Shown here in pieces: positions 1 through 64,000 of a stretch of DNA of 64,000 nt. The stretch's first letter is position 1. Every line of letters starts with the position of its first letter. Position numbers and translations under genes: made by a program. Source of the DNA: an uncultured Alteromonadaceae bacterium (GTDB lineage: Bacteria; Pseudomonadota; Gammaproteobacteria; Pseudomonadales; Halieaceae); contig CAYTJQ010000006.1 of assembly GCA_964438205.1 (NCBI GenBank), positions 19,594 through 83,593 on the forward strand. The letters are read 5' to 3'. The notes beneath the pieces are model-generated. The model worked only from the letters and a program-made list of their open reading frames with translations, was not told where the DNA came from and ran no database searches.

Positions 1-1948
1 CGAACCGGGCAGGTTGGCGGACACGATCGCCGCGCATATGGGCGTGGACCTCGAGGAGAAGCAGCGCATCCTCGAGATCGCCGACGTCAAGCCGCGGCTG
101 GAGCACCTGATGGGGCTCATGGAGGCGGAGATCGACCTGTTCCAGGTCGAGAAGCGCATCCGCGGCCGTGTCAAGAAGCAGATGGAGAAAAGCCAGCGCG
201 AGTACTACCTCAACGAGCAGATGAAAGCGATCCAGAAAGAGCTCGGGGAGATGGACGACGCGCCGAACGAAGCCGAGGAGCTGGAGGCCAAGATCAACGA
301 GGCGCGCATGCCCGAAGAGGCGCGCGAGAAGGCCCTCGGCGAGCTGTCCAAGCTGAAGATGATGTCGCCCATGTCGGCCGAGGCCTCCGTCGTGCGCAGC
401 TATCTCGACTGGATGGTGAGCGTACCCTGGTCGAAGCGCAGCCGGGTCAAGCACGACCTCAAGCGCGCCCAGGAGATCCTCGATGCCGACCACTACGGCC
501 TCGAGGAGGTCAAGGAGCGCATCGTCGAGTACCTCGCGGTGCAGAAGCGCGTACGCAAGCTCAAGGGCCCCGTGCTCTGCCTCGTGGGCCCGCCCGGCGT
601 GGGCAAGACATCCCTCGGCGAGTCCCTGGCCCGGGCCACCAACCGCAAGTTCGTGCGCATGGCCCTCGGCGGCGTCCGCGACGAGGCGGAGATCCGCGGC
701 CACCGCCGTACCTACATCGGCTCCATGCCGGGCAAGCTGCTGCAGAAGATGGCGAAGGCCGGCGTGCGCAACCCGCTGTTCCTCCTCGACGAGATCGACA
801 AGATGGGCATGGACCACCGCGGTGATCCGGCGTCCGCCATGCTCGAGGTGCTCGACCCGGAGCAGAACCACGCCTTCAACGACCACTACCTGGAGGTGGA
901 CTACGACCTGTCCGACGTCATGTTCGTGTGCACCTCGAACACCATGAATATCCCGACGCCGCTGCTGGACCGCATGGAAGTGATCCGCATCCCCGGCTAC
1001 ACGGAGGACGAGAAGCTCAACATCGCCCTGCGCTACCTGCTGCCCAAGCAGGTGAAGGTCAACGGCCTCAGGAAGGACGAGATCACCCTGAGTGAAGCGG
1101 CGATCATCGACATCATCCGCTACTACACCCGCGAGGCCGGTGTGCGCGCCCTGGAGCGCGAGATCGCCAAGGTCTGCCGCAAGATGGTCAAGAAGATCGC
1201 TGTGGGCGAGGCCGAGTCCGGTACGGAGGTCGGCCCCGACGGCCTCGAGGATCTGCTCGGCGTGCGCAAGTTCAACTACGGCGTGGCCGAGGAAGAGAAC
1301 AAGATCGGCCAGGTCACGGGCCTGGCCTGGACGTCCGTGGGCGGCGAACTGCTGACCATCGAGGCGGCGGCGGTCGCCGGCAAGGGGCGCTACGTCAAGA
1401 CGGGCTCCCTGGGCGACGTCATGCAGGAGTCGATCCAGGCGGCGAGCACCGTGGTGCGCAGCCGCTCCCAGCTGCTCGGCATCCCGGCGCGCTACCACGA
1501 CGCGCACGACCTGCACATTCACGTCCCCGAGGGCGCCACGCCAAAGGACGGCCCCAGTGCGGGGATTGCCATGTGCACGGCGCTGGTCTCCGTGGCGACG
1601 CAGATTCCGGTACGCGCCGATGTTGCCATGACCGGCGAGATCACCCTGCGCGGCGAGGTGCTGCCCATCGGCGGCCTCAAGGAGAAGCTCCTGGCGGCGC
1701 GCCGTGGCGGCATCAAGACGGTGATCATCCCGCGGGAGAACGAGCGCGATCTCAAGGAAGTACCCGACAAGATCAAGGTAGACCTGGAAATCGTCGCCGT
1801 GAAGTGGATAGACGAGGTGCTCGCCATCGCCCTGGAGAAGACCCCGGAGCCCTTGAGCGACGACGACTACCTCGCGCCTCCGCCGAGCCGGCAGCCCGCC
1901 GGCAGCGATGGCGAGGAGGGCGACGAGGCGCGTCTGAACACCCATTGA
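1..1948 (+). CDS. lon: ATP-dependent Lon protease, 5'-truncated at the window edge
   Basis: Walker [10 protein letters not shown] and Lon proteolytic Ser motif PKDGPSAG. It is followed by hupB and ppiD, matching the classical lon-hupB-ppiD synteny. The frame is open to the window start. Confidence 0.95.
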
Positions 1949-2098
1949 CCCGCCCGTTGACGCGGTCGCTCGGGCGACCAAGTTGACCGCGCAGCGGACC
2001 GTGGTATAACCTGCCGTCCTTCCTGCGCGGGCCTTTCCAGGCCTGATAAAACAACGCTCAGCACGCCGGAATGGCGTCCATTACCAAAGGGGATCACA

Positions 2099-2374
2099 GT
2101 GAACAAATCCGAACTCATCGACGCGATCGCGGCCGACGCCGACATCAACAAGTCGGACGCGGGTCGAGCGCTCGACGCCATCATCGACAACATCACCAAG
2201 GCCCTGAAGAAGGGCGACCAGGTCTCCCTGGTCGGCTTCGGGACCTTCACGGTCAAGCACCGGGCCGGTCGCGAGGGCCGCAACCCGCGAACGGGCGACG
2301 CGATCCAGATCGCGCCTTCGAACGTGCCCGGCTTCAAGGCCGGCAAAGCGCTCAAGGACGCGGTCAACAGCTGA
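2099..2374 (+). CDS. hupB: DNA-binding protein HU (beta-type)
   Basis: 91 aa; the sequence [11 protein letters not shown]...[18 protein letters not shown] is canonical HU/IHF. Its position lies between lon and ppiD. Confidence 0.93.
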
Positions 2375-2420
2375 TCGCGAGCCGCCGGTACCGGGGCCGG
2401 GCTGTCGGTCCCGGCACAGG

Positions 2421-2450
2421 GAGCGCACTCACCGGGTGCGCTCTTTTTGT
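2421..2450 (+). terminator. Intrinsic terminator after hupB
   Basis: GAGCGCAC-TCACCGG-GTGCGCTC hairpin followed by TTTTTGT. Confidence 0.6.
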
Positions 2451-2504
2451 ATCGGACCCCGTCACCCCCGGCTCAATGCCTGACTAACGCGACCGCAACG
2501 ACTC

Positions 2505-4385
2505 ATGCTCCAGAACATTCGCTCCAACATCCAGGGTACGCTGGCCAAGATCATCATCGGCCTCATCGTGGTGTCCTTCGCCCTCTTCGGTATCGAGTCG
2601 ATCCTGCTGGGCGGCGGCAACAGCGGTGTCGCCGAGGTCAACGGCGAGACGATCACGCCCTATGACGTGCAGCAGACGGTCAACCTGCAGCGCCGCCAGC
2701 TCCTGGCCATGCTCGGCGACGAGGCGGACCCGTCGCTCCTCGACGAGGATCGGCTCACGGCACAGGCCATCGAGACGCTGATCCAGCGCCAGTTACTGGT
2801 GCAGGCAGCGGGGGAGCTCGGGCTGACGACCTCGGAGCAGTCCATCGGCGCCATCGTCGGTGGCATGGAGCAGTTCCAGGTCGGCGGGCAGTTCAACCAG
2901 GACCTGTTCCGCAGCGTGCTCGCCACCGCGGGCTTCACCCCGGCACTGTTCAAGGAAAGCCTGCGGGAGGACCTCGTCACCAACCAGCTGCGCGTCGGTC
3001 TCGCCGCAAGCGACTTCGCCACCCCCGCCGAGCTTGCGCTGCAGGCACGGATCGCCGGCGAGAAGCGGGACCTTCGCTACCTGGCAATCCCCGTGGACCG
3101 CTTCGACGACAGCGGTGTCGTCGAGGACGCGGCCATCCGGGCCTGGTACGAAGACAACCCGGACACCTTCATGACGCCGGAGACGGTCGACGTCAGCTAC
3201 CTGGAGCTCACCCTCGAGGACTTCGAGGAACCCGTCGGCGAGGAGGCGCTGCGCGAGGAGTTCGCCCTCACCCGCGACACCTTCGAGGTGCCCACCGAGG
3301 CCCGCGTCGCGCATATCCTGCTTATCCAGGGCGATGACGAGAGCGACGAGGCCTACGCGGCGCGGGTCGCCGAAGCCCGGGAGGCCGTTGCCGCGGGCGA
3401 GGACTTTTCTGCCGTCGCCGGGCGCCTTTCCGACGACATCGGGTCCGCTGCCGCGGGCGGCGATCTCGGCTACACGGCCGGCGACACCTTCCCGGAGGCC
3501 ATGGAAGCGGCCATCACGGATCTCGCCGTCGGCGAGGTCTCCGGGCCCGTCGAAACCGAGGCCGGCACGCACCTGATCAAGGTCCTCGACCGCCGTGAGG
3601 GCAAGGCCGTGACCTTCGAAGAGGTCCGTGGTCAGCTGGCCCAGCGCCTGCGCGAGGGGGCGGCCCGTGACGAGCTGCTGCGGGTGGTGGAGGAACTGCG
3701 GGACCTCGCGTTCAACGCCGAGGACCTGGCGTTCCCGGCGGACGAGCTCGGCCTGGCCGTGGAGACCGAGCGCGGCGTGCCCCGCGGGGCGAGCGACGGC
3801 CTGTTCGCGGACCCGCGGGTCCAGAGCGCGCTGTTCTCCGAGGAGGTGCTGGTCGAGCGGCACAACAGCCCCGTGCTGGAGCTCTCCCCGGAGCGTTTCC
3901 TGGTCCTCCATGCCGACACGCACCACCTGCCGGAGCGGAAGCCGCTGGACGCCGTGCGCGACCAGATCGCCGCCCGCATTGCCACCGAGCGGGCGCGGGC
4001 CGCTGCGCGGGCCGAAGGCGAACGGCTGCTCGCCGCGCTGGCCGCCGGCGAAACGCTGGACGGGCTGGCGAATGCCGGTGACTACGAATGGCAGGTGGAA
4101 CTGGGCGCGACCCGCGCGGCGAATGCGCTGCCGGGGCCCGTGGGACGGCGGGCTTTCACGCTGCCGGCCCCCGAGGGCGAGGCGCCGGTGCGCGAGCTGG
4201 TCGGCGGCCCGGCGGGCGACGTCTACCTGCTCGAGCTGACCCGGGTGACGCCCGGCAGCCTCGAGACCCTGCCCGCGCAGCGCGCGGCGCAGCTCCGCCG
4301 GAGCATCGCGGGCGAGTACGGCAGCGTTCTCATCGGTGCCTTCGAGAGCGCCCGGCGCGCGGACGCCGAGATCGAGATCTACTGA
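2505..4385 (+). CDS. ppiD: Periplasmic chaperone / peptidyl-prolyl isomerase PpiD
   Basis: 626 aa with an N-terminal TM anchor (LAKIIIGLIVVSFALFGI) and a parvulin-like segment (AHILL...GGDLGYTAG). Synteny after hupB. Confidence 0.85.
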   Translation: MLQNIRSNIQGTLAKIIIGLIVVSFALFGIESILLGGGNSGVAEVNGETITPYDVQQTVNLQRRQLLAMLGDEADPSLLDEDRLTAQAIETLIQRQLLVQAAGELGLTTSEQSIGAIVGGMEQFQVGGQFNQDLFRSVLATAGFTPALFKESLREDLVTNQLRVGLAASDFATPAELALQARIAGEKRDLRYLAIPVDRFDDSGVVEDAAIRAWYEDNPDTFMTPETVDVSYLELTLEDFEEPVGEEALREEFALTRDTFEVPTEARVAHILLIQGDDESDEAYAARVAEAREAVAAGEDFSAVAGRLSDDIGSAAAGGDLGYTAGDTFPEAMEAAITDLAVGEVSGPVETEAGTHLIKVLDRREGKAVTFEEVRGQLAQRLREGAARDELLRVVEELRDLAFNAEDLAFPADELGLAVETERGVPRGASDGLFADPRVQSALFSEEVLVERHNSPVLELSPERFLVLHADTHHLPERKPLDAVRDQIAARIATERARAAARAEGERLLAALAAGETLDGLANAGDYEWQVELGATRAANALPGPVGRRAFTLPAPEGEAPVRELVGGPAGDVYLLELTRVTPGSLETLPAQRAAQLRRSIAGEYGSVLIGAFESARRADAEIEIY

Positions 4386-5227
4386 GCGTCCGGCGGCGGC
4401 CTGGCCGCCGCGACGCTGCGCAGCGGCTCCGGCAGGTAGAGACCCTGCTCCTCGGGGTCGAGCGCCGCGGCGGCCGTTCCCTCCGCGAGTTCCTCGCGAT
4501 CCCAGCTGCGCAGGTCCAGCACCGGGTACTTCACGATCGAGAAATAGGGCGAATAGTCGAAGTCTGCCGGCACGCAGAGCTTCGGGTTGCGCCGGTAGAG
4601 CACGAGCTGACCGTCCTCCAGGCGTTTGACCAGCGGCAGTATCGGGTGGCCGGCGCTGGCGAAGGCCTCCGCGATCATCGTGGAACAGACCGTGTGCGTG
4701 CCGGGCCCGGCGCCGGCCCTGAACAGCGTGGAGCGCCAGCGCCGCGGCATGATGAACCAGGGGAACAGGAAACGCAGCAGGTCGAAGATCTGGCGCACAT
4801 CGTAGGGCGTGCCCAGGCGGCCGAGGGCGTAGCGCAGGACTTTGCGCCGGGCCTCGGGCCCCAGTCCCCGGGGCCGGCAGACCCGCAGGTGTTCGCCGCG
4901 GTAGACGGAGAGGGACCGGAGCACCGTGCCCTGGCCCAGTTCGCTCTCGACCAGCAGGGGCTCCTCGGGTGTCGTGGCCAGTCGCGTGGCCAGCTCCGGT
5001 GCCTCGGCAAGGCTCGCCGCCGGGCCCAGATACAGCGCTGCATGGGTCCAGGGGCTCTGGGTCACCCAGCCGATCACGTCGCTGACGCGGCTGCGCCCTT
5101 CAACGAGGATCACGTCGCCCGGTTGGATTTCCGCCTGCAAGCGCTCAAAATCACTCAGCGGGAAGGCGGGCAGCGGCCGCTTGTGGCCAAGAAAAGCAAC
5201 GAGCGCGTTCCTCAGCCCGGCGAGCAT
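4379..5227 (-). CDS. YiiX/YebB-like permuted papain-fold (NlpC/P60 superfamily) hydrolase, putative
   Basis: 282 aa. A His-containing segment (SPWTHAALYLG) precedes a Cys segment (VCSTMIAEAF), consistent with a permuted catalytic order. Family assignment is from memory only. Confidence 0.55.
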   Translation of the reverse strand: MLAGLRNALVAFLGHKRPLPAFPLSDFERLQAEIQPGDVILVEGRSRVSDVIGWVTQSPWTHAALYLGPAASLAEAPELATRLATTPEEPLLVESELGQGTVLRSLSVYRGEHLRVCRPRGLGPEARRKVLRYALGRLGTPYDVRQIFDLLRFLFPWFIMPRRWRSTLFRAGAGPGTHTVCSTMIAEAFASAGHPILPLVKRLEDGQLVLYRRNPKLCVPADFDYSPYFSIVKYPVLDLRSWDREELAEGTAAAALDPEEQGLYLPEPLRSVAAARPPPDAQ

Positions 5228-5286
5228 GGTGCGCCTGCCCCGGGGCTGCCACGACCCGGTCTTGCCCCCGCCCTGGAGAGCCGCTC

Positions 5287-5823
5287 ATGAGTGACAGCCT
5301 CGACAACCTCTCGCGGCAGCTCGAGGCCGCGCGCCGCGCCCCCGCCGGCCCGCCGGTGGACCAGTGGGATCCGCCGCTCTCCGGCGACATCGCTATCCGT
5401 ATCCTTGCCGACGGCAGCTGGCTGCACGAGGGCGACCCGATCCGCCGGGAAGCCCTCGTGCGGCTGTTTGCGAGCATCCTGCGCCGGGAAGACGACGGCG
5501 CCTACTATCTCGTGACGCCGGTGGAGAAGTGGCGTATCACCGTGGACCTGCACCCGCTGGTCGTGGAGGACGTCGAGGCGGTGGAGGAGGACGGCGAGGT
5601 GACCCTGCTCGCGAGCTGCAACACCGGGCGCCAGGTGCCTATCGATGCCGAGCATCCCCTGTTCACGGAACCGGCCGCGGCGGGGGCCGCGGTGGTGCGC
5701 CTCGAGCGCGGGCTGACGGCGCTGTTCAGCCGCAAGGCCTGGCCGCGGCTCGTCGACCTTGCGGTCGAGGAGCACGGAGAAACGGTCGTCTACAGCGCCG
5801 GCCAGCGGTTCCCCCTCGCCTGA
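5287..5823 (+). CDS. DUF1285 family protein
   Basis: 178 aa; the pattern WDPPLSGDI.IRI..DG.W.H.G.PI.R..LV.LF...L...D..YYLVTP.E is typical of DUF1285. Coding-like GC3. Confidence 0.6.
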   Translation: MSDSLDNLSRQLEAARRAPAGPPVDQWDPPLSGDIAIRILADGSWLHEGDPIRREALVRLFASILRREDDGAYYLVTPVEKWRITVDLHPLVVEDVEAVEEDGEVTLLASCNTGRQVPIDAEHPLFTEPAAAGAAVVRLERGLTALFSRKAWPRLVDLAVEEHGETVVYSAGQRFPLA

Positions 5824-5843
5824 GGCCCCGCCGCGGCGGGGCC
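5824..5843. terminator. Perfect 20-nt GC palindrome between convergent genes (bidirectional terminator candidate)
   Basis: GGCCCCGCCGCGGCGGGGCC equals its own reverse complement. It lies between the DUF1285 stop and the ETF-QO stop. There is no U-tract. Confidence 0.45.
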
Positions 5844-5850
5844 GTCTCGG

Positions 5851-7521
5851 CTACATGTTCGGGTAATTCGGCCCGCCGAAGCCTTCGGGCGTCACCCAGA
5901 CGATGTTCTGCGACGGGTCCTTGATGTCGCAGGTCTTGCAGTGCACGCAGTTCTGCGCATTGATCTGGAAGCGGTTGCTGCCGTCTGCCTCTTCCACGAC
6001 CTCGTACACGCCGGCCGGACAGTAGCGCTGCGCGGGCTCGTTGTAGAGCGGTAGGTTGGTGCCGATGGGGATCCCGGGGTCCTTCAGCGTCAGGTGGCAG
6101 GGCTGGTCTTCCTCGTGATTGGTGTTGGACAGGAAGACCGATGACAGCTTGTCGAAGCTGATGACGTTGTCCGGCTTCGGGTACTCGATCTTCGGGCACT
6201 GGTCCGCCGGCTTCATGGCGGCGTGGTCGGGCTTGCTGTCGTTCAGCGTGAACGGCAGCTTGCCGCCGAAGATGTTCTGGTCCAGCCAGACCATGCCGGA
6301 GCCGAGCAGGAACCCGAACTTGTGCATGAAGCCGGAGAAATTGCGCGTGCGGTAGAGCTCGTCGTAGGCCCAGGATTCCTTGAACTTCGTCTCGAAGCTT
6401 GCCAGGTCAGCCGGCGCGTCGTCGCCCTTCAGGAGGCCCTCGACCACGGCCTCGGCGGCGACCAGGCCACTCTTCATGGCCGTGTGGTTGCCCTTGATCT
6501 TCACCGCGTTCAGCGTGCCGGCATCACAGCCGAGGAGCAGGCCGCCGGGAAAGTGCATGCGCGGCAGGGAATTGAGGCCGCCCTTGGTGATGGCGCGGGC
6601 GCCGTAGCTGAGGCGGGAGCCGCCCTCGAGGTACTTGAGGGTCTCCGGGTGGTGCTTCCAGCGCTGGAACTCGTCGTAGGGCGATACGTGTGGATTCTCG
6701 TAGTTGAGATCCGTGATGAAGCCCAGGTACACCTGGCTGTTCTCGGCGTGGTACATGAAGGCGCCGCCGGAGGAGCCGCTCTCCTTGAGCGGCCAGCCGA
6801 GACCATGGACCACCAGGCCCTCCCGGTGCTGCCCGGCCGGGATCTCCCAGATCTCCTTGATGCCGATGCCGTAGTGCTGCGGGTCGCGGCCGGCATTGAG
6901 ATCGAAGCGCTCCATGAGCTGCTTGCCCAGGTGGCCGCGACAGCCCTCGCAGAAGAGCGTGTAGCGGGCGTGGAGTTCCATGCCCGGCATGTAGCTGTCT
7001 TTCTTCTCACCGTCGGCGCTGATGCCCATGTCGCCGGTGGCGATGCCTTTCACGCGGCCGTCTTCGTGGTAGAGGACCTCCGCCGCGGCGAAGCCCGGGT
7101 AGACCTCCACGCCGAGGTTTTCGGCCTGCTGCGCGAGCCAGCGGCACACGTTGCCCATGGAAACGATGTAGTTGCCCTCGTTGTGCGTGGGCTTCGGGAT
7201 GGCGAAGTTCGGCAGCTTCACGGCGCTTTTTTCGCTGGTGTAGAAGAAGAAACTGTCGTCCGTCACGCGGGTCTGGATCGGGGCGTCCATGTCCTGCCAG
7301 TCCGGGAACAGCTCGGCGAGGGCGCGGGGCTCGAGGACCGCCCCGGAGAGGATGTGCGCACCGACCTCCGAGCCCTTTTCGACCACGCACACGGTGAGCT
7401 CGTGCTCGTGGGCCTGGGCGAGCTGCATGATGCGGCAGGCGGCAGAAAGCCCCGCGGGGCCCGCGCCCACGATGACCACATCGAATTCCATTGACTCGCG
7501 TTCCACGGCTGACTCCTGCAT
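5851..7521 (-). CDS. Electron-transfer flavoprotein:ubiquinone oxidoreductase (ETF-QO)
   Basis: 556 aa with FAD motif VVIVGAGPAGLSAA and a C-terminal 4Fe-4S ferredoxin-like motif NCVHCKTCDIKDP. Confidence 0.93.
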   Translation of the reverse strand: MQESAVERESMEFDVVIVGAGPAGLSAACRIMQLAQAHEHELTVCVVEKGSEVGAHILSGAVLEPRALAELFPDWQDMDAPIQTRVTDDSFFFYTSEKSAVKLPNFAIPKPTHNEGNYIVSMGNVCRWLAQQAENLGVEVYPGFAAAEVLYHEDGRVKGIATGDMGISADGEKKDSYMPGMELHARYTLFCEGCRGHLGKQLMERFDLNAGRDPQHYGIGIKEIWEIPAGQHREGLVVHGLGWPLKESGSSGGAFMYHAENSQVYLGFITDLNYENPHVSPYDEFQRWKHHPETLKYLEGGSRLSYGARAITKGGLNSLPRMHFPGGLLLGCDAGTLNAVKIKGNHTAMKSGLVAAEAVVEGLLKGDDAPADLASFETKFKESWAYDELYRTRNFSGFMHKFGFLLGSGMVWLDQNIFGGKLPFTLNDSKPDHAAMKPADQCPKIEYPKPDNVISFDKLSSVFLSNTNHEEDQPCHLTLKDPGIPIGTNLPLYNEPAQRYCPAGVYEVVEEADGSNRFQINAQNCVHCKTCDIKDPSQNIVWVTPEGFGGPNYPNM

Positions 7522-7609
7522 CTTCGCTAAGTCCTTCGCTGCTTCCTTTCGGAGGTGAGGATAAGGGATTGAAAAGAATAGAGATTATAAGCGGCCTGGG
7601 GGCCAAAAA

Positions 7610-8872
7610 CTAGCGCCCGTCGGCGTCGTAGAGAACGCGCAGCTCCTCCCCGAGCAGGCGCAGGCCGCGGGCCACGGCGGTCGGGTCCTGGGCATAGGAC
7701 AGGCGCAGGCACTGGTGCGCGTGGTCCCAGGCCGGATCGAGGCCGATGAAAAAGCGCTCGCCGGGAATGGCGAGAAGGCCGCGGGCCTTCAAGCGCCGGT
7801 AGAGGTCGCTGGCGGGCACGGGCAGGTCTTCGAACCAGAGCCAGAGGAAGAAGGCGCCGTCCGGACGGTGTACCTGCCACGGCAGGCCCGCGAGTTCGCG
7901 GTGCAGTCCGGCGAGGGTCTCCTCGCAGCGGGCGCGATAGAAGGGCTGCAGTACCTCGCTGCCGAGCCGGTCCAGGGTGCCGTCCGCGAGCAGGCGGGTC
8001 GCCAGCACCGGGCCGAGGTTGCCGGCGGCGAGGCTGATGATCGTGCTGGCACTGGCAAAGGCACGGATGACCGGCTCGGCGGCGATCACGATCCCGGTGC
8101 GTACCCCGGGCAGCCCGAGCTTGGAGAGGCTCAGGGTCAGCACCGTGTGCTCGTCCCAGTGCGGCGCGGCCTCGGCGAAGGTGATGCCCGGGAAAGGCTC
8201 GCCGTAGGCGCCGTCGACGATCAGCGGGATGTCGGCGTCGCGCGCCAGCGCCCCGAGGCGCGCCAGTTCTTCGGCACCGAGCACGTTCCCGGTGGGATTG
8301 GTGGGCCGGGACACGCAGAGCGCGCCGACCCCGTCATCCACGACCAGCCGGTCGAAGTCGACGTGGTAGCGGAACTGCCGGTCCGGCAGGCGCTCGATGG
8401 CCGGTGCGGTCGCGGAGAAGAAATCGGGCGCCAGGCCCGCATCGGCGTAACCGATGTACTCGGGTACCAGGGGCAGGTGGATACGCCGCTGGCCGCCGTC
8501 GGGCATGACCCCGGCAAAGAGGTTGTACAGGATGAAGTAGGCAGATTGGCTGCCGTTGGCCACGGCGATGTGCCCGGGTCCCACGTCCCAGCCGTAGCGT
8601 GCCTGCAGGTAGCGCGCGAGTGCCTCGCGGAAAGCCGGGTCCCCCTGCGGCGACTGGTAGGCGCCGGCGAGGCGCTGCCACTCGCCCGGTTCTGCCAGCA
8701 GTGCGGCCAGCGCCTCGCGGAAAGCCGTCTCGGCCGCCGGGACCCGCGCCGGGTTGCCGCCGCCCATGAACACGAGGTCCGGGTCTGCGCGCAGGGCCTC
8801 GCCGAGGTCGCTCATCAGGTCGACGACCCCGGAGCGGCCGGCGAACTTCTCGCCGAAACGGCTCAGGCGCAC
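7610..8872 (-). CDS. avtA: Valine-pyruvate (AvtA-like) class I/II aminotransferase
   Basis: Collinear with E. coli AvtA as recalled from memory: N-terminal FGEKFAGRSG, CVSRPTNPTGNV, and PLP-Lys region SLSKLGLPGVRTG. The 684-aa track ORF is trimmed to GTG at 8872, because the conserved N-terminus begins just downstream and the upstream part overlaps the DUF2334 gene. Confidence 0.8.
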   Translation of the reverse strand: MRLSRFGEKFAGRSGVVDLMSDLGEALRADPDLVFMGGGNPARVPAAETAFREALAALLAEPGEWQRLAGAYQSPQGDPAFREALARYLQARYGWDVGPGHIAVANGSQSAYFILYNLFAGVMPDGGQRRIHLPLVPEYIGYADAGLAPDFFSATAPAIERLPDRQFRYHVDFDRLVVDDGVGALCVSRPTNPTGNVLGAEELARLGALARDADIPLIVDGAYGEPFPGITFAEAAPHWDEHTVLTLSLSKLGLPGVRTGIVIAAEPVIRAFASASTIISLAAGNLGPVLATRLLADGTLDRLGSEVLQPFYRARCEETLAGLHRELAGLPWQVHRPDGAFFLWLWFEDLPVPASDLYRRLKARGLLAIPGERFFIGLDPAWDHAHQCLRLSYAQDPTAVARGLRLLGEELRVLYDADGR

Positions 8873-9597
8873 AGCGCGGCAGTGCCCTGCACGGGGCAGA
8901 GGGAGGCGTAGCTGATCGGTGTCCAGCCGAGACCGAGGATGGCGCGCAACTGCTGCCCGAGCTGCAGCTCCGGGTCCCGCGGGTGCACGGCAATGCGCAG
9001 CGGGCGACCGCGGCGGTGCGCCTGGCGCAGCTGCAGCCGGTTCCACTTGCCGAGGACCTCGGCGCGCAGCCGCGTGTCCGCCTCGAAGCCGACCAGGGGC
9101 AGGGACACGAAACGGAAGGCGCCGCCTGCGTCGCGCAGGTGGACACCGCGCAGGGATTCGAGAACCGGGAAGGGCTGCTCCCGGAGCGCGCTGCCGCGCA
9201 GCCGCCCCAGGGCCCAGGCCGGCGGGATGTAGGTCCGCGGCTCGGGCAGGTCGCGGCCCGTGAACCAATCGCGGCTGCGGTGGGTGAGGGCAATGGCGCC
9301 AGGGCGGTCGAGAGCGAGGTGCTCGGCGACGTTGCGCGACAGGAGGGCCGCGTGGGTGCGGTGCCAGGCGGAGCGCGGGGACGTGCGGTGCACCCAGCCA
9401 TGCGCCACCAGCTCGTGGCCGGCCTCGGCGAGTTCGCGGAGCACGGCAACGCCGGCGTCGTTCCAGCCGGCCCCGGGAACCACCAGCAGCGCGACCCGGC
9501 CGATGCCGAACTGGGCGAGGAGCGCGAGGCAGCCTTGCACGGCCGGGAGCGTGTCCGGCATCACGTCGTGAACGGATACAAGGGCCGAAGGTTTCAT
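8863..9597 (-). CDS. DUF2334 / polysaccharide-deacetylase-like protein
   Basis: N-terminal VSVHDVMPDT motif, about 244 aa. ATG at 9597 forms an ATGA overlap with the upstream GT stop. Confidence 0.65.
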   Translation of the reverse strand: MKPSALVSVHDVMPDTLPAVQGCLALLAQFGIGRVALLVVPGAGWNDAGVAVLRELAEAGHELVAHGWVHRTSPRSAWHRTHAALLSRNVAEHLALDRPGAIALTHRSRDWFTGRDLPEPRTYIPPAWALGRLRGSALREQPFPVLESLRGVHLRDAGGAFRFVSLPLVGFEADTRLRAEVLGKWNRLQLRQAHRRGRPLRIAVHPRDPELQLGQQLRAILGLGWTPISYASLCPVQGTAALCA

Positions 9598-10733
9598 GCT
9601 GTCTCCCTGCGTTCGCTCGCCGCCACGGCCGCCAGCAGCGTGTGCCACTCGGCGATGGTCGCACCGTTCAGGTCCGCCGCGGCCGCCCGGCACTGGCGCT
9701 CAAGCAGTTCCCAGCGCCCGGGTCCGTAAGCCTGCAGTGAACGCAGGCAGTCTGCAAGGCTCTCACCGGGGGTGAAGGGCACGAGACCGGCGCGCAGGGA
9801 CGGCCAGTCGTGGATGCCCGCCGCCGTCGAGACCAGCGCCGGCCGGCCCCGGGCCATCGCCTCCAGGGCGATGGAGCCGAAGGTCTCGAAGCGGGAGGGC
9901 AGGAGCAGCAGGGTCGAGCTGTCGATAAGGTCGATCAGCGCCGAGCGGTCCAGCCAGCCGGTGAAGCGTACGTTGGCCAGACCGGCGGCCCGCGCTTCCA
10001 GCGCCTGCCGCAGCGGGCCTTCGCCGCCGATGACGAACTCCACGGCCGGCAGATCCCGCGCCGCCTCGATGACGAGGTCGACGTTCTTCTCCGGTGCGAG
10101 GCGGCCGGCGAAGCACACCCGTGCCAGGCGCCCGGGGATGGCGCGCCACGGCCGCTCGAGGAATTCCCGGGGCAGCGGGGTGCCGACGACCTGCACGCGG
10201 TCGGCACCATAGGCGCGCACCGCATCGGTGAGGCCCGCATTGTTGATCAGCACACGACTCGCGCGGCGGCAGATCAGCCGGTTGGCCGTACCGACCACGA
10301 GGTTGACCAGCCAGCGGGCCAGCGGTGGCCAGTAAAGCCGTGCGAGGCGCTCGAAATCCGTGTGGAAGGCCGCGACCAGGGGCAGGCCGCGCCGCCGCGC
10401 GTACCACGCGCCGAGAAGGCCGTAGAGCCCCGGCGTGACCACCACCACGACATCCGGCTGAAGCTCGCCCATGCGGCGGCCGATGCGGCGCAGGGGAGGT
10501 CCTTCGAGGCGCTGGTTGCGATCGCCGGGCATGGCGATGGAGAGGAGCGGCCGCGGCGGCTGGTCGCTCGGCTGGAACATGCCCAGGCCCGCCAGGTGAG
10601 CGGCGAGCTGGGGCAGCAGGTCGTGGTAGTAGGCCCCGGTGCCGTTGCGCTCCGGGAAGGCATCGGAGAAGAAGGCGACGCGCAGCGGCCGGGCGTCGGC
10701 GTCGTCCGCGTGGGTTTCGGGGGCCGCAGTCAT
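9594..10733 (-). CDS. Glycosyltransferase, GT4 family (GT-B fold)
   Basis: 379 aa with N-terminal FFSDAFPERNGTGAYY and a C-terminal EX7E-type motif (SRFETFGSIALEAMARG). Confidence 0.8.
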   Translation of the reverse strand: MTAAPETHADDADARPLRVAFFSDAFPERNGTGAYYHDLLPQLAAHLAGLGMFQPSDQPPRPLLSIAMPGDRNQRLEGPPLRRIGRRMGELQPDVVVVVTPGLYGLLGAWYARRRGLPLVAAFHTDFERLARLYWPPLARWLVNLVVGTANRLICRRASRVLINNAGLTDAVRAYGADRVQVVGTPLPREFLERPWRAIPGRLARVCFAGRLAPEKNVDLVIEAARDLPAVEFVIGGEGPLRQALEARAAGLANVRFTGWLDRSALIDLIDSSTLLLLPSRFETFGSIALEAMARGRPALVSTAAGIHDWPSLRAGLVPFTPGESLADCLRSLQAYGPGRWELLERQCRAAAADLNGATIAEWHTLLAAVAASERRETA

Positions 10734-11896
10734 GCAGTCACCGCCAGGCGTGCTTCGCTGGCCAGCAGGGCGGCGTAGGGCGTAGCGAGCGCTTCATCCA
10801 CCGCTTCCGGCGAGAGCCCAAAAGCGGCCGCCGCGTAGCGGTGACGGCCCGCCGCTTCCGCCGGTGGCAGCGGCGGCGGCGGGATGCCCAGCCACGACGC
10901 CAGGGCCCGGCCTACCGCTGCCGGGGCGCTGCGCAGGTCAGCCTGCTCGAGGACCTTCACGCGGTCGGGCTGCGCCGCAGCAAAGGTCGCCAGGTCGTCG
11001 AGGAAGGCGCCGTAGAGGCGGCGGAAGCGCGCCGTCGTGTGCTCGCCAGCGGGGTCGCTACCGAACAGGCGGCGGGCCGGCGCGAGGGCGCTGAGCTGCG
11101 AGGCGAGCGCGGTGCTCGGGCGGCGCACGCAGAGCAGGAACCTCGCGTCCGGGTAGCGCCCGGCGAGGTAGGGCGGCCAGCTGGCGAAGGCCGCGTTCTT
11201 CGACAGGAATCGCTCCCCCGGGTGGCTGTAGCAGTGGCGCTGGATAATCCGGTGATAGAAAACCAGGAGGGCCCGGCGGCGTCGCGGCGGCAGGGCCGCG
11301 AGCGTGCCGAGCGCCTCCAGCTCCCGGTCGAAGGGAAAGGCCATGAGCAGCAGGAAGCAGCCGGCGGCCGGCAGCAGGCAGAGGTAGTCCTCCTCCGCGT
11401 CATGGAGGCCGACCGCGTGAACGGCCGCGAAATCGCCGCTGCCGCGGGCGATGGCCCCCTGTACGACTCGCTGCAGGGGGGCTCCCAGGCGCCGGTCCAG
11501 GCGGGCGAGCGCGCGCAGGGCCCGGCGCTGGCAGATCGCCGGGGCCAGCAGCGCCTCCCAGGTGCGCACGGTGGTGAAGGCGCCGCCGGCCGCGAGCAGC
11601 CGGTGCAGGTAGGTCGTGCCGCTGCGCGGTATGCCGGTGATGAACACGGGCTGCCGGACCGGCTGCTGCCGGTAATCCGGATAGAGAATCTCGTCCAGCG
11701 CCAGGGCCAGCCAGTGCCCGAGCTGCACCAGCAGGAAGAGCGGGAAGAGCAGCAGGAAGAGCAGCCGCCGCGGACGCAGCGGCGCAGCCGGGTGGCGCCC
11801 CGGCCAGACGCTTTGCAGGTAGCACCGGCCGTAGCTGCCCATGGCGATCAGAAAGCTCTCCAGCATGGTTCCCCGCGAGGCCGGCCCGAAAAGCAC
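10730..11896 (-). CDS. Sulfotransferase family protein with hydrophobic N-terminal segment
   Basis: PAPS 5'-phosphosulfate-binding loop ITGIPRSGTTYLHRLL and a later RRPSTALAS 3'-phosphate-type motif. N-terminal membrane-like stretch LLFLLLFPLFLLVQLGHWLALAL. ATGA overlap with the GT start. Confidence 0.75.
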   Translation of the reverse strand: MLFGPASRGTMLESFLIAMGSYGRCYLQSVWPGRHPAAPLRPRRLLFLLLFPLFLLVQLGHWLALALDEILYPDYRQQPVRQPVFITGIPRSGTTYLHRLLAAGGAFTTVRTWEALLAPAICQRRALRALARLDRRLGAPLQRVVQGAIARGSGDFAAVHAVGLHDAEEDYLCLLPAAGCFLLLMAFPFDRELEALGTLAALPPRRRRALLVFYHRIIQRHCYSHPGERFLSKNAAFASWPPYLAGRYPDARFLLCVRRPSTALASQLSALAPARRLFGSDPAGEHTTARFRRLYGAFLDDLATFAAAQPDRVKVLEQADLRSAPAAVGRALASWLGIPPPPLPPAEAAGRHRYAAAAFGLSPEAVDEALATPYAALLASEARLAVTA

Positions 11897-12136
11897 CGCA
11901 GTTTACAGGCAACGCCCGGGCAACGGCACCGGGTATCTGCGGCGCCCGGCGCTTCCCGTTCGCCTTCTCTGCGCCGGGCTCGCGACCGCTGCGCCGGTCG
12001 GAGTGACTATTGACCCCCTCGCGCAAACTCGGCAACATGTCTCGCCGATTCCGCCCCCGAGGCGCATCCCGGGTCCCGGCCTGCCCGTTTGCCGCGTGAT
12101 CCCACCCCCTTCCATCCACACGACACTGGAGTTTTC

Positions 12137-12886
12137 ATGAAGGTTTTGGTCGCTGTGAAGCGCGTGGTCGACTACAACGTCAAGGTCCGCGCCAAGGCCG
12201 ACGGTTCCGACGTCGACCTGAACAACGTCAAGATGTCCATCAACCCGTTCTGCGAGATTGCCGTGGAGGAAGCCGTGCGCCTGCGGGAAGCCGGCGTCGC
12301 GACCGAAGTCATCGCCGTTTCCATTGGCGACAAGGCCTGCCAGGAGCAGATCCGCACGGCCCTGGCCCTCGGCGCCGACCGCGGTATCCAGGTCGAGACC
12401 GACGGCCCGGTAGAGCCGCTCGTGGTCGCCAAGCTGCTGAAGGGCGTGGTCGAGAAAGAGGAGCCGCAGCTGGTCATCCTCGGCAAGCAGTCCATCGACG
12501 GCGACAACAACCAGACCGGACAAATGCTGGGTGCGCTCACGGGCATGGCCCAGGGGACCTTCGCCTCCGAGGTGAAGGTCGACGGCGAGCAGGTCCAGGT
12601 CACCCGCGAAGTCGACGGCGGCCTGCAGACCGTCAGCCTCAAGCTGCCGGCGATCGTCACCACTGACCTGCGCCTCAACGAGCCGCGCTACGCGTCGCTG
12701 CCGAACATCATGAAGGCCAAGAAAAAGCAGCTGGATGTCTACAGCCCCGCCGACCTCGGCGTGGAGATCACGCAGCACCTGACGCTGGTCAAGGTCGAGC
12801 CGCCGGCGGAGCGCCAGGCCGGCATCAAGGTCGAGAGCGTCGATGAGCTGGTCGACAAATTGAAGAACGAAGCGAAGGTGATCTGA
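12137..12886 (+). CDS. etfB: Electron transfer flavoprotein beta subunit
   Basis: [18 protein letters not shown] start with GGAG 7 nt upstream. The track ORF is trimmed from 12089. Confidence 0.93.
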
Positions 12887-13815
12887 TGGGAACCCTGGTA
12901 GTAGCCGAACACGACAACGCCACCCTCAACCCGGCCACGCTGAACGCGGTCGCTGCCGCGCAGGCCCTGGGCGCCGACATCGACATCCTGGTCGCCGGCA
13001 GCGGCTGCGGCGCCGTTGGCGAGGCCGCGGCCAAGGTGCCGGGCGTCGGCAAGGTACTGGTGGCAGACAACGCCGCCTACGACCACGCGCTGGCCGAGAA
13101 TACCAGCCTGCTCGTCGCGGAACTGGCGGCTGGCTATGACAACGTCGTCGCTGCCGCCACCACCAGCGGCAAGAACGTCATGCCGCGCGTGGCCGCACTC
13201 CTCGACGTCGCGCAGATCTCGGACATCATCTCGGTCGAGTCCGCCGACACCTTCAAGCGGCCGATCTATGCCGGCAACGTTATCGCCACCGTGCAGACGG
13301 CCGATGCCAAGAAGGTCATCACCGTGCGCGCAACGGCCTTTGACGCCGTGGCCGCCGAGGGCGGTTCCGCCACCCTCGAGGCCGTGGACGCCGTGCACGA
13401 CGCCGGGGTGTCCAGCTTCGTCGGCGAAGAGCTGGCCAAGTCCGACCGCCCGGAGCTCACCGCCGCGCCGGTGGTGATCTCCGGCGGCCGGGGCATGCAG
13501 AACGGCGACAACTTCAAGCTCCTCGACGGCATTGCCGACAAGCTCGGCGCGGCCATCGGCGCCTCCCGCGCGGCGGTGGACGCGGGTTTCGTGCCCAACG
13601 ACTACCAGGTGGGCCAGACCGGCAAGATCGTCGCCCCCGAGCTCTACATCGCCGTGGGCATCTCCGGTGCCATCCAGCACCTCGCCGGCATGAAGGACTC
13701 GAAGGTCATCGTCGCCATCAACAAGGACGAGGACGCCCCGATCTTCCAGGTCGCCGACTACGGCCTGGTGGCGGACCTCTTCGAGGCCCTGCCGGAACTG
13801 GAAGGCAAGCTCTGA
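12886..13815 (+). CDS. etfA: Electron transfer flavoprotein alpha subunit
   Basis: 309 aa with FAD-binding signature [42 protein letters not shown] overlap with etfB. Confidence 0.93.
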
Positions 13816-13849
13816 CGGAGACCCCGGCCTGACAGGCAACAGCCTCGAA

Positions 13850-13875
13850 AGCCGGCCACTGCGCCGGCTTTTTTC
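13850..13875 (+). terminator. Intrinsic terminator after etfA
   Basis: AGCCGGC-CACTGC-GCCGGCT hairpin followed by a T-run (TTTTTTCT). Confidence 0.7.
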
Positions 13876-13923
13876 TCATGGATGTCCAGCCATCGCGTGA
13901 CGGCAGGATCTCATGGAGTAGCA

Positions 13924-14361
13924 ATGGAGATAGCCTTTCGACACGGTGAGCTTTCTGCTGCCGCAAGAGACGCAGTTTCGCGGGGTTTCGCCAGGCACTC
14001 GGAAGAACTGAAAGCTCCTGTCTACTCGAAGCGACTTGTTAACTGGACGATCACAGAACGGCGGCATGCCGTGATAGCCGTTCTTACCGCTGATCTTCTC
14101 TGGGATTGGCTCTACATCGATGAGCTCTGGGTCAGTGAGGAACTGCGTGGCAAGGGTGTTGGACGGAAGCTGATGAAGCTGGCGGAGGAGTTCGCCGCTA
14201 CCGAGCAGCTCGAGGGAATCTGGCTCTGGACCCAAAGTTGGCAGGCTGAGGGTTTCTACAGGAAGCTCGGTTACGTCGAGTTCTCTCGATTCGAAGACTT
14301 CCCCCGAGGCCATAGCAGGATGGGTTATCGCAAAACCATAGTATCCAACTGCAAGAGTTGA
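13924..14361 (+). CDS. GNAT family N-acetyltransferase
   Basis: 145 aa from ATG 13924, with acetyl-CoA motif ELRGKGVGRKLMKLAEEFA. Confidence 0.75.
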   Translation: MEIAFRHGELSAAARDAVSRGFARHSEELKAPVYSKRLVNWTITERRHAVIAVLTADLLWDWLYIDELWVSEELRGKGVGRKLMKLAEEFAATEQLEGIWLWTQSWQAEGFYRKLGYVEFSRFEDFPRGHSRMGYRKTIVSNCKS

Positions 14362-14413
14362 ATCAGCCCAGCGATTGTAAGCCGGCGGTCAAGCCGCCGT
14401 CAGCAGACGCCCG

Positions 14414-14821
14414 CTAGCAACCTCGAGGCGGCGGCGCAGCCGATTCGGATTCCTCCGAGCGTCGAACTGTATGGAAAAAGTAGACGCTTGCGATAATCCC
14501 TCCCGTAGTAATCACGGCCATAGCTGGTAGCCAAATCGACAGGTCGCTCAACAATACCTTGCTCCAAGTACCTGATTTGTCAGCAAGTTCGGCAGCGAAA
14601 GCGCCCATGAACGATAGCCCTGCTAAGAGCGTGAACACGCAGCTGAATGCAGCGACCACGTAGATCGAGGTTGCCGTGATCGCCTGAAACGCCGTCAGAC
14701 GCCTCGCAACGAGGAATGCGACTGTGAGGTAGCCAAAAGTAAGGCTGACATAGATGGTGAACGCAGAGATGCAGTTCCCCATGTAAATGCCAATCTGTTC
14801 GTAGAGTTCTGCTTCGGTCAT
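14414..14821 (-). CDS. Hypothetical multi-pass membrane protein (3-4 TM)
   Basis: 135 aa with long hydrophobic segments (ISAFTIYVSLTFGYLTVAFLVA; SIYVVAAFSCVFTLLAGLSFMGAFAA; WLPAMAVITTGGIIASVYFF). No family recognised. Confidence 0.55.
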   Translation of the reverse strand: MTEAELYEQIGIYMGNCISAFTIYVSLTFGYLTVAFLVARRLTAFQAITATSIYVVAAFSCVFTLLAGLSFMGAFAAELADKSGTWSKVLLSDLSIWLPAMAVITTGGIIASVYFFHTVRRSEESESAAPPPRGC

Positions 14822-15020
14822 GACCGGTGCACCCCAAGAGCATTAGCGCTTTGAGTCTATCAATCCAGTTGACAAGTAAGGGAGCTATCGCCTCTTGCCC
14901 TATAGCCGACGTCCTACGCGGCCCGGCTAACTTCCGCTCACGAACCGAAGGCGTCGCTAGCTATGCTGTCCACCTGGCTCATTAGCCTAGGCGCAATTAG
15001 CGAACCGAATTGCATCCGAA

Positions 15021-15347
15021 CTACAGGCACTGAACCTGCAACCTCTTTCCCTCGCACCGCGCCTTGTTCCCGAAAGCCATGCCCGCATTGCTGCAAACGC
15101 TCTGAAGCTGCCTAGTCCCGAGACTTGTTACACCCTCTTGCAAGTCTGCGCGTATTCTATCGATCTTGACGGGGCATCCTTCCTTGTCTTGGCCACTGCT
15201 CATCAGCTCCGGGTCCGCAAGGTACATGGCCAAGGCATTTGGTGCTTCCAGCCATTTCCCATCGGTCGCGTTGTCGGAGCCTCCACATCCGCTCATCAAT
15301 GCTGCCAGAATAAGGCTATGTGCTGATCGAATCGTTCGGGAATTCAT
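15021..15347 (-). CDS. Hypothetical small lipoprotein, Cys-rich mature part
   Basis: MNSRTIRSAHSLILAALMSGC gives a signal peptide plus lipobox (LMSGC). There are four further Cys in the roughly 85-aa mature region. Start trimmed to ATG 15347. Confidence 0.55.
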   Translation of the reverse strand: MNSRTIRSAHSLILAALMSGCGGSDNATDGKWLEAPNALAMYLADPELMSSGQDKEGCPVKIDRIRADLQEGVTSLGTRQLQSVCSNAGMAFGNKARCEGKRLQVQCL

Positions 15348-15493
15348 GGATACCATTCCTGTCGCGCGTGAATCAGGACTAAAGCATACCCACGACAAAA
15401 TGCGGCGAGCAAGGCGCAACGACAGACTGACATTGGCCGTAGGCTGCCATCTGGGGCAGCCTAGGTCGACTTCCGCTTTCAACCCGCTGCCAT

Positions 15494-15814
15494 TCAGCTT
15501 TGGCTTAACCGCTTTCTTTCGCTGAGCTTCAGGGAAGCTACTAGTGCGTCGATACGCTTGTGCGTTCTACGATGCATCTCCTGTAAAGCCATGCTGCTTA
15601 CCAGAATGTACATGAATAAGAACATTGCGAGGCTCTTGGGTTCGGCTCCGACATCCGTATATTGGAGTAACCCAACGAAAAGCCCGATTGTCACTATCGT
15701 GCTGATGGCTGACAGTATGGGATTGTACGAGGGGCGCAGCGACTCGATTTTTTTCGTCACATCCTCCTCGCGCTTGATTTCTTCGTACTTCAATTGAGCT
15801 TCCGCTTCGTTCAT
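15494..15814 (-). CDS. Hypothetical 2-TM membrane protein with charged N- and C-terminal helices
   Basis: MNEAEAQLKYEEIKREEDV..., then two hydrophobic spans and a basic C-terminal tail. ATG 15814 is preceded by GGAGGAG. The longer track ORF begins at a TTG. Confidence 0.5.
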   Translation of the reverse strand: MNEAEAQLKYEEIKREEDVTKKIESLRPSYNPILSAISTIVTIGLFVGLLQYTDVGAEPKSLAMFLFMYILVSSMALQEMHRRTHKRIDALVASLKLSERKRLSQS

Positions 15815-16165
15815 CTCCTCCCCCCGACCATTCTTCTCTAGGTGACGTGGCGTATGCTGTTGATCCAAGGATTCGACTGCCTGGCCATAGTAAGAGGTTG
15901 CATGGACATTTATCTACCCGTGATGCGGAGCACGAGGTTGACAGTGCACGAGATTCCATCCCGGCAAGCTAATCAGTCAACAGCTGGCCGACAGCGGAAG
16001 TTCGCCAGGGTCGCTACGGACGTCTGCTATCGACCCTGGACTGCCGCCATGCGTTGGTGGCGCAACAGAGCAAAGATTCGGCCTGCAGGAACCCAGTCTC
16101 ACTGTGGCGGACTCAATAAAGTTGTGCAAATCTTTAGTCGTGAATCTTAAGTGAGCCGCTCAACG

Positions 16166-16378
16166 ATGTTCAGATCAATCTCTGCTGGTGCGTTAGCTCT
16201 CGCTCTCATGGCACCTTCGGCGCATGCGGAAATGTGCGACTACGCTTCGACCAAGATCGCTGGCGCAGCCGGTAAGGCTTTGCCGGGCGCTGGTGCCACA
16301 GCTGGCACAATCGCTGCAGCCGGTGCAGGCATGAAAGCTGCTGGTTCCATACGCTGGTGCACGCGGGCTCAGGCTTAA
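16166..16378 (+). CDS. Small secreted Gly/Ala-rich protein (or the 5' part of a frameshifted gene)
   Basis: Signal peptide MFRSISAGALALALMAPSAHA, then a GAAGKALPGAGATAGTIAAAGAGMKAAG repeat-like region. Confidence 0.45.
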   Translation: MFRSISAGALALALMAPSAHAEMCDYASTKIAGAAGKALPGAGATAGTIAAAGAGMKAAGSIRWCTRAQA

Positions 16379-16380
16379 CG

Positions 16381-16818
16381 ATGCTCGGCTCAACCGCGGC
16401 GGGCGCATCTGCTGCCGGGACGGTAGGAATAATGGCCGGAACGGCGAGCGGCGTTGGAGCAGTGGCTGCCGTTCTGATGGCGCCAGTGACGATCGTCGTT
16501 GGGGCGGCTACAGCTTTAGCGGTTGGCGGGCTTGAAGCTGCTTGCTACTTCCAAGTCGAACGGGTCAATGATCCCTATGTGGTGATGGACGTCCTTGAGA
16601 GCGTTGCTAGTGTTGACCCCGCCGTGACCATTACGCAGACCAGGAATGGCCCAGTGTTCAGTATCTGGGAAGATCCAGACCGACTCTACGAAGACGTAGA
16701 TTCGGCGCGGCACTATTTCGTGCGAGAGCTATATATCGCGGATGGCCTCCTCAAACACTCAGAGTGGGGTTTTGACACCGACCTAGGTGCAGTCGTACTC
16801 GGTGTGGTGGAAAGCTGA
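16381..16818 (+). CDS. Gly/Ala-rich (glycine-zipper-like) membrane protein with a C-terminal globular domain
   Basis: MLGSTAAGASAAGTVGIMAGTASGVGAVAAVLMAPVTIVVGAATALAVGGL, followed by a roughly 90-aa non-repetitive domain. The alternative start GTG 16357 overlaps the previous ORF. Confidence 0.5.
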   Translation: MLGSTAAGASAAGTVGIMAGTASGVGAVAAVLMAPVTIVVGAATALAVGGLEAACYFQVERVNDPYVVMDVLESVASVDPAVTITQTRNGPVFSIWEDPDRLYEDVDSARHYFVRELYIADGLLKHSEWGFDTDLGAVVLGVVES

Positions 16819-16871
16819 CACAGTAACCGGCGGCATCGAACGTCTCAGTCAAGTTCCAGATCTGCCATCAC

Positions 16872-16896
16872 CCGGCTCGGCGTCTGCACGAGCCGG
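16872..16896. terminator. Hairpin between convergent island genes
   Basis: CCGGCTCG-gcgtctgca-CGAGCCGG, a perfect 8-bp stem. There is no clear U-tract. Confidence 0.4.
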
Positions 16897-16903
16897 CCCT
16901 CCT

Positions 16904-17143
16904 CTAGCTGGGCTGCTTCGATGCCCAGATAGCGAGACGGTGCCTAATCGCTTTTTGAGACAGCTGGTCCGGCGGTAGCGGCTGGATGAGCTTGTCATGC
17001 ACGAGTAGGCGGTAGATGTACTCGAGCTTGTCCGGCGCCGAATCGGTCGCCTCGAACTCGACGACGCCGCGCTTCTCGCCGTAGGCCGTGCCGAGAGCCA
17101 TCGCCCTCTTGACCAATTCCTTTTCGTTCTTTAGTTCTTTCAT
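16904..17143 (-). CDS. Hypothetical small protein (about 79 aa)
   Basis: ATG at 17143 (MKELKNEKELVKRAMALG...). No family recognised; it could be a gene remnant. Confidence 0.35.
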   Translation of the reverse strand: MKELKNEKELVKRAMALGTAYGEKRGVVEFEATDSAPDKLEYIYRLLVHDKLIQPLPPDQLSQKAIRHRLAIWASKQPS

Positions 17144-17363
17144 GCGCTGCCACTCCCATGACTCAGCGGTCGCCGCCGGACGCAGCCCGAACCTATAGGC
17201 TGTAAGCAATCCTGACACAGCACAGACGGAGCTGCCTTCGACGGTACAGCAAGACCGCTAAACCATGCCTGTCCGATGCGCCCTGTGGGGCGTCCTGCTC
17301 TGCACCGGCGCCGCCATCACCCACGACCACGACAGGATGGAGCGTCCCGGCATCCCTCCCTGG

Positions 17364-18524
17364 CTAGTCCCGCCGCAGCCGGTCGGAGATGGCGATCGGG
17401 GTGGGGTAGTTGAGCACCACGATATAGGACGAGGCGAGGAGCGTGAGGATCGTGGTCGCCTGGATCAGCAGCGAGGCATCCTGGCTGATGAGCGCGAGGT
17501 CGAAGGCGATGTAGGCGATCAGCAGCGAGAATTCGCTGGCCTGGCCCAGGCGGAAGCCCAGGTCCCAGGCCAGGCTCCGGCTCTCGCTCAGGCCGCCGAG
17601 AAGATAGCGGTAGACCACGGGCTTGAGCGTCAGCACCAGCGCGGCCAGGAGCAGGGCGGGCAGCAGGATCCGGTCCAGCTGGCCGAGGTCGAAACGGGCG
17701 CCCACGCTGAAGAAGAACAGGATCAGGAAGAAATCGCGCAGGGGCCGCAGGCTGCCGGCGATGTACTGGGCGATGGGGCTGGTCGCGATCGTCACGCCGG
17801 CGATGAAGGCGCCGATCTCCTCGCTGAGACCGAGGACCTGGGCCATCTCGGCGACCCCCAGGCACCAGCCGATCGCCACCAGGAAGATGTATTCGTGGAA
17901 GCGGTCGAAGCGGGCGATGAGCGGCAGCAGTGCATAGCGCACGGCGAGCCAGGCGCTGGCGCCGAGCAGCGGCAGGCCGAGCAGGGACAGGGCGGCCCCG
18001 ACACCGCCGCCGTCGCCACCCATGAGCAGCATGAGCACGATGATGGCGAGCAGGTCCTGGAGCAGCAGCATGCCCACCATCAGCTCGCCGGTGTGCCGGT
18101 GGTGCAGCACCGTGGTCGGCAGGAGCTTGATGCCGATGATCGTCGAGGAGAACATCATCGCCGCCCCGACCACCAGCGCATCGAGCTTGCTCGGCAGGAA
18201 GGGCAGGGCCAGGGCGTAGCCGGCGAGCAGGAACAATGCCGAGCTCGCCACCATCACCACCGTCGCGCTGCGCAGCGTCGCGAAAAGCGCCCGGGGCTGC
18301 ATGTCGAGACCGAGCAGGAACAGCAGGAAGATGATGCCGATGTGGCCGATGTCCGAGAGCAGCTTCAGGTCCGGCACGAGGCTCAGCCCGTAGGGGCCGA
18401 TGCAGGCGCCGAGCGCAATGTAGGCGATGATCAGCGGCTGGCGCGTATACAGGGCGATCGAGGCGAAGACCGCGGCCCCGGAGAAGATCAGGAAAAACGA
18501 GAAGGTGACGGACGTGCCTTCCAC
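17364..18524 (-). CDS. Cation:proton antiporter, CPA2 (Kef-type membrane domain only)
   Basis: 386 aa with about 11-12 TM, Na+/H+ exchanger-family N-terminus (IALGACIGPYGLSLV...DIGHIGIIFLLFLLGLDM) and no KTN domain. Confidence 0.85.
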   Translation of the reverse strand: MEGTSVTFSFFLIFSGAAVFASIALYTRQPLIIAYIALGACIGPYGLSLVPDLKLLSDIGHIGIIFLLFLLGLDMQPRALFATLRSATVVMVASSALFLLAGYALALPFLPSKLDALVVGAAMMFSSTIIGIKLLPTTVLHHRHTGELMVGMLLLQDLLAIIVLMLLMGGDGGGVGAALSLLGLPLLGASAWLAVRYALLPLIARFDRFHEYIFLVAIGWCLGVAEMAQVLGLSEEIGAFIAGVTIATSPIAQYIAGSLRPLRDFFLILFFFSVGARFDLGQLDRILLPALLLAALVLTLKPVVYRYLLGGLSESRSLAWDLGFRLGQASEFSLLIAYIAFDLALISQDASLLIQATTILTLLASSYIVVLNYPTPIAISDRLRRD

Positions 18525-18591
18525 GGGGCCCCCGGCGCGACGTGCGTGGTGTAAAGCCGCAGTCTAGCCCGTCGCCGGGCCGCGGTGCACG

Positions 18592-19095
18592 TCAGGCGCG
18601 GCGCCGGAACAACGGCAGGGGCTGGTCCACGGCGCCCTGGTAGTCGGTGCTGAACACGGCCAGCCGCTCCTGCGCCTGGGCCAGGCGGTCCGGGTCGGTG
18701 AATTCCAGCGCATTGAAGCCGCAGCGCCGCAGGTAGTGGGCCTGGTCCGGCAGCAGCGAGCCGCGAGCGCGCAGTTCGCCGGCAAAGCCCGCCTCGCGGA
18801 GCCGGCGCGCGAGGGAGAAGCCGCGGCCGTCGGTGAAGGTCTCGAAGTGCACCGCGACCAGCGACAGGCCGGGCAGCGCGTCGAGCACTTCCCCGGGGTC
18901 GTCGCCCGTTTCGAGTTGCACCGCCGCGCCGGGGGGGCAGCCGTCGGCCTGCCACTGTGCCAGCGTGAGGATGCGCCGTTCGCCGTCCCCCGGCGCTTGT
19001 TCCGCCGGCGGCAGCCAGTCATCGGCGACGACCGCGCCGTCGCGGATGAGCCTTAGCTGTACCGGTGCGCCGCTAGCGGGCGTTGCCGTTGTCAT
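18592..19095 (-). CDS. DUF934 protein (sulfite-reduction-associated)
   Basis: About 167 aa from ATG 19095. The FTDGRGFS...LR..GF.GELRA.G motif is typical of DUF934. It lies immediately downstream of cysI. Confidence 0.75.
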   Translation of the reverse strand: MTTATPASGAPVQLRLIRDGAVVADDWLPPAEQAPGDGERRILTLAQWQADGCPPGAAVQLETGDDPGEVLDALPGLSLVAVHFETFTDGRGFSLARRLREAGFAGELRARGSLLPDQAHYLRRCGFNALEFTDPDRLAQAQERLAVFSTDYQGAVDQPLPLFRRRA

Positions 19096-20755
19096 AAACG
19101 CGCTCCTTGAAGGGTTGCATACCGATGCGGCGCAGGGTTTGCAGGAAGGTTTCTTCCTCGAGGCGGTGGTCGAGATAGACACGCAGCAGGGTCTCGATCA
19201 CGTCGGGCATGTCCTCGCGGCGGAAGGACGGCCCGAGGATCGCCCCGAGGCTAGCGGCCTTGCCCTGGTTGCCGCCGAGGGAGACCTGGAAAAACTCCTC
19301 GCCCTTCTTGTCCACGCCGAGGATACCGATGTGGCCGATATGGTGATGGCCGCAGGCGTTCATGCAGCCGCTGATATTGAGCTCCAGGGGGCCGATGTCA
19401 TAGAGGTAGTCGAGATCCTCGAAGCGGGCCTGGATGGCCTCGGCCACGGGGATCGACTTGGCATTGGCCAGGGAGCAGAAGTCGCCCCCGGGGCAGCAGA
19501 TCATGTCCGTGAGGTAGCCGGCATTGGGGCAGGCGAGCCCCACGGCCTGCAGCCCCCGCCAGAGCGGCAGCAGGTCACTCTCGCGCACATCGGCGAGCAC
19601 GATATTCTGCTGGTGCGTGGTGCGCAGCTGGCCGAAGCTGTAGGCCTCGCAGAGGTCGGCGAGCCGGTCGAGCTGGGCCGCGGAGATATCCCCGGGCGGG
19701 TTGCCCGTGGCCTTGAGGGACACCGTGACGGCCCGGTAGCCGGGGACCTGGTGGGCGTGGCTGTTGCGCCGGACCCAGTTGGCGAAGATCGGTTCGCTGG
19801 CGCTGTGTGCCTCGAGCACGGCCGCCTCACCGGCGGCGTCAACGCTGGCGTAGGCCGGCCCGCTGAAGAAGGCGGCGATGCGGTCGATCTCCGCATCGGG
19901 GAGCGTGGCAGGACCGTCGCGCAGGCGCTCCCACTCGGCCTCGACCGCAGCCGTGAACGCCGCCACGCCCATGGCTTTTACCAGGATCTTGATCCGCGCC
20001 TTGTACTTGTTGTCCCGGCGCCCGTGCAGGTTGTAGACGCGCAGGATGGCCTCGAGGTAGGAGAGCAGGTGCCGGCGCTCGAGGAAGGGCCGGATCTCGC
20101 TGCCGATGACCGGCGTGCGGCCGAGGCCGCCGCCCACGAGCACGCGAAAACCGTTCTCGCCAGCCGTCTCGCCACGAGGCCCGGGCACGATCTCGAGGCC
20201 GATGTCGTGGCTGTGGATCGCCGCCCGATCCTCGCGGCTCCCGCACACGGCGATCTTGAACTTTCGCGGCAGGAACGCGAACTCCGGGTGCAGGGTGGAC
20301 CACTGGCGGATGATCTCGCACCAGGGCCGCGGGTCCTCGAGTTCGTCGGCCGCGACGCCGGCCAGCGGGTCCGTCGTGGTATTGCGGATGCAGTTGCCGC
20401 TGGTCTGGATGGCGTGCATCTGCACGCTGGCGAGCTCGGCGAGGATGTCCGGCACGTCCTCGATGCGGGGCCAGTTGATCTGCACGTTCTGGCGGGTGCT
20501 GATGTGCGCGTAGCCCTTGTCGTAGTGCCGGGTAAGGTACGCGAGCTTGCGCACCTGCCGCGCGTCGAGGAGGCCGTAGGGGACCGCGATGCGCAGCATC
20601 GGCGCCAGGCGCTGCACGTACAGGCCGTTCTGCAGGCGCAGGGGCAGGAACTCCGCCTCCCCCAACTCGCCGCGCAGGTAGCGCTCGGTCTGGTCGCGGA
20701 ACTGGTCGACGCGCTCATCGACGAGGCGCTGGTCGTAGTCGTCGTAGCGGTACAT
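19073..20755 (-). CDS. cysI: Assimilatory sulfite reductase hemoprotein (nitrite/sulfite reductase family)
   Basis: 560 aa with siroheme/4Fe-4S Cys cluster motifs MICCPGGDFCSLA and SGCMNACGHHHIGHIGILG. Confidence 0.9.
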   Translation of the reverse strand: MYRYDDYDQRLVDERVDQFRDQTERYLRGELGEAEFLPLRLQNGLYVQRLAPMLRIAVPYGLLDARQVRKLAYLTRHYDKGYAHISTRQNVQINWPRIEDVPDILAELASVQMHAIQTSGNCIRNTTTDPLAGVAADELEDPRPWCEIIRQWSTLHPEFAFLPRKFKIAVCGSREDRAAIHSHDIGLEIVPGPRGETAGENGFRVLVGGGLGRTPVIGSEIRPFLERRHLLSYLEAILRVYNLHGRRDNKYKARIKILVKAMGVAAFTAAVEAEWERLRDGPATLPDAEIDRIAAFFSGPAYASVDAAGEAAVLEAHSASEPIFANWVRRNSHAHQVPGYRAVTVSLKATGNPPGDISAAQLDRLADLCEAYSFGQLRTTHQQNIVLADVRESDLLPLWRGLQAVGLACPNAGYLTDMICCPGGDFCSLANAKSIPVAEAIQARFEDLDYLYDIGPLELNISGCMNACGHHHIGHIGILGVDKKGEEFFQVSLGGNQGKAASLGAILGPSFRREDMPDVIETLLRVYLDHRLEEETFLQTLRRIGMQPFKERVYDNGNAR

Positions 20756-20864
20756 GGGGTCATCGGGTCTCGGGACTTCGGCGGCACTCTAGCAGAATAA
20801 GCGCCAGGCTGGTTATTCGATTTCTACTTAAGCTTAGAACGGGGCCGCCGGCGTCGCCGGGCCC

Positions 20865-20892
20865 TTGGGAAAGCCGCGGCCCCTGCTATAAT
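20865..20892 (+). promoter_or_regulatory. Sigma70-type promoter candidate
   Basis: TTGGGA-N16-TATAAT. The -10 lies within CTGCTATAAT, a decamer that recurs upstream of nfuA. Confidence 0.4.
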
Positions 20893-20987
20893 GCGCGCGC
20901 CCGCCGGACGGGCTGCGACCCTGCGCGGCGACTGAACGACCGCTCGGCGAGCGACAAGACAACCAGGATTTAAGGACGAGCAAGCCC

Positions 20988-21101
20988 ATGGCATCCCGGA
21001 GCAACGGCAGTGACGGCGCGGCAGACGCGATAGCAGTAACGGCGATCATCGCCATCGCGGTCTTCGGCCTCTACCTGTGGCTGTCGGGCATGCCCGGCTA
21101 G
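20988..21101 (+). CDS. Unannotated small membrane protein (37 aa)
   Basis: MASRSNGSDGAADAIAVTAIIAIAVFGLYLWLSGMPG. AAGGA/GAG lies upstream, about 80% of codons are GC-ending (hand count), and there is one TM helix. It is below the track's length cut-off. Confidence 0.4.
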   Translation: MASRSNGSDGAADAIAVTAIIAIAVFGLYLWLSGMPG

Positions 21102-21121
21102 CCCCCGGACCCTCGCGCCGC

Positions 21122-21454
21122 TCAGCCGGCGCCGGCCAGCACCAGCTTTACCACCGTCAGCACGGCGCCGATGAACAGCGCCGTGAAAATGAGGCCCGCC
21201 GCGATGAAAGTGCCGGCGCGCCCCTGGCGGAAATCCCGCTCGCGGTTGCGGCTGCTCTGCACCCCGAGGCCGGCGGCGAAGACGCTGCTCACCACCTGCA
21301 GGGCCCCGAGGCCCTTCCTTTCCTCCGGTTCCCGGTCGGTTTCCTGTGCCCCGGGCGACGCACCATTGGCGCCCTGTTCCCGGCTGTCCTGTGCCGGGGT
21401 TCCCTGTTCTGCGCTGGCCCGTCCTTCGGCGGCGCTGTCGTTCCGGTCTTCCAT
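21122..21454 (-). CDS. DUF2970 family membrane protein
   Basis: C-terminal LQVVSSVFAAGLGVQSSRNRERDF....FIAAGLIFTALFIGAVL pattern. It lies 9 nt downstream of metH. Confidence 0.6.
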   Translation of the reverse strand: MEDRNDSAAEGRASAEQGTPAQDSREQGANGASPGAQETDREPEERKGLGALQVVSSVFAAGLGVQSSRNRERDFRQGRAGTFIAAGLIFTALFIGAVLTVVKLVLAGAG

Positions 21455-21463
21455 GCGTGTCCC

Positions 21464-24400
21464 CTAGTCCAGGTTGGGCGCAAGCCAGCGGGCCAGCTCG
21501 TCCACGGCCATCCCCTTGCGGGCGGCGAGGTCCTCGAGCTGGTCCCGCCCGATCTTGCCCACGTTGAAGTACCGCGAGTCCGGGTGGGCGAAGTACCAGC
21601 CGCTCACGGAGGCGGCCGGCGTCATGGCATAGCTCTCCGAAAGCGTCACCCCGCAGCGGCGCGGCGCATCGAGCAGGTCGAAGAGGGTGGCCTTCTCCGT
21701 GTGATCCGGGCAGGCCGGGTAGCCGGGGGCCGGCCGGATACCCCGGTAGCGCTCGCGGATCAAGGCCACGTTGTCCAGCTCCTCGTCCGGCGCATAACCC
21801 CAGAGTTCGCGGCGCACCTGCCGGTGCAGGTACTCGGCGAGGGACTCGGCCAGGCGGTCGGCCAGGGCCTTGAGGAGAATGCTGTTGTAGTCATCGTGGG
21901 CCGCCTCATAAGCCGCGGCCCGCTCGGCCACGCCGTGGCCCGCCGTTACGCAGAAGCCGCCGACATAGTCCGCCAGGCCCACCGGGGCGACGAAATCCGC
22001 AAGGCTGTAGTTCGGGTCGTCGTTGCCCTTTTTCGTCTGCTGGCGCAGCTGGTGCAGCCGCGCAAGGGGCGTGTCGCGGGTCTCGTCCTCGAAGACGACG
22101 ATATCGTCACCGTCCGCGTTCGCGGGCCAGAAGCCGACGGCTGCCCGCGCCGTGAGCCAGCCCTCGTCGATGATCTGCGAGAGCATCGCCTCGGCGTCGC
22201 GGTAGAGCTCCCGTGCCTGCTCGCCGACCACGGCGTCGTCGAGGATCGCCGGGAACTTGCCGGACAGCTCCCAGGTGAGGAAGAAGGGCGTCCAGTCGAT
22301 GGTGTCGACGAGATCCCCGAGGGGAAACGCCGCCCAGTCGCGCACACCGAGGAAGCTGGGCCGGGGCGGAGTATAGGCGGACCAGTCCGGGGAGAAGCGA
22401 TTGCCGAGGGCGTCAGCGTAGGGGAGCCGGGGCGCCCGCGGCTTGCGGTTCGCCACGCGCTCGCGCACCTCCGCATACTCCGCCCGGCGCGCGGCCACGA
22501 AGCTGTCCCTACCCCGGCCGGCGAGCTGCGTGGCGACGGCAACGCTGCGCGAGGCATCCGGCACATAGATCACCGCATCGTTCTCGTAGGCCGGCTCGAT
22601 CTTCACCGCCGTGTGCGCCTTCGACGTCGTCGCGCCGCCGATCATCAGCGGGACGTCGAAGCCCTGGCGCTGCATTTCCGAGGCGACGTGGACCATCTCG
22701 TCCAGGGACGGCGTGATCAGGCCGGAGAGGCCGATGATGTCGACCTGTTCCTCCTTCGCGACGCGGAGAATCTTCTCGCAGTGCACCATCACCCCCAGGT
22801 CGATGACCTCGAAGTTGTTGCACTGCAGCACGACGCCGACGATGTTCTTGCCGATGTCATGCACGTCTCCCTTGACCGTGGCCATGAGGATCCTGCCGTT
22901 GGGCTTCGAGCCCTCGCGCTTCTCCGCCTCGATGTAGGGTTGCAGGTAGGCGACCGCCTGCTTCATGACCCGGGCGCTCTTCACGACCTGCGGCAGGAAC
23001 ATCTTGCCCTCGCCGAAGAGGTCCCCGACGACGTTCATGCCGTCCATGAGCGGCCCCTCGATGACCTCGATGGGATGGTCGACGGTCAGGCGGGCCGCTT
23101 CCGCGTCTTCCTCGATGTAACTGTTGATGCCCTTGACCAGCGCGTGCTCGAGGCGCCGGGCAACCGGCCACTCGCGCCAGGCCAGGTCTTCCTTGCGCTC
23201 GCTGCCCCTGCCGTCACCCCGGTAGCGTTCGGCGAGCTCGAGGAGCCGCTCCGTGCCGTCCTCGCGGCGGTTGAGGACGACATCCTCGACGCCTTCACGC
23301 AGTTCCTTCGGCAGTTCGTCATACACCGCGAGCTGGCCGGCGTTGACGATACCCATGTCCATGCCGGCACGGATCGCGTGGTAGAGGAAGACCGAGTGAA
23401 TGGCCTCCCGCACCGTGTTGTTGCCGCGGAAGGAGAAGGACACATTGGACACGCCGCCGGAGACCAGGGCCCCGGGGAGCTCCGCCTTGATGAAGCGCGT
23501 TGCCTCGATGAAGTCCACGGCGTAGTTGTTGTGCTCGGCGATGCCCGTGGCGACCGCGAAAATGTTCGGATCGAAGATGATATCGTTCGGGTTGAAGTCG
23601 AGGCGCTCGCGGAGCAGGTCGTAGCTGCGCCGGCAGATCGCCTTGCGCCGCTCGAGGGTGTCGGCCTGGCCGTTCTCGTCAAAGGCCATGACCACCACGG
23701 CGGCGCCGTAGCGCTGGCACAGCCGGGCCTGCTCGAGGAACTCTTCCTCGCCGGCCTTGAGGCTGATGGAGTTCACCACGGCTTTCCCCTGCACGCACTT
23801 CAGGCCCGCCTCGATCACGGACCAGCGCGAGGAGTCGATCATCAGCGGCACGCGGGAGATGTCCGGTTCCGACGCCACCAGGCGCAGGAAGGTGACCATG
23901 GCCGCCTCGGCATCGAGCATGCCCTCGTCCATGTTCACGTCGATGACCAGGGCGCCGTCCTCGACCTGCGTGCGCGCCACGTCCAGGGCGGTCGCGTAGT
24001 CGCCCTCGAGGACCAGGCGCTTGAAGCGGGCCGACCCGGTGACATTGCAGCGTTCGCCCACGTTGACGAAGAGTGTGTCGGCGCCGATGTTGAAGGGCTC
24101 GAGGCCGCTCAGCCGGCAGGCCGGCGGGCGCTGGGGAAGCGGGCGCGGGGCGACGCCCTCCACCGCCGCGGCGATGGCGGCGATGTGCTCGGGCCCCGTG
24201 CCGCAGCAGCCGCCGGCGAGGTTGAGGAAGCCGCGGCGGGCAAAGTCGCGGAACTCCGCCTCCATGTCCGAGGGCTGCTCGTCGTACTCGCCGAAGGCAT
24301 TCGGCAGCCCGGCATTGAGATGCGCGGAGAAGTAGCAGTCCACCGCGTTAGCGAGTTCCTCCAGGAAAGGCCGGACTTCCGCGAAGCGGCGTCCGCAGTT

Positions 24401-25159
24401 GCTGCCGACGATGAGGGGCCGGGCGTGGGCGATGGCGTTCCAGAAGGCCTCCGGGCGCTGGCCGGAGAGGTTGCGGCCGCTGGTATCCGGGAAGGTCACG
24501 GAGATCATCAGCGGCAGGGCCTCGCCGCGGGCCTCGAACACGTCCTGGGCGGCAAAGATGGCGGCCTTGGCGTTCAGCGTGTCGAAGACTGTCTCGATCA
24601 TGAGCAGGTCCACGCCACCGTCCAGCAGGCCTTCCACCGCCTCGCGGTAGTCCCCGGCCAGGGTATCGAAATCGATATTGCGCGCGCCGGGATCGTTGAC
24701 GTCGGGGGAGATGGACGCCGTGCGGGGCGTGGGGCCCAGGACGCCGGCCACGTAGCGCCGGCGCCGGGGGTCTTCCGCCATGGCCGCGTCGGCGGCGGCG
24801 CGGGCGATGCGCGCGCCCTCGACGTTGAGTTCCCGTGCCAGCGCCTCCAGGCCGTAGTCGCCCTGGGCCACGGCGGTACTGTTGAAGGTATTGGTCTCGA
24901 TGATGTCCGCGCCCGCGGCGAGGTAGGCCTCGTGGATGCGGCGTACCACGTCCGGGCGGGTCAGCGACAGCAGGTCGTTGTTGCCCTTGAGATCACCCGG
25001 GTGGTCGTCGAAACGCTCGCCGCGGTAGTCGGCCTCGACCAGCCCCTCGCCCTGGATCATCGTGCCCATGGCGCCGTCGATCACGAGGATGCGGGCGTCG
25101 AGCTGCGCGCGCAGCTCACGGTCGATGGGGCTGATCCTGGGCGCTGTGTCGATGGCCAC
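21464..25159 (-). CDS. metH: Cobalamin-dependent methionine synthase
   Basis: 1231 aa covering the Hcy-binding, pterin-binding, B12-binding ([11 protein letters not shown]) and AdoMet activation domains. GTG start. Confidence 0.97.
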
Positions 25160-25317
25160 GGGTACCTCTGGCTGGTTGTGGTTGCCCCCGGAGCGGGCCG
25201 GGAGGGCGGCGGTGAAAAGCGGCGTAGTCTAGCAGAAAGGCGGCCATGGGGCTGGTTTCCCGCCCTTCGTCGGCTGTCCGCCGGGCGGGCGCTTGCGCGC
25301 GCCCCGGCGGGGCCTGC

Positions 25318-25323
25318 TATAAT
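25318..25323 (+). promoter_or_regulatory. -10 element candidate for nfuA
   Basis: TATAAT within CTGCTATAAT, 35 nt upstream of the nfuA ATG. No convincing -35. Confidence 0.35.
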
Positions 25324-25357
25324 ACCCGAGTAAATCACTCAGGAAGAAGCGTCGACT

Positions 25358-25933
25358 ATGATCACCATCACGGAAGCCGCCCAGGACTACCTCGCGGAGC
25401 TGCTTGGCAAGCAGGAGGACGCGCTCGGTGTACGCGTCTTCATCAACCAGCCGGGCACGCCGAGGGCGGAGACCTGCATTGCCTATTGCCGGGAGGGCGA
25501 TGTTCGCGAGGAGGACCTGGAGCACAAGTTCGACAAGCTCACGGCGTGGTTCGAGCCGCGCAGCGTACCCTTCCTGGAGGATGCCCTGGTCGATTTCGCC
25601 AAGGACCGCATGGGCGGCCAGCTCACGATCAAGGCGCCCAATGCGAAGATGCCGCGGGTGGGCGATGACAGCCCCCTCGAGGACCGGATCAACTACATTC
25701 TCTATAACGAGATCAACCCGTCGCTGGCGGCGCACGGCGGCGAGGTGAGTCTCGTCGAGGTCACCGGCGACAGCTTTGCCGTGCTCCAGTTCGGCGGTGG
25801 CTGCCAGGGCTGCAGCGCGGTGGACATCACGCTGAAGAACGGCGTCGAGCGCGCGCTGCTGGATCAGCTGCCGCAGCTGGCCGGCGTGCGCGACGTCACC
25901 GACCACACGGACCGCAGCCAGGCCTACTACTGA
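25358..25933 (+). CDS. nfuA: Fe-S cluster carrier protein NfuA
   Basis: 191 aa with an N-terminal degenerate A-type domain and a C-terminal Nfu domain carrying CQGC ([16 protein letters not shown]). Confidence 0.9.
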
Positions 25934-27033
25934 CCGGCGGTCCCGGCGGCGCCCCGGCGCCGCGCCGGCAGCAGCTCCCGGAGCGCTGCATCGGCATCCC
26001 GCAGGCAGCGTTCCGTTTCCTCCCAGCCGATACAGCCGTCCGTGATCGACACCCCGTAGGCGAGCTCCGACGGCGCTGCCAGCGGCTGGCTGCCCGCATT
26101 CAGGTGGCTCTCTATCATCAGCCCGACGATCGACTCATTGCCCTCGAGGATCTGGTTCACCACGTTCTCGACGACCAGCGGCTGGAGCTCGGGCTGCTTG
26201 TTCGAGTTGGCATGGCTGCAGTCCACCATGATGTTGGTCGAGAGGCCGGCCTCGGCGAGTGCCACCTCGGCAAGCTTCACGTGTACCGAGTCGTAGTTCG
26301 GGCCCTGGGAGCCGCCGCGCAGCACGATGTGCCCGTAGCGGTTGCCGCGGGTGGTGTACACGGAGACCCGACCCTCGTGGTTGATGCCGAGGAAACGGTG
26401 CGGGCGGGCCGCGGACTTGAGCGCATTGGTCGCTACGGTCAGGCTGCCGTCCGTCCCGTTCTTGAAGCCCACGGCGGAGGACAGGCCGCTGGCCATCTCG
26501 CGGTGAGTCTGGGACTCGGTGGTGCGCGCGCCGATCGCCGACCAGGCGATGAGATCCTGCAGGTACTGCGGTGAGATCGGGTCGAGGGCCTCGGTGGCCG
26601 TCGGCAGGCCGAGTTCGAGGATGTCCAGCAGCAGCCGCCGGCCGATGCGCAGGCCGTCCTCGATGCAGAAGGTATCGTCCATGTAGGGATCGTTGATCAG
26701 CCCCTTCCAGCCCACGGTGGTGCGCGGCTTCTCGAAGTAGGCGCGCATGACGATGAACAGCGTATCGCCGACCTCGTCCGCCAGGCCTTTGAGGCGGCCG
26801 GCGTATTCCATGGCTGCCTCGGGGTCGTGGATGGAGCAGGGACCCACGACGACGAAGAGACGCGGGTCCTTCCCGTCGAGGATGTCGCGGATGACCTGGC
26901 GGCTGTGAGTGACGGTGGCCAGGGCCGTGTCACCGAGGGGGATGGCGCGCTTCAGCTCCGCCGGCGGGATAAGGACCTCCTGCCCGGCGACGTTGAGATT
27001 ATGGACCGAGTTCTGCGCTTCGTGTTCGCTCAT
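25927..27033 (-). CDS. 3-deoxy-7-phosphoheptulonate (DAHP) synthase, class I
   Basis: 368 aa with [15 protein letters not shown] and [10 protein letters not shown] motifs. The feedback isozyme type cannot be determined. Confidence 0.93.
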
Positions 27034-27137
27034 GGCGGATTTCCTGACCTTCCTGCTAAAGTCCCTCCGGTGCGCAGAGGGCGCCGCATTCTAAAACAGC
27101 GGCGCCGGCTTTCACAGGATCGCCAGACAGGAGCCCG

Positions 27138-29825
27138 ATGGCCGCCAAACCCCTCTTCGACATCACGCCGCTGCTACCCTGGCTGTCGCGCGGCGACACG
27201 GTGCTCACCGCCAACCACCGGCTGGCGCGCTACATCCAGCGCGCCTGGGATGCGCATCAGCTCGCGTCCGGCGCGCAGGCCTGGGTCACGGCACCGGCGG
27301 CGGCGGTCGAGAGCTGGCTCCTGGCGCGCTGGGAAGCGGCGGTCGCTGCGGGCCGGCTGCCCCTGCGCCGCTGCCTCGAACCGGCCGCCATCCACTACCT
27401 GTGGCGGCGGGTCATCGTCGCCGACGACGACGCTGACGCGGGGTTCACCCTTCTGCAGCCCGGGGAGGCGGCCCGGCTCGCGCAGCGGGCCCGCGACACG
27501 CTGCTTCGCTGGCGTATCGACTGCGGCGACGAGGCGATCCGGCAGCGCTTCCGCCTCGGCGGCGACAGCGCGCACTTTCTGCGCTGGCTCGACCGCTTCG
27601 AGGCGGAGCTGGCGCGCCTCGGCGCCGCGACCCCCGCCGACTGCCTCCGGGACCTCCTCGACGACCCGTCGCCGACCGCCGGGCCGCTCAAGCTGGTGGC
27701 CTGCGACGATCTCTCGCCGCTGGTCGATGCCTGCCTGGCGCGTCTCGGCGAGCCGCTCGAGGGAGTGCCGCTGGCGGCGCCCCGCGCGGCGCGGGAGGTG
27801 CGCTGCTATGCCGGGCAGCACGACGAGCTGCGGGCGATCGCCGGCTGGTGCGCGGAGCGCGCAGCGGCCCGGCCCGGCGCAAGGATCGGCGTGGTGCTGG
27901 ACGCGGACCCGGTGCGCCGGGCGGCGCTCGACTACCAGCTGCGGCGGGCCTTCGACTGCGTCGATGCCAACTACCACCAGCTGCCCGTCAACTACAGCGC
28001 CGGCCTCGCACTCGATCGCGTGCCGCTGGTGCGCGATGCCCTGGGCCTGCTCGCGCTGCTCGAGGGTACCGTGGACGTGCCGGGGGTCCTGGCCCTGTTG
28101 CGCTCCCGCTTCCTGCCGCTGCCGGACCGGGACGACCCGGCGATGGTGACGTTCGTGGAACGGCTGCGCGCTCTCGGCGCACGGCGCATCGAGCTCGGGC
28201 TGCTGCGCCACGAGGCCGGCCGCGCCGCGACCGCGCTGGGGCAGCGGCTGCTGGACCTGCGCGCCATGACGGAGCGTCCCGGGCGTCGGGATGGGCCCGG
28301 CTGGGTCGCGCTGTTCCGCCGGTTGCTGGCGGCCTTCGGCTGGCCGGGGGCGGGCCTCGACTCCCTCGAGTACCAGCAGCACGGGCTCTGGGAGGAGGCG
28401 CTTGCCAGCTTCGAGCGCTGCGCTGCCCTCGGCCCGCCGGTCGCTGCACCGGAGGCCCTGCAGCTGCTGCGCGAGTGCCTGGGACAGCGCGTCTTCCAGC
28501 CGAAGACCGCCGACACGGATATCCAGGTGCTCGGTGCCCTGGAGGCCGGCGGGCTTGCCTTCGACGCCCTGTGGGTCTCGGGCATGCATGCCGGCGCCTG
28601 GCCGGCACCGGCGCGGCCCAACCCGCTTATCCCCCTGTCCCTGCAGCGGCGCGAAAACATGCCCCAGTGCACGCCGGAAGGGGAGCATGCCTTTGCCAGC
28701 CGTCTGCTGGCGCGCTACGCCGGCGCGGTGGACAGCCTGGTCATGAGTACGGCCCTGGCGGCGGAGGGTGCGCCGCTGCTGCCGAGCCCCTACCTCGGCG
28801 ACCTGCCCGCGCCCGAGGAGACGCTCGCGGCCGGTGAACGGGCCTGGCAGGAGCGGCGGGATGCCCTGGTGCTCGAGGCCGTGGCGGACAGCCGCGCCCC
28901 GCCGGTGAACGAGGGCGGGGTGCGCGGTGGCGCCGGGCTGCTCGAGGCGCAGGCTGCCTGCCCCTTTCGCGCCTTCGCCCGCTACCGGCTGCGCCTTGCC
29001 GCACCGGAGAAGCCGGCAACCGGGCTCAATGCCCTGGAGCGCGGTGTGCTCCTGCACGGGGCGCTCTACAGCCTGTGGGGGGCCCTGGGTGACAGCGCAA
29101 GCCTGGCCGCGCTGGACGGGCCGGCCCGGCGCCGCCACTGCGAGGCCAGCGCGGCGGCCGCCATGGACGCGATCGGCCCGGAGCGGCGGCAGGTGGTCGG
29201 CGGCGCCTGCCTCAGCCTGGAGCAGGCCCGCCTCGCCGCCACGCTGGCGGCCTGGCTCGACGTCGAGGCGGCGCGGCCGGAGCCGTTCACCGTGCTTGCC
29301 CGGGAAGCGCCCGCTGAGCTGGAGCTCGGCGGCCTGCCGCTGAGCCTGAAGCTGGACCGCGTGGACCGGCTGGAGGACGGCGGCGAACTGGTCATCGACT
29401 ACAAGAGCGGCAGCACGCAGCTCGCCGGACTCTTCCGCGAGCGGATCGACAGTCCGCAGCTGCCGCTCTACAGCCTGGTCCGCGGCCCGGCGCTGACCGG
29501 CGTCGCCTTTGCCCAGCTGCGCCCCCGCGACCTGCGCCTGCGCGCCGCGGGCGTCGGCACGGCGCTCCCCGACCTGGAGAAGAACCTGGCCAGGTACCTT
29601 GCCGGCGATCCGAACTTGGAAGACTGGGAGGGGCTGCGGGACGCCTGGCGGGAACGCCTGGGCGCGCTGGCCGCGGAGGTCATGGCGGGCGAGGCAGCGG
29701 TGCAGCCCTTGGCCGCGGCCTGCCGCTACTGCGATCTCGCCAGCCTCTGCCGCATCGGCACCGTGGAGGACGCGGTTGCCGGCGAAGGCGAAGAGCGCGG
29801 AGCATTGCCGGGAGACGTTGCGTGA
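27138..29825 (+). CDS. AddB-like PD-(D/E)XK nuclease subunit (probable DNA repair protein)
   Basis: 895 aa with no Walker A. Its C-terminal nuclease region has a 4-Cys arrangement (ACPFRAF ... CRYCDLASLCR), like the AddB iron-sulfur staple. GTGA overlap with the helicase gene. Confidence 0.75.
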   Translation: MAAKPLFDITPLLPWLSRGDTVLTANHRLARYIQRAWDAHQLASGAQAWVTAPAAAVESWLLARWEAAVAAGRLPLRRCLEPAAIHYLWRRVIVADDDADAGFTLLQPGEAARLAQRARDTLLRWRIDCGDEAIRQRFRLGGDSAHFLRWLDRFEAELARLGAATPADCLRDLLDDPSPTAGPLKLVACDDLSPLVDACLARLGEPLEGVPLAAPRAAREVRCYAGQHDELRAIAGWCAERAAARPGARIGVVLDADPVRRAALDYQLRRAFDCVDANYHQLPVNYSAGLALDRVPLVRDALGLLALLEGTVDVPGVLALLRSRFLPLPDRDDPAMVTFVERLRALGARRIELGLLRHEAGRAATALGQRLLDLRAMTERPGRRDGPGWVALFRRLLAAFGWPGAGLDSLEYQQHGLWEEALASFERCAALGPPVAAPEALQLLRECLGQRVFQPKTADTDIQVLGALEAGGLAFDALWVSGMHAGAWPAPARPNPLIPLSLQRRENMPQCTPEGEHAFASRLLARYAGAVDSLVMSTALAAEGAPLLPSPYLGDLPAPEETLAAGERAWQERRDALVLEAVADSRAPPVNEGGVRGGAGLLEAQAACPFRAFARYRLRLAAPEKPATGLNALERGVLLHGALYSLWGALGDSASLAALDGPARRRHCEASAAAAMDAIGPERRQVVGGACLSLEQARLAATLAAWLDVEAARPEPFTVLAREAPAELELGGLPLSLKLDRVDRLEDGGELVIDYKSGSTQLAGLFRERIDSPQLPLYSLVRGPALTGVAFAQLRPRDLRLRAAGVGTALPDLEKNLARYLAGDPNLEDWEGLRDAWRERLGALAAEVMAGEAAVQPLAAACRYCDLASLCRIGTVEDAVAGEGEERGALPGDVA

Positions 29826-32800
29826 CCCTAGCGGACGCGGCTGCACGGCGCGCGGCTATTGATCCGGCCGCCAGTGTCTGCGTGAGCGCGCCGGCGGGGT
29901 CCGGCAAGACGGAGCTGCTGATCCAGCGCTTCCTCGGGCTCCTCGCCCGCGTGGAGCACCCGGAGGCGGTGCTCGCCATCACCTTCACCCGCAAGGCAGC
30001 CGCGGAGATGCGCGAGCGCATCCTCGGCGCCCTGGCGGAGGCCGCCCGCGCAACCCCTGTCGAGAGCGACCACGGCCTGCTTACCCGGACGCTCGCCGAT
30101 CGTGCCCTGGCCCGGGACCGGGACGCCGGCTGGCGGCTGCTCGACAACGGCAACCGGCTGCGCGTGCGCACCATCGACAGCTTCTGCGCGGAACTGGCCC
30201 GGCAGATGCCGCTGCTCAGTAACCTGGGCGGTTCCGTTGCCACCGTGGACGATGCCAGCGAGCTGTACCGGGAGGCGGCCGAGGGCCTGCTCGCGGGCCT
30301 CGACCGCACGCCGGACCAGAACCCGGACCTGGCTGCGCTTCTGGTGCACCTCGACAATCACTGGGAGCGCCTCGCGACCCTGCTCGCCTCGCTGCTGGCC
30401 CGCCGGGACCAGTGGCTCAGCTACCTGGGGGCGCACCGCGACGAGGCGTCCTCCGAGGCGTTCCTCCGCGGGGCGCTGCACGCCCTCGCCGGCGACGTGC
30501 TCGGTGACCTCGCCGAGCGCTTCCGGCCCGCGGCTGCCACGCTCGGGCCGTTGCTGGCGCGGCGCCGGGCAGCGGGGGAGGGCGTGCGCCTCGACGGCAT
30601 GCCGGCCCCTGTGGCCGACGCGCTGCCGGCCTGGCGGGAACTGGCCGACGTTCTACTGACCAATGACGGCACCTGGCGCAAGCGCGTCACCAAGGCCCAG
30701 GGGTTCCCGGGCGGCGGCAAGGTCGAGGCCGTGGCGGCCATGAACGCCTGGCTGGAGGCTGCGGCGGCGGATACGGCCCTCGCAGCCGCGCTGGCCAGGG
30801 TGCGCATCCTGCCCTCGCCGGAGGACGCGGGCGCCTGGCCGATCCTCGCCAGCCTGGCCCGGCTGCTGCCCCGGGCCGTGGCCCAGCTGTACCTCGTCTT
30901 CCAGCGCCGCGGTGCCGTAGACCACTCGCAGATGGCGCTCGCCGCGCTCGACGCGCTCGGCGAGGACGACGCCCCGACGGACCTGGCGCTGCGCCTCGAC
31001 TACCGGATCGAGCACATCCTGGTCGATGAGTTCCAGGATACGTCCATCAAGCAGTACGAACTGGTGCGGCGCCTCACCCGCGACTGGGCCGAGCACAACG
31101 CGGCCAACCCGGGCGCCCCGCGCACGGTGCTCGTGGTCGGTGACGGCATGCAGTCCATCTACGGCTTCCGGGATGCCAATGTGAGCCTGTTCCTCCGGGC
31201 GCGCGACGAGGGCTTCAACGGCCTTCGCCTCACCCCGCTGCAACTCGCCAGCAACTTCCGCTCTGCGCGCCCCGTGGTGGACTGGGTGAACGACCAGTTT
31301 GCGGCGGCCTTTCCGCCGGAAGACGACGTCGTCGCGGGGCGGATCCGCTACACGTCCGCGGTGCCGACCCGGGAGGGCCCGGGGGGTGTTGCCGTGCACT
31401 GCTTCCGCGGCGAAGAAGGAGCGGACCTGGTAGCCGCCGAGGCCGACTTCGTGGCCGCCGGCGTGCTCGCAGCGCTCGATGCCGCGCCCGGCGAGAGCTG
31501 TGCCGTCCTCGGCCGCACCCGCCGCCAGCTGCAGCCGGTGCTGTCCCGGCTGCGGGCGGCCGGCGCCCCCGTCGCCGCGCAGGATGTGGATGCGCTCGCC
31601 AGCCGCCCGGTGATCAGGGACCTGCTTGTCCTCTGCCGCGCCCTGGCGGACCGCTACGACCGCCTGGCCTGGTTCTCGCTCCTGCGCGCCCCCTGGTGCG
31701 GACTGTGCCTTGCCGACCTGCTCGCCGTGCACCGGGCCACGGACCGTGGCACGGTGGCCCGCTGGCTGTTCGGCGATCGCGCGGCCCCGGGGCTCAGCGA
31801 CGATGGCGCGGCCCGCGTTGCGGCGCTCGGCGCGGTGCTCGGTCGCGCCGAGGCGACCCGCGACCGGCGGGGGCTGCGCGGCTGGCTGGAAACGACCTGG
31901 GTCGCCCTCGGTGGCCCCGCCTGCTACCCGCCGGAAAGCGCTAGCGCTGCCGCCCAGTTCTTCGCCCTGGTCGAGCGGGCCGATGCCGAGACCGCCGGCC
32001 TCGATGTGGCCTGGCTCGAACGCGAGGTCGGCCGCCTCTACGCCGAACCCGGCGATCCCCGGGCCAGCGTACAGGTGATGACCCTGCACAAGGCCAAGGG
32101 CCTGGAGTTCGACCGGGTCTGGCTCCTCGATATCGCCGGTGGCACCCGCGCTGATGACCGCGAGCTCCTCGCCTGGGACCAGCACGTGACCCGCGCGGGC
32201 GAGCGCTTCTTCCTGCTGGCGGCGGAGGATCACAGCGACCGGCGCTCCCCGAGCCTCTACCAGTACCTGCGCGAGGAGGCGACCGTAAAGCGTAGCCTGG
32301 AGGCCACGCGGCTGCTGTACGTCGGCGCCACGCGGGCAGTGCGCGAGCTGGTGCTCTGCGCCCGGCCGGGCTGGGATGACAGGCGGGAAAGCTATCGTGC
32401 CCCCGCGGCGGGGACGCTGGCAGCTGCGCTCTGGCCCCGCCTTCTGGATGGCGCCGTGGACCATGTCGTCGCTGCCGCGCCCCCGCCGACGGGCGACGGA
32501 CCACCGCCGCTGGAGCGTTTCGCCGCACCGGCGGCGGCGCCCGATGTGCCGCTGTCGGAAGCGCCGGCGGTGGAGAATCCGCTGGAACCTGCCGGCCTGC
32601 GCGAACGCTGCATCGGTACCGCCGTGCACCGCGTCCTCGAAGCCCTTGCCGGCAGTGCTTCCCTGCCGGCGCGCTGCGGCGAGGCCGAACGGCACCTGGC
32701 AATGCTGTCGCTGGCGCAGGCGGGCCTGCCCGCCGCCGTGCAGGAAGAGGCCCTCGACGAGGTCATCGAGCATGTCGATCGCACCCTCGCTGACGAGGAT

Positions 32801-33118
32801 GGCCGCTGGGTGCTCGGGGCGCACCCCGGGGGCGCGACCGAATGGTCGCTAACGGCCCTCGACGACGCCGGCCAGCCGCAGCAGTTGGTGCTCGACCGGC
32901 ATTTCCGCGACCCCGCAAGCGGCGGGCACTGGATCATCGACTACAAGACGAGCCGCCCGCTGCCCGGCGAGCCGGCGGAGGCCTTCGCGGCGCGGGAGGC
33001 CGACGCCCATGCCGCTCAGCTGGCACGCTACCGGGACGCGCTCGCCGCCTTGGTCGCCGGCCCGGTGCACTGTGCACTGTACTTCACGGCTCTCGGGCGC
33101 CTGCGGCGCCTTCCGTAG
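29822..33118 (+). CDS. AddA-like UvrD/Rep-family helicase with C-terminal nuclease
   Basis: 1098 aa with Walker A SAPAGSGKTELL, UvrD motifs (DEFQDTS, TLHKAKGLEFD) and the C-terminal nuclease motif IIDYKTS. Confidence 0.8.
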   Translation: MTLADAAARRAAIDPAASVCVSAPAGSGKTELLIQRFLGLLARVEHPEAVLAITFTRKAAAEMRERILGALAEAARATPVESDHGLLTRTLADRALARDRDAGWRLLDNGNRLRVRTIDSFCAELARQMPLLSNLGGSVATVDDASELYREAAEGLLAGLDRTPDQNPDLAALLVHLDNHWERLATLLASLLARRDQWLSYLGAHRDEASSEAFLRGALHALAGDVLGDLAERFRPAAATLGPLLARRRAAGEGVRLDGMPAPVADALPAWRELADVLLTNDGTWRKRVTKAQGFPGGGKVEAVAAMNAWLEAAAADTALAAALARVRILPSPEDAGAWPILASLARLLPRAVAQLYLVFQRRGAVDHSQMALAALDALGEDDAPTDLALRLDYRIEHILVDEFQDTSIKQYELVRRLTRDWAEHNAANPGAPRTVLVVGDGMQSIYGFRDANVSLFLRARDEGFNGLRLTPLQLASNFRSARPVVDWVNDQFAAAFPPEDDVVAGRIRYTSAVPTREGPGGVAVHCFRGEEGADLVAAEADFVAAGVLAALDAAPGESCAVLGRTRRQLQPVLSRLRAAGAPVAAQDVDALASRPVIRDLLVLCRALADRYDRLAWFSLLRAPWCGLCLADLLAVHRATDRGTVARWLFGDRAAPGLSDDGAARVAALGAVLGRAEATRDRRGLRGWLETTWVALGGPACYPPESASAAAQFFALVERADAETAGLDVAWLEREVGRLYAEPGDPRASVQVMTLHKAKGLEFDRVWLLDIAGGTRADDRELLAWDQHVTRAGERFFLLAAEDHSDRRSPSLYQYLREEATVKRSLEATRLLYVGATRAVRELVLCARPGWDDRRESYRAPAAGTLAAALWPRLLDGAVDHVVAAAPPPTGDGPPPLERFAAPAAAPDVPLSEAPAVENPLEPAGLRERCIGTAVHRVLEALAGSASLPARCGEAERHLAMLSLAQAGLPAAVQEEALDEVIEHVDRTLADEDGRWVLGAHPGGATEWSLTALDDAGQPQQLVLDRHFRDPASGGHWIIDYKTSRPLPGEPAEAFAAREADAHAAQLARYRDALAALVAGPVHCALYFTALGRLRRLP

Positions 33119-33187
33119 GTGCGCTGCGCTTCCCCCGGTCCCTGCTGCCGCTATACTGGTGTCGCCTTTCGTCCGAGGAGTTTCCCC

Positions 33188-34327
33188 ATGCCTTCCAGCC
33201 TTCGCATGCTGACGGCCCTGTTGTGCAGCTCGCTGGCGCTCGTTGCCTGCGGTCAGCGCGACGGCGGGGCGCCCGCAGAACCGGCCGCACGGCCCGTGCG
33301 CACGCTTGTCGTTGGAGACAGCGCGGGCAGCGAACTGCGTCGCTTTCCCGGGCGGGTGGAGGCGACGCAGCAGGCGGAGCTGTCCTTCCGCGTGGCCGGC
33401 CAGCTGCGGGAGGTCCTGGTCCGGGAGGGGGACCGGGTCGAGGCCGGCAGCGTCATCGCCCGCCTGGACCCCACGGACTTCGAGACGGCGCTGGCCGACC
33501 GGCAGGCGACCTTCGACAACGCCGAGCGCAATTACCGGCGCGCCAGCGAGCTGGTCGAGAGCGGCAGCATTTCGCGCCTCGACTACGACCGCATGGAAGC
33601 GCAGTTCCGCAGCGCCGAGGCCGCCCTCGAGCAGGCCCGGAACAACCTCGCGTACACGGAGCTCCGCGCCCCGTTCACCGGCCGCATCGCCCAGCGCCTG
33701 GTGGAGAACTTCGAGGAGGTGCAGGCGCGGCAGCCGGTATTCTACCTGCAGGGTGACCAGCAGCTCGACGTGGTCATCGACCTGCCGGAGACGATCATCC
33801 GCCAGGTGCGCCGCGGCGATGCCGTGGCCATGGAGGAAGATGTTGCCACGTCCGAGGCCGCCCGGGTCCGGGCCTGGGCGACGTTCAATGACCACCCGGA
33901 GCTACGGCTGCCGCTCACGCTGCGCGAAGTGGCCACCCGGGCCGATGCGTCGACACAGACCTACCGCGTGACCTTCAGCATGCCGCCACCGTCGGCCTTC
34001 ACCGTGCTCCCGGGCATGACCGCGGAAGTGGCGGTCGATTTTTCGCCGCTGCTCTCCGATGACAAGGTGTTCTGGCTGCCGGCGCCGGCGGTGCAGGCCG
34101 ATGCGTCGCTCGCCGCGCAGGTCTGGGTCTATGACAGCCAGTCCGGCACCGTGAGCGCGCGGCGGGTTGAGACCGGTCGCCTTGCGGACGATCGCATCCA
34201 GGTGCTTTCGGGGCTGGACGGTGGGGAGGAGGTCGTCGCCGTAGGGGCGCCGTACCTCTCCGAGGGCATGCGCGTACGGCCGATGCCACAGCTGGAACAG
34301 GCCGAACCCCGCCCCGGTGATCGGTGA
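33188..34327 (+). CDS. RND efflux periplasmic adaptor (MFP) lipoprotein
   Basis: Start MPSSLRMLTALLCSSLALVAC (lipobox) with GAGGAG upstream; HlyD-like coiled-coil region. The track ORF is trimmed from 33119. Confidence 0.85.
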   Translation: MPSSLRMLTALLCSSLALVACGQRDGGAPAEPAARPVRTLVVGDSAGSELRRFPGRVEATQQAELSFRVAGQLREVLVREGDRVEAGSVIARLDPTDFETALADRQATFDNAERNYRRASELVESGSISRLDYDRMEAQFRSAEAALEQARNNLAYTELRAPFTGRIAQRLVENFEEVQARQPVFYLQGDQQLDVVIDLPETIIRQVRRGDAVAMEEDVATSEAARVRAWATFNDHPELRLPLTLREVATRADASTQTYRVTFSMPPPSAFTVLPGMTAEVAVDFSPLLSDDKVFWLPAPAVQADASLAAQVWVYDSQSGTVSARRVETGRLADDRIQVLSGLDGGEEVVAVGAPYLSEGMRVRPMPQLEQAEPRPGDR

Positions 34328-34337
34328 GGGGCGCCCC

Positions 34338-37300
34338 GTGAGCAATATCGGAACGTGGTCTGTCGACAATCGCGTCAGTGCCTGGCTGCTGGTCCTCGTA
34401 CTCCTCGGCGGGGGCTACTGGGGCTTTCTCAACATGGGCAAGCTCGAGGATCCGGCCTTTACCATCAAGATGGCCAAGATCCTCACCCCGTACCCCGGGG
34501 CCACGGCGCGCGAGGTGCAGGAGGAGCTGACCTATCACCTCGAAGATGCGCTGCAGCGACTGCCGCAGCTGAAGCGCATCAAGATGTCGGTATCGAGGCC
34601 CGGGCTCTCGGATATCACCATCGAGTTCAAGGACAGCTACAGCGCGTCGGAGATGCCGGACATCTTCGATGAACTGCGGCGCAAGGTGGCCGACGTGCGC
34701 CGGCAGCTGCCACCCGGCGCCGGCGAGCCGATGGTCATCGACGACTTCGGCGACGTCTACGGCGTCTATCTCATGCTCACGGGCAAGGGCTACAGCTGGC
34801 GCGACCTCTACGATACCGCCGACGCCCTCAAGCGCGAGCTGGTCCTGGTACCGGGGGTGCGCAAGGTGTCCATCGACGGGGTGCAGGAGGAAGTCGTCTA
34901 CGTGGACATCAGCCGGGCGCGGCTCGGCGAAATTGGCATTTCGCCGAAGCAGCTCTCCGCCGTGCTCGGCTCACAGAACAGCGTGGTCGATGCGGGCAAC
35001 ATGCCCCTCGGTGACGAATACCTGCGCCTGAGCCCCACCGGCGCCTACGGCTCGGTGCAGGCCATGGGCGCTACGCTGATCGGCTCCGACGAAGGGCGCC
35101 TCGTGCGTCTGCGCGACGTGGCGCAGCTCACCCGTGCCTATCGCGAAGTGCCGCGCAAACTCTATTACGTGAACGGTGAGCCGGGGCTCAGCCTGGGCAT
35201 TTCCATGGCGGCCGGCCAGAACGTCGTGGAGGTAGGCCGGGCACTCCGCGGGCGCTTCGAGGAACTGCGGTCCAGCATCCCCGTGGGCATGCACCTGGAG
35301 GCGGTCTACAGCCAGCCGACGGAGGTCGAGAACTCGGTGGCGGGCTTTATCATCAGCGTCGCACAGGCCATCGCGATCGTGATCGTTGTCCTGCTGCTCT
35401 TCATGGGTCTGCGCGTCGGCATCATCATCGGCGCGGTGCTGCTCATCACCGTGGCCGGGACGCTGCTCTTCATGCACCTCTACGGGATCGAGCTGCAGCG
35501 GATCTCCCTCGGTGCGCTGGTCATCGCCCTGGGCATGCTCGTGGACAACGCCATCGTGGTCGCCGAGGGCATGCAGGTGCGTATGCAGGCGGGCGCGAGT
35601 GCCCGCGGCGCCGCGGGCGAAGCGGTGGGCAAGACCATGGTGCCGCTGCTGGGCGGTACGGCGATCGGCATCCTCGCGTTCTCGCCCATTGCCCTGTCGA
35701 CGGACAACACGGGGGAATTCGCGGGCTCGCTGTTCTGGGTGATCCTCATCTCCCTTGCCCTGTCCTGGGTGACGGCGGTGAGCTCCACGCCGCTGCTCTT
35801 CGCGCTGTTGATGAAGGAGGCACCGCCGGCGGCAGCGGGTGCCTACGACGGGCGGCTCTTCCGCGGCTACCGGCGCCTGCTGGCACAGGCCCTGCGGTAC
35901 CGCTGGCTGACCGTAGGCGGCGTGTCGCTGCTCTTCGTGGCGGCTGTGATCGGCTTCGGGCAGGTCAAGGCGGGTTTCTTCCCCGCTTCGAGCACACCGC
36001 TGTTCTTCGTCGACCTCTGGGAGCCGGAGGGTACGGATATCCGCCGCACCCGCGATGATGCCCGGGCCGTGAGCGCCTGGCTGGCCGAACAGCCGGGGGT
36101 GACGCAGGCAGCCGCGGTCATCGGCGGGCCGCACCAGCGCTTCACCCTCGTCTATGACGCCAAGGAGCCGTCCCCGGTCTATGCGCAGGTGATCGTGCGC
36201 ACGGAAACGCTCGGGCAGATCGCGCCGCTGCGAGCCCGCCTCGAAGCGATGCTGGCCCGGGAAATGCCCTGGCTCGACCCGCTGGTCAAGCCGCTGCGCA
36301 TGGGGCCCGGGCGCGATGCGAAGATCGAGGCGCGCTTCTCCGGCCCGGACCCGGTGGAGCTGCGCCGCCTGGCCGAAGAGGCCAAGCAGATCATGCGGGC
36401 GGACCCGGGCGCCCGTGACGTTCGCGACGACTGGCGTTCGCCGGTGAAGGTCCTGCGCCCCGTCTTCAACGAGCAGGTAGCGCGACGGCTCGGCATCAGC
36501 CGCGAGGACCTGGGCAGGGCGCTCAAGTACGGTCATGACGGGTCGGCCGCCGGCACTTTCCGCGACGGCAACCGGGTTCTCCCCATTTATCTCCGGGCGG
36601 CCGCCGGCGACCGCGACGATATTGCCAACCTGCGTGACCTGCAGGTCTGGAGCCCGGCGCTCGGCCGTTCCATCCCGATCACGCAGGTGGTCAGCAGCTT
36701 CGAGACACACTGGGAAAACGCCGTCATCCGCGGCCGGAACCGGCAACAGACCATCATTGCATCCTGCAACCCGGTCGGCGAACTGACGGACCCGCTCTTC
36801 GCGCGGCTGCGTCCGCAGATCGCGGCGATCGAGCTGCCGCCGGGCTACAGCCTGAGCTGGGGCGGGGAGTTCGAGGATGCGAGCAACGCCCAGGGCGGCT
36901 TGTTCAGTGTATTCCCCGCCGGTGTGCTGCTCATGGTGCTGACGACCGTGCTGCTGTTCGGCAAGCTGCGCCAGCCCCTCATCATCTGGCTCACCGTGCC
37001 CCTGGCCATCGTCGGTATTACTGCGGGACTCCTGGTCGCCGATGGCGCCTTCGACTTCATGTCGCTGCTCGGCGGCCTGTCGCTCATCGGACTGCTGATC
37101 AAGAACGCCATTGTTCTCATCGAGGAGATGGACCAGCAGCTGGCCGAGGGCAACGGGCTCCAGGAGGGCATCCTCGACGCGGCTGTGAGCCGCCTTCGCC
37201 CGGTGATCCTCGCCGCGGCGACGACGATCCTCGGCCTCATCCCGCTACTCGGCGACGTGTTCTTCGTGAACATGGCGGTGACCATCATGGCGGGGCTGGG

Positions 37301-37412
37301 TTTCGCGTCGCTGTTGACGCTGTTCGTGGTGCCGACGCTGTATGCGCTGTTCTTCAGTGTCGGGAAGGTGCCGGAAAGGGCACCTGGCGAAGCGCCCGGG
37401 AACGTGGGCTAG
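34338..37412 (+). CDS. RND efflux permease (AcrB/AcrD/AcrF family)
   Basis: About 1024 aa with 12-TM architecture and two large periplasmic loops. The start is uncertain: GTG 34338 after GAGGGG, or GTG 34317. Confidence 0.9.
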   Translation: MSNIGTWSVDNRVSAWLLVLVLLGGGYWGFLNMGKLEDPAFTIKMAKILTPYPGATAREVQEELTYHLEDALQRLPQLKRIKMSVSRPGLSDITIEFKDSYSASEMPDIFDELRRKVADVRRQLPPGAGEPMVIDDFGDVYGVYLMLTGKGYSWRDLYDTADALKRELVLVPGVRKVSIDGVQEEVVYVDISRARLGEIGISPKQLSAVLGSQNSVVDAGNMPLGDEYLRLSPTGAYGSVQAMGATLIGSDEGRLVRLRDVAQLTRAYREVPRKLYYVNGEPGLSLGISMAAGQNVVEVGRALRGRFEELRSSIPVGMHLEAVYSQPTEVENSVAGFIISVAQAIAIVIVVLLLFMGLRVGIIIGAVLLITVAGTLLFMHLYGIELQRISLGALVIALGMLVDNAIVVAEGMQVRMQAGASARGAAGEAVGKTMVPLLGGTAIGILAFSPIALSTDNTGEFAGSLFWVILISLALSWVTAVSSTPLLFALLMKEAPPAAAGAYDGRLFRGYRRLLAQALRYRWLTVGGVSLLFVAAVIGFGQVKAGFFPASSTPLFFVDLWEPEGTDIRRTRDDARAVSAWLAEQPGVTQAAAVIGGPHQRFTLVYDAKEPSPVYAQVIVRTETLGQIAPLRARLEAMLAREMPWLDPLVKPLRMGPGRDAKIEARFSGPDPVELRRLAEEAKQIMRADPGARDVRDDWRSPVKVLRPVFNEQVARRLGISREDLGRALKYGHDGSAAGTFRDGNRVLPIYLRAAAGDRDDIANLRDLQVWSPALGRSIPITQVVSSFETHWENAVIRGRNRQQTIIASCNPVGELTDPLFARLRPQIAAIELPPGYSLSWGGEFEDASNAQGGLFSVFPAGVLLMVLTTVLLFGKLRQPLIIWLTVPLAIVGITAGLLVADGAFDFMSLLGGLSLIGLLIKNAIVLIEEMDQQLAEGNGLQEGILDAAVSRLRPVILAAATTILGLIPLLGDVFFVNMAVTIMAGLGFASLLTLFVVPTLYALFFSVGKVPERAPGEAPGNVG

Positions 37413-38752
37413 CGCCCGTTGGGAAACAGGCGCAGCTGCTGGCCCGGCTGCAGGTACTGGCTCGGGTCCAGGGCGTTCCAGCTGACCAGGTCGTCGACGG
37501 TGACGTTGAAGCGGCTGGCGATCCGGTAGAGCGAGTCCCCGGCGCGGACGCGATAGCCCCGGGGCTTGCGCGGACCGGCCGCGTCCGCGAGGGCCAGGCT
37601 GTCGGGCCAGGCGGAGCCGCGCGGGATCAGCAGCGTGTCTCCGGCACGGATCAGGTGGCCATCGATGTCGTTGACCTCGCGCAGCAGGGCCACCTGTGTG
37701 TCGAAGCGGCGGGCGATGCGCACGAGGCTGTCGCCCGGCTCGATGCGGTAGTGCGCCCAGGACACCCGGTCCTCCGGCGCCAGCGAGGCGACTGCGCGCT
37801 GGAAGCGCCCGGCGCGATCCACGGGCAGGAGCAGTTCATCCCGGCCCGGGGCGCTGGCCCAGCGCAGGTGGCCCGGGTTCAGGGCCCGCAGCGTGCCCAG
37901 TTCTATCCCGGCAAGCTGGGCCGCGCGCTGAAGTTCGATCTGGCCGCCGGTGGGCACGGCCACGAAGGCCGGTGCGTTGGGGACCGGGGGCAGGTCCGCG
38001 CCGAGGGTATCGGCGTAGTATACGATGGCCGCCAGGCCGATCAGCCGCGGCACGTAGTGGCGCGTCTCCCGGGGCAGCTGCAGCGACCAGTAATCAGTTG
38101 GCCGGCCGTCGCGCTCGTTGCGCGCCACAGCCTTTGTGACACGTCCCTTGCCCGCGTTGTAGGCGGCCAGGGCGAGGAGCCAGTCGCCGTCGAAATCATC
38201 GTGGAGCGACTGCAGGTAATCGAGGGCGATGTCCGTGGCCAGGCGGACATCCAGCCGGCCGTCGTACCACCAGTCCCGGGCCATGCCCAGGTAATCGGCC
38301 GTGGCCGGCATGATCTGCCACAGCCCGGCCGCCCGCTGCGGCGATACCGCGTAGGGGTTGAGGGTGCTCTCCACCAGCGGCAGCAGCGCCAGCTCCGCCG
38401 GCATGCCCCGTGCCTCGACGGCCTCGACGATGTGGAACAGGTAATTGCCCGCGCGCTCACCGACCACCGACAGGTAGCGTGGCTGGGACAGGAAGTGGTC
38501 CCGGGCGCGGGCGACCTGGGCATTGTGGATGTCGTGCCAGGTGAGTTCGCGCCGCAGCCGTTCCCAGAGGTCCTCGGGTGGCGGCAGGGGTGCCTCGACC
38601 GGTTCCTGTGCCGGAGCCGACACCAGGAGGTCCTCACCGGCGTGGGCGTTGTCCTGCGCGACCTCCGCGCCGACCGGCCCCAGGGCCTGGCAGGCGCCGA
38701 GCAGGAGCACCGCCAGGGCGGCGAGGCAAAGCCGGAGCAGCTGCTGCGCCAT
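37409..38752 (-). CDS. mltD: Membrane-bound lytic murein transglycosylase D
   Basis: Lipobox LLLGAC, SLT domain (ESTLNPYAVS...GLWQIMPATADYLG) and two LysM repeats (YRIEPGDSLVRIARRF; YRVRAGDSLYRIASRF). Confidence 0.88.
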   Translation of the reverse strand: MAQQLLRLCLAALAVLLLGACQALGPVGAEVAQDNAHAGEDLLVSAPAQEPVEAPLPPPEDLWERLRRELTWHDIHNAQVARARDHFLSQPRYLSVVGERAGNYLFHIVEAVEARGMPAELALLPLVESTLNPYAVSPQRAAGLWQIMPATADYLGMARDWWYDGRLDVRLATDIALDYLQSLHDDFDGDWLLALAAYNAGKGRVTKAVARNERDGRPTDYWSLQLPRETRHYVPRLIGLAAIVYYADTLGADLPPVPNAPAFVAVPTGGQIELQRAAQLAGIELGTLRALNPGHLRWASAPGRDELLLPVDRAGRFQRAVASLAPEDRVSWAHYRIEPGDSLVRIARRFDTQVALLREVNDIDGHLIRAGDTLLIPRGSAWPDSLALADAAGPRKPRGYRVRAGDSLYRIASRFNVTVDDLVSWNALDPSQYLQPGQQLRLFPNGR

Positions 38753-38755
38753 GGT

Positions 38756-39526
38756 TCAGAAATTGTCCTTCCAGGCGCGGAGCTGGGTAAAACGGCCGAC
38801 GCTGTCTCCCGCGGGCGCCTGGCCCGCGTCGCTGAGGCCGGCCAGGATGCCGTCGGCGTCGGGCCGCAGGAAAGGGTTGGTCTCGCGCTCGAGCGCGATG
38901 GACGACGGTACCGTTGGCTCGTCGCGCTCGCGCCGTTCGCGGACGTCGGCGACGCGGGCGGCCAGGGCCGCGTTCGCCGGCTCGGCGGCGATGGCGAAGG
39001 CGAGGTTTGCCTGGGTGTACTCGTGGGCGCAGTAGACCGCCGTTTCCGGCGGCAGGGCTGCGAGCCGCTGCAGCGAGGCGTGCATCATCGCCGGCGTACC
39101 CTCGAAGAGCCGGCCGCAGCCGCCGGCGAAGAGGGTGTCACCGCAGAACAGCACGGGGGTCGGCGACGCCGCGAAGTAGGCGATGTGGTCCAGGGTATGG
39201 CCCGGTACCGTGAGCACCTCGAAGGTGACGCCGAGGACCGTGACCGCGTCACCGTCGCGCAGGCGGCGGTCGATGAAGGGGAGGCCGGGGTTGTCGGGGC
39301 CGTACACCGTGCAGCCGGTTTCCGCCTTCAGCGCCTCGACGCCGCCGACGTGGTCGAAATGGTGATGGGTGACGAGGATGGCGTCGAGGGCCAGGCCCCG
39401 CGCCTCGAGGGCGGCCCGGACCGGCGCCGGGTCCCCGGGGTCGACCACGCAGGCCCTGCCGGCCCTGTCGTCAAAGAGCCAGATGTAGTTGTCGCTGAAG
39501 GCGCGCAGGGGCTCGATCGTGGCCAT
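38756..39526 (-). CDS. gloB: Hydroxyacylglutathione hydrolase (glyoxalase II)
   Basis: Start MATIEPLRAFSDNYIWLF, metal motif THHHFDHVGG. Synteny mltD-gloB. Confidence 0.9.
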   Translation of the reverse strand: MATIEPLRAFSDNYIWLFDDRAGRACVVDPGDPAPVRAALEARGLALDAILVTHHHFDHVGGVEALKAETGCTVYGPDNPGLPFIDRRLRDGDAVTVLGVTFEVLTVPGHTLDHIAYFAASPTPVLFCGDTLFAGGCGRLFEGTPAMMHASLQRLAALPPETAVYCAHEYTQANLAFAIAAEPANAALAARVADVRERRERDEPTVPSSIALERETNPFLRPDADGILAGLSDAGQAPAGDSVGRFTQLRAWKDNF

Positions 39527-39609
39527 GGGGTCCCTCGCGAAGAAAAGCGGTTGCCAAAGGCATCCCGCGCTGGCTACCCTCCTAGGCTTGGCCAGCACGT
39601 GGTGCCCGG

Positions 39610-40395
39610 ATGAACCGCGAGTTTAGCGAGATTTCCCAGCAACTGGAAACCTGGTACGCGCGCGACGGCGGCGAGTTCCTGTACGGCGCGTTGCGCGAGC
39701 GGCTGCGACCCCTGCTGGACGTGGCCTTCGGCTATCACACGCTGCAGCTCGGCCCCCTGCCCCTGCGCAACCTCCTCGGCCAGAGCCCGATCCATCACCG
39801 CGTGCTCGCCGGGGAAGAGGCGGCCGGCGGTGTCAGCCTGGTCTGCCACTGCGATGAGCTGCCGCTCGAGAGCGATAGCGTCGATATGGTCGTCGCCCTG
39901 CACACGCTCGACTTCTGCTCGACGCCGCACCAGTGCCTGCGCGAGATGCAGCGGGTGCTGACGCCCCACGGACACCTGCTGATCATCGGCTTCAACCCGG
40001 CGAGCCTGCTGGGCCTGTCGCAGCGCGTCCGCGCCCTGGTCCGCCGCGGCCCCTGGCGGGCCCTGCGCCCGGTGGGCCAGGGGCGCCTCACGGACTGGCT
40101 GCATCTGGTCGGCTGCGAACTCGAGCACTTCCACCATGTGTGCCCGCTGCCGCTCTGGGGCGGTGAGCGGCTGCGCCGCACGGTGAGCCGCGTCGATAAC
40201 TGGGCGATGCGACGGAACCTCCCCGGCGGTTCGCTCTACATCGCGCACGCGATCAAGGAAGTGCCGAACATCCGCCGGGCTCCGGAGCGCCTGGCGGTCC
40301 CGCGCCGCCTCATGGGCCTGGTGCCGAAGCCGGCTGCATCCTCCGGCGGCATGCCGCGGCATCCGCGGCGCCAGGGCAGCGATATCGCCGCATGA
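39610..40395 (+). CDS. Class I SAM-dependent methyltransferase (YafS-like position)
   Basis: 261 aa, located between gloB and rnhA as yafS is in E. coli. ATGA overlap with rnhA. Confidence 0.7.
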
Positions 40396-40838
40396 AACGC
40401 GTTGAACTGTTCACCGACGGGGCCTGCCGCGGCAACCCGGGGCCCGGCGGCTGGGGCGTGCTCCTGCGCTATGGCGACCGCGAGCGCGAGCTCTACGGCG
40501 GCGAACCGGCCACGACCAATAACCGCATGGAGCTGCGCGCCGCCATCGAGGGCCTGAGAGCCCTGCGGGAACCCTGCGAGGTCACCCTCACGACTGACTC
40601 CACCTATGTCATGAAAGGGCTCACGGAGTGGTTGCCCGGCTGGAAGGCGCGGGGCTGGCGCACCGCCGGCAGGAAGCCGGTGAAGAACGCGGAGCTCTGG
40701 CAGGCACTCGACGCGGAGGCCGGACGCCACCAGGTGCGCTGGGAGTGGGTAAAGGGTCACAGCGGCCACGAGGGCAACGAGCGCGCCGACGCGCTCGCCA
40801 ACCGGGGCATCGACGAACTCCGGGTGGAGGCACCATGA
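40392..40838 (+). CDS. rnhA: Ribonuclease HI
   Basis: 148 aa with [15 protein letters not shown] and the [11 protein letters not shown] motif. Confidence 0.93.
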
Positions 40839-41551
40839 GACAGGTCGTACTGGACACGGAAACCACGGGCCTCGAGGTCAGCCAGGGCCACCGGGTCATC
40901 GAGATCGGCTGCGTCGAGGTGCTGAACCGGCGCCTGACCGGCCGCCACTTCCACCACTACATCAACCCGGAGCGGGAGATCGATCCCGGCGCCATCGAGG
41001 TGCACGGCATCACCAACGAGTTCCTCGCCGACAAGCCGACCTTCACCCGCGTTGCTCCGGCCTTCCTGGCGTTCATCGAGGGTGCTGAGCTGGTGATTCA
41101 CAACGCGCCTTTCGACGTCGGCTTCCTCGACAGCGAGCTGCGCCGGGTCGATGGGGGAGAGCCGGGGCTCGCCGCGCGCTGCCGCGTGGTCGACACGCTG
41201 CTCATGGCCCGCGACCGGCACCCGGGCCAACGCAACAACCTGGACAGCCTGTGCCAGCGCTACCATGTGGACAACGCCTCCCGGGAGCTGCACGGGGCCC
41301 TCCTCGACGCGGAGATCCTCGCGGACGTCTACCTGGCCATGACTGGCGGCCAGACAACCTTCGAACTGGAGGCCTCGAGCCGCGCCGGTGAAGGGCAGGG
41401 GGGCGGCGCGGAGCCGCGTCGGCTTCCGGCGGGCCGGCCGCGGTTGCCGGTCCTCGAGCCCAGCGCGGCGGAGCTTGCTGCCCACGAGGCGGCCCTCGAT
41501 GCAGTTGCCGCCAGCAACGGTGGGGCGGTGGCCTGGCGGCGCGAGCGATGA
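40835..41551 (+). CDS. dnaQ: DNA polymerase III epsilon (proofreading exonuclease)
   Basis: [13 protein letters not shown] (ExoI) and [15 protein letters not shown] (ExoIII). ATGA overlap with rnhA. The track ORF is trimmed from 40628. Confidence 0.93.
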
Positions 41552-41617
41552 ACCGGCACTAGCGCCCTGATCGGCGCGACCGTCGCGGGCGCTGGACTCC
41601 ACGCGTAAAATCGCTAC

Positions 41618-41663
41618 CATTGCATCCCTCGCAGATCAGAGGCACCCCTGCAATGCGGTTTTT
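41618..41663 (+). terminator. Hairpin plus T-run after dnaQ and upstream of the mrp cluster
   Basis: CATTGCA...(inner CCTC/GAGG)...TGCAATG, followed after 3 nt by TTTTT. It could instead be a leader structure for the mrp operon. Confidence 0.4.
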
Positions 41664-41705
41664 CCTTCCGAAACTCCTAGAGCGGCACTGCCGGCCCGGT
41701 CGCTG

Positions 41706-42179
41706 ATGCGCTATCTCGGCCTGCTTGTCGTGTTCTCTCTGGTCTGGCTGTTCCTTTCCGGACTCATGAAGCCCCTCGTGCTCGGCCTCGGTTTCGTGTC
41801 CTGCCTGCTCTGCGTCTGGCTGGCTGGACGCATGCATCCGGTCGAGGGTGAGACGGGCGGGCGTTTGCGCCCCCTTCGTCTTCTTGTCTACCTGCCGTGG
41901 CTGCTGAAAGAAATCGTGCTCGCCAACCTGCAGGTCATCCGCGTCGTGCTCAGCCCACGTATAGAGATCGACCCGGTGCTGTTTCGCCTCCGGGCCACCC
42001 AGCGCTCGGCGCTGGCGAGGGTGATCTACGGCAACTCGATCACCCTGACACCGGGGACCCTGACGCTCGATGTAGACGGCGAAGACTTACTCGTGCACGC
42101 CCTGGATCGACCCGGCGCCGAGGGGCTGCGAGGCGGAGACATGGATCGTCGCGTCACGGCACTGGAGGCTGACCAATGA
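41706..42179 (+). CDS. mrpE: Mrp-type cation:proton antiporter subunit E
   Basis: 157 aa, MnhE-like (WLLKEIVLANLQVIRVVLSP...ITLTPGTLTLD). Confidence 0.8.
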   Translation: MRYLGLLVVFSLVWLFLSGLMKPLVLGLGFVSCLLCVWLAGRMHPVEGETGGRLRPLRLLVYLPWLLKEIVLANLQVIRVVLSPRIEIDPVLFRLRATQRSALARVIYGNSITLTPGTLTLDVDGEDLLVHALDRPGAEGLRGGDMDRRVTALEADQ

Positions 42180-42466
42180 TTTTCTACCCGGTGCTGTTCG
42201 CGCTCATCGCGACCATGGCCCTCGCCCTGGCGCGGGCGCTGCTCGGTCCCTCCCTCTATGACCGGGTACTGGCGGTGAACATGTTCGGCACCAAGACCGT
42301 GCTCTTTCTCGCCGTCACCGCGTTCATGCTCGGGCGCCCGGATTTTCTCGATCTGGCGCTGGCCTATGCGCTGATCAACTTCATCGGCGTGCTCGCCGTG
42401 CTGCAGTTTTTCCAGTCCCGGGAAATCCGCCGGCGCTTCGAACGCCAGGGAGGGACAGCGGAATGA
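42176..42466 (+). CDS. mrpF: Mrp-type antiporter subunit F
   Basis: 96 aa, 3 TM, with LLGPSLYDRVLAVNMFGTK typical of MnhF. ATGA overlaps on both sides. Confidence 0.8.
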   Translation: MIFYPVLFALIATMALALARALLGPSLYDRVLAVNMFGTKTVLFLAVTAFMLGRPDFLDLALAYALINFIGVLAVLQFFQSREIRRRFERQGGTAE

Positions 42467-42810
42467 CCGGTGCGATCGACCTGGTGAGCCTGGCGCTGAT
42501 GTTCGCCGGCGGATTCTGCGTGTTTGTCGGCGGCGTCGGTATTCTGCGGCTGCCGGATCTGTACACGCGGATGCATGCGGCGAGCATCACCGATACGGCC
42601 GGCCCCTTGCTCGTTCTCGCCGGGCTGGCGTTGCAGGCGGGCTGGAGCCTGGCGCTGTTCAAGCTCGCGGTCATCCTCGTCTTCCTGTTCATCACCTCGC
42701 CCACGGCGGCCTATGCGCTCGGCAATGCGGCCATGGTTTCCGGCTACCGCCCGGCGATCCTCAGTGACGAGCGCGGCGGTGCGCACGGGCAGGGCAGGGA
42801 ACGCTCGTGA
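42463..42810 (+). CDS. mrpG: Mrp-type antiporter subunit G
   Basis: 115 aa with GVGILRLPDLYTRMHAASITDT typical of MnhG. Confidence 0.8.
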   Translation: MTGAIDLVSLALMFAGGFCVFVGGVGILRLPDLYTRMHAASITDTAGPLLVLAGLALQAGWSLALFKLAVILVFLFITSPTAAYALGNAAMVSGYRPAILSDERGGAHGQGRERS

Positions 42811-43802
42811 CGCTGGTCTTCGGAGTATTCCTGCTGCTGCTGCTGGTCATCGTGGCCCTGGCCATTGTGCGCAGCGAGGATCTGTTTGCCGCGGTCATGC
42901 TATCCGGGATCTTCTCCCTGCTCATGGCCGTCAACTTCTTCCTCCTCGACGCTGCAGATGTTGCTCTCACCGAGGCAGCCGTCGGCGCGGGGGTGGCAAC
43001 GGTGCTGTTCCTCGGGGCGCTGGCACTGACCGGCAAGAAGGAAGCGCCGCACCCGGTGGGGCAGCGCGGCCGCTGGCTTGCACTTACCGTGGCCTCTGCC
43101 ACTGCTGCATTGCTTTTCTACGCCAGCCTGGAGAATCCCGCGATCGGCGACGGCAACGCCCCGGTCCACCAGCATGTCGCGCCCTGGTATCTCAAGCACA
43201 CCCCGGCGCTCATCGACATCCCCAACGTCGTTACCGCGGTGCTCGGTTCTTTCCGAGGCTTTGACACGCTGGGTGAAGTATTCGTCGTCTTTACCGCCGG
43301 CATCGGGGTCATGTCTATCCTCGGTGTACGCCACACGCTGGTCGAGCTTTCCGGCGGCGAGCTGGATGCACGCCAGCGCTCGCTGCGTCATCACCTGATC
43401 CCGCGCATTGTCGGCCGCGGCATGGTGCCGCTCATCATGCTGTTCGCGTTCTACGTGCAGTTTCATGGCGAGTACAGCCCTGGCGGCGGCTTCCAGGCGG
43501 GCGCCATAGCGGCGGCGGCAATCATTCTCTACTCGCTCCTCGAAGGGGACGACCGGGGCCGGGAACTGCTTCCGGAGTGGCTGCTGCGTCTGATGGTGGC
43601 GGGGGGAGCCCTGCTCTACGGCGGCGTGGGACTCGTCTGCATGCTGCTCGGGGGTAACTTCCTGGACTATTCCGTGCTTTCCAGCGTGCCTTCGGCGGGG
43701 CAGCACCTCGGTCTGCTGCTCATCGAGCTCGGCGTCGGCATTACCGTCACCGGCGTTCTCCTGTCGGTTTTCCACGCCTTTGCCCGCCGCGCCAGTCGCT
43801 GA
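42807..43802 (+). CDS. Fused MrpA-C-terminal-like (DUF4040) plus MrpB/MnhB subunit
   Basis: 331 aa. After an N-terminal roughly 85-aa hydrophobic module come the MnhB signatures NVVTAVLGSFRGFDTLGE and YSPGGGFQAG. GTGA overlap with mrpG. Confidence 0.75.
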   Translation: MTLVFGVFLLLLLVIVALAIVRSEDLFAAVMLSGIFSLLMAVNFFLLDAADVALTEAAVGAGVATVLFLGALALTGKKEAPHPVGQRGRWLALTVASATAALLFYASLENPAIGDGNAPVHQHVAPWYLKHTPALIDIPNVVTAVLGSFRGFDTLGEVFVVFTAGIGVMSILGVRHTLVELSGGELDARQRSLRHHLIPRIVGRGMVPLIMLFAFYVQFHGEYSPGGGFQAGAIAAAAIILYSLLEGDDRGRELLPEWLLRLMVAGGALLYGGVGLVCMLLGGNFLDYSVLSSVPSAGQHLGLLLIELGVGITVTGVLLSVFHAFARRASR

Positions 43803-43811
43803 GATCCGAAG

Positions 43812-44171
43812 ATGGCTATCCTCGCTTATTTCAACTACTGGGTGTTTGCTGTGCTGCTGGTCATCGGGCTGTACGCGGTGATCGCCAAGACCAACCTGGT
43901 CAAACAGCTCATCGGGTTGTCCATTTTCCAGGGCGCGGTGTTCCTGCTCTACATTTCGATGAACAAGGTCGAGGGCGGCACTGCCCCGATCTTCCTCAAC
44001 GGAGAAACCGAACGTATCTTCTCCAATCCGCTTCCGCAGGTGCTGATCCTGACGGCGATCGTGGTCGGTATCGCGACAACGGCCCTTGGCCTCGCTGTGG
44101 TCGTGCGTATCCGCGAGGAGTACGGGACCGTGGAAGAAGACGATATCAAGGCCCAGGACATCGGCTCATGA
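43812..44171 (+). CDS. mrpC: Mrp-type antiporter subunit C (NuoK-like)
   Basis: 119 aa, 3 TM (LIGLSIFQGAVFLLYIS...PLPQVLILTAIVV). Confidence 0.8.
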   Translation: MAILAYFNYWVFAVLLVIGLYAVIAKTNLVKQLIGLSIFQGAVFLLYISMNKVEGGTAPIFLNGETERIFSNPLPQVLILTAIVVGIATTALGLAVVVRIREEYGTVEEDDIKAQDIGS

Positions 44172-45658
44172 GTATCCAGGCCCACCTGCCGGCGCTGCAG
44201 ATCGTGGTGCCGCTGCTCCTGGCGCCGGTGGTCACGCTGCTCCGGGTTCCGTCTTTGCCCTGGGCGGCGAGCACGGCCACCAGCGCGCTGACCTTCGCCC
44301 TGGCGATCGCGCTCGCGGGACAGGTCGAGACCATGGGCGCCGTGAGCTATGCGGTCGGTGGCTGGCTGCCTCCGCACGGGATTGAGCTGGCCGTGGATCA
44401 GTTCTCGGTGCTTCTGCTGCTCATTATCAGTGGGGCGTCGACTGCCGCGCTGTTGTTCGGAAAAGCCAGCCTGGACCAGGAGATCGGGCAGGAGCGGGCG
44501 CCGCTGTTCTTCGCTGCCTGGCTGCTGGTGCTCGCCGCGCTCTGCGGGATGGTCACCACAGGCGATGCCTTCAACCTCTTCGTTTTCCTGGAGATTTCGT
44601 CCCTGGCCAGCTATGTACTCATCGCGGCCGGGCCCGATCGACGGGCGCTCATGGCGACGCACCGCTACATCATCCTCGGGACGCTGGGGGCCACCTTCTA
44701 CCTGATCGGCGTCGGTCTCATCTACATGATGACCGGGACCCTGAACCTTGCCGACATGGCCCTGCGCATCGGCGACGTGGCAGAGCTTCGCCCCGTCCTG
44801 GTCGCCGCCGGCTTCATTACCATGGGCCTGGCGCTGAAGGCAGCCATGTTCCCTGTGCACGCCTGGATGCCGAACGCCTACGCGTTCGCGCCCCACGTGG
44901 TCAGCGTCTTCCTGGCCGCCTGCGCCACCAAGGCCGCGCTGTATGTGCTGATCCGCTTTGATTTGGTGGTATTTCTACCGCACCTTTCCGAGCACGCAGC
45001 CCAGGTCAGCCTCTTCTTCATTCCGCTGGCGGTTATCGCCTTCCTCGTCGGCTCAACGGTCGCCGTTTTCGAGCGCAACCTGAAGCGGATGCTCGGTTAC
45101 TCCTCCGTTGCACAGATCGGCTACATTCTGCTCGGGCTGGCGCTGCTCACGCCGCTCGCGCTCACCGGCGCCATCGTGCACCTCTTCAACCACGCGCTTA
45201 TCAAGGGTGCCCTGTTCATGGCGGTCGTCTGTATCGCCCATCGCACCGGCAGCGTGCAGCTGCCGGCGATCGCCGGCTGTGCCCGGGCCATGCCCCTGAC
45301 CATGGCGGCATTCGTCGTGGCGGGCCTGTCGATGATCGGCGTGCCGCTTACGGTCGGTTTCGTCTCCAAGTGGTATCTGGTCCAGGCCTGCCTGGCGTTC
45401 GGCGTGCCCGGCTACGGGCTCGCTGCGGCGCTGCTCCTGTCCTCGCTGCTTGCCGTCGTCTACGTCTGGAAAGTCGTTGAGGCGGCCTACTTCAAGCCGC
45501 GGCCCGAGGAAGCGCCGGCGCTGCGCGAGGCACCGCCTGCGATGCTGGCCACGCTCTGGCTGGTGACCCTGGCGAACCTCTGGTTCGGCATTGACAGCAG
45601 CCTGCCCCTGGGGCTGGCCCGCGCCGCGACCGCTACGCTGCTGGGTGAGGCGCCATGA
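44168..45658 (+). CDS. MrpD/NuoN-like antiporter subunit (copy 1)
   Basis: 496 aa, proton-conducting membrane transporter family (PVHAWMPNAY, YSSVAQIGYILLG). Confidence 0.85.
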   Translation: MSIQAHLPALQIVVPLLLAPVVTLLRVPSLPWAASTATSALTFALAIALAGQVETMGAVSYAVGGWLPPHGIELAVDQFSVLLLLIISGASTAALLFGKASLDQEIGQERAPLFFAAWLLVLAALCGMVTTGDAFNLFVFLEISSLASYVLIAAGPDRRALMATHRYIILGTLGATFYLIGVGLIYMMTGTLNLADMALRIGDVAELRPVLVAAGFITMGLALKAAMFPVHAWMPNAYAFAPHVVSVFLAACATKAALYVLIRFDLVVFLPHLSEHAAQVSLFFIPLAVIAFLVGSTVAVFERNLKRMLGYSSVAQIGYILLGLALLTPLALTGAIVHLFNHALIKGALFMAVVCIAHRTGSVQLPAIAGCARAMPLTMAAFVVAGLSMIGVPLTVGFVSKWYLVQACLAFGVPGYGLAAALLLSSLLAVVYVWKVVEAAYFKPRPEEAPALREAPPAMLATLWLVTLANLWFGIDSSLPLGLARAATATLLGEAP

Positions 45659-47115
45659 CCTCGGAACAGTTGCTGGTCATTGCCCTGGTGCTGCCGCTGG
45701 TCGGCGCGGTCGGCATCGCCGCGGCGGGTCGTTTCCCGAACCTGCGCGAGGCCGTGACCCTGGTGACGGCCGGCGCACTTGCACTCACGGTCTGGAGTCT
45801 CGTCCCGGCCGTGCTGGCGGGCGCCGCGCCACGGCTGGAGCTTGCAACGCTCTTCAACGGGCTCTCTCTTGCTTTCCACGTCGAGCCCCTTGGCATGCTG
45901 TTCGCCGCACTTGCCGCAACGCTTTGGATCGTCAATTCGATCTACTCCATCGGCTACATGCGGGGCAACAACGAGAAGCACCAGACCCGTTTCTATATCG
46001 CCTTTGCCGTCGCCATCTTCGCCGCCCTGGGCGCCGCCTTTGCCGGCAACCTGCTGACGCTGTTCGTGTTCTACGAGATCCTGACGATCTCCACCTACCC
46101 TCTGGTGAGTCACAAGGGCGATGCGGCCACCGTGCGCTCCGCCCGGGTTTACCTGGGCCTGCTGCTCGCAACCTCCATCGGGCTGCTGCTGCCCGCCATT
46201 ATCTGGACCTATGCGCAGGCGGGCACGCTGGATTTCACTCCGGGCGGTATCCTCGCCGGCACCGGACCCCTGGCCCTGGGCGTGCTGCTCGCCCTGTTTG
46301 CCTTCGGCACGGCGAAAGCGGGGCTGATGCCCGTGCACCGCTGGCTCCCGGCGGCCATGGTGGCGCCGACGCCGGTGTCCGCACTCCTCCACGCGGTGGC
46401 GGTGGTCAAGGCCGGTGTCTTTACTATCCTGAAAGTCGTGATCTATGTCTTCGGTGTGGAGACCCTGGCCGACGCGGGGGCCCAGCAGTGGCTGGTGTGG
46501 GTGGCCAGCGGAACCATCGTCCTGGCCTCGCTGATCGCGATGACCAAGGACAATCTCAAGGCGCGCCTGGCCTATTCGACGGTGAGCCAGCTTTCCTACA
46601 TCGTCCTCGGCGCCGCGCTGGCGACGGCTTCCGGCATCATCGGTGCGGCCATGCACATCGTCACCCATGCCGCCGGCAAGATCACGCTGTTCTTCTGTGC
46701 TGGCGCCATCTACACCGCGCTGCACAAGACCCTGGTCAGCGAGCTGCGGGGGCTGGGCCGCACCATGCCCTTTACCTTTGCCGCCTTCACCATCGCCGCA
46801 CTTAGCATTATTGGCCTGCCGCCCCTTGGCGGCGCCTGGAGCAAGTGGTTCCTGGTGCTGGGCGCCCTTGAAGCCGGGGAACTGGTGGCGGTAGCGGTGC
46901 TGATGCTTTCCTCGCTGTTGAATATCGTGTACCTGCTGCAGATTCCGCTGCTTGCCTTCTTCCGGGAGCCGGCTGCCGGCGACGAGTTCCGGGGCGTACG
47001 CGAGGCACCGCTGCCCAGCCTGATCGCGATCGGCGTCACCTCCCTGCTGTGTGTCGCGCTTTTCTTCGCGGCGGAACCCCTTTACCAGTGGGCCCGGCTG
47101 CTGCCATCGGGATGA
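45655..47115 (+). CDS. MrpD/NuoM-like antiporter subunit (copy 2)
   Basis: 486 aa (MPVHRWLPAAMVAPTPVSALLHAVAVVKAG, YSTVSQLSYIVLG). Confidence 0.85.
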   Translation: MTSEQLLVIALVLPLVGAVGIAAAGRFPNLREAVTLVTAGALALTVWSLVPAVLAGAAPRLELATLFNGLSLAFHVEPLGMLFAALAATLWIVNSIYSIGYMRGNNEKHQTRFYIAFAVAIFAALGAAFAGNLLTLFVFYEILTISTYPLVSHKGDAATVRSARVYLGLLLATSIGLLLPAIIWTYAQAGTLDFTPGGILAGTGPLALGVLLALFAFGTAKAGLMPVHRWLPAAMVAPTPVSALLHAVAVVKAGVFTILKVVIYVFGVETLADAGAQQWLVWVASGTIVLASLIAMTKDNLKARLAYSTVSQLSYIVLGAALATASGIIGAAMHIVTHAAGKITLFFCAGAIYTALHKTLVSELRGLGRTMPFTFAAFTIAALSIIGLPPLGGAWSKWFLVLGALEAGELVAVAVLMLSSLLNIVYLLQIPLLAFFREPAAGDEFRGVREAPLPSLIAIGVTSLLCVALFFAAEPLYQWARLLPSG

Positions 47116-47125
47116 GGACCGCGCC

Positions 47126-47419
47126 ATGAAGGAACGGGACATGAACGAACCGGCCGTGAAAGACCCGGAGAAAGACCCGGAGAAAAAGCATCTTTTCGAT
47201 GATCCGCGTAACGTGCGCCGGCTCATGTACGCACTCTACGCCCTGTGCGGCCTGAGCCTGGTGCTGGACTTCGTCATACATCGCCACGTCGATCACCCCT
47301 GGGAGGCGCTCTGGGGATTCTACTGCCTGTACGGCTTTGTCGCCTGCGTACTGCTGGTACTGGTCGCCAAGGAGATGCGCAAGGTGCTGATGCGCGGAGA
47401 AGACTACTACGATGAATAG
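47126..47419 (+). CDS. Small 2-TM membrane protein embedded in the mrp cluster
   Basis: 97 aa from ATG 47126, with GAGGA 7 nt upstream. Charged N-terminus containing a KDPEKDPEK repeat, then two hydrophobic spans. Its stop overlaps the next start (ATGAATAG). Confidence 0.55.
   Translation: MKERDMNEPAVKDPEKDPEKKHLFDDPRNVRRLMYALYALCGLSLVLDFVIHRHVDHPWEALWGFYCLYGFVACVLLVLVAKEMRKVLMRGEDYYDE
47159..47182 (+). repeat. Perfect 12-nt tandem duplication inside the small ORF
   Basis: AAAGACCCGGAG occurs twice in tandem, encoding KDPE-KDPE. Confidence 0.9.
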
Positions 47420-49100
47420 TGTCGCACCGTTTCTCATTTTCTATGCCGGCGGCGTTCTCATGGCCCTGGTGCCCGACGCGCAGCGCCGGCTGCTTGCGCT
47501 GGCCGTACCGCTCCTCGGCGCCTGGAACCTTTACGGCCTCGAAGCGGGAGCCAGCGGTACGCTGACCCTCTTCGACCTGACGCTGGTGCTGGTAAAGGTG
47601 GACCGGCTCAGCGAGCTCTTCGGTTACCTGTTCCATCTGGCTGCCTTTCTCGGTTTTATCTATGCCTTCTCGCTGCGCGACCGGATGCAGCAGGTGGCGG
47701 CGATGCTCTACGCGGGCAGCGCCCTGGGGGCGGTCTTTGCCGGAGACCTGCTGACGCTGTTCGTGTTCTGGGAACTGCTCGCGCTGACTTCAGTGTTCCT
47801 GGTGCTTGCGCGGCGCACGGCGCGCGCCTTCGGCGCGGCCATGCGCTACCTGGTGATCCAGGTCGGTTCCGGCGTGCTGCTGCTGGCGGGCGCGCTGGTC
47901 GTCATCGCCGAGACCGGCGATGCGGGCTTCACCCGCATGAGTCTTGATGGCCTGGGCCCCTGGCTCATTTTCCTCGCCATCGGCGTCAAGTGCTGCTTCC
48001 CGGGGCTGCACAACTGGCTCACGGACGCCTACCCGGAGTCGACCCCGGCGGGCACAGTGTTTCTTTCGGCTTTTACCACCAAGGTGGCGGTCTATGCCCT
48101 GGCCCGGTCCTTCCCGGGAACCGAACTGCTGGTCTATATCGGCGCGACCATGGCCATGTTCCCGATTTTCTTCGCAGTGATCGAGAACGATCTGCGCCGT
48201 GTGCTGGCCTACAGCCTGATCAACCAGGTGGGTTTCATGGTCTGCGGCATCGGCATCGGCACGGAACTGGCCATCAACGGCGCGGTCGCCCACGCCTTCA
48301 ACGATGTCGTCTTCAAGGGCCTGTTGTTCATGACCATGGGGGCGGTGCTGCTGCGCACGGGGCGTATTAACGGCTCGGAGCTCGGTGGCCTCTACAAGTC
48401 CATGCCATGGACCACGGGTTTCTGTATCGTCGGCGCCGCCTCCATCTCGGCCTTCCCGCTGTTTTCGGGTTTCGTGTCCAAGTCCATGGTGATGGTCGCC
48501 GCGCTCGAGGAGCACCACGAGATCGTCTGGCTCGCGCTGCTCTTCGCTTCTGCCGGCGTGTTCCACCATGCGGGTATCAAGATCCCCTATTTTGCCTTCT
48601 ACGCGCACGACTCGGGGCTGCGCTGCCGGGAAGCACCCACGAGCATGCTCGTGGCCATGGGCCTGGCGGCGGCGCTTTGCGTGTTCAACGGAACCTTCCC
48701 CTGGCTGCTCTACGACCGGCTGCCTTTCCCCGTGAGTTACGAACCCTATACGGCCGCGCACATCCTCACCCAGTGCCAGCTGCTGTTTTTCTCGGCGCTC
48801 GCCTTTGTCTGGCTCAACCTCAAGGGGCTCTACCCACCGGAGCTGCCGAGCACCAACCTCGACGTCGACTGGAGCTACCGGCGCCTGCTGCCGGCGGTCG
48901 CCGGCAGGGTGCGCTGGGCCGCGGGCGGCGCTTTCGGCCGGCTCGGTGAAGGCAGCCAGCGCTTGCTGGCGGGTGGGGTGGCCGGCAGCGAGGGGCTGCT
49001 GCTGCGGGTCGGACTGCTCGGCCGGGTCTGGTCGACGCGTACCATCGCCCTGTGGGTGCTCTTGTTGCTGGCGGGCTATATCTTCCTGGAGTATGTCTAG
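47412..49100 (+). CDS. MrpD/MrpA(NuoL)-like antiporter subunit (copy 3, longest)
   Basis: 562 aa, same transporter family (FPGLHNWLTDAYPESTPAGTVFLSAFTTK, YSLINQVGFMVCG). Confidence 0.8.
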   Translation: MNSVAPFLIFYAGGVLMALVPDAQRRLLALAVPLLGAWNLYGLEAGASGTLTLFDLTLVLVKVDRLSELFGYLFHLAAFLGFIYAFSLRDRMQQVAAMLYAGSALGAVFAGDLLTLFVFWELLALTSVFLVLARRTARAFGAAMRYLVIQVGSGVLLLAGALVVIAETGDAGFTRMSLDGLGPWLIFLAIGVKCCFPGLHNWLTDAYPESTPAGTVFLSAFTTKVAVYALARSFPGTELLVYIGATMAMFPIFFAVIENDLRRVLAYSLINQVGFMVCGIGIGTELAINGAVAHAFNDVVFKGLLFMTMGAVLLRTGRINGSELGGLYKSMPWTTGFCIVGAASISAFPLFSGFVSKSMVMVAALEEHHEIVWLALLFASAGVFHHAGIKIPYFAFYAHDSGLRCREAPTSMLVAMGLAAALCVFNGTFPWLLYDRLPFPVSYEPYTAAHILTQCQLLFFSALAFVWLNLKGLYPPELPSTNLDVDWSYRRLLPAVAGRVRWAAGGAFGRLGEGSQRLLAGGVAGSEGLLLRVGLLGRVWSTRTIALWVLLLLAGYIFLEYV

Positions 49101-49199
49101 TGGACTTGCGTCCCACGCTTCGCCGCGCAACGGGCGGCGGCGCAGTCCGGGTCGGGGGCCCGCCTTCCCATTGCCGTTACTGATGGGATACCGTCGCTA

Positions 49200-50009
49200 A
49201 TGTTCGAGTTTGAGTCAGCCCCGCCGGGAGACCGGGAGGACGCGCTCTATTTCGTTTTCCATGACGGGCAACTCGTCAGCGAGCTGGCCCGGGCCGATAC
49301 CCCGGCCTGGAGCGCGCGCCAGCTCGAGGCCAACGACTGGCCGGTGCGTCGAGAGCAGTTCATCGGTCGCTGGCGAGGGCAGCCCTGTTTCGCCGTAGAG
49401 ATCGAGGCTACGACCCTGGATCCGATGCGGCATCACTGCGGCAGCCTCTATCAACTCCTCGGCCGGGTGTCGGAGCCGCTCTTCGCCCTCGCGGGGCGTG
49501 CGGCGCAACTGCTCGCCTGGGAGCGCGATCACCGCTTCTGCGGCCGCTGCGGCGGGCCCATGGCGCTGGACGGGCGCGAGCGGGCCATGCGCTGCGAGGG
49601 CTGTGGACGCAGCGTTTATCCGCGCATTTCGCCCTGCGTGATCATGCTGGTGACACGCGGCGAGTACCTGCTGCTGGCGCGTAACGCCCGCGCCCGACGG
49701 CCGTTCTACAGTACCCTCGCCGGCTTCGTGGAAGCCGGCGAGAACCTCGAGCACTGCGTTGCCCGGGAGGTACGCGAGGAAGTGGGCGTGGAGGTCGAGG
49801 ACCTGCGCTACCACGGCTCCCAGCCCTGGCCCTTCCCGGACCAGCTCATGGTGGGCTTCCACGCGCGCTACGCCGGCGGCGACATCCACTGCGAGCCCGG
49901 TGAGATCGCGCATGCGGACTGGTTCCACTACCGGAACCTGCCGCCGGTGCCGCCGCCGCAATCGATCGCGGGGCAGCTTATCCAGACCTACATCGACGAA
50001 ATCGCCTGA
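49200..50009 (+). CDS. nudC: NADH pyrophosphatase (Nudix, zinc-ribbon)
   Basis: CGRCGGPM...CEGCG zinc ribbon and Nudix box GFVEAGENLEHCVAREVREEVGV. Confidence 0.88.
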   Translation: MFEFESAPPGDREDALYFVFHDGQLVSELARADTPAWSARQLEANDWPVRREQFIGRWRGQPCFAVEIEATTLDPMRHHCGSLYQLLGRVSEPLFALAGRAAQLLAWERDHRFCGRCGGPMALDGRERAMRCEGCGRSVYPRISPCVIMLVTRGEYLLLARNARARRPFYSTLAGFVEAGENLEHCVAREVREEVGVEVEDLRYHGSQPWPFPDQLMVGFHARYAGGDIHCEPGEIAHADWFHYRNLPPVPPPQSIAGQLIQTYIDEIA

Positions 50010-50028
50010 GGGCGGGGGAGCAGGGCAC

Positions 50029-51147
50029 GTGGAATTCCTGAGTGAGACCGGCCTTTTCCTGGCACAGGCAATCAGCGTGGTCCTCGCGCTGCTCCTGCTG
50101 GTGCTCGGCATCGCCGTGATCGCCCAGCGGCAGAAGAAGGCCGGCAGCGACGGCCACATGGAAGTGCGCAAGCTGCACGAGCGCTACCGGCATCACGCCG
50201 ATACGCTGGCCGAGGCCCTGGACCCGGAGGGCGCCAGGGCGGCGGCCAAGGCCCGGGAAAAAGCGGAAAAGACTGCGGCAAAGGCCCGCAGGAAAGCGCA
50301 CAAGCGGGCGCAGAGGGCGTCCCGCAAGGGCGCTGAAAAATCTCTCGGGAAGGACGCCTCAGAAAGCGCCCGGAGCGAAGGTCCCCGCGAGCGGCCGGTG
50401 ACCTTCGTGCTCGACTTCGAGGGTGACCTGCGCGCGGCCGCCGCCGAGCAGCTTCGGGAAGAGGTAAGTGCGGTACTCGCCGCCCGGAGCGAGGGTGACG
50501 AAGTAATCCTGCGCCTGGAAAGCCCGGGTGGCATCGTCCATGGCTACGGTCTTGCCGCGAGCCAGCTCCAGCGCCTGCGCGACGCCGGCATGCCGCTGAC
50601 GGTCTGCGTCGACAAGGTCGCCGCCAGCGGCGGTTACATGATGGCCTGCGTTGCCGAACGGATCGTCGCGGCGCCCTTCGCCGTACTCGGCTCCATCGGG
50701 GTCGTGGCCCAGCTGCCGAACTTCCATCGTTTCCTGAAGAAGCACGACGTCGACGTGGAGCTGCTCACCGCCGGCGAGTACAAGCGCACGCTGACCCTCT
50801 TCGGGGAAAACACGGACAAGGGCCGGCAGAAGTTCCAGGAGGAGCTCGAGGATACGCACGAGCTGTTCAAGGCGTTCGTGCACGAGAACCGCCCGGCGCT
50901 GGACGTGGCCGCGGTCGCCACCGGCGAGATCTGGTACGGGCGCCGGGCGCTGGAGGCGGGGCTGGTCGACGAACTCAGCACCTCCGATGCGCTGCTGACG
51001 TCGCTGGCGGCGGACCGGGACCTGCTGTCGGTGCGCTTTGTCCAGCGCCGCAGCTGGCAGGACCGGTTCGGCATGGCGGCCGAGGAGGCGGTGACACGCG
51101 CCATCCTCAGGCTCTGGCAGCGCGGCCTCGATCGGCGCCAGGTCTGA
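50029..51147 (+). CDS. sohB: Inner-membrane peptidase S49 family protease SohB
   Basis: GTG start VEFLSETGLFLAQAI parallels E. coli MELLSEYGLFLAK (recalled from memory). S49 motif DKVAASGGYMMAC. The track ORF is trimmed from 49759. Confidence 0.85.
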   Translation: MEFLSETGLFLAQAISVVLALLLLVLGIAVIAQRQKKAGSDGHMEVRKLHERYRHHADTLAEALDPEGARAAAKAREKAEKTAAKARRKAHKRAQRASRKGAEKSLGKDASESARSEGPRERPVTFVLDFEGDLRAAAAEQLREEVSAVLAARSEGDEVILRLESPGGIVHGYGLAASQLQRLRDAGMPLTVCVDKVAASGGYMMACVAERIVAAPFAVLGSIGVVAQLPNFHRFLKKHDVDVELLTAGEYKRTLTLFGENTDKGRQKFQEELEDTHELFKAFVHENRPALDVAAVATGEIWYGRRALEAGLVDELSTSDALLTSLAADRDLLSVRFVQRRSWQDRFGMAAEEAVTRAILRLWQRGLDRRQV

Positions 51148-51156
51148 ACCCCGGCA

Positions 51157-52884
51157 TCACGGCGCGCCTTCCGGTGGCCGCAGCGCCGCCACGGCCTGGT
51201 GGTGGCTCAGGTAGACCTCGCCGCTCAGGCGATCCAGGAAATCGGTGCGCTTGAGCCCGTCCATCACCGGCCCCTTCACCTCCGACAGGTTCAGGGTGAT
51301 GCCGCGTTCGCGCAGCCGGTGGTCGATGTTGTCCAGGGCTTCGAGGGCCGACAGGTCGATCTCGTTGACGGCCGCGCACTGAAGGATCACGTGCTCCACG
51401 CCCGGCCTTGCGGCGACGATGCCGTAGATCGCGCTCTCGAGGTACGCGGCGTTGACGAAATACAGGCTCTCATCGACGCGGACGGAGACGATGTTCGGAT
51501 AGGTCACCACGTCGTGCCGCTCGATGTTCCGGTAGTGCTCCGTTCCCGGCACCGTGCCCACCACGGCAATATGCGGCCGGGAGGTCTTGTGCAGGTGCAG
51601 GGCGATGGAGGCGATGATGCCCGCGAGCACGCCGAGCTCGACGCCCAGCGCCAGGGTGACGGCGATCGTCGCCGTCACCGCAATGAAGTCCGAGCGCGAA
51701 TAGCGGAAGGCCAGGCGGACGAGGCCCCAGTCGATCAGGGAAGTCACGGCGACGATGATCGTGGCCGCCAGCGTGGCCTGGGGCAGGAAGTACAGCACCG
51801 GGGTCAGGAACAGGGCCGCCAGCGCGATGCCCGCGGCCGTGAAGACGCTGGCGAGCTGGGTCTGCGCCCCCGCATCGAAGTTCACCACGGAGCGCGAGAA
51901 ACCGCCGGTCACGGGGAAACCGCTGGAAATGCCGGACGCCACGTTGGCCGCACCGAGGGCGATCAGTTCCTGGTTCGCGTCGATCGTCTGCCGGCGCTTG
52001 GCGGCCAGGGTACGCCCCACGGACACGGACTCGACGAAGCCGATGATACTGACGAGCAGGGCGGAGACCGCGAGTTCCGACCAGAGCTCGGCGTCGAACA
52101 CCGGGGTGCTGAAGGCGGGCAGGCCGCTCGGTACCGCGCCGACAATGGCGACACCGCGGGCTTCGAAGCCACCCAGGTAGCTGGCCAGGGTCGTGAGGAC
52201 GATGATCAGCACCGGTCCGGCTTTTGCCACCATGCCCGCTACGGACCCCGAAAAGCCGGCGCGGGCGAGCAGGGGTGCCAGGCCCCGGCGAACCCAGAAC
52301 AGGAAGAGCAGAGCGGCAACCCCCGTGCCCAGGGTGACCGTGTTGAAGTCCGCCAGGTGCACGAGCAGCGAGTGACCGAGGTCCAGCAGCGTCTCGCCGT
52401 GCGCATGGATGCCCAGGATATGCCGCAGCTGGGACAGGGCGATGATGATCCCCGACGCCGTGATGAAACCGGAGACCACCGGGTGGGACAGCAGGTTCGC
52501 CAGCACGCCGAAGCGCAGCAGCCCCATGGCGGCGAGCATCACACCGGACATCAGGGCCATGGCCACCGCGGCGCTGGCGTAATCGGCGGTCCCCGCCTGG
52601 GCGACCTTGCCCACGGCCGTTGCCGTCATGAGGGAGGCCACGGCAACGGGGCCGACCGAGAGCGTACGGCTGGTGCCCAACAGCGCATAGGCCACCAGCG
52701 GCAGGATGCTCGCATAGAGGCCCATCTCCGGCGGCAGCCCGGCGAGGAGGGCATAGGCGAGGGACTGCGGGATCAGCATGATCGTGACGATCACCGCCGC
52801 CAGCAGGTCGCTCGCCAGCGTCGGGCCGTCGTAGCCCCGGAGCCACGCCAGGGGCGGCAGGAAGCGGGACGGGCCTCCGTTCAT
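51157..52884 (-). CDS. SulP-family anion transporter with C-terminal STAS domain
   Basis: About 575 aa from ATG 52884 (ATGA overlap with the upstream gene). Multi-TM core plus a STAS tail (LDNIDHRLRERGITLNLSEVKGPV). Confidence 0.9.
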   Translation of the reverse strand: MNGGPSRFLPPLAWLRGYDGPTLASDLLAAVIVTIMLIPQSLAYALLAGLPPEMGLYASILPLVAYALLGTSRTLSVGPVAVASLMTATAVGKVAQAGTADYASAAVAMALMSGVMLAAMGLLRFGVLANLLSHPVVSGFITASGIIIALSQLRHILGIHAHGETLLDLGHSLLVHLADFNTVTLGTGVAALLFLFWVRRGLAPLLARAGFSGSVAGMVAKAGPVLIIVLTTLASYLGGFEARGVAIVGAVPSGLPAFSTPVFDAELWSELAVSALLVSIIGFVESVSVGRTLAAKRRQTIDANQELIALGAANVASGISSGFPVTGGFSRSVVNFDAGAQTQLASVFTAAGIALAALFLTPVLYFLPQATLAATIIVAVTSLIDWGLVRLAFRYSRSDFIAVTATIAVTLALGVELGVLAGIIASIALHLHKTSRPHIAVVGTVPGTEHYRNIERHDVVTYPNIVSVRVDESLYFVNAAYLESAIYGIVAARPGVEHVILQCAAVNEIDLSALEALDNIDHRLRERGITLNLSEVKGPVMDGLKRTDFLDRLSGEVYLSHHQAVAALRPPEGAP

Positions 52885-54578
52885 GCAGCGCCGGCGCCGG
52901 GCTTGCTCCGTTCGGGCTCGACCATCCACTCGCGGCCGCGCAGCATGGCCTTCCAGTAGACCGGCGGCAGGATCTTTTCCTTGAGAATCCAGGCCAGCCG
53001 CGAGGGCTTCTCGCCGTTGATGAGCCAGCGCGGGAAACTCGGCAGCAGCTTGCCGCCGTAGCCGAACTCCGCGAGGACGATCTTGCCCCGTTCCACCGTG
53101 AGCGGGCAGGAGCCGTAGCCGTTGTAGTGCGCGACGCCGCGCGCCTTGCCGATGTCCTGCAACAGGTTGTTGGCGACGATCGGTGCCTGCATGCGGGCCG
53201 CGGCAGCGGTTTTCGCGTTCGGCGCGTTCATGGCGTCGCCGAGGCCCCAGACGTTCGCGTAGCGCTTGTGCTGCAGCGTGTTCTGGTCCACGTCGACCCA
53301 GCCGGCTTCGTCGGCCAGGGGGCTGGCGCGGACGAAGTCCGGAGCCGTCTGCGGCGGCACCACGTGGATCATGTCGAAACGCGTACTTTCCTCCACGGTC
53401 TCGCCGTCGGCGTTCTGCGTCTCGAACCAGGCGGTACGCCCCGGGCCATCCACGCGCACCAGCCGCTTGCCGAAGTTCAGGTCGACCCCGTAGCTCTCCA
53501 TGTAGGACATGAGCGCAGGCACGTATTCCTTGACACCGAAGAGCACCTGGCCGGCGTTGTAGAAGGCGATGTCGATGTCATTCAGGCAGCCGCTGCGCCG
53601 CCAGTGGTCCGACGACATGTACACGGCCTTCTGCGGCGCCCCGGCGCACTTGATGGGCATGGGTGGCTGCGTGAACACGGCGCGGCCGGCGCGCAGCTCG
53701 CTCACCAGCTCCCAGGTGTAGGGGGCGAGGTCGAAGCGGTAGTTGGAGGTCACGCCGTTGTCACCGAGGGTCTCCACCAGGCCCTCGATGCCGTTCCAGT
53801 CGAGCTTGATCCCCGGCGCGACGATGAGCCGGTCATAGTAGACAGGGCGGGCGTCCTCGAGGAGCACGCGGTTGTGGTCCGGCTCCAGGTCGCCGACAGC
53901 CGCCTGGATCCAGGTCACGCCGCGGGGGATGAGCGACGCGGTGGTCTTCACCGTTTCCTGCTGGGTGAACACGCCGGCGCCGACCATGGTCCAGCCGGGC
54001 TGGTAATAGTGCACGGCTGCCGGATCGATGATGGCGATTGCCAGGTCCTGCGTGCGCGCCATGAGGCTCGATGCCACGGCGATACCCGCTGCGCCGGCGC
54101 CGACGATCACGATATCGTAGTGGTCGCGCCGGTGCCCCGGTCCACCGGCGGCTGCCCCTTTGCCCTTCGCTGCAAGGACCTGCGACAGGTCGTAGCCGCA
54201 GGCCTTTGCCCGCGCCAGCAACTCGTCGTCGGGCACGCCGAGGCGGCGCTGGTAGAGCGTCCACAGGGTCATGGAGCGGGTCCCCGTGCGGCAGTAGGCG
54301 TGGATCGGCTTCTCGAGCTTCTCCACGACCGCGAGAAAGTCATCCACGTTCTTCTCGTTCACCCTGCCGGATATCACCGGCACATGGGCGACTTCGAGGC
54401 CGGCATCGCGAGCGACCGCCTCGAGCTCGGTGAACGTGGGCTGATCGTTGGCCTCACCGTCGGGGCGGCTGCAGAGCAGCGATTTCGCGCCGGAGGCGAC
54501 GATCGCCTCGATGTCGGCCGCGGTGATCTGGGCGGAAACGGCGTACTCGTCGCTGACTCTTATGATATCGACGCTCAT
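52881..54578 (-). CDS. sqr: Fusion protein: DUF442 (CX5R phosphatase/sulfurtransferase-like) domain plus type II sulfide:quinone oxidoreductase
   Basis: The N-terminal roughly 130 aa carry the HAYCRTGTRS loop (DUF442/TIGR01244-like). The rest has FAD motif DIVIVGAGAAGIAVA, HYYQPGWTMVGAG (similar to eukaryote-type SQR), KCAGAPQK and GSCPL cysteines. Confidence 0.85.
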   Translation of the reverse strand: MSVDIIRVSDEYAVSAQITAADIEAIVASGAKSLLCSRPDGEANDQPTFTELEAVARDAGLEVAHVPVISGRVNEKNVDDFLAVVEKLEKPIHAYCRTGTRSMTLWTLYQRRLGVPDDELLARAKACGYDLSQVLAAKGKGAAAGGPGHRRDHYDIVIVGAGAAGIAVASSLMARTQDLAIAIIDPAAVHYYQPGWTMVGAGVFTQQETVKTTASLIPRGVTWIQAAVGDLEPDHNRVLLEDARPVYYDRLIVAPGIKLDWNGIEGLVETLGDNGVTSNYRFDLAPYTWELVSELRAGRAVFTQPPMPIKCAGAPQKAVYMSSDHWRRSGCLNDIDIAFYNAGQVLFGVKEYVPALMSYMESYGVDLNFGKRLVRVDGPGRTAWFETQNADGETVEESTRFDMIHVVPPQTAPDFVRASPLADEAGWVDVDQNTLQHKRYANVWGLGDAMNAPNAKTAAAARMQAPIVANNLLQDIGKARGVAHYNGYGSCPLTVERGKIVLAEFGYGGKLLPSFPRWLINGEKPSRLAWILKEKILPPVYWKAMLRGREWMVEPERSKPGAGAA

Positions 54579-54582
54579 GACC

Positions 54583-55515
54583 CTATTCCCCTTTCGGCGC
54601 GAGGCGGCCGAGGTCCGGGCCGCCGAAGGCATTCAGCGGCAGCTTGAGGAAGAAGCGTTCACCCTCCGCCGGCGGCATGTGCCCCGCGCGCATGTTGACC
54701 TGGAGCGAGGGCAGGATCAGCGTCGGCATGCCGAGGGTGGCATCGCGCTTCTCCCGCATGGCCACGAAGGCCTCCTCGCTGACGCCGTCGTGGACGTGGA
54801 TGTTGTCCTTGCGCTCGGCCCCCACGGTCGTTTCGAACTCGAGCTCGCGGCCGTTGGGCAGGTAATCATGGCAGACGAAGACGCGCATGTCCTCGGGCAG
54901 TGCGAGAATGCGCTTGATCGAGCGGAAGAGGGTGGCCGCGTCACCGCCGGGGAAGTCGCAGCGGGCCGTGCCGAAGTCCGGCATGAACAGCGTGTCGCCG
55001 ACGAAGACCGCGTCGCCGAGCACATAGGTCATGCAGGCCGGGGTGTGCCCGGGGGTGTGCATGGCGTAGCCGGTGAGGCCGCCGATATTGATGGCGTCGC
55101 CCTCACCGAGCAGCACGTCGAACTGGGAGCCGTCCCGGGCGAAGCGCTGACCGGCGTCGAAGACCTCGCCGAAGGTCTCCTGCACCGTGGTGATGTGGTC
55201 GCCGATGGCGATTCTGCCGCCGAGTTCCTGCTGCAGGTAGGGTGCGGCAGACAGGTGGTCGGCGTGCACGTGGGTCTCGAGGATCCACTCGAGTTCCAGC
55301 CGGTTGTCGCGAATGAAGCTGATGATCTGGTCGGCACTCGTGTAGCTGACGGTGCCCGACGGGTAGTCGAGGTCGAGGACCGAGTCGACCACAGCGCAGG
55401 CGCTGCTGTCGGGGTCGCGGACCACGTAGCTGAGGGTATTCGTGGGCTCGTCGAAGAAGGGGGTTACCACGGCCTTCAGGGCGTTGCCGGCGGCTTGGGC
55501 ACTTTCCATCGTCAT
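54583..55515 (-). CDS. pdo: Persulfide dioxygenase (ETHE1-like MBL-fold)
   Basis: ETHVHADH metal motif, PGHTPACMTYV, and a C-terminal LILPSLQVNMRAG tail. The start is ATG 55515 or 55509; the latter has better SD spacing. Confidence 0.85.
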   Translation of the reverse strand: MTMESAQAAGNALKAVVTPFFDEPTNTLSYVVRDPDSSACAVVDSVLDLDYPSGTVSYTSADQIISFIRDNRLELEWILETHVHADHLSAAPYLQQELGGRIAIGDHITTVQETFGEVFDAGQRFARDGSQFDVLLGEGDAINIGGLTGYAMHTPGHTPACMTYVLGDAVFVGDTLFMPDFGTARCDFPGGDAATLFRSIKRILALPEDMRVFVCHDYLPNGRELEFETTVGAERKDNIHVHDGVSEEAFVAMREKRDATLGMPTLILPSLQVNMRAGHMPPAEGERFFLKLPLNAFGGPDLGRLAPKGE

Positions 55516-55588
55516 CTCTCCTGGCGTTATCGCTGTCGAGGATTCATGGTGGGCGCGGGCACGGGGCCGGCGCCTCCTGCCCGGGCTA

Positions 55589-55606
55589 GAGCACGAGGCG
55601 TGCCAA
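55589..55606 (-). promoter_or_regulatory. Sigma54 (-24/-12) promoter for the pdo-sqr-sulP operon
   Basis: The minus strand reads TTGGCACGCCTCGTGCTC, which is GG-N10-GC and matches TGGCACG-N4-TTGCW at all but one position. It lies about 75-85 nt upstream of the pdo ATG, facing a divergent sigma54 activator gene. Confidence 0.6.
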
Positions 55607-55628
55607 GGTCGGCAGCGATAACTTCCGC

Positions 55629-55757
55629 ATTGTTGCAACCTGTTGATAGCAGAAGAAATTCATTCAATCGTGGGGTAAACCCCGGGGGTCTACGGGCGGC
55701 GGCGCCTCGCGGGAATGTGCCAACTGTGTCATTATTGGCAAAGATTGTTGACAGAAG
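55629..55757. promoter_or_regulatory. Candidate activator-binding (UAS) repeats in the divergent intergenic region
   Basis: 8-bp palindrome GTTGCAAC (55632-55639). Direct repeats TGTTGA(TAG)CAGAAG at 55641-55655 and TGTTGACAGAAG at 55746-55757. Inverted repeat TGCCAA-N11-TTGGCA at 55718-55740. Confidence 0.35.
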
Positions 55758-55765
55758 TGGCAGCC

Positions 55766-57106
55766 ATGAACGTCATCGCCCGCGATACTCACTCTACCGT
55801 CGCCCGCATGCTCGACAGCTACGACAGCCCGGCGATCCTCGTCAGCCGGGACTACGAGATCCTCGCAACCAACGACCTCTACCGGGAGAAGTTCGGGGAA
55901 CTGGACCCGGGCGGGGAGCCTCCGCGCTGCTACGCCGTCTCCCACGGCTACGACCGCCCCTGCGACGAGGCGGGGGAAACCTGCCCGCTGCGCGCGGCGA
56001 CCGCCTCGGGCAACCGGGAACGCGTGTTGCACATCCACCAGACTCCCCGTGGTGAAGAGCACGTGGACGTGGAGATGCTGCCGGTCTTCGGCGACGAGGG
56101 CGAGCTCGAGTTCTTCATTGAGCTGCTGCGGCCCCTGCGCACCGGCAGCGCCAATGAGCCCGAGCTCGTCATGACCGGCAGTTCCCCGGCCTTCAACGAG
56201 ATGATGGGGCTGATCTCGCGCGTCGCCCCGGGTGATGTCGCCGTACTGCTGTCCGGCGAGTCCGGCGCCGGCAAGGAACTGGCGGCGCACGCCATCCACC
56301 GGCACAGCCGGCGGGCAAAGCGGCACATGGTCACCCTCGAATGCGCCGGCCTCACCGAGACGCTGTTCGAGAGCGAGCTGTTCGGCCATGTGCGCGGCGC
56401 TTTCACCGGGGCGAATTTTCACAAGCCGGGACTGGTGGAGGCGGCGAATGGCGGCACGCTGTTCCTGGACGAGATCGGCGATGTGCCGCTGCCGCTGCAG
56501 GTGAAGCTGCTGCGCCTCATCGAGACGGGCACCTACCGGCAGGTGGGCAGCACGGAGGTGCGCCACTCGGACTTCCGCCTGGTCTGCGCCACGCACAAGG
56601 ACCTGGAGCAGCTGGTGGCCGAGGGACTGTTCCGGGAGGATCTCTTCTACCGCATCAACGTCTTTCCCATCCGGGTCCCTGCGCTGCGCGAGCGGCTGGA
56701 TGACCTCCAGGGCATCGCTCGCCGGATCCTGGAGGAGCTGGGGGAGGGCAGGCACCACCACCTGACCCAGTCCGCCACGGACCGGCTCGGGCAGCACCGC
56801 TTCCCCGGCAATATCCGGGAGCTGCGCAATATCCTCGCCCGGGCCATGCTGCTGGCGAACACCAACGTGATCGACCGGGACGTGATCGATCGCGCGCTCG
56901 CGCCGTCACGGCAGCGGCCGCCGCCGGAGGAGGGCTCCGGTGGCCCCGATGCCGCCATCGACGCCGCCATCCCGGAAGACCTGCGCCTGCGCGCAGCGGA
57001 ACGGCGGTACCTGCGCTGGCTGCTGTCCCACTTCGGCGGCGACAAGCAGCGTGCCGCCGAGGCCGCGGGTATCAGCGTCCGCAGCCTCTATCGAAAGCTG
57101 GCCTGA
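55766..57106 (+). CDS. Sigma54-dependent transcriptional activator, FisR-like (sulfide/sulfane-sulfur responsive, putative)
   Basis: N-terminal sensory domain with Cys55/Cys66/Cys73 (C-X10-C-X6-C). AAA+ core with GESGAGKE and the GAFTGA loop. C-terminal Fis-type HTH ([14 protein letters not shown]). Start trimmed to ATG 55766. Confidence 0.85.
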
Positions 57107-57178
57107 CTCAACAACCACCCGCGGCAGGGCACCAGGGGACGGCTCCGGCCAGGCCGGTCCTCGAGCACCCATCGCTAT

Positions 57179-57632
57179 ATTTAACATAAAATATTTGTTG
57201 GCAGCGTAATCCTTAGCAAGGGGCGCACGAAGGCTGTGAAAGTTGTTGCAAAAAACCCGGCAGGCGATCTGAAGAACGCGGCGTAACCTCCTGTATTAGA
57301 ACGATTGCCCTGGCACACAGATTCTTCTTCATCCCTGTTTGTTCTCTCTGCGCCCCGATTCCAAGGTCGCCAGGTGTACGACGCGCTTCCGATCGACAGC
57401 GAAGGGCAGACACCAGGTGCAGCGCCCGTTCGGCGCAGTGATGGACCGCGCCCGTGATCCTTCGAGCGCGTCCTCCGGACGCGGGCGGACCCGGAACCCT
57501 GCGCGAGAGGGGGGAAGTTTTCGTTCGTGAGGGCCGAACCCCGTGAGATGTCGCACTGGCGCATCGTTCTGCCGGTGCCCGGCCGGGTCGGCGCCTTATC
57601 CACAAATGCGCATAATATATATTATGTTAAAT
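57179..57632. repeat. 11-bp perfect inverted repeat pair flanking about 430 bp of non-coding DNA
   Basis: ATTTAACATAA at 57179-57189 and TTATGTTAAAT at 57622-57632, both embedded in AT-rich boxes within a high-GC genome. Confidence 0.85.
57611..57626. repeat. Perfect 16-bp AT-rich palindrome
   Basis: CATAATATATATTATG equals its own reverse complement. It lies about 170 nt upstream of the dehydrogenase ATG. Confidence 0.9.
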
Positions 57633-57798
57633 AAAAGATTTACCCCCGCGATCATCCACAGGCGGGCATGGAGGCGAAAGTAAATAGGTGCCGCCGCCCC
57701 GCCTCTGGCGGCCGCCGGGGCGCTCTGGCACTCTTGGGCCCCGTCTCCCGCCACGGGCGTCGTGCCGGGAGCACTGCCAACGATCCAGAGGAAACGCC

Positions 57799-58809
57799 AT
57801 GCGCGCCTGGCAACTCACCGCTTTCGGTCTCGATCATCTCACGCTCAGCGACATGCCGAAACCGGAGCCCGGTCCCGGCGAGGTCCTGGTGCGCTTTGCA
57901 GCAGCCAGCGTGAACCCCCGGGACAGCCAGATCATCGCCGGGCACTTCACGCCCAACGTCGACTTTCCCCTGGTGCCCCTCTCCGACGGCGCCGGCACGG
58001 TGGCGGCCGTCGGTGAAGACGTCAGCCGCGTGGCCGTCGGTGACCTCGTTGCGCCGACCTTCTTCCCGAACTGGCTCGACGGCGAGGCACTCGGGGACGA
58101 GCGCCAGGTTTCCGGTGGCCTCGAGGCGCCCGGGGTGCTGCGCGAGTACGGCGTTTACGGTGAGCACGCCCTCGTCAAGGCGCCCCCCGGGCTCACGGCG
58201 GCCGAACTCGCCTGCCTTCCCTGCGCGGGCCTCACCGCCTGGACCGCGCTGGTGGAAAAGTCCGGGGTCGGCCCGGGCAGCTGGGTGCTGGTGCAGGGCA
58301 CCGGCGGCGTCGCCACCGCCGCCCTGCAGTTCGCCGCGGCGCTGGGCGCCCACAGCATCGTGCTGTCCTCCAGCGACGAGCGCCTCGCACGGGCCCGAGA
58401 GCTGGGCGCGACGGAGACCATCAACTACCGGGCAACGCCGGACTGGGGCGAGCAGGCCTACGCGCTGGCCGGCCGCGGGGTCGACGCGGTGGTCGAGATC
58501 GGCGGCGCCGGCACCCTGCCCCAGTCCCTGGCCGCCATCCGCCACGGGGGTCACGTGAACGTGATCGGCTACATGGCCGGCGCCGCACTCGACCTGACCG
58601 TGTTCCCGCTCATCATCCGCAACGCCAACATCCACGGTATCGGTACCGGGCACCGGGCCGCCTTCGAAGCCATGCTGGCCTTCGTCGGCGAGAAGAGCCT
58701 GCGACCGGTGATCGCCCGACGCTACGCCTTCGACGAGGCGCCGTCGGCCCTGCGCGACCTGGATACCGGCGGCTTCCAGGGCAAGCTGGTGATCGACCTG
58801 CCGGACTAG
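57799..58809 (+). CDS. Zinc-type alcohol dehydrogenase / quinone oxidoreductase family (MDR) protein
   Basis: Start MRAWQLTAFG with AGAGGA upstream; Rossmann motif VLVQGTGGVATAALQFA. The track ORF is trimmed from 57688. Confidence 0.85.
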   Translation: MRAWQLTAFGLDHLTLSDMPKPEPGPGEVLVRFAAASVNPRDSQIIAGHFTPNVDFPLVPLSDGAGTVAAVGEDVSRVAVGDLVAPTFFPNWLDGEALGDERQVSGGLEAPGVLREYGVYGEHALVKAPPGLTAAELACLPCAGLTAWTALVEKSGVGPGSWVLVQGTGGVATAALQFAAALGAHSIVLSSSDERLARARELGATETINYRATPDWGEQAYALAGRGVDAVVEIGGAGTLPQSLAAIRHGGHVNVIGYMAGAALDLTVFPLIIRNANIHGIGTGHRAAFEAMLAFVGEKSLRPVIARRYAFDEAPSALRDLDTGGFQGKLVIDLPD

Positions 58810-58871
58810 CGTCGACGTACCGCCCCGGCGGGTTTAAGCTTCGGGGTAAAATAAAAAAGGGCAATCCCCTC

Positions 58872-60980
58872 ATGTCCCCTGCGCAGGAAACCGGGCTCGA
58901 TGCGGCCATGCTCGAGCGGCTGGAGAAGCTGGCGGTCAATATCCCCGGCGTGATCTACCAGTACCAGCAGTGGCCGGACGGGCGCAGCGCATTCCCTTAC
59001 TCCAGCGGCGGCATGCTCGCGATCTACGGGGTCCGGCCGGAGCAGGTGCTGGACGATGCCAGTGTCGTTTTCGAGCGCATACACGTCGATGACTTCGACC
59101 AGGTCGCGGCGTCCATCAATGCATCCGCCGAAGCACTGACGCCCTGGGCTTGTACTTACCGGATCTGCGATCCGGACAGGGGGATTCGCTGGCTCGAGGG
59201 GGAAGCGACGCCGGAAACGCAGCCGGACGGCAGCGTGCTCTGGCACGGCTACATCCGCGATGTGACGCAGCGGGTTATCGAGCAGCGCCAGCGCGAGGAA
59301 CTGGAGCGGGATCGCCGCCTCGCCGCCGCGGTCTTCGAGAACAGCACCGAGGCAATCGTCATCTGCGACGCGGACAACCGCATCGTCCGGGTGAACGAGG
59401 CCTTCGTCGATATCACCGGCTACAGCCGCGAGGAGGCCCTCGGTCGCAACCCCGGGTTCCTTTCCTCCGGACAGCAGGACGGCGATTTCTACGCGGCCAT
59501 GTGGGCGGCGCTCGAGCGCGACGGCGCCTGGCGCGGCGAGGTCTGGAACCGGCGCAAGGACGGCCAACCCTACGCCCAGCTGCTCGCGATCTCGGTGCTC
59601 AGCGACGAAGACGGTACCGTTCGCAACTACCTGGCCGTGGCCACGGACATCACCCCGCTGAAGCGCTACGAGGAGGAGCTCGAACAGCGGGCCAACTACG
59701 ACCCCCTCACCGGCGTACCGAACCGGCGGCTGCTTACCGACCGCGTGCTTCAGGGTCTGCGCCGGGCCCAGCGCAGCGGCAAGGCCCTCGCCCTCTGCTA
59801 CCTCGACCTCGACAACTTCAAGCCGGTCAACGATCGTTTCGGTCACAGCACCGGTGACGCGGTGCTGAGCGAGCTGGCGAGGCGGCTGGTCCGGGAGATG
59901 CGCAGCGACGACACCGTCGCCCGCCTCGGCGGCGATGAGTTCGTGCTGCTGTTCAATGACGTGGATCTGGCCCGCCACGAGCTGGCCGGCCTGCTCGATC
60001 GCGTTCTCGGTGCGGTGCGCGCGCCGCTGCTTCTCGAGGGCGTGGAACACCGGCTGACGGCGAGCATCGGCGTCGCCCTGTCACCCCCCGACGCGGCGGA
60101 GCCCGACCTTCTCATCCGCCACGCGGACCAGGCGATGTACCGGGCCAAGGAGCAGGGCCGCAACGGGCACGTTTTCTACGATGCCGAGGAGGACCGCAAG
60201 CAGGAGGCGGCCCAGCGCTGGCGGGCGCGGATCTCCGAGGCGATCGAGACCGGGGAACTGTTCCTCGTCTACCAGCCGGTCATCGACCTCGTTACCGGCG
60301 AACCCATCAGCCTCGAGGCCCTGGTCCGCTGGCAGCACCCCGAGCGCGGCACGCTGCTGCCCGATGCCTTTATTCCGGCGGTTAACGGCACACCGCTGGA
60401 GATCGTGCTTGGCGACAAGGTGATCGCGCTCGCCCTCGAGCAGCTCGAGCAGTGGCGGGCCATGGGTCTTGAAGTGCCGGTGAGTATTAATATCAGTGCC
60501 CAGCAGCTCCTCGAGGCCAGCTTCGCTGACAAGCTGCAGGGGCAGCTCGCGGCCCACCCCGCCCTCGTGCCCGGGGATCTTTCGCTGGAGATTCTCGAGT
60601 CCTCCGCCCTGGCCAATGTCGAACACGCGCGACGCGTGCTCGAGGACTGCGCCCGGGCCGGCTTCCGCGTCGCCCTCGACGATTTCGGGACCGGCTACTC
60701 CTCGCTCTCCTATTTCCGTTTCCTGCCGGTGGACACGGTAAAGATCGACCGCAGCTTCGTCTGCGACATGCTTCGCGACCCGGCGGACATGGACATCGTG
60801 CGCAGCGTCATCGGCCTCGCCCAGGCCTTTGATCGCCGGGTCATCGCCGAGGGCGTGGAGAACAACGCCCTCGCGACCCGGCTTCGCGAGCTCGGCTGTC
60901 CCTACGGCCAGGGTTACGGGATTTCCCGCCCCATGCCGGCGGCATCGGTAGCCGAGTGGGTCGAGCGGCACCTCGGCTGA
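58872..60980 (+). CDS. PAS-PAS-GGDEF-EAL c-di-GMP signalling protein
   Basis: 702 aa with two PAS modules, RLGGDEFVLLF (GGDEF), and SLEALVRW plus DDFGTGYSSLSY (EAL). Confidence 0.9.
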   Translation: MSPAQETGLDAAMLERLEKLAVNIPGVIYQYQQWPDGRSAFPYSSGGMLAIYGVRPEQVLDDASVVFERIHVDDFDQVAASINASAEALTPWACTYRICDPDRGIRWLEGEATPETQPDGSVLWHGYIRDVTQRVIEQRQREELERDRRLAAAVFENSTEAIVICDADNRIVRVNEAFVDITGYSREEALGRNPGFLSSGQQDGDFYAAMWAALERDGAWRGEVWNRRKDGQPYAQLLAISVLSDEDGTVRNYLAVATDITPLKRYEEELEQRANYDPLTGVPNRRLLTDRVLQGLRRAQRSGKALALCYLDLDNFKPVNDRFGHSTGDAVLSELARRLVREMRSDDTVARLGGDEFVLLFNDVDLARHELAGLLDRVLGAVRAPLLLEGVEHRLTASIGVALSPPDAAEPDLLIRHADQAMYRAKEQGRNGHVFYDAEEDRKQEAAQRWRARISEAIETGELFLVYQPVIDLVTGEPISLEALVRWQHPERGTLLPDAFIPAVNGTPLEIVLGDKVIALALEQLEQWRAMGLEVPVSINISAQQLLEASFADKLQGQLAAHPALVPGDLSLEILESSALANVEHARRVLEDCARAGFRVALDDFGTGYSSLSYFRFLPVDTVKIDRSFVCDMLRDPADMDIVRSVIGLAQAFDRRVIAEGVENNALATRLRELGCPYGQGYGISRPMPAASVAEWVERHLG

Positions 60981-61094
60981 AGAAGCGGTCGCAGTGCTCT
61001 TTCAACCGGCGCGACGACTCGACACTGGGCTTTGCCGGGGCCTTTGGCGTATCCTCCCGTAGCCCCGATCAATAACTCAGCAAGGGAGTATGCA

Positions 61095-61859
61095 ATGAGC
61101 GTTTATCGTTTCCCGCAGGGCGCGGCACTGGTCTTCGGCGGTTCCGGCGGTCTCGGCGGCGGCGTGGTCCGCCTGCTGGCGCAGAGCGGAACCGACGTGG
61201 CCTTCACCTACCACAAGAATCGCGATGCCGCCGAGGACAACCTCAAGGCCATCGAGGACGCGGGCCAGCAGGGCCACATCGGCAGCGTGGATCTCCTCGA
61301 TCTCCCCGCCGTCGAGGCCTTCGCCGGCGAGGTGAAAGCGAAGTTCGGGCGCATCCACTCGGTCGTTTTCGCCACCGGGCCTTTCCTGCACATCCTGCCG
61401 ATCATGGACGCGGAGCCGCAGGTCTTCTACGACACCCTCGATGCCGACGTGAAGGGCTTCTACCACGCGCTCAAGGCCGTGGTCCCGCACCTGCGCGAAG
61501 GCGGCGGCGGGTCCATCACCGCGCTGACCACCGCGGCGATCCCCCGCTACATCGCTACCGATGGCCTGTCCTCCATTCCCAAGGCGGGCGTGCAGCACCT
61601 GTGCACGGCGATCGCCCGGGAAGAAGGCGCGAACAACATCCGCGCGAACTGCGTGGCCGTGGGTCTGATTGCGATCGGCCTGTCCCAGGAGATCGATTCG
61701 CCCCCCGGCGGCATCCTCGACCAGTGGACCAGGCAGGTCGCCCTCGGCCGCCCCGGCGCGCCGGAGGAACTGTTCGATACGGTAGTTTTCCTCGCTTCCG
61801 AGAATGCCGGTTATATCAGCGGCCAGTCCTTGCCGGTCGACGGCGGCTACTCCGCCTGA
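61095..61859 (+). CDS. Short-chain dehydrogenase/reductase (SDR)
   Basis: MSVYRF...VFGGSGGLGGGV cofactor motif, with GGGAG upstream of ATG 61095. Confidence 0.85.
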   Translation: MSVYRFPQGAALVFGGSGGLGGGVVRLLAQSGTDVAFTYHKNRDAAEDNLKAIEDAGQQGHIGSVDLLDLPAVEAFAGEVKAKFGRIHSVVFATGPFLHILPIMDAEPQVFYDTLDADVKGFYHALKAVVPHLREGGGGSITALTTAAIPRYIATDGLSSIPKAGVQHLCTAIAREEGANNIRANCVAVGLIAIGLSQEIDSPPGGILDQWTRQVALGRPGAPEELFDTVVFLASENAGYISGQSLPVDGGYSA

Positions 61860-61861
61860 GT

Positions 61862-61890
61862 CCGCCCCGCCGCTGCGGCCGGCGGGGCGG
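61862..61890 (+). terminator. Strong GC hairpin after the SDR gene
   Basis: CCGCCCCGCCG-ctgcggc-CGGCGGGGCGG, a perfect 11-bp stem. There is no U-tract. Confidence 0.4.
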
Positions 61891-61958
61891 TGAACCTGAT
61901 GGTGGCCTGGCGGCTTCGACCGCGTGGACGGCGACGGCGGGTTCATCTCCCTGCCCCG

Positions 61959-63707
61959 ATGACCGTTCGCGCCCGACGCGCGTTCGCGGTGCTGGCCCTG
62001 GTCGCGGGCCCGGTTGTGAGCTTCACTGCCGGCGCCGTCGCCGCACCCGCGCCGAACCTCGTCCTGGTGGTCGTCGACGACGCCGGTCTCATGGACTTCA
62101 GCGCCTACGGTGGTGAAATCGCGACGCCGACCATCGATGCCCTAGCCCGCCGCGGTGCGCGCTTTACGGACTACCGTACCTCGCCGCTGTGCGCACCCTC
62201 GCGCGCCATGCTGCTCACCGGGCTGGACAGCCACCGCACGGGGATCGCCACCATCCCGGAGGTTCTGTCGCCGGAACAGGCCGGCGCGCCGGGCTACGGG
62301 ATGCGCCTCGCCGAGGGTGTCACGACCGTCGCCGAGCACCTGCGCGACGCTGGCTACCGCACGCTGATGACGGGCAAGTGGCACCTGGGCCACGGCGAGG
62401 GGGACCTGCCGGTCGACCACGGCTTCGACCGCTCCTTCGCGCTCGACGCCTCGGGGGCCGACAACTGGTCGCAGGCGCCCTACATGCCCTACTACGACAG
62501 CGCGCCCTGGTTCGAGGACGGTGAGCCCGCGACCCTGCCGGAGGATTTCTATTCCTCGCGCTTCATCGTCGACCGGATGGTCGAATACCTCGATGACACG
62601 CCCCTGGACAAGCCTTTCTTCGCCTACCTGGCGTTCCAGGCGATCCACATCCCCGTGCAGGCGCCGGCCGCTTTCATCGACCCCTACCGCTCGCGCTACG
62701 CAGACGGCTGGGCGGCCCTGCGCGAGGAACGCGCGCAGCGGGCGCGAGCGAGCGGCCTGTTCCCGCTCTCGGCTCCGCTGGCACCCCTGCCCCCGGCGGC
62801 CCCGCCGTGGGATGCCCTGGCGCCGGAAGAACAGGCACTGTGGGCCGCGCGCATGGCGGCGAACGCCGGCATGATGACGGCCATGGACCACGAGCTCGGC
62901 CGCTTTCTCGAGGCACTGGGGCGCCGGGGGCTAGCCGACAACACGGTGTTCATCATTGTCTCGGACAACGGCCCGGCGCCGAGCCGCGCGGACGACGACT
63001 GGCGCATGCGGCTCTGGCTGGCAGCGCAGGGCTACCGGCTCGATGCCGGGAACATCGGCGGACCGGGGAGCTATGCGTTTATCGGCCCGGGCTGGGCCGC
63101 CGCGGCGGCCTCACCCCTGGACCGCTACAAGTTCACCGCCGCCGAGGGCGGCGTCCGCGTCCCGCTCATCATTGCCGGCGTGGGCGTTCCGCAGCTGTCT
63201 GACGCCTTCACCATGGCCACGGACATCACCCCGACCCTGCTCGAGCTGGCCGGTCGGACCGACCTGGCCGGCGCGCTCGATGGCCGCAGCCTCCTGCCGC
63301 TGCTGCGCGGCGAGGCGGACAGCGTCTACGGTGCAGACGAGGCCGTGGGCCTGGAGGTGGCGGGCAATGCCGCGCTCTACCGCGGGCATTACAAGCTGGT
63401 GCGCAATCTGCCCCCCTGGGGCGAGGGCCGCTGGCGGCTCTTCGACCTGGAAGCCGATCCGGGCGAGACCCGTGACCTTGCGCAGGCGCGCCCGGCACTG
63501 CGCGACGAGCTGGCGGCGGCCTACGACCAGTATGCGGCGCGGGTCGGCGTTCAACCCATGCCCGAGGGCTACCGCTCCACGGAGCAACTCGAGCGCAACG
63601 CGACCGCGCGCATGCTGGCGCTGTACGGGCCGAAGCTCGGCGCGGGAATCGTGCTGTTCTTCATGGCGGCCATGGTCGTCCTCGTTCTGCGGCGCCGCTC
63701 ACAGTAG
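61959..63707 (+). CDS. Arylsulfatase (Cys-type, formylglycine-dependent), exported with a C-terminal hydrophobic tail
   Basis: SPLCAPSRAMLLTG (C-x-P-x-R). N-terminal RARRAFAVLALVAG signal (possible Tat). C-terminal GAGIVLFFMAAMVVLVLRRRSQ. Confidence 0.85.
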   Translation: MTVRARRAFAVLALVAGPVVSFTAGAVAAPAPNLVLVVVDDAGLMDFSAYGGEIATPTIDALARRGARFTDYRTSPLCAPSRAMLLTGLDSHRTGIATIPEVLSPEQAGAPGYGMRLAEGVTTVAEHLRDAGYRTLMTGKWHLGHGEGDLPVDHGFDRSFALDASGADNWSQAPYMPYYDSAPWFEDGEPATLPEDFYSSRFIVDRMVEYLDDTPLDKPFFAYLAFQAIHIPVQAPAAFIDPYRSRYADGWAALREERAQRARASGLFPLSAPLAPLPPAAPPWDALAPEEQALWAARMAANAGMMTAMDHELGRFLEALGRRGLADNTVFIIVSDNGPAPSRADDDWRMRLWLAAQGYRLDAGNIGGPGSYAFIGPGWAAAAASPLDRYKFTAAEGGVRVPLIIAGVGVPQLSDAFTMATDITPTLLELAGRTDLAGALDGRSLLPLLRGEADSVYGADEAVGLEVAGNAALYRGHYKLVRNLPPWGEGRWRLFDLEADPGETRDLAQARPALRDELAAAYDQYAARVGVQPMPEGYRSTEQLERNATARMLALYGPKLGAGIVLFFMAAMVVLVLRRRSQ

Positions 63708-64000
63708 TTCGTCGAACTCGATGCCATCGCTGCCGGCCGGCAGCGTCACTCGCAGGCCGTCCACGCCGACCCGCAGCGGCCCGTCGAAATGGTCGGGAGC
63801 CTCACCGAGGAAGGCGCTTTCGAGGTAGGCCCCGGGCAACGGCGGCACGAGGTGATACAGCACGAGCGCCCCGACACCGGCTGCCTCGGCGGCGCGGGCG
63901 GCATCCACCGGCGAGGCGTGATAGTCGAGGATGTCATCCATGATCCGGGCCGTATTGGCAGCCCCTTCCCGGCTCAGCGCATCGCGCAGCGCCCTCACCA
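63699..64000 (-). CDS. MBL-fold hydrolase (RNase Z/ElaC-like), C-terminal part only, truncated by the window end
   Basis: HASPVDAARAAEAAGVGALVLYHLVP is typical of the C-terminal His motif region of MBL-fold hydrolases. The ORF runs off the window. Confidence 0.5.
   Translation of the reverse strand, partial: VRALRDALSREGAANTARIMDDILDYHASPVDAARAAEAAGVGALVLYHLVPPLPGAYLESAFLGEAPDHFDGPLRVGVDGLRVTLPAGSDGIEFDELL

Follow-up and report, generated by a model that had tools for sequence, protein, structure and literature searches.

A compositionally foreign, layered islet of small genes between etfA and a cation:proton antiporter gene in a Halieaceae chromosome

Within the 64,000-nucleotide stretch of DNA analysed here (the window), a run of small genes of low GC content separates etfA from a CPA2 cation:proton antiporter gene, and most of these genes appear to encode envelope proteins. 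Does such a cluster represent a functional system, as the initial annotation speculated, seeing in it a compact cassette of the kind that may hide a toxin/immunity, phage-exclusion or envelope-stress module, or did its genes arrive by other means? We find that the island is a patchwork of unrelated single genes acquired separately and not a coordinated toxin/immunity/phage-defence cassette. It is probably an ordinary gene-transfer hotspot without mobile-element genes, holding independent accessory genes in a Halieaceae (Halioglobus-like) chromosome.

Limits and composition of the insertion

The insertion and the sequence directly ahead of it are as follows.

13848–13875, plus strand: conserved intrinsic terminator hairpin of etfA (GCCGGCC...GGCCGGC followed by a T-run), the final ancestral sequence ahead of the insertion
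13876–17363, no strand: whole insertion of 3,488 bp, GC 0.565, delimited against 80 species-representative relatives

The same terminator hairpin is found 3′ of etfA in related loci L005, L006, L009, L014, L015, L016, L019 and L021, and its end at 13875 agrees exactly with the left edge first proposed. On the right, the stop codon of the antiporter gene lies at 17364, and relatives lack everything from 13876 up to that point. The two core genes are convergent in 52 of the 80 related loci, and in 24 of these no more than 130 bp separate them; in ten short-gap junctions inspected the terminator alone occupies the gap. The closest relative (92% antiporter identity) has a gap of 27 bp. Island genes occur at this locus in none of the 80, and the proposed comparison of the etfA-to-kef junction thus bears out strain specificity, the island being absent from all 80 related genomes examined.

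GC content is 0.565 in the insertion versus a window mean of 0.682 (standard deviation of 0.034 across overlapping 3.5-kb windows), falling from 0.65–0.75 to 0.50–0.60 across approximately 13.9–17.05 kb. When the whole 64 kb is scanned, all 1-kb windows with GC below 0.60 start within 13,751–16,001. Third-position GC (GC3) is 0.61–0.79 in the island genes, compared with 0.946 in the antiporter gene and 0.89–0.91 in etfB and etfA. Both computed profiles deviate, and the low-GC island is present where the initial annotation had placed it. The insertion is compositionally foreign, strain-specific DNA between two housekeeping genes.

The classical marks of a genomic island (integrase or transposase, tRNA target, flanking direct repeats) were not found in it. 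We observe no tRNA between 8 and 24 kb and no match to integrase or transposase families among nine flanking ORFs scanned (5.8–27 kb), most of which are housekeeping genes, in agreement with what had been read from the letters alone. No Rfam RNA was found, and the ends of the block show no convincing terminal repeats, whether direct or inverted. GC is not ordinary, the genes are not core genes, and the ORFs do not all fall into well-characterised families; the island therefore stands as a feature. The functional guess attached to it falls.

Layers and segments at the locus

Comparison with related populations and with other loci divides the insertion into an older gene, a younger block and, within that block, segments that recur elsewhere.

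13924–14361, plus strand: GNAT N-acetyltransferase gene, older layer of the islet (145 aa per gene call; 159 aa from a start at 13882)
14338–17362, no strand: five-gene block of about 3.0 kb, either younger or lost differentially (left breakpoint approximate, 14322–14340)
14957–15439, minus strand: lipoprotein gene with its flanks, recurring elsewhere as a unit
15507–15991, minus strand: segment of the 2-TM gene, found alone in another population (X6)
16825–17347, minus strand: DUF5062 gene with about 200 nt of upstream sequence, recurring elsewhere as a unit

In metagenome populations X6, X11 and X12 the GNAT gene is the only insert at this site and directly adjoins the antiporter gene. Contigs of X6 and X11 fuse 14321 to 17362/17363, and one X6 contig fuses 14260 to 17355; protein-level similarity extends a few codons beyond 14321. 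Since the GNAT gene stands alone in these related populations, the remaining approximately 3.0 kb either came later or was lost there. Other, unrelated inserts of 0.5–5.1 kb occupy the same site in 19 related loci and include what we take, from reading their ORFs, to be YceI-like and CDP-alcohol-phosphatidyltransferase-like genes.

The three segments recur at 88–92% identity, each in a different context. The lipoprotein segment is 92.5% identical to positions 2167–2647 of L084, where an MFS transporter gene and bacA flank it and where it likewise forms a low-GC islet (0.54 versus 0.65–0.68). An 890-bp X6 contig matches only 15507–15991, at approximately 88% identity. The DUF5062 segment is 91.6% identical to L085 and L086, whose neighbouring genes differ.

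We propose that this site, where the two convergent core genes meet at their 3′ ends and extra DNA disrupts no operon, is a gene-transfer hotspot. The islet would have formed in at least two steps, the GNAT gene first and the approximately 3.0-kb block afterward, the latter being in turn a probable mosaic of pieces that each bring one gene and the sequence flanking it. Entry may have occurred by illegitimate recombination, followed by spread through double homologous recombination via the flanking core genes and not by an element's own recombinase; the analysis covered one genome of this species, and we infer this route without observing it. Spread by double homologous recombination in flanking core genes has been proposed for hotspots of horizontal gene transfer that lack mobile-element genes (Oliveira, Touchon and Rocha 2017, PMC5635113). 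Like those hotspots, the islet concentrates accessory genes in one interval between conserved core genes, shows turnover of content among close relatives, and has no integrase, transposase or tRNA. Unlike them, it is one locus in one metagenome-assembled genome, is very small (3.5 kb, six genes) and sits precisely between two convergent terminators.

Gene content and a broken gene

The genes of the islet follow the strand order + − − − + −. After the GNAT gene come the following features.

14414–14821, minus strand: membrane protein of 135 aa with about four TM helices by hydropathy (4-TM; unnamed family, alignment A2)
15021–15347, minus strand: Cys-rich lipoprotein of 108 aa with lipobox LMSGC (unnamed family, alignment A3)
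15494–15811, minus strand: 2-TM protein of 106 aa with charged termini (unnamed family, alignment A4)
16166–16818, plus strand: pseudogene from a family of 207–218 aa, split into 16166–16378 and 16357–16818
16344–16345, plus strand: site of a 1-nt deletion, where the X8 contig carries an extra C after 16344
16904–17143, minus strand: soluble DUF5062 protein of 79 aa (Pfam PF16691, E = 7e-33)

The GNAT match exceeds the curated cut-off (PF00583, E = 2e-14, 54.1 bits versus 20.7); the nearest solved structure is 1y9w (E = 8e-12), PHROGs acetyltransferase families also match, and no equivalog cut-off was reached in NCBIfam.

The 4-TM, lipoprotein and 2-TM ORFs had been described as orphans, yet homologues were found for each, in unnamed families. 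The 4-TM family counts more than 130 representatives, although the protein matches nothing in Pfam, NCBIfam, PADLOC or PHROGs. In the lipoprotein, the putative lipobox spans residues 17–21, its Cys is invariant in nine of nine family members and is preceded by Gly (Ala in one), and five Cys are invariant across the family. Its AlphaFold2 model is predicted with pLDDT above 90 over residues 30–108, and Foldseek returned no match for it against PDB or BFVD. Against L084 the gene has a dN/dS of approximately 0.38. A homologue of the 2-TM protein is encoded by Congregibacter litoralis KT71.

The count of six small ORFs did not survive closer inspection: those at 16151–16378 and 16357–16818, first described as a signal-peptide Gly/Ala-rich protein and a glycine-zipper-like protein, are halves of a single gene that a 1-nt deletion specific to this lineage has broken. 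The extra C of the X8 contig (90% identical) restores GCT GGC TTC CAT (A-G-F-H), and in the source run the deletion site has a depth of 12.6 with no variant. The layout of the broken gene comprises a signal peptide, a CDYxPS motif, a hydrophobic Gly/Ala-rich stretch of about 80 aa, a TM helix, an ACYF motif and a C-terminal globular region of about 80 aa. Intact homologues of 207–218 aa are found mainly in Rhodobacterales, where they are widespread. No relative of the full-length protein or its C-terminal domain was detected in PDB or Pfam, and no Pfam family recurs among 41 family members. An identity as a TrbC/VirB2 pilin or glycine-zipper protein was not supported, as the TrbC match covers the N-terminal half only and scores 14.1 bits versus a cut-off of 27.9.

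The 79-aa protein, initially taken for a family-less envelope protein, is a member of Pfam DUF5062 with a full-length match (113 bits versus a cut-off of 27, profile positions 2–75 of 83) and also matches the uncharacterised structure PDB 2m4e (E = 6e-8). Because the function of this family is unknown, the match gives a name and not an explanation. Hydropathy reveals no hydrophobic segment, so the protein is not envelope-targeted. Compared with L085 and L086, it shows 6–7 synonymous differences and no non-synonymous ones; on this evidence from sequence, the gene is under purifying selection. The claim that all these proteins are directed to the envelope thus holds for four of the five non-GNAT genes (4-TM, lipoprotein, 2-TM, and the protein with signal peptide and TM helix) and fails for DUF5062. 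As a point against independent acquisition, accessory genes drawn at random might show less uniformity than four of five.

Alternative origins and unnamed families

Could the block instead be what is left of a larger mobile element (integrative element, prophage or IS composite) that decayed, with only cargo retained after deletion of the integrase or transposase and of the ends? The foreign composition throughout and the existing pseudogene would fit, as would several neighbourhoods: a 4-TM homologue adjoins an IS21 element (L087–L090), the contig with the closest homologue of the broken gene also bears a VRR_NUC nuclease gene, and the 2-TM homologue of C. litoralis lies among unannotated genes near a HEPN_AbiU2 gene. 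However, mobility genes, tRNA and terminal direct or inverted repeats have left no trace, the segments recur singly and not jointly as one cargo, and no plasmid or phage record is similar. We regard such a remnant as unlikely.

Functional coupling among the envelope proteins, whether as a membrane toxin paired with its immunity lipoprotein or as a system for phage exclusion or envelope stress, would account for the clustering of four small envelope-directed proteins, for a motif shared upstream of two or three genes, and for the divergent layout. This divergence is real, although by the start codons of the gene calls the spacer is 354 bp (15812–16165) and not 282 bp as first given. Small membrane toxin/immunity or abortive-infection pairs likewise place small hydrophobic proteins beside a lipoprotein in a foreign islet. 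They differ from this islet, which has no conserved pairing and no PADLOC model match, and whose components are single elsewhere. The gene-neighbourhood search that might have joined island ORFs found no two of them adjoining in L082–L100 or in the 80 related loci; L096–L100 were judged from gene and Pfam tables only, and as homologue contexts come mostly from short metagenome contigs, a loose association may have escaped. None of the seven ORFs matched PADLOC, and the five genes without a Pfam family matched nothing in PHROGs, plasmid or phage searches. Moreover, the whole block is missing in related populations while single segments stand alone at other loci. In this lineage one of the two divergent genes is a pseudogene while the rest persists, and the intact Rhodobacterales homologue of that gene stands by itself, in core contexts that vary. 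Given the lack of co-occurrence, the segments that circulate singly and the pseudogene, the single cassette of the initial annotation is not supported, and a coupled module is very unlikely. The best reading of the five later genes (4-TM, disulfide-rich lipoprotein, 2-TM, inactivated secreted/membrane protein and DUF5062) is that they form no functional unit; each intact protein would work alone on or in the envelope.

Passive acquisition at a hotspot alone does not explain a motif of about 45 nt (AGCGGAAGTT with a hairpin) that marks two or three of the segment borders and has one further copy in L085.

14900–14947, minus strand: motif copy A, AGCGGAAGTT with a short hairpin, just beyond the edge of the lipoprotein segment, with the 4-TM gene starting about 100 nt downstream
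15469–15489, minus strand: motif copy C, partial, GCGGAAGTC, upstream of the lipoprotein gene
15993–16040, plus strand: motif copy B, AGCGGAAGTTCGCCAGGG with a hairpin of 9-bp stem, beginning right at the end of the 2-TM segment, with the broken gene downstream

There is a slim chance that the approximately 0.5-kb segments are shuffling units of a non-integron cassette type with the AGCGGAAGTT-hairpin as border or recombination site. That these segments are cassettes of a site-specific system, integron-like or new, recognising this hairpin at their borders, we consider highly improbable. Three one-gene segments of 483–523 bp do recur at other loci, motif copies lie at or near the borders at 14957, 15439–15507 and 15991, and the 13-base core GCGGAAGTTNGCC is absent from 1.4 Mb of other Kef-relative loci, mostly of Halieaceae. 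GNAT genes are typical cargo of integrons, as are small genes of unknown function. Integron cassette arrays that lack an integrase (CALIN) resemble the islet in their short one-gene units, whose products are small proteins, for the most part uncharacterised and often secreted or membrane-bound, and a GNAT, in having no integrase nearby, and in units that recur in other contexts. In contrast to CALIN, whose cassettes mostly share one orientation, the islet has genes on both strands and neither attC sites nor long imperfect hairpins: the attC pair (RYYYAAC ... GTTRRRY, 47–157 nt apart) is found on neither strand of 13800–17420, and the intergenic folds are short hairpins only, with none of the imperfect attC type of 55–140 nt. 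Furthermore, no integrase was found within 10 kb, and the motif is missing from the L084 copy of the lipoprotein segment. When 241 million metagenome records were scanned with the motif, only three matches emerged, chance-like and inside coding sequence; the AGCGGAAGTT element therefore does not commonly mark borders.

Finally, the window derives from a metagenome-assembled genome and the assembly graph forks at 13735–13764 and 17034–17063, but an assembly or binning chimera, with the island between etfA and the antiporter gene in no real chromosome, is extremely unlikely, given that word depth in the source run is equal across the flanks and the island (12.5, 12.6 and 11.7), and given one Logan unitig spanning 13735 (inside etfA) to 17063, a second-sample unitig (17002–17408) crossing the right junction, and the GNAT gene at the same place in related populations.

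Read as a hotspot, the islet offers a clean, small example of flexible-genome growth in a marine bacterium: unrelated genes layered into a "safe" convergent gap without visible mobile-element machinery, one of them already decaying. Small envelope proteins throughout a foreign islet did not signify a system here. Four unnamed protein families are flagged by this work, namely the 4-TM, five-Cys lipoprotein, 2-TM and secreted Gly/Ala-rich proteins. The last of these, the family of the broken gene, may represent a novel type of envelope protein. Two of the four appear from modelling to have confidently predicted domains without structural relatives. For three of the four, few or no named isolate genomes are on record; two have members in cultured strains, in C. 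litoralis KT71 and in Leisingera and other Rhodobacterales.

Composition and setting of the etfA-antiporter junction

The stretch at 13876-17363, singled out in the initial annotation for its low GC content, proves to be exactly the DNA that the window carries in addition to its relatives. The reported drop is recovered with a 300-bp sliding window, GC falling from 0.65-0.75 to 0.50-0.60 over approximately 13.9-17.05 kb. The 3,488-bp island has a GC of 0.565, the minimum among all 3.5-kb windows, compared to 0.682 for the whole window, and within the 64 kb the 1-kb windows with GC below 0.60 start only between 13,751 and 16,001. GC3 is 0.61-0.79 in the island genes, approximately 0.9 in etfB and etfA, and 0.946 in the antiporter gene. 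The surroundings consist mostly of housekeeping genes (ETF-ubiquinone oxidoreductase, glycosyltransferase, sulfotransferase, etfBA, CPA2 antiporter, sulfite reductase, metH, nfuA, and DAHP synthase). The absence of integrase, transposase and tRNA genes is also confirmed: a tRNA scan of 8-24 kb finds none within about 8 kb on either side, and profile searches of nine neighboring ORFs return no integrase or transposase family. An Rfam scan gives no RNA match inside the island.

Relatives of the antiporter protein were sampled at one genome per species, yielding 80 loci, with the best matches in Halieaceae (Halioglobus, Parahaliea, Haliea, and Congregibacter). In 52 of these loci, etfB-etfA and the antiporter gene converge. 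Of the 52, 24 have a gap of ≤130 bp, 9 one of 131-400 bp, and 19 one of 0.5-5.1 kb. In the ten short-gap junctions inspected, the sole content of the gap is the etfA terminator hairpin, which the window retains at 13848-13875; the closest relative (antiporter 92% identical) has a gap of 27 bp. All 80 loci lack every island gene, GNAT and DUF5062 included, and the suggested comparison of this junction thus finds the island to be strain-specific. Larger gaps hold unrelated inserts, as judged from ORFs read by eye: Zhongshania and Spongiibacteraceae have YceI-like genes, L029 and L036 (both Halieaceae) a CDP-alcohol phosphatidyltransferase-like gene, and L076 a 5.1-kb multigene insert. Loci with other inserts at this gap are L003, L017, L018, L029, L036, L037, L040-L043, L045, L050, L053, L055, L058, L068, L069, and L076. 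Since the inserts differ across relatives, we regard the etfA-antiporter interval as a variable spot.

Gene content of the islet

While the coordinates are accurate and the observation is real, the first inventory and functional guess need correction. The islet comprises a GNAT gene and five further genes rather than six, and none is a true orphan. Two of the small ORFs are halves of one broken gene, and each of the ORFs initially assigned to no recognized family has homologues, the 79-aa one being a DUF5062 member. All six had been described as envelope-targeted; this stands for four of the five non-GNAT genes, one of those four broken, and fails for the DUF5062 protein, which lacks a hydrophobic segment and is therefore soluble.

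Genes of the islet (window positions, strand, description)
13924-14361, +, GNAT gene (Pfam PF00583, 2e-14)
14414-14821, -, 4-TM protein, 135 aa, approximately four TM segments
15021-15347, -, Cys-rich lipoprotein, 108 aa, with lipobox
15494-15811, -, 2-TM protein, 106 aa, two TM segments and charged ends
16166-16818, +, broken gene, split by a 1-nt deletion
16904-17143, -, DUF5062 protein, 79 aa (Pfam, 7e-33), related to the solved structure 2m4e, which is uncharacterized

The GNAT gene reaches no NCBIfam equivalog, the five ORFs that Pfam leaves unassigned have no match in NCBIfam or PHROGs, and the island has no match in plasmid DNA. The 4-TM family, for which no phage match was found, numbers over 130 representatives, each 120-125 aa long, in an exhaustive HMMER search, with conserved residues over the full length and few named members, one of them Thalassospira. 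In the lipoprotein family, the lipobox Cys and four further Cys are all invariant (alignment A3), accompanied by a near-consensus GKWLEAP and a near-consensus C-terminal RCExGRLQVxC. The AlphaFold model of the lipoprotein has a pLDDT above 90 over residues 30-108, with no Foldseek match at an E value below 0.8 in PDB and none in BFVD. The 2-TM family is small (about eight representatives), shares the motifs ESLRPSxNP and RRTHKRIDAL, and includes WP_008294262 of Congregibacter litoralis KT71. Long spurious ORFs are found opposite real genes in this high-GC genome, for example, a 429-aa ORF at 17265-18554 (+) that runs antisense to the antiporter coding region. The first 28 codons of this ORF fall within the upstream portion of the DUF5062 segment, and in L085, one of the homologue contexts, these codons show no conservation as protein.

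The plus-strand ORFs 16151-16378 and 16357-16818 represent one gene, as the joined query matches proteins of 207-218 aa at 90-100% query coverage. These homologues are mainly from Rhodobacterales (Salibaculum, Leisingera, Celeribacter, Amaricoccus, Primorskyibacter, Octadecabacter, and Paracoccus). The family alignment (A1) displays a signal peptide, CDYxPS, around 80 strongly conserved Gly/Ala-rich residues, a long TM helix, ACYF, and a C-terminal domain. Homologues have AAGFYTLVH where the window changes frame, and a 90% identical contig from another metagenome run (X8) carries one additional C after 16344, restoring GCT GGC TTC CAT. In the source run the deletion site has a depth of 12.6 and no variant. 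Together, these observations indicate a pseudogene in the window's lineage. A shorter subfamily of approximately 129-140 aa (P0103-P0120 in A1) keeps the signal peptide, CDY motif, and Gly/Ala-rich region, the C-terminal globular domain being absent.

The C-terminal domain of this family is modeled by AF2 with pLDDT above 90. The models have no Foldseek match at an E value below 0.8 in PDB, and a profile search with the family found nothing among PDB sequences. No recurrent Pfam family emerges among 41 members, and plasmid searches with the broken gene return only a weak partial match to a Roseivivax replicon. In Rhodobacterales the intact homologues stand alone, and four distinct core contexts are represented. 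Some lie near stress-related genes: phyR-nepR-ecfG in Leisingera thetidis (L083), csbD in Primorskyibacter (L097), and clpB in Oceaniglobus (L098). These neighborhoods give no more than a hint that the family is connected with the general stress response.

Layered and mosaic origin

In three other metagenome populations, contigs carry a GNAT gene that shares about 85% identity with the one in the window. There, the GNAT gene is followed by approximately 70 letters and the antiporter stop codon, window positions 14322-17362 being absent, and a terminator-like hairpin, GCCCGCAAGCGGGC, directly precedes the antiporter gene. Past 14321 the relative encodes IGLRKVT compared to MGYRKTIV in the window; this coding similarity places the true left breakpoint a few codons on, at about 14335-14340. 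A GNAT-only state thus exists, and the other five genes form a separate block of approximately 3.0 kb that either entered the lineage of the window or disappeared from the others. Among the runs listed for this block, none is an RNA run.

Parts of this block recur separately. The lipoprotein segment (14957-15439) is 92.5% identical to a high-GC contig, where it again forms a low-GC islet, with an MFS transporter gene on one side and bacA on the other. For the DUF5062 segment (16825-17347), two contigs on which the neighboring genes are different show 91.6% identity; the coding part of the segment has 6 to 7 synonymous and no nonsynonymous differences, which indicates purifying selection. In another population, an 890-bp contig aligns at about 88% to 15507-15991 alone, the stretch of the 2-TM gene. 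The 4-TM homologue adjoins an IS21 element, a nitronate monooxygenase gene, and dsbA. The 2-TM homologue WP_008294262 (L099; KT71, CM002299.1 3573800-3584117) belongs to a 10-kb run of genes that match no Pfam family, has a HEPN_AbiU2 gene beside it, and shows no PADLOC match among its neighbors. Every homologue context examined lacks a second island gene, as judged for L096-L100 from gene and Pfam tables only, and the co-occurrence proposed as a check on the cassette is thus not seen.

The best-supported explanation is a gene-transfer hotspot without mobile-element genes, which holds a small accessory islet that is both layered and mosaic. A functional cassette would travel whole, and the parts of the island travel apart, which favors the hotspot. 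In a study across 80 species, 27% of hotspots had no integrase or transposase at all, and the core genes flanking such hotspots showed an excess of homologous recombination (PMC5635113). The gap between two convergent terminators offers a site where insertions do no harm; after a first entry of DNA here, double recombination may have spread it, with etfA and the antiporter gene as the recombining flanks. Each intact gene is taken to act alone, with four of the products predicted to go to the envelope. Besides the border motif described below, what remains of value is four uncharacterized families, two of them with confident, novel-looking domains.

A larger mobile element, since decayed, is an unlikely origin, as no trace of one is left. 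Less probable still is the toxin/immunity or phage-exclusion module that the initial annotation proposed, along with an envelope-stress module: the parts travel apart, no island ORF has a PADLOC match, and every kind of support looked for came back absent.

An integron-like or novel cassette system would be in keeping with the single-gene segments of approximately 0.5 kb and with a shared element, AGCGGAAGTT or AGCGGAAGTTnGCCnGGG followed by a short hairpin, at or near their borders. Copies are found at 14900-14947 (-) and 15993-16040 (+), partially at 15469-15489 (-), and in L085 at 1184-1234. In the island, the element precedes three genes at a distance of 100-170 nt. However, the genes occur in both orientations, and the lipoprotein segment lacks the element at its other locus. 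The 13-base core GCGGAAGTTNGCC is absent from the 1.4 Mb of loci fetched for Kef relatives, and a metagenome-wide scan with the fuller pattern gives only three chance-like matches, in coding DNA, which rules out a widespread sequence. Both attC core pairs and attC-like hairpins are absent, which excludes an integron, and a cassette system of any kind appears highly improbable; the hotspot islet remains our preferred reading.

We also considered AGCGGAAGTT as an ECF/general-stress promoter. The distance to CGTC is about 19 nt, the usual spacing being 16-17 nt, and the homologues of the broken gene in Rhodobacterales have no GGAAC-N16-17-CGTT motif in their upstream regions; this assignment is not supported.

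Assembly integrity and strain variation

As the window derives from a metagenome-assembled genome, depth was read from independent Logan unitigs of the source run. It is 12.5 in the left flank, 12.6 in the island, and 11.7 in the right flank. A single unitig of that run extends from inside etfA (13735) to 17063, and a unitig from another sample of the source study (17002-17408) crosses the right junction. Equal depth and unitigs spanning the junctions contradict an assembly chimera, in which the island would not really be at this site, and leave it a negligible chance; we take the island to be truly in place.

In X5, another run of the source's study, both flanks and 17097-17304 are covered at about 2.8x, with no contig within 13368-17056. 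A co-occurring strain without most of the island, keeping the DUF5062 end, may be present there, at a coverage of only about 2.8x. In the source run, 17185-17302 is represented by two unitig variants with depths of 3.9 and 6.1 and four to five differing positions, which is strain microdiversity upstream of the DUF5062 gene.
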